From the NCBI GenBank assembly GCA_047967505.1, contig CM106538.1: 64,000 bases of DNA. One strand, 5' to 3'. Of this stretch, positions 1 to 64,000 are shown in pieces. The stretch comes from Dipteris shenzhenensis (taxonomy: Eukaryota). Within the stretch, counting starts at the first letter, position 1. Each line of letters opens with the position of its first letter. The translations under genes and the position numbers were made by a program. The notes below the pieces were generated by a model that saw only the letters and a list, made by a program, of their open reading frames with translations, searched no databases and had not been told where the DNA came from.

Positions 1-1487
1 TCTCTCTCTCCCTCTTCCGTTTTGCTTTCGTTGAGAGCACTCTCAATTGTATAAGAGCCCGGGTGATCTAGCTGGGCATGCATGAATGCTTGGAAGCTCA
101 GCAGCTCTATGGGAGGAAGGAGAAGCTCTGTGGGAAGCCTTGTGGGTGATTTTACTTGCATCGAAGTGCACAGAGACCTTGAAGGTACCTTTTGAAAAGT
201 CACTTTGGTTTTGCGAAGTGGTTTTGAGAGCCTGTTAAGTGTTTTCGAAGAAAAAGTCATTTTTTTAGCTTTTCCCTATTTCGTTCGATGACAAAGACTC
301 TGTATTGACTTGTAGAGGCAACCATTCACTTTAAGAGCTTGGAAACACCTTCATTCTTGAATTTGGGATCATTTTGTTGGATTTTCGACTCACTGTGTCA
401 GTTTCGACGTTTTTTCTGCCTGGGTGTTAGAACTCAAGTTTGGAGCAACCATTTGCAGATCTATCAATTCCGGTGGACTCAGGAGGTCCTAAAACTTCTA
501 TGTTGCTCATCATTCGCACTCTGGTGGAGTTTACAAACAGTTCAATTTCCAAAAACTTTTTTGAGTCTGTGTGTTGGACCCAGTGATTGAGACCATGGTT
601 TCCAAAACCGTCCATCCCATTGCGTTTTGGACACCTAAAAACCCCTACCTATCAGTTCTTGTGCGATTCGATGGAGTATTTTTAGAGTTATAGATCTCTG
701 TGTATTAGATTTCATCTCTCTATTATGCATCTTTCATTCTAAGGTTTTGAAACCTTAGATTTATGCCACATGGCAGTGGATAAGTGTTGACTCCCTTTTC
801 TCACTCATCGGTTGGGATTTTGGAGTTCCAACAGAAGAAAGATATTTGTAGATTGTCTTGCTGAGCTCGATTATGCAATGGCGCCCATGTTTTGAGGCAT
901 CTCATGTTCTATTTTCAGTAACGGTCATTGCCGTGGGACCATGATTTCATACCTTATGCAGATCACTCTGGTTGCAGTTTTTGAGCCATGTGTGCTCATT
1001 TGTAGTGTGCATTGGGTTGGAGTGGATGATTTATAGGCCATTTGGATGCATTGTGATCCTTATTGGATGCGGTAATAGGCCTAGATCACCTTGTGGGATG
1101 CTATTTTTTATGGACGCTTTGCACATGGTGCTATTTTATGCTAAGGGACAGCCATTTGACACATTGCAGGTGATGCACTGATAGTGTTATGCTCTCTTGG
1201 ATGAGATATTGTTGATGCATATGCCCATGGATGATGTTTATGCTTGAGCCATTTGGCACTTATTGGCATTTTGGATTACCATTGCAGTTGGCATTTTCTT
1301 TTAGGCCAGATTTGCTCATATGGATGCATAGTACATTCACATGAGTTAGCTGTATCTTTTGATGCTTTGAGCTTTGAGTTTTGGTGATATTTCACTCTAT
1401 TGTGGCATATGCATTTGGGTGCACCTAGTATTTGGTGTGATTCTCTCTTGTAGGCACTAGCATTTGGGATTTTGCTTTATTTGCATC

Positions 1488-2433
1488 ATGGCATCCTCTT
1501 CCATGTCTAAAAAGGAGTTTTTCAGCATTAAAAAGTTTGATGGGAGAAACTTTTCTTTGAGGAAAGAACAGATAAGGGATGTGCTTATTCAAAAGAAGCA
1601 GATAAAACCCTTGCAAGGGATTGTAGCTAAGCTTACAACTATGTCTGCAGATGAATGGAATGAGTTGGATGCATTGGCAAAGTCTACCATTAGACTTCAT
1701 CTTGGGGAGACAATTTATTTCACAGTAGTCACTGAAAATATTACGGAAGCTTTATGGAAAAAGTTGTGTGCTACATATGAGAAAGAGACTGCCTCAAACA
1801 AATTCTATCTCATGAAGAGATTGTTTGAGTTGCACATGAAGGAGGGAGTATCCATAGCTTTGCACTTGAATGAATTTAATATCATTTTCAGTCAGCTTCA
1901 AGCTCAAAAGCTGAATTTTGATGAAACAATGAGGGCAATATTTCTCTTATGCTCATTACCATCATCATGGCATACTTTCCATACTGCTATCAGTAAATCT
2001 GCACTTGGTGGAGTATTGAAATTTGATGATGTGGTTGGTAGCTTGTTGGCCAAGGAGATTAGATGGAAGTCAATGGAAGGCAACAAGCAGGATGCAACCT
2101 TAAATGGGCAAAGGGACAGATCACAGTCCAGGGGGAAGTTTCAAGAAAGAGGGAAGTCTTGTAGCAAGTCCAGGGCACAGAACATTGAGTGTCACTATTG
2201 TGGCAAGAAGGGCCACATGAAAAAGGATTGCTACAAGCTTAAAAGAGAGCAAAAAAATAAGAAAAAGAATGCAAATTAGGGTGCAAATCAGAAGGAAGAG
2301 AGTCCAAGGGAGGACAAAGGAAAAGTGAAGATCAAGGAGATCAATGCAGTCACACATGATAGTGACAATGACATTCTCTTCATGTCTAGTTTTTCTGCAG
2401 AGTTGCTTACCACTTCAGATGATGCATATTCCC
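1488..2433 (+). pseudogene. gag: copia Gag (UBN2-type) with CCHC zinc knuckle; premature stop at 2277-2279, truncated before protease
   Basis: KKFDGRNFSL, LLCSLPSSW and CHYCGKKGHMKKDC motifs; the TAG corresponds to TGG in copy A2. Confidence 0.85.
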
Positions 2434-2602
2434 TGTGGAGGTTAAAGGTCACTGTGCCTTTACCCCGGTTATGCACAATACTCAAACACATATATAAATG
2501 AATGAAAAAGAAGATTAGGGTGTTCTGCACCCACAAAACTTGTGTGGCTCTCTGTTTCTCTCTCTCCCTCTTCCATTCTTGCTTCCGTTGAGAGCACTCT
2601 CA
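2434..2602 (+). repeat. 3' LTR (possibly partial) of copia A1
   Basis: Its last ~45 bp match window positions 1-45. It ends in CA and contains a TATATAAA box at ~2491. Confidence 0.75.
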
Positions 2603-3361
2603 AATTCGACTTTCTTAGCTGGATCAAAGAAAGGTAAGGGTAAGGACTCTGGTAACCCATCTTCTTCTGATGATAAAAAGAGAAAGAAGAAGATCATGTG
2701 CTTCTGTTGCAACAAGGTAGGGCACAAGCAGAATGAGTGCTGGAAGAAGATTGCAGATGAGAAGAATGGAGTAAAGAAAGAGTCCAGCAACATCGCGCAG
2801 GCAGTACCAGTAGAAATGTTCGTAGCAATTGAGGAGATTTGCACGGAGGTAGTTCATGTACCTGCGGATGAACCTTGGATTATTGACAGTGATGCATCGC
2901 ACCACATGACCAATCAAAAGGATTGGTATACCTCTCTACATCCAGTAGGGAATGACATCCTGGTAGCAGTCGACAATGATGAAAAATGTCCAGCAAAAGG
3001 AAAAGGTACGATTGCTCTCAAGTCAGATGGAGTTGTAAAACAATTGTCCGATGTTCTTTATGTGCCAGATATCAAGAGGAACTTGTTGTCCATTTCTGCA
3101 ATCACGGATCGGGACCTCAAAGTTCACTTCGATAAGAATGGTGCACAGATTTTGGATCTTCAAGGGAAGGTCATAGGTAAAGGTACACGGTGCAACAACA
3201 TCTACGAACTCTTAGCTTTTAGTGCTCAAGCCGATGTGAGCAACACTAAGCTGTGGCATGACTCATCTAAACCTTAGTTCTTTAAAGGAGATGCATAAAA
3301 ATGGAATGATTGTAGACCTACCAGAAATTACAGATCGGCCCGATGTATGTGAAGTTGCATG

Positions 3362-3680
3362 TGTTGAGATATCGAGCTCCACTCGCGATATGCCAGGGTG
3401 ACCGGATGCGGTTGGTACACTTCCCACGAATAATAGCTGGATGACAGCTATCCTTATCTACACCAGTTCGTGGCTCAGTTAGTATGCCACCTTAGTTAGT
3501 TGAGTTTGGTTTGAGACCCACATATAGGGTTCTTCTATTTCTTTGTAATAGAGTTCTTTTGGCTTACACAACTAAGAAGAGAAAAACTATTTTCAGCCTC
3601 CACCTTTGTGTGTATTCCCCCATTGTGATTGTGAGAAAGCCTCAAGTGAGACTCCTTCCCTCTCTCCCACTATCTTCACA
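3362..3680 (+). repeat. 5' LTR of copia C1
   Basis: TGTTGAGA...TTCACA, direct repeat of 8533-8850, followed by the PBS. Confidence 0.96.
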
Positions 3681-4215
3681 TGGTATCCGAGCCTTGTTCA
3701 TGGTAAGGAGCTCAAGAAAGCAAACCAAGTTCGCGGTAAGAGGACCAGTGTTGCTGTCCTTTTTCGAGTTTGGGAGCAAATCTCTGCAGGTAGCACAGTC
3801 GGAAGTGCAAGAGTGCACTGTCTCAGATTGAGACGCCCTTCGTGGTGTGGCGAGAGGGCATTATATGCTGCGGGAGAGGGCAAAGGCCTTGGTGACTTTA
3901 TTTTTCTGATTCAAGGTCATTTCGGGGCCCATTTTGGAGACGGAAGTTCTCCGCAGGCACTCAGAAAAAGGCCTTGTTTTTGCTGTGCGACCACTGTTCT
4001 GCAAGTCGGTGAAAAGTTGCCACAGAAATTGCATCGTATGCCTGTGCACAGAGACATTGGGAGTTGCAGATTCATGCTTGTTGCCTGTTGATGCAAAATC
4101 GTCACTAGGAAGTGACTGTGTGGTGAAATACCACTTTCGTCAGTTTTGCAGATCTGCCCGTGTGAGGCAAAAGCTGTGTTTTTTGCAGTGACAGAATATT
4201 TTGCAGTGTTTTGTA

Positions 4216-7200
4216 ATGGCATCTGATTCTCTTTCACAGATTGTCACTGAAAAGCTTGACAAGAACAACTTCCAGGCATGGAAGTTTAGAATGACGAATT
4301 TCTTGATGGGAAAAGGCTATTGGGATTCATTACAGGAAATGAAGAAGAACCTGTTCTTCCTAATGTTCCCAATCAACAGGAAATGCAGGCATTCAAAGGA
4401 TGGCATGAGAGAGCCAGGAAAGTTATGTACTGGCTGTCTATCAGTATTTCGGACTCCATGATTGTGCATATTCAGGATGCAAGTACGCCAAAGGAGGCAT
4501 GGGATACTTTGGCAAAAATGTACAGCACAAATACGCAAGCCAGGAAAATGCAGCTCAAGCAGGAGCTGCACAATGTGCAGAGAGAAAATATGAGCATCAA
4601 TGACTACCACATGAAGGTGAAGAAAATTGCGGATGCACTTGCTTCCATTGGGTCGCCAGTGGATGATGACGATTTAGTTTCTGTGACCTTGAATGGTCTA
4701 GGAAAGGATTATGCACAGTTCCGGACATCCATTGCCGTCCGTGAAAATTTTCCTGATTTTGAGGAGTTGATTGCTCTTCTAATTTCTGAAGAGCAGAGAA
4801 ATGGTGGTGCATCTTCTTCAGGAGGAACCTCAAAAGAAACTGTCTTCTACTCAAATGCTGGAAGGGGTAGAGGCAGAGGTAGAGGAGGCCGATTTGGAGG
4901 CCGTGGTAGAAATCAGAATATGCAGCAAACTCAAGAAAACCAGTCCTATGCAGGAGGACATGGTAACTCTAGAGGCAGGGGGAGCCAAAGAGGCTGTGGT
5001 GGATGGCAGAGAGGCCAAAATGCAAACAGCAATGTTGAATGCTACTATTGTGGCAAAATGGGTCATATGGCTAAGGACTGCTATAAAAAGCAGAATGACA
5101 TTATGAATGGAAAATTGCAGCAAGGCAATTATGCATCTTCTAGTAGGCAGGGTGATGACAGAAATGAGCATCTATTTATGGTGCAGCATATGACCAATTC
5201 TGTGACAAGTGCAGAAGAAAGAAATGATGTGTGGTATGTTGACTCAGGTGCGTCAAACCACATGACAGGTCATGCAGAATGGATGCAAGATGCAAGGAAA
5301 ATGGAAAAGCCAGGATTTGTGGAGACTGGTGATGATACTACACATCCTATTGTGCAGATTGGTAAAATTCCTTTGTCTATGCAGGATGGGAAAAAGAAAT
5401 ACCTGTCCGATGTATTTCATGTCCCGAACATCACCAAGAACCTAGTTTCTATTGGTCAAATGGTTGAGCAGGGCTTGCAGGTTAGATTTAATCCTCATGG
5501 ATGCTTTGTTGAGGATATGAAAAATAACGGTCGCTTGAAAGCAAAAGGAAAGAAGAAGGGCAGGATGTTTACGTTGGATGCGGACATGCCTGAATTGAGT
5601 GCAGCAATGTTTGCACATGGGACCGGTGTAGTTGCAGATATTGATATCTGGCACAAACGCATTGGTCATGTTAATATACAGTGACTTAAATCAATGCAAG
5701 CCCAAAATATTGTTGCAGGATTGCCTAAATTCAAGGTTGCAGAAATGCACAAGGTTTGTGAAGCCTATCAATTTGGAAAATAGGCAAGGAAACCTTTTCT
5801 TAGGCATGTTCAAGAGAGTAAAAAGCCATTGGAATTAATCCACTCTGATGTGTGGACTGCAAAAGCTGCATCTATTGGAGGCTGTCACTATTTTGTTACA
5901 TTTATTGATAACTTCAGTAGAAAACTTTGGGTGTATTTTATGAAAAAGAAAAGTGAAGTGTTTGGGCACTTCAAAGCTTTCAAAGCTATGGTTGAAAAAG
6001 AAACAGGCCTGCAAATAAAATGCCTAAGGTCAGATGGAGGGGGAGAGTACCTCTCAAATGAGTTTGCAAGGTTGCTGCAGGAGCATGGCATAAAGCAGCA
6101 ATATTCATGCAGTCATACCCCACAGCAAAATGGAATTGCAGAAAGGAAAAACAGGCATATTGGAGAGGTATCTCGGGCCATGCTAAATGAAAAAGATCTA
6201 CCAGATTATTATTGGGCTGAAGCAGTTGCTACAATAGTTTATATAATGAACAGGACTCCCACTACAGCAATACATGGCATGACGCCAGAGGAGATGTATA
6301 CTGGTAGGAAACCAGACATTTTTCATTTGAAAATTTTTGGTTGCATTGCCTATGTTCATGTGCCAAATGAGTTGAGGTCCAAGTTGGATCCAAAGGCTGA
6401 GAAGTGCGTCTTTATTGGTTATTCTCTGCAGCAGAAAGGGTATAGATGCTATAACCCTTCTACACGTAAGTTCACAGTGAGCAGAGATGTTGTTTTTGAT
6501 GAGATGAGCAACTGGTATAAACCAGTAAATGTGATGATTGATGTAGATGCACAAAATGGTAATGCTGCACAAAATTCACAGCAGCAATCACAAAATATCA
6601 GTGGACCTGCAGTGTCCTCTAGCAGTGGTTCACATACTTCGCCATGGACAGGTAGATTGAGATCAGGAGAATCTCCTCAAAGCAATGCAGATAGTGGTAC
6701 GCAGGTATCACGAAAAGGAAAAGAGAAGGTAGATCAACCCATGTTTGATGTGAATGTAGGTCACTCTTATGTGGATGGTGAATCCAGTGGCTCAGAGCAG
6801 AGCATTGATGATGAGTTGGGTATTCCTTCTGTTGTTACACTTAGAGTAAGGAAGACCAGAGATGTTTTTGAGAGCACCTGGAAGTGAGCCTATTTTGCCC
6901 AGGTCTACCAGGGTTAGGTATCCTATGGATAGGCTGAAATATGATGGATTTATAGCCATTCACTATGCCTATATGGTCAAAGTGATACAGGAACCAGAAC
7001 CCACTTCTTTTGAGCAAGCCATGGGAAATGAAAAATGGGAGAAAGCCATGGATGAAGAAATTGATGCCTTGGATGCAAATGCTACATGGGAATTGGTGCC
7101 TTTGCCTAAAGACAAGAATGCAATTGGCTGTGAGTGGGTTTATAAGATCAAACACAATGCAGATGGTTCTGTGAATAGATACAAGGCAAGATTAGTTGTC

Positions 7201-8519
7201 AAGGGGTATGCACAGACATATGGCATTGATTATGAAGAAACTTTCAGCCCGGTTGCAAGGATGGCAACCGTAAGAGCAGCCATTGCTATGGCTGCATCAA
7301 AGGGATGGTCTTTACATCAGATGGATGTAAAGAATGCCTTCTTTTGCAAGAAGAGGTCTTTATGGAGCAGCCAGCAGGTTATGTTCATGCTATTCATCCT
7401 GAGTTTGTTTGCAGGTTGAAGAAAGCCTTGTATGGCTTGAAGCAAGCACCTAGAGCATGGTCTGACAAGATAGGACAGTATCTTGTCACTATTGGTTTTG
7501 AGATTTCCAAGGCAAATTTCTCACTCTATGTGAGAAAAACAGAGAAGGGTATTATGCTGCTTGTCATTTATGTTGATGATTTGATCATCACAGGTGATAG
7601 TGATGAAGACATCCTTCATGTGAAAATGCTATTGAAGCAGAAGTTTGAGATGAAGGATTTGGGAGAGCTGCGTTATTTCTTGGGCATTGAGGTGATTAGA
7701 TCACCAAGTGGGATACAGCTCTTGCAGAGGCAGTATGGACTGGACATGCTGTCCAAATATGGGATGACAGGTTGTAAGCCTATTTCAGTTCCTTTGAAGC
7801 AGAATGTGAAGCTGAGCGCAGATGTAGGTGAGCTTCTGGAAGACCCTACTATGTACAGACGCATAGTAGGAAGTTTGATTTACATGACTATTACCAGGCC
7901 AGATTTGAGCTATGCTGTTGGGTTGGTAAGTCAGTTTATGCAGGCTCCAAGGAAACCGCATTTGGATGCGGCTAGACGCATACTCAGGTATGTGAAGTCC
8001 ACATTGCAGTATGGACTATTTTATGAGGCTGGGGTTCAGATACAGTTGCATGGATACACTGATGCTGATTGGGCTGGTAGTACTTCTGATAGACGATCTA
8101 CCAGTGGATATGTGTTCTCTTTTGGGAGTGCTGCAGTCACTTGGAGCAGCAAGAAACAGCCTACAGTTTCCTTGTCGAGCACAGAGGCTGAGTACAGGGG
8201 TGCAGCAATGGCTGCATGTGAGGTATCTTGGTTGCATAAGCTACTCTATGATATGCATCAGTCTACAGATGGGCCAGTTGTCATTTATTGTGACAACATG
8301 AGCAGTATACACTTGGCAAAGAACCCAGTCTTTCATGCTAGAACAAAGCACATTGAGGTGCATTATCACTATGTGCGGGAGAAAGTGTTACTAGGTCTTA
8401 TTGATCTAGTTTATGTCAGCACAGAGGATCAGGTAGCTAACATCTTCACAAAAGCATTGGGCACAGAGAAGCTGCGCAAGTTCAGAGACCTGCTTGGTGT
8501 GTGTAGGAATTGGGATTGA
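4216..8519 (+). pseudogene. gag-pol: copia Gag-Pol (gag, PR, INT, RT, RNaseH) with several frameshifts and stops
   Basis: CYYCGKMGHMAKDC; WYVDSGASNHMT; IHSDVW, SDGGGEY, AERKNR (INT); [13 protein letters not shown] (RT); YTDADWAG, TEAEY, CDN, HIEV (RNaseH). Breaks near 4320, 5682, 5781, 6870 and 7340. Confidence 0.95.
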
Positions 8520-8532
8520 GCTCGAGGGGGAG

Positions 8533-8850
8533 TGTTGAGATATCGAGCTCCACTCGCGATATGCCAGGGTGACCGGATGCGGTTGGTACACTGCCACGAA
8601 TAATAGCTGGATGATAGCTATCCTTATCTACACTAGTTCGTGGTTTAGTTAGTATGCCACCTTAGTTAGTTGAGTTTGGTTTGAGACCCACATATAGGGT
8701 TCTTCTATTTCTTTGTAATAGAGTTCTTTTGGCTTACACAACTAAGAAGAGAAAAAGTGTTTTCAACCTTCACCTTTGTGTGTATTCCCCCATTGTGATT
8801 GTGAGAAAGCCTCAAGTGAGACTCCTTCCCTCTCTCCCAGTATCTTCACA
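8533..8850 (+). repeat. 3' LTR of copia C1
   Basis: Preceded by the PPT and followed by TSD GCATG. Confidence 0.96.
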
Positions 8851-9919
8851 GCATGATGGGCAAGTAGCATCGGTAGCCCTTTCCTAAAGAGGCCAGTAGG
8901 GCAAAGGCTCCTCTAGAGCTCGTTCACACAGATCTCTGTGAAAAGATGGAGATGAAAGCTTTGGGTGGTTCCTACTACTTCATGATGCTGATCGATGACT
9001 ACAGTAGAAGGATATGGATATACTTCCTGAAGACTAAAGATGAGGCTTTTAGTAAGTTCAAAGAATGGCATGTAATGGTCAAGAAAGAAACGGGGAGGAA
9101 GGTGAAGAAGTTGAGATTAGATAGAGGTGGTGAGTTCACATCAAGTGAATTCGAAAGTTACTGCAAAAGTTACGGGATCAAGAGGCAGAACCCCCAACAC
9201 ATACATCAAAGCAAAATGAAGTAGTAGAGTGCAAGATGCGCATCATTTGCGAAATGGGCAGGAGTATGATGAAAGGGAAAGATTTGCCAAATACTTTCTA
9301 GGTTGAAGCATGTAACATGGCAGTTTACATTCTAAATCGTAGCTACACGAAGGCTGTGATGGGATGACTCCACTACAGGCCTTTTTTGATAAGAAGCTTT
9401 CAGCTGCACATTTCAGAGTTTTTGGATGTGACTGTTTTGTGCATATCCCTAATGCTAATAGAACCAAATGGGAACCAACGAGCTAGAAGTGTATTTTCTT
9501 GGGCTACAGTGAAGAGGCGAAGGGTTACTGTCTCTATAATCCTATTACCAAGAAGGTAATAGTAAGTCACGATGTCTTCATCGACTTGGCATTGGGCCGA
9601 AAAAGTAAGTTCACTTGCAGGTGGACATTGAGGGGGGGTGTTAGATATCAATGCTCCACTCTCATGTAACTATGTGGGAACCAGCTAACTCTACTTGTAA
9701 GCCCCCCATATGAGCAGAAGGCATTTTTGTAGCTCAGTTATCCGGTAGGTCCTCGATTGGACACCAGATGGGGGCCATGTGTGGCCTGATGGCTGGACGG
9801 CTTTAGATAGAGTTGGCACACTACCAACTAGGCTACATGCAAGTGTGTGGAGGCATCCCATGACTGACCGCACTGAGGGTAGATGGAGCATTTCCCGGGG
9901 CAACCCACTCTCGAGTTAG

Positions 9920-10941
9920 GTGGGGGACGAGCATTTTCTGAGCGAAATCTTCCGAGCGTCCGAGCGAAGGAAAAAAAAAGCTTCCAACTATGCATAAATA
10001 TGGCAAAAATCGATCAGAAGAAAACATAGTTTCACTTAGAAATATGCAAAGTATTATAGCAATGCCTATTTTATACAAAAATCTTTAGGTGAATCTGTAG
10101 GAATGGTGAGAGCATAATGGGATGGCTTTTGAAGAAACCCACATGTAGAGTAGACTTCTCTATGAAAATTCCCTTATGATCCTTCTTACAACTTTTACTT
10201 AATAGGGGGTGACATTGAAAACCCTCTCTCAACCTATCTTCATGAAAGAGTTTCTTCAAAGAAAACTCATTGAAGCAAGCCATCCAGGTAGTTTCGCCAG
10301 TGAAACCCCTTTGAAGCAAGTCTCCCAACGGTAGTTTCGCTGGCGAAACTACCTTGGACAGCACTTTTAAAAGTGACATAACTTTCATATCCAATGTCCA
10401 AATATAGTCATTCAACCACTCAAATTGATCGGAACACCCCATTTGAGCACATCTATGAAGTTATATTTTGGAAAATCTTCCATATATAGTATTAAATATT
10501 ACATGTATTTTATGAGAGTGATATATAAGCCCAAGTTAATACTTATTTATAGTAATTTAAACTTCTTTAGAAACATGTCCATAAATATGCTATAAAAACA
10601 CTAAAAAGATATTTCCATATGATATAAATGTGTTAATAAGTAATTATATATGCATAGTATTATTACATTAAGAGTGATTATGAGGAATGTTTCTTAAAGG
10701 AATCAACACTTTTTTAAGGTAATAACAGGGGTACAAAGGGATGTCTCTAAATAAGAAAATTATGTTGTGTAAAAATGAATGAGTGACTAGTCTGTATATT
10801 TTTATGATAAAGGGATCTAGTTCTAGTGAAAATAAAAGTGTAAAAACCATGTTTCCTAAAGAAAAACATTTTTAAAAATCTCTTGAAAAACACGCTCGGA
10901 TAAACCTGCTCATAGGTTTTTGCTCGTAAAATTGACGCATC
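9920..10941. mobile_element. ~1 kb non-autonomous DNA transposon (MITE-like) inserted in the LTR of B
   Basis: 8-bp direct repeat CGAGTTAG at 9912-9919 and 10942-10949. Imperfect inverted ends (ACGAGCA..TGAGC..TCCGAGCGT vs ACGCTCGGA..GCTCA..TGCTCGT). AT-rich non-coding interior. Confidence 0.6.
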
Positions 10942-13794
10942 CGAGTTAGTAGAAGGTTCTATTAGATGTAATTGAGAGAATCATGGACTTGATTGAGAGA
11001 TCAATGGAGAAATTAGTGGATCTAGAGATCCTCTCTTTTGGGCACATGCATTGTATCAGTTGCCTACGTAAGGCTAATTCTACTCATGAATAAACAAGTC
11101 TTGCTCTCCATTGTTGGTACTCTTCATGCTTCCATTGCTGTTCCATCGGTCAATTTGCCCAAAATGATCACAATTGCACCCATAGAAACTGATTCAAGTA
11201 GGTCATAGAGTGAGCTGAAGTAATGCTGTAGTGGTCACAACTTGTTAAGCATTCAATCACCTAATCATTGTTGATTGATTGTGTGTGCACGCTTCAACAC
11301 ATGACGTATCAGTCCACTACCAGTTCATTCTTAAATCGATGTATTGCTAGATGATGGTGCGGGGCCTGGTTTGGAGCCCCAAATGATCTCGGATGGCTCT
11401 GGGCCGAACGGTGACCACTGCCATGTGACCAAGCCATGTGGAGTTTACAAACAGCTCTGTTTCCAAAAACGTTTTTCAATCCGTGTGTTGGACCTAGTGA
11501 TTGAGACCACGGTTTCCAAAACCGTCTGTCCCATTGCGTTCCGAATGCCCAAAAACCCTTACCTATCAGTTCTTACGCGATTCGGTGGAGGATTTTCAGA
11601 GTTATAGATCTCTGTGTATTCAATTTTGTCTCTCTGTTATGCATTTTTCATTCTAAGGTTTTGAAACCTTATATTTATGCCAAATGGCAGTGGATAAATG
11701 TTGACTCCCATTTCTCACTCATCGGTTAGGATTTTGTAGTTCTGGCAGAAGATAGATATTTGCAGATTTTCTTGTTGAGTTTGATTATGCAATGGCGCCC
11801 ATGTTTTGAGGCATCTCAAGTTCTATTTTCAGTAGCGGTCATTATTGTAGGACTATGATTTCTTGAGCATACCTTATGCAGATCACTTTGGTTGTAGTTT
11901 GAGCAGTGTGCGCTCATTTGTGGTGTGCATTGGGTTGTAGTGGATGATTTATAGGCCATTTGGATGCATTGCGGTCCTTATTGGATGCATTGATAGGCCC
12001 AAATTGCCTTGTGGATGCTATTTTTATGGACGCTTTTCACATGCATGCTATTTTATGCTGAGGGACAGCTTTGACACATTGCAGGTGGTGCATTGATAGT
12101 GCTATGCTCTCTTGGATGAGATATTATCAATGCATATGCCAGTGGACGGTGTTTATGCTTGAGTCATTTGGCACTTATTGGCATTTTGGATTGCCATTGC
12201 AGTTGGCATTTTCTTTTGGGCCAAATTTGCTCACATGGATGCATAGTATATGCACATGAGTCAGATGCTTTGAGACATGAGTTTTGGTGATATTTCAATC
12301 TATTGTGGCATACACATTTGGGCGCACCTAGTATTTGGTGTGATTCTCTCTTGTAGGCACTAGCATTTGGGATTTTTGCTTCATTTGCATCATGGCATCC
12401 TCTTCCATGTCTGAAAAGGAGTTTTTTAGCATTAAAAAGTTTGATGGGACAAACTTTTCTTTGTGGAAAGAACAAATAAGGGATGTGGTTATTCAAAAGA
12501 AGCAGATTAAACCCTTGGCAGGGATTGAAGCTAAGCCTGCAAATATGTCTGAGGATGATTGGAATGAGTTGGATGCATTAGCAAAATCTACTATTAGACT
12601 TCATCTTGCAGAGGCAGTTTATTTCACAGTAGTAAATGAGCAAACTACGGAAGATTTGTGGAAGAAACTATGTGCCACTTATGAAAAGGAAACTACCTCT
12701 AATAATGTTTACCTCATGAAGAGGTTATTTGAGCTGCAAATGAAGGAAGGGGTCTCCATTGCTTCTCACTTGAATGAATTCAATATTATTTTCAGCCAGC
12801 TTCAGGCTCAGAAGATGAATTTTGATGCGGAGACTAAGGCAATATTTCTCTTATGTTCATTGCCATCCTCATGGGATACCTTTCGTATAGCTGTCAGTAA
12901 CTCTGCACTTGGTGGAGTACTCAAATTTGATGATGTTGTGGGTAGCTTGTTAGCCAAGGAGATTAGACGGAAGTCTATGGATGGCAACAAGCAGGATGCA
13001 GCCTTAAATGTGCAAAGGGGCAAATCACAGTTCAAGGGAAAGTCCGAAGAAAGAGGGGGAAGTCTCGTAGCAAATCCAGGGCACGGAACATTGAGTGTTA
13101 CCACTGTGGCAAGAAGGACCATATGAAAAAGGATTGCTACAAGCTGAAAAGAGAGCAAAAGGATAAGAAAAAGAATGCAAATTGGGGTGCAAATCAAAAG
13201 GAAGAGAGTCCAAGGGAGGACAAAGGAAAAGTGAAGATCGAGGAGATCAATGCAGTCACACATGATAGTGACAATGATGTTCTCTTCATGTCTAGTTTAT
13301 TTGCAGAGTTGCTTACCACTTTAGATGATGCATATTCCTAGGATTGGATTTTGGATTCTGGTGCTTCATTCCATGTTACTCCCCATAGGGAATGGTTCTC
13401 CACTTATGACAGTGGAAAGACAGGTTGTGTGCATCTTGGAAATGACTATGCATGTGACATAGTGGGAGTAGGTGACATAAAGTTTTCTTTTACAAATGGG
13501 TCTGCATTTATTTTGAAACATGTGCCTAAGTTGACCAAGAGTCTTATTTCAATGGGTCTGCTGGTTTTCACACCACTTTTGGCTTTCAGAGTTGGAAAAT
13601 TCAGAAGGGCTCTATGCTTTTGGCCAGGGGTGCCAAGTATGGGACTTTGTATCCCTTACATGTATCAGGGGTATTTGATCATGTTGTTGCAATAACCGAG
13701 CAGCCAAGCACTTCTTTGTGGCATTGCAGGTTGGGGCACATGAGCCAGAATGGAATGAAACTCTTATGCCATTTGGGTTATGTACCGCATTTGA

Positions 13795-16762
13795 GTTTCT
13801 CTAATTTTGAACTTTGTAAGCACTGTCTCTACGGGAAGCAGACTAAATCAGCCCATAAAAGAAGGGGAAAGAAAGAGTTTGAAAAGCTTGATTTGGTGCA
13901 TTCAGACGTATGTGGTCCCATGCCTACATGGTCATTAGGCGGGGCTGAATACTATGTGACATTCATTGATGATGCAACTAGGAAAGTGTGGGCTTATGCT
14001 ATAGCTCAGAAGAGTGATGTGTTCCAAGTGTTTCAGAAATGGCTGGCCTTGGTTGAGAATCAGTCAGGTAGAACGCTTAAATGCCTACAGACTGACAATG
14101 GTGGAGAGTATCTCTCTCATGACTTTCAGCATTTCTGTGATACACGTGGGATTAAGAGGGAGCTCACATCCCCTCATACTCTAGAGCAAAATCCAGTTGC
14201 AAAAAAGATGAACCGTACTATTCAAGAAAGGTTGCAATGCATGCTTTCCAATGCAAGTCTTTCTGGTGGTTTTTGGGCTGAGGCAATGAAGACTACGGTG
14301 CATGTGATCAATAGATCACCTAGTAAGAGTTTGGATGGTGGTATTCCTGAAGAGGCATGGAGTGGCAAGAAGCCCTCTTACTCTCATTTGCATATATTTA
14401 GGTGTGAGGCATATGCACATGTGCCAAAAGAGCTTCAAAAGAAGCTAGATCCTAAGTCTAGGAAATGCATCTTTCTAGGTTATGGTGAAAGTGGAGAGAT
14501 GGGTTATCATCTCTGGGATCTAGAAGCAAAGAAAATCATATGCAGCCATGATGTAGTCTTCAATGAGAAGAAGATGCATAAGGCACCCATGAGGGATGTG
14601 GAAATGAGGAGAATCACTTTCCAGGATGTGAATCCACCTACATATGTTGATAGACAGCAAGCTCTCCATGCACCAAATGTGCAAGAAATGGTACCACCAA
14701 GTACTCCCACAGGTATACAATCAAGGGTAGATGATGGATCATCTATTGGTGGAAATGATGAGCCAAATGTGGCTGATATGTAGGTGGGACAGCAAGCTGA
14801 AATGCCCTTGAGAAGATCATCTAGAGTGTTTAGACCACCTGATAGGTTTGTTCTAGGGGTAGACTATGTGATGCTTACTGATTGTGGGGAGACTTCTTGC
14901 TATAGAGAGGCTATGATGTGCGAGGATCAACGCAAGTGGGAGTATGCTATGCAATCAGAGATGAGTTCACTTATGAAGAATAAGACTTGGGACTTGGTTT
15001 CTTTGCCACATGGAAAGAAAGCATTGCCATGTAAATGGGTCTACAAAATGAAGGTCACAGGTGATGATATGCCTAGGTACAAGGCCCGTTTGGTCGCTAA
15101 AGGGTTCAAACAGGAGAAGGGTGTGGACTTTGATGAGATATTCTCTCCGGTTGTGAAGATGACCACACTTACATGCATGCTTGGACTAGTGGCATCAGAG
15201 GATATGGAGCTTATGCAAATGGATGTCAAGACAGCTTTCTTGCATGGGGATTTGCATGAGGAAATTTACATGGTGCAGCCGGAAGGCTTTGAAGTTTCTC
15301 TGATTTCGAATTTTGTGAGCACTATCTCTATGGGAAGCAGACTAAATCAGCCCATAAAAGAAGGGGAAAGAAAGAGTTTGAAAAGCTTGACTTGGTGCAT
15401 TCAGACATATGTGGTCCCATGCCTACATGGTCATTAGGCGGGGCTGAATACTATGTGACATTCATTGATGATGGAACTAGGAAAGTGTGGGCTTATGCTA
15501 TAGCTCGGAAGAGTGATGTGTTCTAGGTATTTCAGGATTGGCCGGCCTTGAGAATCAATCAGGTAGAATGCTTAAATGCCTATGGACTGACAATGGTGGA
15601 GAGAATCTCTCTCATGACTTTCAGCATTTTTGTGATAGAGATGGGATTAAGAGGGAGCTCACATCCCCTCATACTCCAAAGCAAAATCTAGTTGCAGAAA
15701 AGATGAACTGTACCATTCAAGAAAGGTTGCAATGCATGCTTTCTAGTGCAAGTCTTTCTGGTGGTTTTTGGGCTGAGGCAATGAAGACTATAGTGCATGT
15801 GATCAATAGATCACCTAGTAAGAGTTTGCATGGTGGTATTCCTGAAAAGGCATGGAGTGGCAAGAAGCCCTCTTACTCTCATTTGCATATATTTGGGTGT
15901 GAGGCATATGCACATGTGCCAAGAGAGCTTCGAAAGAAGCTAGATCCTAAGTCTAGGAAATGCATCTTTCTCGGTTATGGTGAAAGTCGAGAGATGGGCT
16001 ATTGTCTCTGGGATCCAGAAGCAAAGAAGATCATACATAGCCATGATGTAGCCTTCAATGAGAAGAAGATGCTTAAGGCACCCATGAGGGATGTGGAAAT
16101 GAGGAGAATCACTTTCTAGGATGTGATTCCACCTACATATGTTGATAGACAACAAGCTCTCCATGCACCAAATGTGCAAGAAATGGTACCACCAAGTACT
16201 CCCACAGGTATACAATCAAGGGTAGATGATGGATCATCTATTGGTGGAAATGATGAGCCAAATGTGGCTTATATGCAAGTGGGACAACAAGCTGAAATGC
16301 CCTTGAGAAGATCATCTAGAGTGTCTAGACTGCCTGATAGGTTTGTTCTAGGGCTAGACTATGTGATGCTTACTGATTGCGGGGAGCCTTCTTGCTACAG
16401 AGAGGCTATGATGTGCGAGGATCAACGCAAGTGGGAGTATGCTATGCAATCAGAGATGAGTTCATTTATGAAGAGTAAGACTTGGGAATTGGTTTCTTTG
16501 CCACATGGAAAGAAAGCATTGCCATGTAAATGGGTCTACAAGATGAAGGTCATAGGTGATGATGTGCCTAGGTACAAGGCCCGTTTGGTCGCTAAAGGGT
16601 TCAAGCAAGAGAAGGGTGTGGACTTTGATGAGATATTCTCTCTGGTTGTGAAGATGACCACTTAGATGCATGCTTGGCCTAGTGGCAGCAGAGGATATGG
16701 AGCTTATGTACAAGACAACTTTCTTGCATGCTGATCTGCATGAGGAAATTTACATGCTGCAG
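13795..16762 (+). repeat. ~1.5 kb tandem duplication of integrase plus start of RT (copy 1 13795-15293, copy 2 from 15294)
   Basis: After RT YMVQPEGFE the sequence jumps back to the pre-integrase region. The junction has TTTGA(A)G microhomology. Confidence 0.92.
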
Positions 16763-17854
16763 TGTTGACTCTGTGCCAACATGAACTTATGAAGAAAGAG
16801 AAGGTGTTACAACTTTGTGTTACAACTTCTAGACACAACTTTATGTTACGACTTTGTGTAACAACTTTGTGTTGCAAGTTTGTGTTACAAGTTTATGTTA
16901 CGACTTTGTGTAACAACTTTGTGTAACAACTTTGTGTTACATCTTCTACATGAAGAGAGAGAATGTGTTACGACTTTGTGACACAACTTTGTGATACGAC
17001 TTTGTGTTACATGCAGAGAGGGAAGCTCTCCAACTTGTATAAATACCCCATAATGGAATGAAGCCCACACTCTTGGGGCATTGTGTTGAGTCTACATTGG
17101 TATTCCAAGCATTTGTCTCAAGTGTCCATGCTTCCTTGCACTGCACGTCCAAAAGCATGTCCTAACCTTGCAACCCTTCTCCCCTCTCCTCCAACCCTGC
17201 AACCCATCCTCTCCCTCTCCTCCTCCCTCCTCCCTCCTCCTCCTCCCTCCTCCTCCTCCTCCTCCTCCTCCTCCTCCTCCTCCTCCCTCCTCCTTCTCCT
17301 CTCTCCTCCCTCTCCCTCCTCCTCTTCCCTCCTCCTCCTTCCTCCTCTCTCTCTTACTTCACCCATGCTCTTACACCTTCTTCCTCTCCCACTCCTATGC
17401 TTTCCTAAACCCTTAACTCAATGATCTACGAGGGAGACGAGTTCTCCACCATGTACTTTACTCTGAACCTTGGATCCTCCTCCTAACCCTGAACTCCTTC
17501 TATACCTTGGAACCTCCTTCTGAACCCTGGAACTCTTTCTAACCCTGAACTCTTTCTAAACCCTGGAACCTCCTTCTGAACCCTTAAACTCCTCCTAAAC
17601 CCTACAACCCCCAATGGAGGCGGAAGCCTTCATTACCCCAACAACAATGGTTTACGTGCCTTTTACACATGCTTGCATTATGTTTACTCACCACACTTAA
17701 GCCTACGTCTCTCACCGGAACACGACTCGAGGTCCTAAGCTACACATATACTACAACGACAATCCCAATATATCTGTAGGTGACAAAAAGCCTCGGAACA
17801 CTGCAACATAGTGAACCCAGCTCTTCCTACGGAAGCAGTAGGAAAGAGCCAACA
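16763..17854 (+). mobile_element. Solo LTR E1 (1092 bp) with TSD TGCAG
   Basis: TGTTGACTCT...AGAGCCAACA termini. TGCAG at 16758-16762 and 17855-17859. The A2 RT frame resumes after it. Homologous to 55158-56341. Confidence 0.93.
16804..17012. repeat. 13-bp minisatellite (ACAACTTTGTGTT)n inside LTR E1
   Basis: Tandem units visible directly. Confidence 0.85.
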
Positions 17855-18688
17855 TGCAGCCAGAAGGCTTTGAAGAAAAGGGCAAAGAGCATTTAGTTTG
17901 CAAGCTGAAGAAGAGTCTCTATGGTCTTAAGCAAGTTCCTAGAGAATGGTATCAGAAGTTTGATGCTTTCATTCGGTCCTAGGGTTTTAGGAGTGAAATT
18001 GATCACTGCCTCTACACTAAAAGGGCTAAGGATAATAGCTTGATACTCCTGGAACTATATGTGGGTGATATGCTATTGGCTAGCAAGAATACTTATGAGC
18101 TAGATGCATTAAAGGCCAAGTTGCATGAGGCCTTTGATATGAGGGACTTGCAGGTAATATTCTTGGTATGCGCATCACGCGTGATCGGAGTAGGAACTCC
18201 TTTGGCTTTCATAGAAGGAGTATGTTACAAAAGTATTGCAGTGTTTCAATATGGAGGGGGGGAAGGAAGTGAGTACTCCATTGCCTCTATATGTGAAATT
18301 GAGTCATACAGATAGTCCCAAATCAGATGAGGAGAGGGCCATGATGGCCAAGGTTCCTTATGCATCAGTGGTTGGGAGTCTTATGTATGCTATGATAGCT
18401 ACTAGAGTAGACATTGCATTTGCAGTGGGAGTTGTTAGTCGGTATATGGCAAATCTAGAAAAGAGGCATTGGGAGGCAGTTAAGTGCATCATGAGGTACA
18501 TGAAGGGTACCAAGGAGATGTGCATCTGCTTTGGTAGAGGAGACATGCGTTTACTTGGGTACACAGATTCAGACTATGCAAGAAGGCATGTGGATAGTAG
18601 GAGATCCACTTCTGGTTATGTGTTCACCTTTGCAGGTGGTGCAATGTCGTGAATGTCTCATGCACAAAAGTGCATTGCTTTGTCTACC

Positions 18689-19451
18689 ATACCTTCGGAG
18701 TGGCTTGGTGTCATGTCTCCCTCTTGCTTGGCTGCTTCGTTCTCAATCATATGCACCTTTGTCATTGGAGTTTTCTTTCTTTTTGGACATTCAATTGCTA
18801 TATGTCCCACGTTGTTGCACTTGAAACACCTTATTTCTTTCTTTGGAAAATTTCCACCGTTCCGCTTCAAAGAAGAGTCTGTCTTTTGTGGAACAAAACC
18901 AAATTTAGATTTAAATAAGGGCTTTTTATCAAACCTCCTCTTATTATGGAAAGGTACAGGCCATTCCAAGTCTTTCCCTTCTTTTGGGATTCCATTCTTC
19001 CTCTCACAATTCATTGCAAGAGAAATCACAAAGTTTAGTGAACGAGGATGAAACATGTTAATCTTGGCTCTTAATTTAGATTTTAGACCTGCCACATACT
19101 TTCTTCATTGATCTCGCTCACTCACTTTCTCTAAGGATTTTAACTGGATCAACATTTGCCAAAACCTATCAATGTAAGTGGAGATCGTTTCTTTATCGAA
19201 TTGCCTGAAAGTATCCCACTCTTGTCTGGCTTTTTTTTGAAGTGTGAGGGAAGGAAATTTCTCTTAATAAGCTTTTGAAAAGACCTCCAAGATTTTGGTT
19301 GCCTTTTACTATGCTTAGTAATGTTCCACCAGAGTGCAGCACGCTCAACTAGCTGATTTGTAGCACATTTAATTTTATCTTTTTCAGAGAATTTCTCCCC
19401 TAAAATGTAATCATCTAGCTGACTAATCCAAGACAAGACAGTGTCAGTGGT
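18689..19451 (-). pseudogene. gag: Ty3/gypsy gag fragment (retrotrans_gag-like plus zinc knuckle)
   Basis: VLSWISQLDDY..KIKCATNQL..AALWW..SW..FQKLIKRNFLP and CFKCNNVGHIAIEC on the minus strand; no LTR seen. Confidence 0.75.
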
Positions 19452-20032
19452 AGGTAATTGTTTGCTTGGGTGTAGCCATTTTTGGTGAGGTTCAGGGACA
19501 ATTCTGTAAATAGATATCTTGCCTGACCCATAACTTATGCATTGCTCAACGGAATTCGGCAAACTTTGTCTTCAAGTTGTAGTACACATTCCAAGCTTGA
19601 ACATGAGAGAAAAAAATTATAGAATAATGATTTGGAATGAGATCTCATTAAAGCATTACAAGTGCTATGTTGCATGTGAAGCATGCATCCTGAAGACTAT
19701 AAGATATAGCAATTTATTAAAAAACATCAAAATTTTGTTCTATACATACATGCAACCAAGTAATCATTCAAAAGTACACTATGTGAGCTTCTCCCTCAAC
19801 CCAAGGACACACCTAAATGAGATAATTATGCATGGGTTAATGGGCCTCAATTGTTGTGCTAAAGTGATGCATACCCATTTCAGGGCACGCTCCATAACTT
19901 TTTTTTTATTTGTTGAAAACCAAAACGGATTGAAAATTTGGAATCCAAACTATTGGGACTAGTGCATGGTGGTCTTAAAACATTGATAGTTGTTGGTATT
20001 GGTATCTATATTTACCCTAAAATGGAAGAAGT
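19452..20032 (+). repeat. Left terminal inverted repeat of Sola2 element
   Basis: Begins AGGTAATTGTTTGCTTGGGTGTAGCCATTTTTGGTGAGGTTCAGGGAC; the inverse is at the right end. Confidence 0.9.
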
Positions 20033-20561
20033 TGGAAAAGTGCAATTTGTGCATGTGCAATGATATTTTAATAAATCCAATACTATTTACAATTTTGAAT
20101 TGTTTCTTTTTCCATGCACTTGCTTGCTATATGTCTCATAAGCATGCCAAAGGTCATTGCATTTAATAATACATAGCATCAAACCCGATAGCATGCCCTT
20201 TGGCCTATTTGTGTTTTGAAGCATTTTAGGCCACATTGCACTTGCTTGGGATATCCAATATCCAATTCTGCTGACATGTATCGCTGGAGGGGGGAAAACG
20301 TGCGGCTGAAATTTTGCTACTCTACTCTCCCAAATTTTGAATTTTCACACCTCCCGCCCATCAAATCTTGGAAGATTAAGTACCCGCAACGTGTCCCCAC
20401 CCTACAAATGCCCTACAACCCATACGCAATGAGTACGCAACTGGACGTGACCTTGCGCACACTTTGGTTTACCATTGTCTTCTTTCAAGTAAGTTGTCTT
20501 CTATTCTTTGGTTGCCTCACTAGCTAGCTTCTATGGGTGTATTCTAGACTAAATTGGGGCC

Positions 20562-23500
20562 ATGGCATCAATGGAAACATGCAACTCACCATGGCTTGCA
20601 AGAGAAGTAGACAGAGGCTATGAGATAGGAAAGCCAAAAAGCTAGGTCAAGGCATAAGGAATAGAGTGTGGGTCAAGGAAAGCGATGGCATGGTATAGAA
20701 TCGGCAATGAAAAACACTTTTGCAACATCTACGAAGGGAGAAACAATGAGAAGAAAGAAGACTCCTTGCAGAGAGTAGCAGCAAGAAGTGGTTGCAGATG
20801 CACACATTCGATCATTGCCATCGGAGCGAGGAACACGAGCTGTGGTGTCATGATTGGTGAGAGCATTCGAGGCAGCAACATCAGGCCATTCAGGTGATTA
20901 CCAGTCTTGAGTCTTCACAAGATTTAGCTTGCACCCTAAAGTTCGTAGAGTAGCAACCCTACCAACATCTCAGGAGATGCATGCCCAAGAGGTGATGCTC
21001 TCTAACATGAGAAATGGCCTACATAAACTGAAAGGGGTGCACAACTTACATCAACTAGCTATGAAGAGGGTGACATTAGCTATGTTGGTGTCCCATGAAA
21101 CAAAGGGGAAACAGCTTGGGCATACAACATTGAAGATGTTGTCCATCAGAAGGACCAACGTGGCTCCAACGATTGAATGTAGAGAAGAAGCAATGCACGA
21201 TCATCCCAATCCAAGAAGTCTGTGGGCTTCAACAAAATGCAAGAAAAGGAGAGACAACCTAAGTGCAGAAGTCATTACTTCAGTAACAACATTTTGGCAT
21301 GAAAATACGAGAGTTTCTCCAAATAGAAAGAACGTTTGTAAGAAATGGACAAGATGCAACGTGTTTGAGGAGCACATCATACACATGCTAGATACAACGC
21401 AGGTCAATGGTCCCTAAACCAGCTCGGTGGTTTTTTGTGATTGAGCTTTGGGATAGTTTACTTGTTTCATTTCTTAAACTAGGCTTGGACTAAATGTGAT
21501 TGTCCTAAACCAGCCTGGTCATTGGAACATCATGCAACCGTAGGTTGGTTGAGCTCAATTGCTAGTTATGTGATTGTCTTGAACTAGCATGGTTGAATAG
21601 ACATTAGTTGTTGTCCAGCCTAGTGGCATGGTTGAGCACAAATTAACAGTAATATATTTCATAATATATTGCTATTTTACTAAACCAGACCGATGGTTGC
21701 AACATCATGCAATCGTGGCTGCTTCAGCTCAATCACCAGTTATGTGATTGTCCTGAACTACTGAACCAGCGTGGTTGAACAAACATTAGTTATTGACCAG
21801 CCCGATGGTTGAAATTATTGTGTTTCTTAGTACTTAAATTCGTTAAATTTAATTTCTTGCTATTTGGGTCATATACCACTATTAAATTTTGAAGGTCAAA
21901 AATGAAAAGCAATATTTTGTTATTTTCTAATGGTGAAATTCAGAAATGAAAAGCAATATACTTGTTATTGTCTAATATGTGAAGTTGAGACCGTCAGGCT
22001 AAACCATCCCAGTGGTTGAAATTGTGACAGTGTCCTAAATGATCCTGGTGGTTGACTATCCTAAACATGTCCTAAACCAGCCCGTGATTGAAATTGTGAA
22101 TGTCCTAAACCAACGTGGTGGCTGCAAATTGTTTTGCTTCATTATATACTTTAATTAGACTATGTTTTGTATTCTTTTAGTAGTAGCAAAAAGGGAGCTC
22201 ATTGTTCTATTGTTCCCACATGTTGGGTCAGTAGGCAGAGTTGTATCTCAAGTTTATGGATAAAAACTAGGACATTTCAATTAGGCAAAGGAGCTTTGAG
22301 CATTGTAAGCCATGGTACATCAGGAAACTCAAAGATAGGAATTATAATTGTTGTTGCAAAACACACATAGACTTTGACCTGGCCGTGGCAAGCTATGAAT
22401 GACTCTTGAGATCTGGTCGTGTTGGAGCATTGCTCCATGGGGATTGATGCCCATGCCTCCCCAATGAATGTGCAGTCTGTAGGCCACTTGGATCATCCTC
22501 ATCATGTGTTGCAAGGGAGGGCAGGTTTTATAGCCTAAGGTCTCTAAGGGAGCCAGTGGTTTGTCCAAAGGGAGACCATGAGTGGCACATGATTGAATGC
22601 ATTTGTGGCACATGCAAGCATTGCAATTTGAAGCTAAAGAATAAGACATTCAATGTCTTTCCAAATGAAATGAGGGAAGACAACCATGTTGCTCTAAAAT
22701 GGAGGAGATTTGAAAAATGTCAATGTTGAAGGATCCAATAAAAAGAGATGGCTACTGTCATATAAGAGCACCCCAGCCAAGGGAGCTTGTAGGTCATGTG
22801 GTTCAATCCATCCCAAAATATGTGCTTCAGAATTTCACAGCTAGATGGCAGGATAAGCAGTTCAGGACGTGCCTTGCCAATTTTCCCCATGACACTATTG
22901 TATCTGTCATAGATTTTGCAAAAAAATTATTCTTTTCAAGAGCAAGATGAGATACAAAGTGCTCATGGGTACAACAAGCAAATAACAATTCTTGTACATA
23001 TCACATACAATCATTTGCTTTGTTCTTCAATGCCTGATGCCAATTTGCTTGCTAACTCATAGGATTCCAGGTTAGTGCAATGCAAGTACCATTTCTACAT
23101 TTCAGAGGATAGGGAACATGACACCCTATTTGTGCAGCATGCTTTTCTACTACATTGGGAATGGCTAGAAAAAAAAAATCCCCATGCACAAAATATAAAA
23201 CAACATTGGGTGTGGTCAGATGGTGCTGCCTCTCAATTTAAATTACCACATGGATTCTAGTTCGTCTCAAGGATCAAATCCCTGACCGCAGCAGTCTAGA
23301 CATGCTGTGGAATTTCTTTGGGTCTAGCCATGGCAAGGGTGAACATGATGGATGCGGTGCTGTTATTAAGAAAGCTCTGTTTAAACGCTCTGTTTAAACA
23401 CCAATTAGCATGCCCTCAAGAAAAACTCAATGATGCCCATGATGATGTAACATGCCACCCTCTCCAGAGGCATGCATTCAACATGTAGTAAACGAAGCCT

Positions 23501-24206
23501 GAAGAATACTATAGTACGCAGAGTGTTCCATGAAGTGAAAGTGGATGAAGTGCAAAGGAGAAGATGACACAGTTGCAAGAAAATTAAAGGAGTTTGTGGT
23601 CTGCACAGCATATGGGGATTTTTAAACCACCAACTGATTAAAACGAGAAAAATTTCTTGTTTCTGCAATGCGTACATCATAGATCATGACGATTGTGAGA
23701 ACATTGCAACTGTGAAGACATGGAAGGGAGTTCAATTTTTCCCTCTACGTTTAGATGGAGTGACAAACAATGGAGAGACAAATGACTCGCCATAGTTTGG
23801 GGAGAGTTTCGATAACCTCATTGACTATCTGGAAGAGGGGGATAACTTTGCACTTGTCATAGATTCTGGGGAGAACGAGGAAGATGACCCATACTTTCTG
23901 TTGTAGTGCACAAAACCTAAGTAGAAGGTTGAGGAAACATTTAAGGATAATTGAGGAACAATCTATGACAAGTGGGATGTAGTAGTCGGAGCTTTTTGGT
24001 ATGAAAAAACATCCAAGAGAGGCTGCAATTATGAACTTCTACATAAGAATTCACAAACATGTGTGTACTCTCATCTAGTAAGAGCTATAAAGTTCCAAAT
24101 GCAACCTGTGCAACAATGAAAGAAGGGCAAGAGTGTCTTCAAATTAGAATTAGACATGCATGAGCACATCTTGGGGTGTCTTGGAGTGGTAGACGAGGAT
24201 GAATGA
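20562..24206 (+). pseudogene. Sola2-type DDD transposase, decayed, with an intron at ~21403-22234 (start approximate)
   Basis: FEHCKPWY..CCCKTH; IVSVIDFA(EN)YSFQEQDEIQSAH..QITILVH; YHFYISEDREHD; WVWSDGAASQFK; WNFFGSSHGKGEHDGCGAVIK. These match the DF.ENY / SDG..QF/YK / HGK..DG.G pattern of Sola2. Confidence 0.8.
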
Positions 24207-24460
24207 GATAGTACTAATAAAATGTATGTAGTCTCATTGCGAGGAAACAATATGTCCACTTGTCCTACAAAATGGAATTTGTATTTGAGTCTTTTTCTTT
24301 TTAGTATATCCCAAACAACCACCGTGTTGGTTTTATTAAATTGTTTGTGTAAATCCCAAATGGTAAATCCAATGTTTGTTTTTAGTATATCCCAACAACT
24401 GCCGCACTGGTTTCCCATAACAAATCCACACATCCTATGTCACTACTACAAAACTAGGTA

Positions 24461-25370
24461 GAAATGGCAGCCCAAAGGTGACATTTCTACATTATTAAAT
24501 GGCACTTTCTTGCTGCCATTTCCACATGTGCCATTTATTGGAAATGGCAACCAAAAGGGCCATATATTTTTGCCATTTCTATGTCCATAATGGCAACCAA
24601 AAGTGCCATATATTTTGCCATTTTTACATATGAAATGGCAACTAAAAATGCCATATATTTTTGACATCTCCACATATAAAATGGCAACCAAGGGTGCCAT
24701 ATATTTCTGCCATTTTTGTTTCTAAAATGGCAACCAAAAGTGCCATGTATTTTGCCATTTTTATTTATTAAATGGCAACTAAAATTGCCATATACTTTTG
24801 CCATTTCCACATGCAAAATGGCAACCAAAAGTGCCATATATTTTTGCCATTTTATGTCTTAAATGGCAACCAAAAGTGCCATATATTTTGCCATTTTTTT
24901 GTATGAAATGGCAACCAAAAGTGCCATATAGTATTGCCATTTCTACATGCAAAACGACAACAAAAAGTGCCATATATTTTTTCCATTTTGATGTCTAAAA
25001 TGGCAACCAAAAGTGCCATATATTCTGCCATTTTTACGTATGAAATGGCAACTAAAGTGCCATATAGTTTTGCCATTTCCATAATCAAAATGGCAACCAA
25101 AAGTACCTTATATTTTTGCTATTTTTAATGCATGAAATGGCACTACATTTGAGACCAACTGTGAAAGAAATGGCAAAAGGTGACATAAAACTTATGTTTG
25201 AAATGGCAAAAGGTGACATAAAAATTGTCACTTATTATATTCAAAATGGCAAAAGATGACTTAAAATTTGCAAGATTTCACGTTGAAAATGGAAATAAAG
25301 TGACATACAAAATGTCGGTTATTATGTTACAAATGGCAAGAAATGGAATCACAATTGCCATTTCTTATTT
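24461..25370. repeat. CACTA subterminal repeats (AAATGGCAACCAAAAGTGCCATATATTTTGCCATTT, ~47-bp period)
   Basis: More than a dozen units with inverted AAATGGCA/TGCCATTT motifs next to the CACTA end. Confidence 0.9.
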
Positions 25371-25709
25371 TATAAACTATAGCATTCAAAATGGGCAAAA
25401 ATTTTGTAACTTCTACTAGCTTTTAAAATGGGCCAAAAAGTTACATCATATTGGAATCTTAAATGACTAAAATTTTACATTTGATACTTGGTATCCACGA
25501 ATGAAATTTATTATCTAAATGTAAAAGATTAATCAAAAGTCTCAAGTGCATCAGTACTCATAGTACACAATGTGAAGAAGTCATCTAAAATTCTAAGGAA
25601 TAACTTTTACCTTTTATAACACACACATTTTACTTGATAACAAATATTATTCGATAGTTGATTTAGAAATAAATAATACAGTTTTTACATTAAAAAATAA
25701 AAAATAAAA

Positions 25710-25959
25710 CTATAAAGACATTACATGAAGAGTTTTCCAAGCAACATTCAAGCCTACAGCTTGACCAAGTGTCTAAATCTCATCATTTGTTTTAAATAAT
25801 GATTGCATCATCAACTCGTACTGTTACATAACCAACTCCTATTTGTATAGTATGAACTCTAAATGAAGGATCCAAACTAATTATTGTCCCTATTCCAACT
25901 ATGTCTTTTGAGTCCATATGTAAGATCTTTACTTGTTGTCCCCTTTGAAAAGCATCAAC
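25710..25959 (-). pseudogene. Last exon of CACTA TnpA-like gene (TNP1/EN/SPM C-terminal-type domain)
   Basis: Manual translation gives VDAFQRGQQVKILHMDSKDIVGIGTIISLDPSFRVHTIQIGVGYVTVRVDDAI...TLGQAVGLNVAWKTLHV*, preceded by an AG acceptor. Confidence 0.65.
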
Positions 25960-26676
25960 CTACAAAGATACATTCAAGAGATCATTATTAGAATATTTGT
26001 TTAAAATATCTTTATGAAAAATATCCAAAAAACGTTATGGTCATTGCCATACTAATTAAGAATGTAAGTGTAGACTTCCGCAGTATATGATAAACGTTTT
26101 ATTCTAACAAATACATAGTCTTGTGAGAACTTTTCTTCATAACTGGAAATTTTATAGAACCAAATCAAGTATAGTGGTAACGAGAGTGGGTTGTGTCTTT
26201 TTAAAGCATCCTCGTGTACCCCAATGAAGTGACAACATCCTTGTGTACCCCAATGAAGTGACATATACTAATAGTAATGGTGAGAAACATTATCCAAAAA
26301 AGATCTTAAAATGTGTGCAGAGGGTTTCTCTCATTTGCTCAAAAAGAAATGTAGAGGGTTGTTTTGCTGGATAGTTTATCTCTTCAAATGTCTTTCTATT
26401 ATAGTATTTGGAACTAGTGAACATGAGATTTTGAGATGTACATTAGTTCATTAGATTTTGTTAAGCATTTTGTTAAGCATAGAGCTTAAGTTATGATGTT
26501 TAACAAGTCAACGAGTCTATTGGATGGTATAGTGATGGAATGAGCTTTTATAATGGATTGTGCATGAGCCTCTGGGTTTGGTTTAATGTTACAAGTATTT
26601 GTCTTTGAATTCTTAATTGACTCACATCTTTATCGTCAATGCATTTATAGTCATGAGTAGAATGACTTGTCGGTAG

Positions 26677-27664
26677 TGTTAGCCGAAAAAGAAATCAAGA
26701 CCAGAGGCTAGAGGATAGCTATGGCGACGCTCAAGGGCCATAGAGAAAAGGAGAACGTGAGGGCAAAACATTATCATGGGAGGGGAAAAGGGATTAGAAG
26801 GGGAGGGAATGAAGAGGGAGACTATGGCACAAGCGGAAATGGAGAGGGGGAAGAGAAGCATGCACATGAGGGGAGGAGGAATGTAAAGATGGAGACATCA
26901 AGGGAAGAGGGCCATGCTTTATTTGAAAGGAAGGGAAGGGGGAAATCAAAGTACTAGCTAGGTGGCTTTACAAGAATGAGCCTTTTCCATCAAGGAATAG
27001 CCCCCTCCTTTTATAGCCAAGAGAGGGGGTCTCTCCCAATAAATGCATCCTCCCACATGCATGGTGTGTGTGGAAAAGTCTCCCATGTGGGCTAGGCGGT
27101 TACACACTCTCAATTGTGTGCAACAACACTTTGCCTCATTTTTCCACATAAATCAAGCCCCATATCTCAAGTCTATGATACTCCCTTGGTCTCTTCCCAA
27201 TTTTATAATATGTTGCAACCTCTAGGAGGACAAGTGGAGGGTTGGCACAAGGAATCTTGCCACCTCATCCTACTTTCCCCATTATTTAACTTGCACTCTT
27301 GGACCTTCTATACCTCCCCCACATGGGCCTATCCTATATGGAGGGAATAACCCAATATAATATCCATCTCCACCTATTTTATATTACTTCTCCCATGGAC
27401 TTTGGGCCATATCTCACTAAATGCAGCCTAGGTGGAGGGGTGGCACATGGAGGAGCCATGCCACCTTACATTTTATAATATTACTACCATGGATTATGTA
27501 CATCACACCTTATGGGTCCTCTTACGTGGAAGGGTGGCACATGGTCATGCCCTGCCACCTCAACCCTGGGCCCTATGGACACCATATTTTATTATACTAT
27601 TACCACACATACAAACACACACTCATATTTATGCCTTTTTCCTTAGACAAATTTATCCATAACA
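26677..27664 (-). repeat. 3' LTR of gypsy element (~990 bp)
   Basis: TGTTA...TAACA termini adjacent to the PPT. Confidence 0.8.
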
Positions 27665-30600
27665 ATCCCCCCCCCCAGGCAGGGAATGCACAGCATTTCC
27701 ATGCCTAGGTCCATCATGCACAAAGAAGGGCTTGAGGTAATGCTTGTTGATCACCTTCTTGCCATATGGCTCATGTAGCTCCTGAACTTGTACATACCCA
27801 TTGCTACGTTCCTTGATGACTTTGTATGGACCAGTCGACAGTGGTAGAAACTTCTTATCCATTTGGTGGTCCAATCTGTTATCAAAGCATAGCACAACAT
27901 CCCCCTCAGCAAAGCGTCTTTCCCATCCCTTGTGAATCTTAGCATCCAAGCGGTCCTTTAGTCGATTCTTTTGGATCTCTGTTTGATGTAGTGCAAGGCA
28001 TCGGGTTTCATCTAACTTCTCAAGTTGTACCAATCTAGCCTCTACATGTTCATCTTCTGTCATCCTCTGTTCTTGTGACAATCTCAAGGCTGGAATCTCT
28101 ATCTCTAGTGGTAAAACTTCCTCAGTTCCATACACCAACTGAAAAGGAGTGTGACCTGTAGACATTTTATGAGTGATGTTGTAAACCCACACGGCTTCAG
28201 TGACCTTCTGATCCCATTGGCTCCGATTCCCTATGGCCATTTTTCCCATGGTTTTACAAAGGAGGCCATTGGTCCGCTCTGTTTGACCCATGGATGCTGG
28301 ATAATAGATGCTAGAAGTGTGATGATCAATACCCATGCGATCCATGAGTAACTCCACTACTTCATTTAAGAATGGACTCCCATATGGGGTCCATGGGTGT
28401 CCCAAACCTTGTGCAGATACGTTCAAATATGAAATTTGAAATTGCCTTACCATTTGCAGCGCGTAGGGCGATAGCTTCAACCCACTTAGTGACATACTAA
28501 GTGGCTACCAAAAGATACTTCTGTTTTGGGCAGTCATGGGCAAGGGCCTGACAAAATCTATTCCCCACTTCTGAAATGGATGGATGGACATCACTGGGTG
28601 ATGTTGCCCTGGACGCAAATCTTTCCTACCAAAGAATTGGCATGGTTCACAGGTTTTTCAATACAAAGTGACATCCTTGAACAAGGTCAGCCAATAGTAT
28701 CCAGCATGTAAAATCTTCTTAGTTGTATAGTCACTGGCATAGTGGCCTCCACAAAATCCATCATGATAATGCTTCAATACCTTAGGCACTTCATCTGCAT
28801 CAATGGCCCATCTTAGTACCCCATCCATGTCTTGACGGTACAACACCCCATCAAAGAGGGTGTAGCGCCTACTATCTCTGTGGATCTTCTTTCTCTCATA
28901 GCTAGTACTTTCTAGAGGAAAGGAGAAAGCAGTCAGAAACCTGTAGATACCACCATACCATGGATCCCCAACTTCTATGGCCGCTACAAGGGTTACATCA
29001 AGGCACTCCTCTAAATCAATCAAAGGATTCTTCAAGTTGGAACAACCCCCTTTTACAATTTTGAAAGAAAAATCATATTCTTGTAGAACTGCCAACCATT
29101 TGGCCAACCGGCCCATGGGATTTGGTTATTGAAGAACTTGTTTTCCAAGACCAGTGCTAGTGAGTATAATGAAGGACTTTCCAGCCACATAATGCTTAAA
29201 TTTCTCAATGCAGAACACCAAAGACAAGGCATGCTTGTCAACCTCTGAATAGCATCACTCAGTGTCAAGCAATTGTCGAGAAGCAAATCGAACAGGATAC
29301 ATGAACCGATCCTCCCCTTGCTGGAGAAGAATACCTGCCAGAGTGTGATCACCAAACCCAGGATTGATATAGAAAGTCTTTGACTAATCTGGATTGCGTA
29401 GAATGGGTTCTGAAGCCAGAGCATTCTTGATTTGTGCAAACCCATGATCACAATCCTCATCCCAAGAGAAATCAACCCCATCTTTTAATAGCATAGTCAC
29501 GGGTCATGTCAAAGCAGCATATTTATCAATGAAGCGGTGATAGTATCCTACTAGATTGACAAATGAGCATACCTGACGTTTGGCTGTTGGTGGGGAGAGC
29601 TTGAGGATGGCTTCTACCTTCTCGGGGTCAGGCTTGACGCTCTCAGATGAGACAATATGTCCCAGTAACCTCCCTTGAGTGGCTCCAATGGTGCATTTCT
29701 CAGGGTTGAGACTGCCATTCGCATCATTGACCCTTTGGAAGGCCAACCTAACCTTCATGACATGCTCCTTACGTGATGAGAATATACAGAAATCATCTAA
29801 AAACACCTCCAAGAAATCCCCCAAATAAGGAGCAAACACCATCGGCATAAATCTTTGAAAGGTAGCAAGAGCATTGGTGAGGCCAAACGGCATTACTTTG
29901 AATGCAAATGTCACCCAGGGTGTGGCAAATGTGGTTTTGAGCACATCTTCTTCGACAATTCTGATTTGATAAAACCTGTAGTAACCATCACAGAAAGTAT
30001 ACATCTCATGACCACTTACCTTCTCAAGAATGAGGTCTTGAAAGGGAAGAGGATGATGGTCCCTCTTGGTGGCTGCATTGAGTTTCTTATAGTCGATGCA
30101 GTCCCGCCACTTGTTGGTTTTCTTTGGGATAACTACCACTGGTGAAACCCATTCAGTTTTGTGAATTGGAACAATAAACCCAGCTTCTACAAGTTTCTAC
30201 AACTCTGAGCACAAAGCATCAATCTATAGGGGCCCTTATCTTCGATACTTCTAAGCCACAGGCTTTGCATCAGTTCAGCTCTATCTTGTGTTCTATCGCA
30301 GTCACATGGCGAAGGTGGTGGTAGCTAGTTGCGAAAAGGTGAGGAAAATCTCTGAACATTTCTAGGAACTCATCTTTCTCACTTGGAGTGAGGTCTGGGG
30401 AAAGCATAGATTCAAGCTATTGAGGACTAGCTATTACCTTTTCTGTAGGTGGCGGGGTCGGAGACACCCCCATCATGTAAACTTCCTCCTTTGAGAACTC
30501 CTCCCCCCCGTCTGATTCTTCCATTGATTCAAACACCGAGGATGAGAGAGTATCACTGTCTTGCTCCTCTTCTTCTTCTGGTTCTGTGGCACCTGGTTGC

Positions 30601-31650
30601 ACTGGGATCTTCTCCTTAGAAGCACCAAAAGACACGTGTCATGTCTTCTGATAGCTGACTGCATCACTCTTTCTCAACCATGGTCTCCTGAGTATGGCTG
30701 GGTAACTCTTGCCTGTATCTTGGATGTCCACTACATAGAAATTGACGGTGGTGGTCAACCCATTAACAATGATGGGCAAATCCTCAATGACTCCCAGGGT
30801 GGCGAGTCGGTGACCATCTGCTACCTGGATTCGAGTGGAGGAACGCCTTATGCATTTCAAATTCAATTTCTTCATGATTCGAGGCACCATGATATTACAT
30901 GCAGCTCGCCCATCAACACACACACTTTTGACATGACAATTATCTATGATGACATCTACTATATGTGGGTGCCGATCAATTTCTTCGGAGATAGAAGATA
31001 CCTCTCATACCTTTCCCTTTTTCTTGCTCCTCCTTGTTGAGAGCCCTTGCTGTAGCTCACATCTTACCTTATGGCTTAATGCTATTAGTTGAGGGAGCGT
31101 GATACTCAAAGACCGATGAGCAAGGTCCTGAATGACCAAATAGTCCTCTTGCCCTGAGCCAATGGGAAAATCCGAGGGCGACCACTTACTCCTATGGGAT
31201 CTTTTAGTCTTCTCTATTGGTGGGTTTGCCATCTCAGCATCTGAGGGCTCTAAGAAGGACACCTTCTTCCTAGGGCGGCCTAGTCCACAGTTTGGAGAGG
31301 GGTCCGAGGTGGTACGACTTCTTTTCCTAAGGTCAAGGATCTCTACATCAGAATCATCAGTGCAAGATTCACTTAGAAGATTCACCCTTGGAATATTGGG
31401 GCATTCCGTGCAATAATGACCCTTCTAGTGGCACTCGTAGCATACAACATTAGCACGGTCCCTTGGAGGGCAGTTGGATTGATTTTTGATGCCCACCCAC
31501 ACCATCTCAAGCCGAAGATCATTCAGGGCCTTGGCTAGGTCATTCACTCCAGGTTCTGTTGCAGAGGGGGCCTCTTTAGCTGGAGAAGGGCGCACATGGC
31601 TAGGTGTATGGATCTGCTATGCATAAGGAGGTCCCATCACACCAATAGAA
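26677..31650 (-). mobile_element. Non-chromoviral Ty3/gypsy element (gag end, PR, RT, RH, INT, PPT, 3' LTR); 5' part missing, that boundary approximate
   Basis: Minus strand: CYECH*KGHYCTEC, VDGRAACNIM (PR), MPFGLTNA and FLDDF (RT), GRLAKW, GQTERTN and GPYKV (INT). Poly-G PPT at 27667-27676. LTR 26677-27664. Confidence 0.9.
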
Positions 31651-34258
31651 TCATCACTATTAAATACGAACCCTGCCCTTACAAGGGCACCCCTCTCATC
31701 TACAGTCATTGATGTCCCACTTGCAACCTTCCATACACTTGGAGAGACCCCAGGAACACCTTGAATGGATTTATCCACATTCCATGTATGGGTGACAGAA
31801 GTATTACAAAACCATACAAACTGCTCTGTCACTCCATGAGAATGTTGCCTTCTTCCCTTAAAACAAGGGGCTGGCACACCATAACTTGCACTTCTACCAA
31901 GTGCATTGATTAGTGCCCCACATCGTCTCTGACTCTCTGCCAAGTAGCCAAAGCATGTGACAACGCTATGTGGTTCAGTTCTCCTGATCGCCCAATTGGC
32001 TTCATGAATATCTATCTCTCTACAAACCATGTCCTGTGATGGACTTTTAAAATCAATTTGTCTTCTTTTTCCTATCACTCTCCTTGTTGTCACTGTCATG
32101 TATTCTGGTCGATGATTATCATTTGCATGGACCGATGTTGAACATTTTGAACCCCTCTTTCTTCTTATGCTCACCGGTTCTGTTATTGGCCTATTCATCT
32201 CAGGAGATTATATCCCACCCTCTTCAATCACTATGTGTGATAAATCCACAAGCCTATTTCTGTCCCCTTTACCAGACCCACTACCATCAAGTATTCTTCA
32301 CCGGAGAGCATCCAAATTTGGTCCTGTACCCAAGTGTCTTCCATTCATAAAGGAATTGTAGTGGGAACTCTGAAGGACACTCATTGCAAGATCTACTGCA
32401 CAAGCATCATGCACAAGCATCATACAATGTTATGTGTTTTGCATATCCATGTGCTGCTCTCATGCTAGAATGTTTTGTCTCTGAAAGGTTCACTGTAGGA
32501 ACAAATCCAGAGTGCTCTTCTTGCTGCAAGAACATTCCCCCCCACTGGTTGACTCTAACATCCCACCAAGCAAGCCACGTATGCAATGTTGGTAGCTCAC
32601 CTTCCTTCACATGAATTGGGGACCAATACAAATTCAATGTTTGTTTGCATTGGTCTGCAGAAGTTGAAGTTGTTGCCTCTCTCCACTTCCGACATAGAAG
32701 TTTATGCTCCTCCTGAAATTGTGGCTTAATGCATCGTCTGGTGTGCTCAACCATGCTCATCTCCCAATGGAAAACACAAGTTCTTTCTCTACCATCCATC
32801 ACATTTTTTGGTCCCCCATTGTAAACAGTGCGGACAGCCAGCCAATTTGCTCCTGCTCCATCTGCCATAATCCACGGAATTCAGGTTTTTTTAAACCATT
32901 CTTCTCCATTGTATTGTTCAGTAGCTCCTAGAATCGAACTTGAGCATGGTTATCCTCCACCTTGAATTCACATATTGCTATAGTTAATAGTTCCCTTATG
33001 AATGGGTCATACACATGAGCACCCATTGTTGACCATCCCCTCACTCGATGGACATGGTCAAAATGAACCCATTGTGATCCCAAGCTCCCACCAGGCCGCA
33101 TGCGATTCACTAGATCAACTCCTGATCCTGGACCAATGGTCGACATTTTGAAGATATGTGGTTGTTGTTCATCTTGCAATTGTTCCTGAAATAGGATACT
33201 TTGTAGGTATGGATATTTGCATCTCCTCTTTAAATCAAGTATTGAATCCATTCCACCATCCCCTCCTCTAGCCTCACTTCTTGCGCTCTGCACCACTCTC
33301 TGAAGCCTCCTTCTCTGGGTCATTGGTGTAATGGTTTCAAGCACTTCTTCGAACTTGTGATCATCTAGCGGCTCCACAACAACCCCATCCTTTGCTAGCA
33401 TCATCTCCATCACAAGGTCTTGTGCCACAGACACCTCGATATTTTTGCAAGAGGAATTTCCATTCAACCTTGCACGCATTGAAATGAGATCATCAAACTT
33501 GCATTTCCTTTGCTCGACTTCTACCTTTTTCAACTGGATGGTCATGGAAACCCACATGCACTGCGCATCTTGTTGTCTTCACTCGTTCATGGGGAAAGCA
33601 ATAATATATAATAGCACTGCATAGGTAAACACACTCTGGTATTGCATCACAATGCTTGCACATAAGTGACCCCAATGCTGGAACCAGGTAGAGGAGGTCT
33701 CCTAAGATTTCCTTTCCATTGTGTATCATTTAAAACTCCCATTCGTTCAAGGAAAGGACAATCCAAATTACAACATCTCAAATAACCTGAACATCTACTC
33801 ATTCTCACAACACCATTGAAGTAGTCTTGCGAACATGTGGAATATTTTGTCCAAACATGACCATCAGCATTCTGTTCCATTCCAGACATTGGTGAACCCT
33901 TAGGCATAGGTGGAAGTTCGAAGACAATATATCCATCATAAGTTAGAGGAAGCTCAGTAACCTTCTCCACTCGAACTGCAGATTTGAGCGCAACATGAAG
34001 AGAACTATTCAAAGGCATCCTCTCTATCAGTGAAACCACACTATTTAGTTCATGATTCATAAAGTCACCATGAGAACCTCTTTTATAGGGCATGTGAACT
34101 CTTAAGGTTGATTGTTGGCTACCACTAATCTTGAACCCTTTCTGACCATCCTCTAAGTTTACCACTGGAAGTACAATGGCAAGCTCATCTATTCCGATTT
34201 CTTGATGCAGCTCAATGTCCTCGTTCTCAATGTGAAAGTGTTCCTTAAGCTCCACCAA
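31617..34258 (-). pseudogene. Mutator-like (MULE) DDE transposase with N-terminal GCM/WRKY-like Zn domain, decayed
   Basis: HFDHVHRV (D1), MADGAGA (D2), TCVFHW (CxxH) and TVNLSE (E); N-terminal RCSGYLRC..C, CKHC and H.GFHDHP. Confidence 0.75.
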
Positions 34259-37200
34259 TGAAACCTCTAGGAAAGGAGTGTCAAAACCTCGTCAAAACGA
34301 ATGGTCAATGATTCGTGTTCTCCAAAGCGAATGAAAACTGAGAAAGGCATGATTCAAATGCTAGAGCCAAGATGTAGCACCAGACGACACCAACCAAAGA
34401 ACAAGAGAAAAGCTAGCTACACAAAAGGTCCAGAAGCAGGGAGGCAAAAGAAGAAATGGCATAGATGTGTTGGAGACCAAAGAGAATGGAGCAAAGAGAA
34501 GTGTTGAAAGAGCCACTGAGAGGGATTATGGGAGAGAAGAGAAGAAGCAAGTTCGTCTCTATAAGTGTCAAATGCAAATGGATGTCACTATTAGCATCCA
34601 AGGTGGTCGTTTAACTGCAAGTCTTTATTGAACAAGATGTGTTTATTTGTTTAGAATAATGGTAATCTTTGAACAAGATGCCTTCATGCATATAGTAACT
34701 TGAATGACGCCTCCATGCATTTCATTCAATAAGGGTGTACATTTAATATAAATGAATAAAAAGAGAAGTAACTTTGAAATTTATATAATTGAAAGACTAA
34801 AATATCAAGAAAAAAATTAAAGATTTATAATTACTATATTTTACTAGTAATAGTTAGAATGAGTAGTATCTTCAAATCCATATCTAAAATGAAAACTATC
34901 AAAACGTGTTAGTTTACTTCACATTTGCATGAACGAGCAATATTACTATTTCCATCATGAGTCATTACAAGGTGTTCTCCTCACTATTACAAGGGTTATG
35001 CGGTTTCTGGCGTTACCCATACCCACGTCTTCTCCTACCGTCTAATAATGACCAGGCCTGCAAAATCTGATAAAATCGTTTCTCTAAAGGCTAGGCCTAC
35101 CATCGACTGAGCGTTGGGCGGGGTGACAGGTCCATTGGAATTCGAGAGGAGTAAATGCTGATGAAACTGATGGAAAACATTGGCTCGTAAAAGAAGAGGA
35201 AGATCTCAAGAAGCACGCTCCAGCATCCACATTCCAGAGTCTAGTTGGTAGCTGGTTGATAATGGAAACATAAACCCATAAGGCCACTCCACTCAATTGC
35301 TTTTTCAATTGCTCCTTTTCGAGGAGAGCCATTCCTTGTCTGAACGGTGCGAAAAGGAGTCAGCGATTCTTTCACAGAGGCTAAACTTTCTATCCAACGA
35401 TCATTTTCGAGGCATCACGTTCTTCGGCGAAGTTGGACCTCAAGATGCCCATCCGTGATCAATCACGAACAAGATCATACGTGTTAATCTGACCACGAAG
35501 CGAAGCGATATTTCGAAGCGATAGTTAGGAAACCGATGCGAATCCTTCAATATTCTTTCGAAGCGAAGCGAAGCGATATTCTTTTGGCGTTGTTAGGAAA
35601 CCGATGCGAATCCTAAACACAATCCTAAACGCTAGGCTTTCGGCTCGTTGGAGCTTGTTCTCACCATCTCTGGGCTACGTCCTACACCACACCACTCATT
35701 TAAATTTTGGGCTTCCATTTTCATGTGCAACAGCCATCTGTTGCAACCAAATGGTTATTAGCTGCACGTAATCACGAGCTGTGCACCCTACTTATAGCAG
35801 CAAAGGATAAGACCTACAAAACTTCGGCATTGTCATGTGCCTGTTTTAAAGCAACTCAACGCTCCTGGTATTAGTGCCCCCTTTGAAAGAAATGCACTGA
35901 AATGTTTGGCTGCAAACAATTCACTACCGCTCGAAAGCAATTCACTACTATTCATTACAGGGTCTAAAATGTTTGGAAACATACTACATGTACTATACGG
36001 TAAAATAGGGCAATTTCGGAATGTGGATTCAAATTGGAAGTTGACACGAAAGTGTTAACCTCTCTTTTAAGCAACTGCTTCAACATATTCTCTCCAATTC
36101 AAAAAAAGTTTGTGTGCTGTTGGAATGCGTCAACGTTAACTGACAATATATATACACAGATAGAGTCGGCCAGTAGCAATTAAAGACCAACAAGCCAACT
36201 CATACAAGTGTGAGGCTTCCTGGCGGAGGAATGGTAACAGGAGGGGATGATTCGCCTTTACTACCTCTGTAGAGATCTTCACTCTTGGTGCTTAATCAAC
36301 CAACGTGTGATTCTTCCTCGATATTATCCTCGCATGGCTCTATGTCTTTCGTTTTCCATATTTCATGAATCGAAAAACATTCTTGGGCTGAAATGTCAAT
36401 AATTAGGATGGCCAGCGAAGGTGATCGAGCGCGATGTAAACTGCAAGGGCTGCAACGAGGACCGAAGGATGTCGCTCTCTCTGTGTGCTCTTGCGCTGGT
36501 CTCTCCTAGACACCGAACATCAATCAATTCCTGATCTCTCCTAGACACCGAAAACTTGCGCTGGTCTCTCCTAGACACCAAAAACTCTCGAGCAATCAGT
36601 TCGAGCATGGTTCCTCGCTACTGCAAGCTACTTTCAAGCAATATACAATTGTTCTATAACAATATATAAGCTCAATTGTTCTTTGCTAGATCCTCACTTC
36701 TCGCGTGCTGTGCAAAACACTCTCTCTCGCTCGCTTGATCTCCTACTCTAAGTCTCACTCTTTTTGTGCCAAAAAGGACTTCACGTTAGAGCCCTTTTTG
36801 CTACCGTCGGCGTACCTTCTACCCGTTGCCGACTCCACTGCTCTACTTTCGCATGCTGCTACTTTCGCGCTCCATTTACTCTTGTCTCAGTAACGTGGCT
36901 CGTTTTGTCTTAGTAACACCGCCTCACCGCAAAGCCGCCTCACCGCCTCCTCACCGCTTCACCGCCTCACCGCCTCCATCCTTCCTTCCTTCCATAGTCA
37001 TTCTGTCCATAGCTCTCACCTCATCGTCTGCTCCATCTTCCTATCTTTCTCTTCGCCACCTTTCCTCTTTGCCACCTCGTTTCTCTTCTTCCTTCGCTCC
37101 CTTCTCCTCACCATGATATCATAGTATCTCTCGTTGCTCTTGTGCCAAAGCTTTTCTTTCACATTGATGGACCTCCTTCGTAACAAGGCGCACTGGTTAT

Positions 37201-37660
37201 TCTTTTGTGGCTTTACTCCACGTACCCGAGACCCCTTGTTTTGCTTCCTAGCCTCAACGACAATTTCTTCTCTGAATGGCATTCAAGGCGCGAGCTCCGC
37301 TGGCGGTGTGACCATGGGAGTGGATGGGAACTTACAAGGCAAGGCCACACAATCCGCATAGCTTCTGTTTCACCGATTGTAGCGATGGTTTCCTCGTCCG
37401 CAAGAGCACGTGCCAATGGAGCCGAGGCTTACCTCACGATGCCATTTCCATTTGCAAAAGATCAGAAGAGATAGAGAGATCGACTGCTCCTCACCGCCTC
37501 CTCCTCACCGCCTCACCGCCTTGGCTCCTCACCTCCTCACTGCCTCCAATCCTCACCTCCTCACCGCAAATCCTCACTGCCAATCCTCATTGACAAGTCG
37601 ACCTCATTGAAGGTTGGAATCCTTATCGTGTTAGAGATTCCATTCCTGCCCTCTCTTGGA

Positions 37661-38693
37661 TGTGGTGGCAGTTGGACTGCCTGGGGCAGCAAAAGAGGCA
37701 GCGCGTTAACGCGCTGCCTCTTTTGCTGCCCTAGGCAGTCCAACAGCCACCACAACATTTGAACCTGCCCCAGGCTATGGGATGTACGCCTTTCTGTATA
37801 GTCTAATTAGTCTGCATTTTGGCGTCGGATTTTATCTCCTCGGGCTCTTCACGACTTTTGCTTGCTCCATTTTGTTTCGTTACTCCATTTTGCTTGCGCT
37901 TCTCGGTGGTTGTTGCTTAGGACTCGATGGTGTTCACAGGTTTTTTGTTGACTTGGTTGTGTAGCAGCCCGAGGTATCATTTCATTTCATAGGACTTGCC
38001 GTCAAAAATTTGTGCCCATATTCTACAAACCATATATACGAGGCATGTATGTGGTTGCTAGAGTTACCCAGAGTCATGCAAGGGAGGGGAACTTGGACTG
38101 TGGAGGGCAGTAAAAGAGGCAGCGCGTTAACGCGCTGCCTCTTTTGTTGCCCCAGGCAGTCCAAGACCCTCTCCCATGTGAGGCATTCAAGTGATATTCA
38201 ACTCTTGAACGGATGAAAGAAGTTCACAAAACAAATGAGCGAGTGCAAGTCCAATGTTCAAGCGTAGAGATAAGAGGAAAATTTTTAGGAAACCTTGTAG
38301 ACCATCGGCATCTAGGTAGCATTTCGAAGACAGTCCTATTTATGCTCTAGAATTGCATGAGAGACCAAAAGAGACAGCGCGTTAACGCGTTGCCTATTTT
38401 GGTCCCTCGGGCAGTCCAATAGTCCCCTCCTTGCATAGCGATCAAAAGACCATGTGACCTATCCCTCCAAGAGTCCAATAGCATTCCAAAGACCATAAGA
38501 CCTGTATACCAAAGCATACTTGGAGACAAAAGATGAAATGGTCGAAGCAACCTCTTGTGAGTATTGATACATGGAGGATTGAGTAGAAAAGCCTTGCTAA
38601 AAAGCCTTCATGAAAGACAGCTTGAGATGCCAAAAAGGACAGCGCATTAATGTGCTGTCCTTTTTCGCTTCTCAAGGTGTCTTTTCATGAGGG
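37661..38693. repeat. Array of four loop-less palindromes centred at 37707/8, 38128/9, 38383/4 and 38648/9
   Basis: Core CAGCGCGTTAACGCGCTG. Copy 1 is 94 bp with 2 mismatches. Outer arms differ between copies but stay self-complementary. Confidence 0.92.
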
Positions 38694-39247
38694 TAAGGGG
38701 TAGGCATAGAAGTGCATATTTGCCACTGCAATTCCATATATCCAAGTGTATAGATACCACTGCAAGTTGATATACTATGTGCATTGGAGATGAAACTTTT
38801 TCTTTTAGGACACAAGTGGGTGAATGTTCCCTAAACTGGAAATCAATTGCATTGGTAGATACATGTATTTTTGTCTAGATATGTAAAATGATATTTATTC
38901 ATAAGTGCGAGTTTACACACCTTTGCATTCATATATGTCAGCAGTTTGAGATATTTGTTTGAAGCTTTTTCCTTATGAGGTGTACACACTTCATTATCTG
39001 TTTGGGGCTTTGCCCTCGTGATATGTATTGCATATGTTTTCATAAACAAAACCTTTATCATATATATATGTGAAAAAGCTCTCATGTTTTTTTGAGCATA
39101 TGGAAAGATTTGAGAAGACCTTTGAACCTGCCATAGGTTATACTCTATTTGTTGTTACATGTTGTTTCTTGTTTTTAGTTTTGGTTTTTATTGAAAAGGT
39201 TTTGAGAACTATGATTGGAAAAATGCCTTGTTTTTTGTCTTTTCAGG

Positions 39248-42200
39248 ATGACATGAAAAAAAGGCAGAAAAGTTCAAGTGGCACATTCTACAAAGGTGAC
39301 AAGAGGAACAAAAGTAGATCACAATGTTGAATCATCAGTAGGTGGAACGGAAGAGCAAGAAAGTGTGGTGGGTCTAGAGGTTGAAGTATCATCAACTCAA
39401 AGAGATGAAGGTCCAAGAGTGGAGGAGGATGAGTTGGATGATAGTGAAGTTCAGGTGGAAGGAGGAGGTGATGTGATTGGCAAATGTAGGATGCTTGATT
39501 CAAACCAGTGTCCTCACATTCCCTTGTGTAGGTTGATACCTTATGCAAGAGTGAGGGGACTTCGTGATGATGTATCTTCACTCAAAAGTACATTTCAAGT
39601 GGAGGGCTATCTCCCAAAGAAAGGGTCTTTCATTGTATCTGTCTGCAAGAGTGATGGAGAGGAGATAGTTGTGACAGATGATATGAGGAAGAGTTGGTCT
39701 CCCACCTGGAGAGAGGTGGATGAGGAGTTTGAGAAAGATGTGATGTCTAACACTGACTTTCATTTTATGTCGCAAAAGATGTTATTTGTTTGGGAGGGCA
39801 ATCATAGGACCACTGCATGGATGAGTGTTATCAAGGAAATCTTTCCTACAAACAAGAAAAGACATGTACGAGTGGTATGCACAATAATTGACCCAAGGAA
39901 AATTAGTGAGATTGCTCTCTTGGCAGGGCTACAACGAATGAATTCGTAAGTACATGGACTCTTTGAATCTTCTCCACATTTGTGTTTTATGCTACTTTGC
40001 ATTTATTGATTGGGTTGTGTACTTTACTGTTTGTTTTCTAGCATGAATGAACATGCCATTATCAAACCCAGTCTAAGGGACATACTCATAAATGCACACA
40101 ACATTTGTGAGTGTGACTCTATGGTGTTTATGAAAACATTGTCTTCGAGTGAGATCAAATCAATAGAGAATTGGAGGGCTCAAGAGAGTAAAGGGAAGAA
40201 GCCATGGTTTCCATTGACAAGAGGTTATCTGGCAAGGCTTGTCTTCCAGGTAGAATGTTGCATTTGTATTGATGCTTACTTCTTTATCACTCCTTTGCTT
40301 TCTCTAATTGGAACTTATGTATGTAGGTTGAGTACAATACAGAGCTTAAAAAAGCAATGGACAAAATATCTACAAAGCTACCTTTAGATCAAAGAGGAGA
40401 GGCAGAAGGAAAGCAGCATACCATAATTCAAAAGAGAATTGCTGATAGGATGGGAAAGGTGTGAATTGAATTTTCTATACTTTGTTGCATTTATTTTGAA
40501 GTTAAGTGACTGACATGTCATCTTTGGATAGGTGTTGAATTGTATAGATCCTGGTCTTGGAGAGGCTTGGTTGGAAAAGTTGTTTGCCTTGCGCTTTGAT
40601 GGTGTGGACTCTTGCATGACATTGGAGAAGCTCCAACTCATTGCAAAGTATGATTTGAGATTAGAAAAAAAAAATATTTTCCTTTCTTTGTTAGAAGCCA
40701 CTAAACCTATGCGAGACATGTACTTCATGCCTGTGGGCGACCTTGAGTACAGAGGGTGTGTTTCTTCTACCAATACAAATCATCTTTCATGGTGTTTGTT
40801 TGTTTCTTGCCAATGACATGACTCTTATTTTTTTATTATAAAATAGCGTCAACTTTTACTTGTTTAGGTGGATTAGTAGAGAGATATTTTTGGAGAAGGT
40901 GGAGAGACAGTCATTGAAAGTGCTTGAAGATTTGAGGGTGATCACAACAATGGGCATGCCTTTGGATACCCCTAAGGATTACACATTGCAGCAATACATG
41001 GAGGATATAAAACTAGAGGGGAGAAAACATATGTTTGTGGTGCTAAGGTCAAAGGAAACAAAGATGGAGAGCAAGGGTGGAAAAAAAGGAGATGGACTAT
41101 CTGAGTTGGACATGGCTGCCCATAGGGTGGTTTATAGGTATGTTGTCAATTCATTCGAAGGTTCATTTTTCATTTGTCTATGTTTGTGCTATTGATTCAT
41201 GTAATTACACAATCATTGATGGTTGTTACACTTGATTTCTTGACCTTTTGATGGTTTGGGACATCCAATTTTTTTGTGTTTCTTGGTTGATAGATATCTC
41301 TCCCACTTGGCAATAGAGAAAAGGATCTCTGACATTCCAAATTTGTGCAAGATTTGGGTGGAGATTGGTCATGCTACATGCATGTATCCACCTGGCATGC
41401 ACCGTCTCTCTCAATGGGAATTAGCACATTGTCCCTGGTGGATAGATTTTCCTAAAGGACAAGTACAGGTGCGAGAAAGAGACTTGTACAATACTTATGC
41501 TTCACAAAAAGCCAATGAAGCAAGTAAGGACAAAGTGGAGGGAAGCTCAAGGAGAGATAAGAAAGAGAAAGAGAAACAAGAACATCCTACAAGAAAAGGT
41601 AAGGAAGATACAATATGATTGTTTGTTGATATTGTCTTCAATTTGTTTTGACATTGCATTAATAAGTTTATGATTGTTCTCTTTCTAGATGAGGGACCAT
41701 CTAGTCCTATGCGGCATGAAATGGATCACATAGAGAGTGCAGGTAAGGGTGTTGTTGTGTTCTGCATATGTAGTTGTTCCTTTAACACTAGTTTTACTTG
41801 TAATTAATTTGCTTTTGCATATAGGTGGAGAATCAATCTCGGGACTTGTGAAGCAATACGTGTTTCATCGATCACAGTCACCTGACATTTCCTTGGCCCG
41901 TGGCATCACACCTTTGTTTGCTTGTATAGTTGGAGATTACATTGCAATGGGCAAAGACTTTGCTGACTCTAAAAGAAATGATAAGTATGCTATTTTGCAT
42001 GAGTTTTTTATTACAGTGGCTAGTCGAGATCAGGACTACAAGAGAATGGGTAAGAAGGTGAAGTGGGCTTCAGATTTTATATTGCTCGATTTTCCATCTG
42101 GCTATCCACTTGATGAGAGAGGATCCACTCCTACTTGGAATGTCTTGCTGAGGACCATGTGCGGCATGGGCTTGCAGTTGCATCAGCTTCTTTGTCTGAT

Positions 42201-43092
42201 AGTGGTTGGTTGGCATGCATATGTCCTTTGGCAGGTAAGGCACAATAGCACAATTGACATTTCACATTTTTTGTTTCCATTCTACTAGTTTTAAATAAAA
42301 TTAATTGCTTGTAGGACAATGTATTGGTTGGATGGAACGATTTGCATATGTCCAGGGCTTGGAGGTTGTCAGACGTGTGATCATTCATGACAAGTTTCCA
42401 TATGGATTTTGTAGAGAACATGATAAAAGTGTTAAGGTAAGCTACCATTCCATGCATTCTATGTTTGCATTCCATGATAAAAGTGTCTTTGACAAATGTC
42501 TCCTTGTTAGTCCTATGCATGCTATGTTTGGAAGGATAAGTCCTATGCATGCTATCTTTGCCATCTTTCATGCTATAATGCTTGCTAGTTGAAGTCAATA
42601 TACTATACATGTTTTTCTCCATGTGGTTTCCAGATGCAATCTTCAGTATTAGCTCTAATACGTAGAGCAAAGAAGAATCCAATAGTTTTTTGGGAGGAGA
42701 GCTTTCCACTTTTCCAATAGCTTTTGATTGATCCACGTGAAGATGTCTGGACTCATTACATACCTCCCTCTGCAAGGACAATCGTGCCGATGTCTTCTCA
42801 GCTAGCACGAGGTGGACTAGAGAGGAGTAGTTTTTTTGTAGGTTGCATTATGTCTCTTCTCTGTGTTCCTGGAGGGCTGGTTCTAGAGATGGGTTGTGGT
42901 ACAGCCCCTCTTATGCATGCTTGTCAGGCCATTGGCAAGCCTTGTTTTTCATTTGATTCAGACAACGGTATTATGGCTAGCATTGTTGAGCCACTTGTGG
43001 CAGATCATTTTGGAAAACGAATCAGGTCAGAGCATGATGGAGAGGGGGAAGAAGAGAGAGTGGAACCTGTCACAAACCCCTTTGATGAGTAG
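39248..43092 (+). pseudogene. 10-exon ParB/Sulfiredoxin-like + beta-class N6A/N4C DNA methyltransferase-like gene (~960 codons; 2 stops, 1 frameshift)
   Basis: GT-AG exons in compatible phase: 39248-39945, 40042-40249, 40327-40458, 40532-40755, 40868-41137, 41294-41598, 41689-41742, 41825-42234, 42315-42436, 42634-43092. ParB-like IPLCRL..R..LKSTF..GY..FIV..VWEGNHR. MTase-like FILLDFPSG ... LSDSGWL ... ERS..VPGGLVLEMGCGTA..GKPCFSFD. Confidence 0.8.
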
Positions 43093-43850
43093 TATGCTAC
43101 TGGCCCTGAGTTTTTTTGTTATATATTTTGAATGCTAAAATTGAGGACTTTGAAAGTGTTATTTAGCATCTTTATAATATGGTAGATAGTGAACATTTAT
43201 GGGTGCCTTTGAATCAAGAAAGTACAAATTTTGGTGCTTTGGATAGTGTTTGTAAGGCCTTGATCTAGCAATTGATTTTTTTTGCTTTTTGTTGGTAGTG
43301 AATTGTCTTTTGTATAACACATAAGGATGGCAAGTTCTTCTTATTGGAAATTATTTTCATTGTTCCACTTTGACTTACTTTCCTTTGAAATGTATGTTTT
43401 GTTGTAGTTTGTTGCCATGCTATGCAAAAAAATGGCAAGATTCATGATAGCCGACAAGAGATATGATGAGTGGCAATTAGATAAACCACATGCGCGCAAC
43501 TACTTTCTTGATGATGAATGTCAAGGGGATTAGAACATGGTTTAAAACACCATTTTGTTCATAGACTGATAATTGTTGTGGTGAACCATGGATACATTTG
43601 GAAAGTTTTGGTCTAGTGCATTTTGCAGGTGAAGTGGTATTTCAATAGTCATCTATGTTATGAGTTTGGTAATTAGTTTATGTTCTTCAAGTGAAAGATA
43701 GGGTGGATTGTAAGTTTGATTATTGGTATGCTTATTATGACAACATCTTGCTATAGTAAGTTCGGTTTCAAATTTGTTCTCATCGGAGGAATTGTAAAAA
43801 AACTCGCTCGCTTCATTGGGCCCGCTCGCTTTTTCTCGCTCGCTCTATTG

Positions 43851-44336
43851 ACTACCTCCATTTTAGGGTGAATCTAGATAGCAAAACCAACAACTATCCA
43901 TGTTTTAAGACCACTATGCACTAGCCCCAATAGTTTGGATTCCAAATTTTCAATCCATTTTGGTTTTCAACAAATCAAAAAAAAGTTATGGAGCGTGCCC
44001 TCAAATGGGTATGCATCACTTTAGCACAACATTGGAGGCTCGTTAACCCATGCATTTTGATGTTTTTGAATAAATTGCTATATTCAATAGTCTTCAAGAT
44101 GCATGCTTCACATGCAACATAGCACTTGTAATGCTTTAATGGTCTCATTCCAAATCCTTATTCCATAATTTTTTACTCTCATGTTCAAGTTTGGAATATG
44201 TACTGCAACTTGAAGATAAAGTTTGCCGAATTTCATTGAGCAATGCATATTAAGTTATGGCTCATGCAAGATACCTATACATAAAAAAGTCCCTGAACCT
44301 CACCAAAAATGGCTACACCCAAGCAAACAATGACCC
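43851..44336 (-). repeat. Right terminal inverted repeat of Sola2 element
   Basis: Ends GTCCCTGAACCTCACCAAAAATGGCTACACCCAAGCAAACAATGACCC, the reverse complement of the left TIR. Confidence 0.9.
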
Positions 44337-45450
44337 ATTGAAGTAGGATGAAGCACATAAGGGAAAAGCAAAGAATCAAACATACAAAAGATGAGGAGGA
44401 TAAAGCGGAATAAAGTGATTGCATATGTGTGGTACAAAGATTGTGGAATAAAGGAGAGTGGATGCAATAAAGTTTTTCAGAATTATTATTTCGAAATATA
44501 TTGGAGTGTGTGATATATATTGGCTTATTGGTACCGTTAATTTTTTGAATAGAAGTGAATGTGATTGTAGCTTGTTTGTACCCTAAATGTTTTTACATTT
44601 CTTGAATGAGTGCCTTAATATGATTTGTAATGTGTTTTATATGGGGCTCCCATATTTGGTTGTTTTTTTTCAATAGATTATAAATGGACTGCCCTCCTCC
44701 CCGATAGTCTTCCCTAAACCTCAACCCGCTTCCCCATGTTGCCACCATTCAGCACATGGATACTCTGCTATCACATGTAGCAAAAACAATTTTGCATGAT
44801 GCAAATTGGATAAAGTTAAATGTCGAAGTACAAGCATGTGGGTGGGTTTGAGACTGATCATCAAGGGAGCATCATTACTTGAGGGTCACAAGAACCAACC
44901 TATGGGATGTCTGCAAGCTTTGGAGAGACCGCTTCATGCCACAAATTACCAAGGAGGAGACTGTGAAAGACCATGGATTGTGTAGACATCTTCTTGGACC
45001 GTGGGTACATCATCTAAGAAGAGTTTCAGTAGATATTAGAAGACGTAAAAGATGAGATCAGGATTGACCCATCTAGCCATGAGGAAGAGGACATTACGAG
45101 TGATAGTAATGTAGAGCAATAGACCTCCTCTGTCTTTAGCATATGCATGAGAATGTATCTTTTGGAGACAAATTTTGTTTATGAATACTCTTCTATATGA
45201 AATTATATGAACACTCTTTTAAAGATAAATTTTGTATATGAATACTCTTTCGTATATATATGGTAATGTTTTTTAAATAGTAAATTGTCTTTTAAGTAAA
45301 GTGTAAGTAGTAAATTGAGTTTTAAGTAGTAAATTGTCTAAGTAAAGTGTAAGTATTTATTGCTTTCTTTGCTTCTTACCCGCTCTTGTGTTTGTTTTCT
45401 TGTTTGTGTCTATGTTTGTCCAATCCCCCAAAATTACATTAGGGGAGAAT

Positions 45451-48139
45451 TGGGGTCTCAAAAGGGCCTCATAAGGAATGGATTAGTGAGCTAATGCAAG
45501 GGGCTTGGAGGGTCCCAAAGAGGCCTAACCAACCCAACCTAGGTGGGTTAAGCCCACATTTGAGCCCACCTCTCCCTACATCAATGAGGGGAGGGGGCCA
45601 CTTTTTGAAATTTGAATTTTAAATTTTGAATCTCCCTCCCTCCCTCTCTCTCTCTCTCTCCCTCCCCCTCCTCCCTCCCTCTCCCTCCCCCTCCTCCCTC
45701 CCTCCTCCCTCCCTCCCTCCCTCCACCTCCCTCCCTCCTCCTCCCTCTCCCTCTCCGTCCCTCCCCCTCCCTCCCTCTCTCCCCTCCTCTGTCTTACTCC
45801 TCCTCCCTCCTCTCTCTCCCCTCCTCCTCCTTCTGGCTCCTCCTCCCTCCTCTCTACCCTCCTTCTCCATCCACCCAAGCCCGTCTCCTCTCCCTCTTGT
45901 AGAATCTCTCCCCTCCTCCTCCCTCCTATAGCATCTCTCCCCTCCTCCTCCCTTTTGCAGCAGATCCTTCCCTCCTACACCTATTGCCCTACTCTCCTCT
46001 TCCTCTTCCTCTTGCCTTGATTTGCTTCTCCTCCTCCCTCTTCCTTGCTACTCTTTTGAAAATGTCAAAATACACAATTGTTCCATCCCACATTGTTTAC
46101 AATCTTCAATATTGCAGGACAGATAAAAGTGGCACTATGCATGTGCTTCTCTGCACACTTTCCTACCTTTTCACCATTTAAGGTAAAGTGAAAGGACTCA
46201 GACATGCCATCCTCCATGACCAATAGGTGTTCCCACACGTCCCTAAGAGTCCACTGTGACGTGACAATCACATTCTTGACATCTCCTAAATGAGAACCAA
46301 TACATAAACTTACCCCTATATTATCATCATTGTTAGAGTTAAGGGGGAGCCAATTGCCACCTGTTTTCTTCTAACACCTATATTGGAAGGAAAAATATAA
46401 CATTTGGTAGGAGATGTGGTACAACCACATTGTCCTTACATACATGGCATTGAAATAGATCACCCTTTTGTTCACCTGGCCTGCTTCCCCAATTCACCCC
46501 AGGCAATTCCTCAAGGGCATTCTCATGTAGGCACTTGCATGACCACATGGTTTTTGTTCTATGCATCTAGATATTCTAAGAACAAGAAGCAAAAATGTGC
46601 AAAGGCATAAACCAAGACAACCTTACCCATTTAGAGTCAAATGTAAACTTCATGGCCATGCCCACATCGTTTGTAATCTTTTACTTGTATGATTACACTG
46701 TTCTTGTGTCTACCATGCTGCAATCCATGTCTTCAAGTTGTGGTGTTGCAATGCATTTAAGATGGCCATAGCCTGATGCCGTCCTTGGAGTAATGTACTT
46801 GGCATTATACCAATAGATATTTCTCTATTTCAAATCAGAGGACATCTCTCCACCATGCATTTGCCTTCCTAAATCCTCATGAATGGTAGTAACTTACCTA
46901 AGAAGCACTCGACTGGTTCCCACTCCTCAAAGTCTGAAGGAAATACATATACTATGCATAAGTTCTATTTCAAAATACAATTTCAAACTGACTCATTACA
47001 CGTCCTATTTCAAAATACAATTTCAAACAGACTCATTACATTTTGAAATCTTACACAAAATGCATACTTACAATGCGATGGTATTGTCGATTAATTACTT
47101 GATGGAGGAAGGCGCATGTCCTTCCCCATGTAGATGTGTTGTACCTTTGCAAGCCATCCTTTCCTCCCAAGCTTGAACTTCATGATGCGGCCCTTTCATT
47201 CATGCAAAAGATCACCTCTTTTGATCTTGGGAAGCTTATGTGGACCCTTGGTAGATCCTCTCATGACTATCCAATCATTCAAGCTATAGGTGCAAGGCAC
47301 CCATTCACCCAGTGCATTTTTGCTCCTATGGGACATAGAGTACATGTATGGTCTCCTCACCATGCTTGTATAGAGGTCACAACAGCAATAGTGGACTAGA
47401 AAGTGTAGCTTGGAGGGAGAGAGCAGCTCCGATAGAGGGAGGGAGAGGGAGAAAGTATAGAGGGTGCAACTAAAGGTTGAGAGAAGCTCCAAGAGGTGTT
47501 GTAGCTAGGAATGGAGGGAGAAAGAGCAAAGGCGGATGAGCAGCTGCTCCAGGAGGTGTTGTAGCTAGGAATGGATGGAGAAAGAGTAGAGGGGGATGAG
47601 CAGCCACTGAGGTACTGTAGCTAGGAATGGAGGGAGAAAGAGTAGAGGCTACTGCTCTAGGAGGTGTTGTAGCTAGGAATGGAGAGAGAATGAGCAGTTG
47701 CTATAGGAGGTGCTGGAGAGGGAGAAAGACAATGGAATGGAGCTGGAGGGGGTAGAGAAGCTGCCAAATGAGTTCCCACATTTGAAAAATGGAGGGAGAA
47801 TGGAGCTGGACTAGAGAAGAGGAGGGGGTAGGCCTGTAACAAGGTGAGAGGGAGGGGAAATTTACCCAGAAGGGCCCACCACCTCTTGAGTAACTTGTAG
47901 GTTTGTTTGGGGGAGGTGCATATGGGAGGAGGGTCAAGCATGGGTTGAGGGGGGGGGATGGTTTGAGTGGTCCCCGATGTAAGAGGACTAGCCAATAGGG
48001 GCTGTTTATAGGTCTACCCACCCTCCACCTCCACATGGCATTGCCCTACAAAAAGGAGCACTCCCATTGAAACACCTCAAATACCTCACTAATCCCTTCA
48101 AATTAGTAAACACTAATTGGGGGTGCTTTGGAGACCTCA
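45451..48139. mobile_element. LTR-like remnants: TGGGGTCTCAAAAG start after a purine tract, and a related start on the minus strand at 48139
   Basis: AGGGGAGAAT precedes TG at 45451. The reverse complement of the 48139 end reads TGAGGTCTCCAAAG...GGATTAGTGAG. Both sides carry CT-rich tracts. Confidence 0.35.
45630..45960. repeat. CT/CCT-rich low-complexity tract
   Basis: Seen directly. Confidence 0.85.
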
Positions 48140-48521
48140 ATTCTATTAGATATGCTCAATGCCTCACCCTTCTGGTAATATAACCACCAGTGGTCCAAGG
48201 TGCTCAAGTTGTAAGTCCCCCATATGAGGAGAAGCCTTGTGTGAGCTCGAGACACTGGATGGATCCTGACTTGCATGTCAGATGAGGTCTATCAATGAGA
48301 CCGTTGATGGTAGAACGGTGATCTATGTGAGTCTAGCCTATGGCTAGGCAGGGTAGGTAAGTTGGTAGCACAATGAGGCACATTGTCTTGATTGTGTGGG
48401 AGCCCCTTGCTCTCACTCGGGTCTAGGGGCTAGCTTGCCTCCAACTGGGGGGTCCCCAGGGGGGCCAACAGCCCCCCTGCTGGGGGTTCCGGGGTGACGA
48501 GAGCCCCTAAGGTGAAGGTAT

Positions 48522-51500
48522 CTCGGGGGGTCCATCTCGAAAATGTAAGTATACTATAAGAGCTCAAAATGAGGGGTATTTTAATTCTCAAGAATTACAG
48601 AAATATATTTATAGCAGGGGTAATTTTATACATCATTTTTAAATTAACAAGTAGGGTGAGTTTATTCTCAAATCCAGATTAAAAGTTATTTTTCAAAAAT
48701 TTTCTCGTCTGGGATGATGTATAAGAGTAGTCATAATTTGTTGATGGGTAGCTCAAAGTTTTAATGGCGCCCTCTCGCAGTCATGATAATAAGATATTGG
48801 TGTTAGATTCAGCGATAAACACACACACACACACACACAGAGGTCTCAAATTGTATCTTTTAAGCTATGCTTTGAGATAGTGGCAATTTAGTAACTTAAT
48901 GTCAAGCTCTGCAAAGCGGATAAAGTGTGTTTGAAAGAACATTTGAATGTGGAATGGGCTTAAGGACAATTCTACTACAGGATGTTATTACTTAAGAACA
49001 TTTGTAGCTGGGTACTCTTCAAAACTTAGCACCACTTAGATCATGCTGCTATAATGCATGCTTTCAAGGTATGTGGAAGATGTGTTCTAACAAAGCACCC
49101 TTTCATGTTGGGAACATATCACACTAGTTCCATCAAATGATTGTCATGTTTATGATCCTTCAATCAAAGATGCAACATATCAAGTTCACCATGATGTGTT
49201 GAGCGATGCTCTTGAAATTTGTGATGTTGTTGTGATCCTTCAAGCGATTGTGATGTTGGTGATCCTTCAAAGTTCAAGCAAAGATGTAGCATATGAAGTT
49301 ACCATAATACATTGAGAAATTCTCTTGATATAGGAGACAAGTTTTTGTGGTGAATGCTGAGGTTTAAAATATTGATGAGCATGCTAGTTCTTCTCCATCT
49401 AAAGTGCACTACTATCAAGCATATGACTAATCATACTTTGAAGAATGGATGGAATAATGTTATTGAACGAAATTCACACTTTGAGAAAGGGTTTTACTAC
49501 CAAGAGCTAAGAGATTTGATGTTTCAAATTGCTTGATCAAAATCCTAAAGGATCTAGATACTCAAATCAATGGCATTTAATGCTATAAAGTTTCCGATGG
49601 AGGTTGTTGAAGGTGATAGTGTAGTATTCAAGATTTTTTGAAATTGGACGTGAGGCTACATGGATGAGATGGTTTGTGACAAATCTTGGAGTATGCAGAT
49701 TCGATGCTAGATCTTAGTGTAGTCTAAGGATGATCCCATGATGATATTTTTTGACGATCAAATTTCCATTACATTGGAAAGAACCCAAGGATTCAACATC
49801 AAAACATAATGGAATTGGGTTTGAAAACTATTTCTTGGAGAACACAGTGTGTGGATAAAAATGTAAATATGTTTTTTGCTTGTTGCATGCTGAGGGGTAG
49901 GTGCATAGCTATGTACATAGCTCATGGACCGTTGTGGCTTTGAGTTATGGACACACTCATAAAAGACTCTACACTGATGTATATATTTACTTGAGATGGT
50001 AGATACTTCTGCAGGGACTCTCGAGAAATGATGATGTGCAATATGTATAGCAATGAAATCTACTTGAGATGAAGAATCTATGGATGAGAATAGCAATGAA
50101 AGCAAAGAGGTTACTGCACTTAGTGAGATTAGACATGAAATTGATGACATTTTGAAGGAAACAAGAAACACGCCCCTTAAGAAAAGCATTAGCCCCATTG
50201 TAGAGGTGGACGGAAAGTTTATTTTCAAGTCAACATTGGTGAGCCAACTCAATGGATGTCCAACCTTGTCAAAAGATAGACTCACAAGGGCAAAGCAAGG
50301 TGTTTACTTCAACCATGAAGCAAAAGCACAATCATCAAATGGAAATTTATTTGGCATAGGTTGTGACTGTGCTATATACTTTCATGATGACACAAAAGGA
50401 CAAGGAAATCAACACATGAAAAGAAATGGCAAAGCTACAATCACGAGGAAGATGGATGCAACTCATGGTACATGGTACTTAGGAAGAGTTCAAAAGATGA
50501 GGAAGAAAGTCAAAGGGAGGTACGCGGATTATAAGCGTGGATTTGATTTAGCAGATAGGCCCCAAGGTTTGGAAGTTCAGCTTGGATGGTGTCAAAGGGC
50601 AAAAGGAGCACAAATGTTCACTTATGATTTGACAGACTTAAACATGGTGGACATTGAAACAATTATTGCATTAGCAAATTTGACATATATTGTAAGAACA
50701 GACAAGTACTAGCTAGATGATAATGACTACAAAGTTTTTAATGACTTCTTGAAAAGTGCTAGGTAAGTTTACTTTGCATTTTTCTTGCAAGGTGAAACTT
50801 TCCAAAATGTCTTATAATGAGCTAGATCTCATCTTTGGCTAATTTTGGTTTCAGATAATGATATGTCACATGTATCATATAAGAAGTTGGGCTAGTTCTT
50901 GAGGCAAAATTCTACATTTTTTGTAAGTCAAATACCTTAAGATAAACTTAAATACAAACTTTTCTTGAGATATAATTCTATATTTTTGGTAAGTCAAGTA
51001 ATTTAGATAAACTTGAGTGCGAACATTTTCTAGCTTTATCTACTTAGATTAATCATGCAAAATTCTTGATTCTTGTTGGTGAATAAACAGGGCAATACTA
51101 GATGGAGGGTCAAATTTGGAAGCCAAGTGGCCTATTTTAGGGCCCTCCCTTGGCTATCATCTTTACACTATAAACAAGATAATTCCACATCCTCCATGTT
51201 ATCCAGCTGAGGTCATTCAAGGATCCATCAATGAGGAGGAGAAGTCTATGTAGCAACCTTTAGTCTATCTATCTCTAGCTGATTTTTTGCCATGTCTAAG
51301 TCTAAGGTTTTGATTAAACTCTTGATGACAAGTCTTGGTTGTAACTTGTATCTATTTTTAGATATCAATATGCTTGTACTTTGGATCCAATTCTACCTTT
51401 TCATTTGGTACTTTTGATGAAATTTGGCTATAGCTTGTGACCCTCGGTTGTGTGCTAGAGTCTAAATATCAAATTGAGCATCTACAAAATAGAGTTTATC

Positions 51501-64000: not shown

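Follow-up and report, generated by a model that had tools for sequence, protein, structure and literature searches.

A palindrome array with a common core and exchangeable symmetric arms in a putative Mutator-like fern transposon

A transposon that brings along both an accessory protein and sequence-specific control sites of its own illustrates how mobile DNA can escape silencing while doing little damage to the host. The known example is that of the VANDAL elements of Arabidopsis, described as encoding VANC proteins that bind repeat arrays in the elements' own non-coding regions (PMC5735166, PMC10398659). Also described are M.BceJIV, a methyltransferase reported to recognise GTWWAC (PMC11380664), fusions of ParB-HTH with a Dam-type methyltransferase in chlorophytes and chytrids (PMC4738411), and the homogenisation of inverted-repeat arms by template switching, presented as an established mutational mechanism (PMC8604942, PMC7202029). 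Here we describe an apparently Mutator-like element of ferns that pairs an unusual type of site, long palindromes in which the core is fixed and the symmetric arms are exchangeable, with a gene of the bacterial-type N6A/N4C DNA methyltransferase fold. The palindromes form an integral non-coding component of this multi-copy transposon, and a literature search returned no report of a fern ParB-methyltransferase transposon or of such palindromes.

Both the sequence itself and a repeat finder give four loop-less palindromes in the window, the 64-kb stretch of Dipteris shenzhenensis DNA that was analysed. They are centred at 37707/8, 38128/9, 38383/4 and 38648/9, with centre-to-centre spacings of 421, 255 and 265 bp. 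All four have the core CAGCGCGTTAACGCGCTG, with 0, 0, 1 and 3 mismatches, respectively; the unit is ~95 bases long with a perfect centre, and 33 of its bases make up the core in common, a conserved ~33-bp dyad of the form AAAAGAGGCAGCGCG-TTAA-CGCGCTGCCTCTTTT. The features of the locus are as follows.

31629..34321, minus strand: transposase-like pseudogene, divergent from the cargo gene; Mutator/MULE-like in appearance, with frameshifts and without the C-terminal SWIM part
35001..38400, no strand: CpG-rich stretch between the two genes, CpG observed/expected 0.70-0.96 vs 0.31 for the window
37661..37754, no strand: palindrome copy 1, 47-nt arms, 45/47 complementary (96%); centre GTT/AAC, outer arms TGTGGTGGC/GCCACCACA
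38079..38178, no strand: palindrome copy 2, 47-50-nt arms, 80-81% complementary
38345..38422, no strand: palindrome copy 3, symmetry confined to 38359-38408, ~25 nt per arm
38605..38693, no strand: palindrome copy 4, arms 89% complementary over 36 nt without gaps, or ~44 nt long if one indel is allowed
37755..38604, no strand: three spacers, 37755-38078, 38179-38344 and 38423-38604
39253..43092, plus strand: cargo gene, multi-exon, with exon matches to homologues and an early frameshift in the window copy

Over its central 72 nt copy 2, read in inverted orientation, is 93% identical to copy 1, and the flanks of the two are unrelated. In copy 3 the left arm departs from the right one in its outer part (76% over 42 nt); because the outer part of the right arm is similar to copies 1 and 2 and that of the left arm differs, copy 3 looks like a hybrid (arm identities of 62% between its own arms and of 74-77% between its right arm and the arms of copies 1 and 2). 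Copy 4 has the most diverged core, with its three mismatches and the centre ATTAAT, and carries in it three non-CpG transitions, each mirrored in both arms; its outer arms are complementary to each other and unrelated to those of the other copies. The spacers, ~165-325 bp long, are mutually unrelated by similarity comparison. The initial annotation had already described four loop-less palindromes at these spacings, with arms of about these lengths in copies 1, 2 and 4 and unrelated spacers, and all of this holds, save that spacer 3 contains a local duplication of 43-59 bp.

Hairpin energies of copies 1-4 are -60.7, -42.6, -18.4 and -36.3 kcal/mol (z-scores -15.0, -10.4, -4.6 and -10.6). The 18-mer core occurs four times in the window against 0.00 expected from 100 shuffles, and the half-site AAAAGAGGCAGCGCGTT six times, always inside copies 1-3. 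Nine GTTAAC sites lie in the window, three of them in the palindromes. A palindrome scan of the 64 kb detected no other long palindrome, and self-BLAST no further copy. A 24-nt similarity between 37755-37778 and 39118-39141 was dropped as weak (E 0.08).

Symmetry between the arms has been renewed in some copies and is decaying in others. In the four-copy alignment 85% of cells pair, vs 39-47% with the partners slid, and both-sided changes are found in 22 of 47 pairs, a count that 0 of 500 shuffles reached. The compensatory pairs noted initially, AAAAGAGGC/GCCTCTTTT vs AAAAAGGAC/GTCCTTTTT and those of the outer arms, are present in the sequence. The arms of copy 1 are 96% alike within the copy and at most 83% alike to any other arm, those of copy 4 83% and at most 64%; in these two copies arm symmetry was renewed after the copies had diverged. 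Copies 2 and 3 show plain symmetry decay without renewal. The earlier proposal that symmetry is actively maintained is therefore right about renewal in copies 1 and 4 and goes too far for copies 2 and 3, and a mutational process can also bring about such renewal.

Conservation peaks at the palindrome centre, the reverse of what is seen at a transposon end. Over the inner 24 nt copies 1-3 are 75-100% identical to each other and 54-79% identical to copy 4, and over the outer 23 nt these values fall to 30-70% and 13-39%, respectively; outer arms of different copies are unrelated at 30-39% identity. Covariation across the copies, which the initial annotation had proposed to analyse, is thus borne out as two-sided change but not as a stepwise process: the outer arms have been replaced and did not covary gradually, and arm-to-arm template switching fits this as well as selection does. 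A fifth variant, in record 25 of sequencing run X4, has the 33-nt core between different flanks that are complementary to each other at 23 of 29 positions (hand count from the letters), so the pattern of the same core with new symmetric arms recurs, and symmetry has been renewed there too. Because the pairing of these flanks is imperfect, an assembly fold-back artefact is ruled out for this record.

The array is inherited together with its surroundings. At 80-99% likeness, the palindromes are covered by contigs of DNA runs X1, X3 and X4 (organisms A, C and D), as are spacers 2-3 and the start of the gene. Record 2 of X1 runs from copy 2 to copy 3, records 3, 4 and 7 tile onward into the gene, and spacers 2 and 3 are conserved in X1 records 2-4 and X3 records 15-18; the contigs of X1 and X3 thereby span palindromes, spacers and gene start in one series, and the linkage of array and cargo gene suspected at the outset is confirmed. 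Word depth, which is not copy number, is 23-51 over the array and 37 over the gene. By hand count, between-species substitutions amount to ~3-5% in the palindromes and 4-5% in the spacers; the palindromes are thus not less substituted than the spacers and give no sign of stronger constraint. The right flank of copy 1 is not covered by X1 or X3 contigs. Joints on opposite strands at the palindromes in the X1 and X3 contigs are usual assembler behaviour at perfect palindromes. Run X2, taken for RNA by guess only, covers 36531-36756, 37062-37338 and 39274 onward; the array lies outside this coverage, which is counted neither way.

Among 229 confirmed more distant transposase relatives, 80 loci (487 kb) were kept for scanning. 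They contain no match to the 18-mer core with up to 3 mismatches, no half-site and no similar palindrome array, so the module is lineage-specific rather than a hallmark of the family. One of these relatives, the metagenomic locus L037, has an unrelated hairpin-repeat cluster, and single palindromes occur in L038/L039, L043/L044, L049, L060 and L061. The exact 22-mer core GRCAGCGCGTTAACGCGCTGYC has 0 matches in metagenome contigs, viral contigs and 185,579 prokaryote genomes.

The gene on the left of the array looks Mutator-like (MULE/SWIM) rather than Sola2, the label it had first been given. This assignment draws on language-model look-alikes of residues 360-720 of homologue P0019, which are MULE and ZSWIM RNaseH-like clusters (scores 0.87-0.95), and on a SWIM finger in homologue P0018 (22.8 bits vs a cut-off of 19.6). 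No Pfam MULE match was obtained for the window ORFs at E up to 0.01 or for five homologues at E up to 1, and Protein Atlas scores of 0.80 for the window transposase ORF were uninformative. The window transposase is truncated at ~31.6 kb, where it adjoins a retroelement, and the window copy of the element, its transposase frameshifted and truncated, is dead. An inverted-repeat pair at 19453-20032 and 43851-44335 (90-92% identical) was rejected as the element ends, there being no TSD and the transposase being truncated at ~31.6 kb. In A. nelumboides the cargo and transposase homologues have consecutive tags on one contig (L7F22_040259 and L7F22_040260), and in L037 they lie side by side on opposite strands; judged by these arrangements, the gene pair is conserved.

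On the right of the array lies the cargo gene. Its ORF has 16 matches among proteins of Adiantum, a fern genus, 14 of them from A. nelumboides and 2 from A. capillus-veneris. Position 39253 holds the first in-frame ATG in agreement with the homologues, which places the array 0.56-1.6 kb upstream of the gene, in agreement with the 0.55-1.6 kb of the initial annotation; a splice-acceptor-like tract (ttttcag) lies just 5' of this ATG. The methyltransferase label of the cargo is upheld, at the level of the fold, by an AlphaFold2 model of homologue P0001 (mean pLDDT 72, with blocks mostly >85 over residues 260-535), in which the C-terminal part has the beta-class N6A/N4C DNA methyltransferase fold in the permuted order, catalytic motif IV before SAM motif I. 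Foldseek matches this model to CcrM at E 1.9e-12, and VIA-align gives Z-scores of 18.6 for M.BceJIV, 18.4 for MboIIA, 17.7 for CcrM and 16.4 for both PvuII and RsrI. A model of homologue P0006 built from 15 sequences has a pLDDT of 42.6. The catalytic motif, read by eye as DLPFG in P0002 and P0006, DFPPG in P0001 and DFPSG in the window copy, seems to depart from the canonical (D/N/S)PP(Y/F), DPPY. The N-terminal part has an EGNHRxxA motif, also seen by eye, which we take to recall the ParB/Srx arginine box. This motif is the whole basis of the ParB label first attached to the gene, a label that no library recognises: Pfam, PHROGs and NCBIfam contain no ParB family match to the cargo at E up to 1, and a sequence search of the PDB returned no ParB. 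In fold searches with the P0001 model the match lists were filled by the methyltransferase domain.

Palindromes 1-3 sit at the right edge of the CpG-rich stretch. CpG observed/expected is 0.61 for the array, 0.82 to the left of it and 0.31 for the window, and within the array spacers 1-2 have values of 0.76-0.81 and the palindromes one of 0.46. CpGs do persist in the core, as had been noted, and the whole of 35-38.4 kb retains them, so that the persistence is not core-specific. That the array lies in the most CpG-rich part of the window is compatible with a promoter-like, little-methylated region. The CpG-rich segment 36500-37552, covered by neither X1 nor X3, may be a lineage-specific insertion rather than a promoter.

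The explanation we favour, tentatively, is that the palindromes are candidate dyad-symmetric binding sites in an internal control region of the element. The palindrome module lies between two divergent genes of the multi-copy transposon, 5' of the methyltransferase-like gene, and its ~33-bp dyad would be the site for a dimeric DNA-binding protein that controls the element. This protein would most likely be encoded by the element itself, as the transposase or the accessory protein; a host factor recognising CGCG is also possible. The symmetry of the outer arms would result from arm-to-arm copying, by intramolecular template switching or hairpin-directed repair of quasi-palindromes, which would extend and re-perfect a palindrome outward from its centre, and recombination between cores would change the copy number and give rise to hybrids, copy 3 among them. 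Observation covers the layout of the array, its linkage to the element, the renewed symmetry of copies 1 and 4 and the methyltransferase fold of the cargo; the copying mechanism, the regulatory role and binding by a protein are what we infer. In favour of this reading are the inheritance of the array with the repeat unit, the conserved gene pair, the peak of conservation at the palindrome centre, the fifth variant, the renewal of symmetry, the VANC precedent and the CpG-rich setting. Against a binding site speak the 42-50-nt arms, which far exceed the needs of a protein site, the decay of copies 2 and 3, the lack of the module in the 80 distant loci kept, the dead state of this copy of the element, and the between-species divergence of the palindromes, which is not less than that of the spacers.

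Several of these observations would be expected if the array were functionless, a short palindromic seed having been duplicated locally and then extended and re-perfected by template switching during replication. The outer arms are symmetric within copies and unrelated between them, two of the copies are losing their symmetry, constraint between species is no stronger on palindromes than on spacers, the module is absent from the 80 distant loci kept, and homogenisation of inverted repeats by template switches is documented (PMC8604942, PMC7202029). What makes such a neutral by-product unlikely in our judgement is that one 33-bp core persists across five different arm contexts, and also in other organisms' contigs, that arm length is similar across copies (42-50 nt), that four copies within 1 kb hold a fixed place upstream of one gene, and that each of the three core transitions of copy 4 has its mirror image in the opposite arm. 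Quite unlikely is a transcribed array, for example in a leader of the cargo gene, whose 45-bp stems would be diced to siRNA- or miRNA-like RNAs acting on element or host genes. Perfect stems without loop or bulge are not known to be typical of canonical plant MIR genes, and here the conserved part is the loop-proximal 17 bp rather than a 21-24-nt stem segment; self-targeting siRNAs would moreover silence the element. The stems are very stable, the tract before the ATG makes an upstream leader exon conceivable, and Rfam returns miRNA-precursor-like matches, of which mir-550 scores 47.9 bits and mir-548 scores 44.4 bits, but these are far under the gathering scores of 81-90 bits (81 for mir-550) and occur on both strands, as for any long hairpin, and nowhere in the window does an Rfam match reach its gathering score.

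We consider it improbable that the palindromes are cognate targets of the element's methyltransferase-fold protein that keep the internal promoter free of host 5mC silencing. A protein dimer would then act on the 33-bp dyad, through 6mA or 4mC at or beside GTTAAC or through mere occupancy, and the arms would favour presentation of the site as a cruciform or hairpin; if true, this would be VANC-like anti-silencing by way of a horizontally acquired bacterial-type DNA methyltransferase in a plant transposon. Four insertions of tiny foldback MITEs, each made of two abutted terminal inverted repeats, would account for the size of ~94-100 bp, the hairpin shape and the restriction of the similarity between copies 1 and 2 to the palindrome (93% over 72 nt, between unrelated flanks), and the uncovered right flank of copy 1 agrees with them. 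This origin is already disfavoured, and we hold it to be highly improbable: no copy has a consistent TSD of 2-11 bp, even when its boundaries are moved by as much as 4 nt in either direction, conservation lies at the centre and not at the termini, the 64 kb contain no copy elsewhere, and palindromes and spacers are co-inherited in the contigs of other organisms. The initial annotation had found no evident TSDs and had named dispersed, TSD-flanked foldback MITEs as what would speak against it; within the window neither TSDs nor dispersed copies are found. The CATG seen at copy 2 belongs to the palindrome. An array of abutted MITEs was rejected as well, the arms of one palindrome being 96%/83% alike vs 77% and 49-57% for spacer-unit ends, and for abutted MITEs sharing TTAA or TA there is no further half-site to close the outer units. 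Least credible of all is an array of parS type, known from bacterial plasmids, that would serve a ParB-like protein as centromere or loading site and lead to CTP-dependent spreading or partition. Palindromic multi-copy sites do adjoin a gene with the EGNHRxxA motif, which by eye resembles the ParB/Srx arginine box, yet parS is 16 bp long vs ~95-bp units here, ParB families are detected in the cargo neither by the three libraries (E up to 1) nor by sequence in the PDB, and it is not evident why a transposon integrated in a eukaryotic genome should need partition. In its favour is also the precedent of ParB-HTH/Dam-type methyltransferase fusions in chlorophytes and chytrids (PMC4738411).

If the sites and the methyltransferase-fold protein are functionally coupled, the element would reveal a new means for a plant transposon to manipulate DNA modification, and it would also supply a natural module for sequence-targeted modification of DNA. 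Should it have no function, the array still offers a clean natural example of how palindromes are renewed in a large plant genome.

Among known systems, bacterial parS and KorB-operator sites resemble the array in dyad symmetry and in their several copies near a gene said to be ParB-like; the fern units are several times longer and stand in a eukaryotic transposon, a ParB domain is undetected by libraries, and the 22-mer core has no counterpart in the prokaryote genomes searched. Foldback MITEs and MITE-derived hairpins such as the mir-548 family are alike in size and perfect hairpin shape, a likeness reflected in the sub-threshold mir-548 and mir-550 matches, whereas the fern palindromes lack TSDs, are conserved at the centre, are undispersed in the window and are co-inherited with spacers and gene. 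Template switching at quasi-palindromes, as described in PMC7202029 and PMC8604942, explains mirrored substitutions and renewed arm symmetry without selection; it is a mutational mechanism and not a functional class, and leaves core retention and the position of the array unexplained. Sites of beta-class N6-adenine methyltransferases provide a further parallel, since the GTTAAC centres of copies 1-3 fit the GTWWAC reported for M.BceJIV (PMC11380664). This enzyme is the top structural match of the cargo methyltransferase domain. MboIIA and CcrM, which have other specificities, are tied with it to within Z 1-2, and the fold does not give the specificity; copy 4 has ATTAAT at its centre, and 6 of the 9 GTTAAC sites in the window lie outside the palindromes. 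The VANDAL/VANC system, as described by Hosaka (2017) and Sasaki (2023), differs in that VANC targets are tandem repeats of a motif, whereas the fern units are ~95-bp palindromes separated by unrelated spacers of 165-325 bp; the fern accessory protein is unrelated to VANC. The fern element, which looks Mutator-like, shares with VANDAL, as far as those descriptions go, an element-encoded accessory protein; both have repeated, fast-diverging arrays in the element's own non-coding regions, and both are linked to the state of DNA methylation, in the fern putatively through the methyltransferase-fold cargo and the CpG-rich surroundings of the array.

Four loop-less palindromes, centred at 37707/8, 38128/9, 38383/4 and 38648/9, are found in the sequence from 37400 to 39400 by inspection and with a repeat finder, and their centre-to-centre spacings of 421, 255 and 265 bp are those reported in the initial annotation. 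The palindromes (copies 1-4) and the two genes to which they are related below are as follows.

37661-37754: copy 1; arms of 47 nt, complementary at 45/47 positions
38079-38178: copy 2; arms of 47-50 nt, 80-81% complementary
38345-38422: copy 3; ~25 nt per arm (38359-38408), the outer left arm without a match to the right arm
38605-38693: copy 4; arms of 36 nt, or ~44 nt with one indel, 89% complementary over 36 nt
~39253-43092, + strand: accessory (cargo) gene, multi-exon, from tblastn with Adiantum homologues
34321 to 31629, - strand: transposase-like ORFs matching ~1050-aa proteins at 37-59% identity, with frameshifts

The array is far above chance expectation. Four matches to the 18-mer CAGCGCGTTAACGCGCTG are present, at 0, 0, 1 and 3 mismatches (0 expected from 100 shuffles), and all six occurrences of a 17-nt half-site lie within copies 1-3. 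Single-strand folding energies of copies 1-4 are -60.7, -42.6, -18.4 and -36.3 kcal/mol, with z-scores of -15.0, -10.4, -4.6 and -10.6. When the four copies are aligned without gaps, 85% of cells pair, compared with 39-47% when the partners are slid, and both sides have changed in 22/47 pairs, which none of 500 shuffles matched. Scanned for palindromes, the full 64 kb yielded this array only, and self-BLAST found no further copy of it in the window. As the initial annotation had stated, none of the copies is flanked by a consistent target-site duplication (2-11 bp), and the spacers are mutually unrelated, save for a local duplication inside spacer 3.

Comparison of all eight arms shows that copies 1 and 4 had their symmetry renewed once the copies had diverged, while that of copies 2 and 3 is simply decaying. 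The two arms of copy 1 share 96% identity and neither exceeds 83% with any other arm; for copy 4 the corresponding values are 83% (gapped) and 64%. The right arm of copy 2 is 83% identical to copy 1 versus 81% to its own left arm, and that of copy 3 is 74-77% identical to copies 1 and 2 versus 62% to its own left arm. Identity among copies 1-3 is 75-100% over the inner 24 nt and 30-70% over the outer 23 nt (54-79% and 13-39% to copy 4), a centre-focused conservation that is the reverse of what a transposon terminus shows. From copy to copy, the outer arms are essentially unrelated, which means that they were replaced and did not covary step by step. Only a few point changes are truly mirrored: the core of copy 4 has three non-CpG transitions (AAAAGAGGC to AAAAAGGAC) whose mirror image stands on the opposite arm, and one CpG decay at the centre is mirrored, as chance alone would have it half the time. 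Of the proposal that symmetry is actively maintained by compensatory changes, the renewal in copies 1 and 4 stands; with plain decay in copies 2 and 3 and replacement of arms, it need not mean selection.

A fifth variant is found in record 25 of X4, a very small DNA sequencing data set from another organism, where a 197-nt contig has the 33-nt core at its exact centre. On each side, the 30 displayed letters are unlike all four window copies, and the flanks are mutually complementary at 23/29 positions (our count, contig comparison table 7). Such imperfect pairing excludes an assembler fold-back, and the record supports a pattern of fixed core and different symmetric arms. By eye, its left flank loosely resembles that of copy 3 (18/27 positions, 8-nt gap); if this tentative likeness holds, copy 3 would be a recombinant in which two types of arm meet at the core.

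The whole stretch was not found in a single public sequencing run; contigs of three DNA runs from other organisms (X1, X3 and X4) align to it at 80-99% likeness. In X1, copies 2 and 3 lie on one contig, in which spacer 2 is shortened by a deletion of 69 bp, and more contigs tile 38430-38663, 38634-39129 and 39186-39923; the tiling in X3 is as in X1, and X4 contains copy 3 (one difference) together with the left flank and left arm of copy 1. The contig series in X1 and X3 run from the palindromes into the gene, confirming the linkage proposed earlier and showing that palindromes, spacers 2-3 and gene are inherited as one. Word depth in X1, which does not equal copy number, ranges from 23 to 51 over the array and is 37 over the gene, as a single repeat unit would allow. 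Compared with X1, the window shows ~3% substitutions within copy 2, and the figure is 5% both around copy 3 and for spacer 3; it is 4% farther downstream and 2% for the coding exon (our count, table 8). No greater constraint on the palindromes than on the spacers is visible. Neither the core nor a comparable array was found near distant transposase relatives in 80 kept loci (487 kb; 26-48% identical) of 229 confirmed in metagenome contigs, and the module is therefore lineage-specific. Two of these loci hold structures unrelated in sequence to the fern core: a short hairpin-repeat cluster (L037:2155-2554, units like TTCAACTTTTGGCGTCAAAAGTTGAA) ~2.1 kb from a ParB-like fragment (L037:4660-5082), and a perfect palindrome with 29-nt arms and a 2-nt loop (L060:1172-1231) ~100 bp past the transposase match.

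Homologues of the ORF at 39278-39949, within the cargo gene, number 16; they are longer than the ORF, and every one comes from the fern genus Adiantum. The ATG at 39253, followed by a frameshift, is the first to match their MKKR start and lies 560 bp downstream of the array, in keeping with the distance first reported. The family is sizeable, with 350 proteins found at E up to 0.001 among 1.84 billion representatives, and matches no Pfam family at threshold; profile hits are weak, sub-threshold and confined to the C-terminal SAM motif. For homologue P0001, an AlphaFold2 model (147-row alignment) has a mean pLDDT of 72, residues 260-535 lying mostly in blocks above 85. Foldseek matched it to CcrM (E 1.9e-12), and VIA-align Z scores were 18.6 for M.BceJIV, 18.4 for MboIIA, 17.7 for CcrM and 16.4 for both PvuII and RsrI. 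The model supports the methyltransferase label, with a predicted beta-class N6-adenine/N4-cytosine DNA methyltransferase fold in the C-terminal domain; the catalytic motif, read by eye, departs from DPPY (DLPFG or DFPPG in homologues, DFPSG in the window copy), and activity is therefore only putative. The ParB label fares less well: no profile library recognises such a domain, and the name rests on an EGNHRxxA motif, seen by eye, which we take to resemble the ParB/Srx arginine box. Passages of one study describe ParB-HTH/Dam-type methyltransferase fusions in chlorophytes and chytrids (PMC4738411); our literature search found no report of a ParB-methyltransferase-type gene in a fern transposon.

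The transposase pseudogene lacks its last ~150 residues, and the window copy of the element is dead. Its homologue P0018 carries a C-terminal SWIM zinc finger (22.8 bits, cut-off 19.6). The family has no MULE hit in Pfam; language-model look-alikes of its conserved core belong to MULE-transposase and ZSWIM RNaseH-like clusters (scores 0.87-0.95), a lead and not proof. Given the finger and the look-alikes, a Mutator-like transposase is a better reading of the gene than the Sola2 type originally assigned. The cargo and transposase genes are divergent and 4.9 kb apart. Their A. nelumboides homologues have consecutive locus tags on one contig, and in L037, the one distant metagenomic relative with both genes (~30% identity), pieces of both are adjacent on opposite strands; the pairing is conserved. 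An inverted-repeat pair (19453-20032/43851-44335; ~480-580 bp, 90-92% identity) brackets 24.9 kb including both genes; no target-site duplication was found at this pair, which could be the element's long terminal inverted repeats or two copies of another repeat.

CpG persistence in the cores of copies 1-3 had been taken as a sign of maintenance. The CpGs are present, but their richness is regional and not specific to the cores, since observed/expected is 0.70-0.96 throughout 35001-38000 (the window's highest except one low-count bin) and reaches 0.76 and 0.81 in spacers 1 and 2 versus 0.46 in the palindromes. The window as a whole is eukaryotic in sequence and strongly depleted (0.31); copy 4, its central CpGs lost, sits where depletion resumes. 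The CpG-rich stretch is either promoter-like and little methylated or merely younger DNA, and since X1 and X3 do not cover 36500-37552, part of it may be a lineage-specific insertion. Taken as 35001-38400 (3.4 kb), it could represent a promoter island free of methylation or a recent insertion, and within it are CCTCACCG-type microsatellites (at 36917-36977 and 37487-37589) and a tandem repeat of 30 bp (36490-36586). Directly past the truncated transposase end, retroelement ORFs (27653-30139, - strand; reverse-transcriptase domain RVT_1, E 5.6e-22) are probably a nested insertion. Long direct repeats of 87-93% identity (524-2432/11438-13338; 3914-5713/62209-64000; 13790-15278/15288-16762) include a 1.5-kb tandem duplication and LTR-like pairs, and the window is a mosaic of repeats nested within repeats. 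Tandem repeats of period ~46 bp (80-86% identity) occupy 24533-25145, and a strongly skewed, C-rich low-complexity block (GC skew -0.7) lies at 57019-58361.

The array is genuine and unusual, and its tie to the cargo gene holds; the context looks Mutator-like rather than Sola2. The best-supported reading, still tentative, is that the ~33-bp dyad is a putative binding-site module, a recognition site that the element would retain in the region controlling its accessory gene, while arm-to-arm copying would maintain, replace and extend the long arms. PMC8604942 and PMC7202029 describe template switching that homogenises inverted-repeat arms. Such a mutational process could explain the symmetry by itself, and a functionless, self-renewing palindrome is an alternative of some weight, albeit unlikely. 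That the palindromes encode a hairpin RNA is doubtful, the Rfam miRNA-precursor matches being of a generic hairpin type and far below threshold. Still less probable is a foldback MITE: co-inheritance with spacers 2-3 and the gene in the X1 and X3 contigs, together with the missing target-site duplications, argues against independent insertions, as does conservation of the centre and not the ends. Partition sites of the parS type are very improbable for a cargo protein in which profile libraries recognise no ParB domain.

For the putative binding-site module, two leads bear on the partner, and both are leads only. Each half-site contains a CGCG element; such elements are bound by plant CAMTA and FHY3/FAR1 factors, making these candidate sites. 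The palindrome centre, GTTAAC, fits GTWWAC, given in PMC11380664 as the site of M.BceJIV, and could be a methylation site of that type; M.BceJIV is the top fold match of the cargo protein, but the leading matches are tied, and specificity does not follow from fold. The array deserves a genome-wide census and a check of long-read modification data. Its nearest functional precedent is the VANDAL/VANC system, in which, according to PMC5735166 and PMC10398659, proteins encoded by the transposons attach to rapidly evolving repeat arrays within the non-coding DNA of the elements and strip silencing marks; the array falls among known transposon-internal repeat arrays, as a new form of these.
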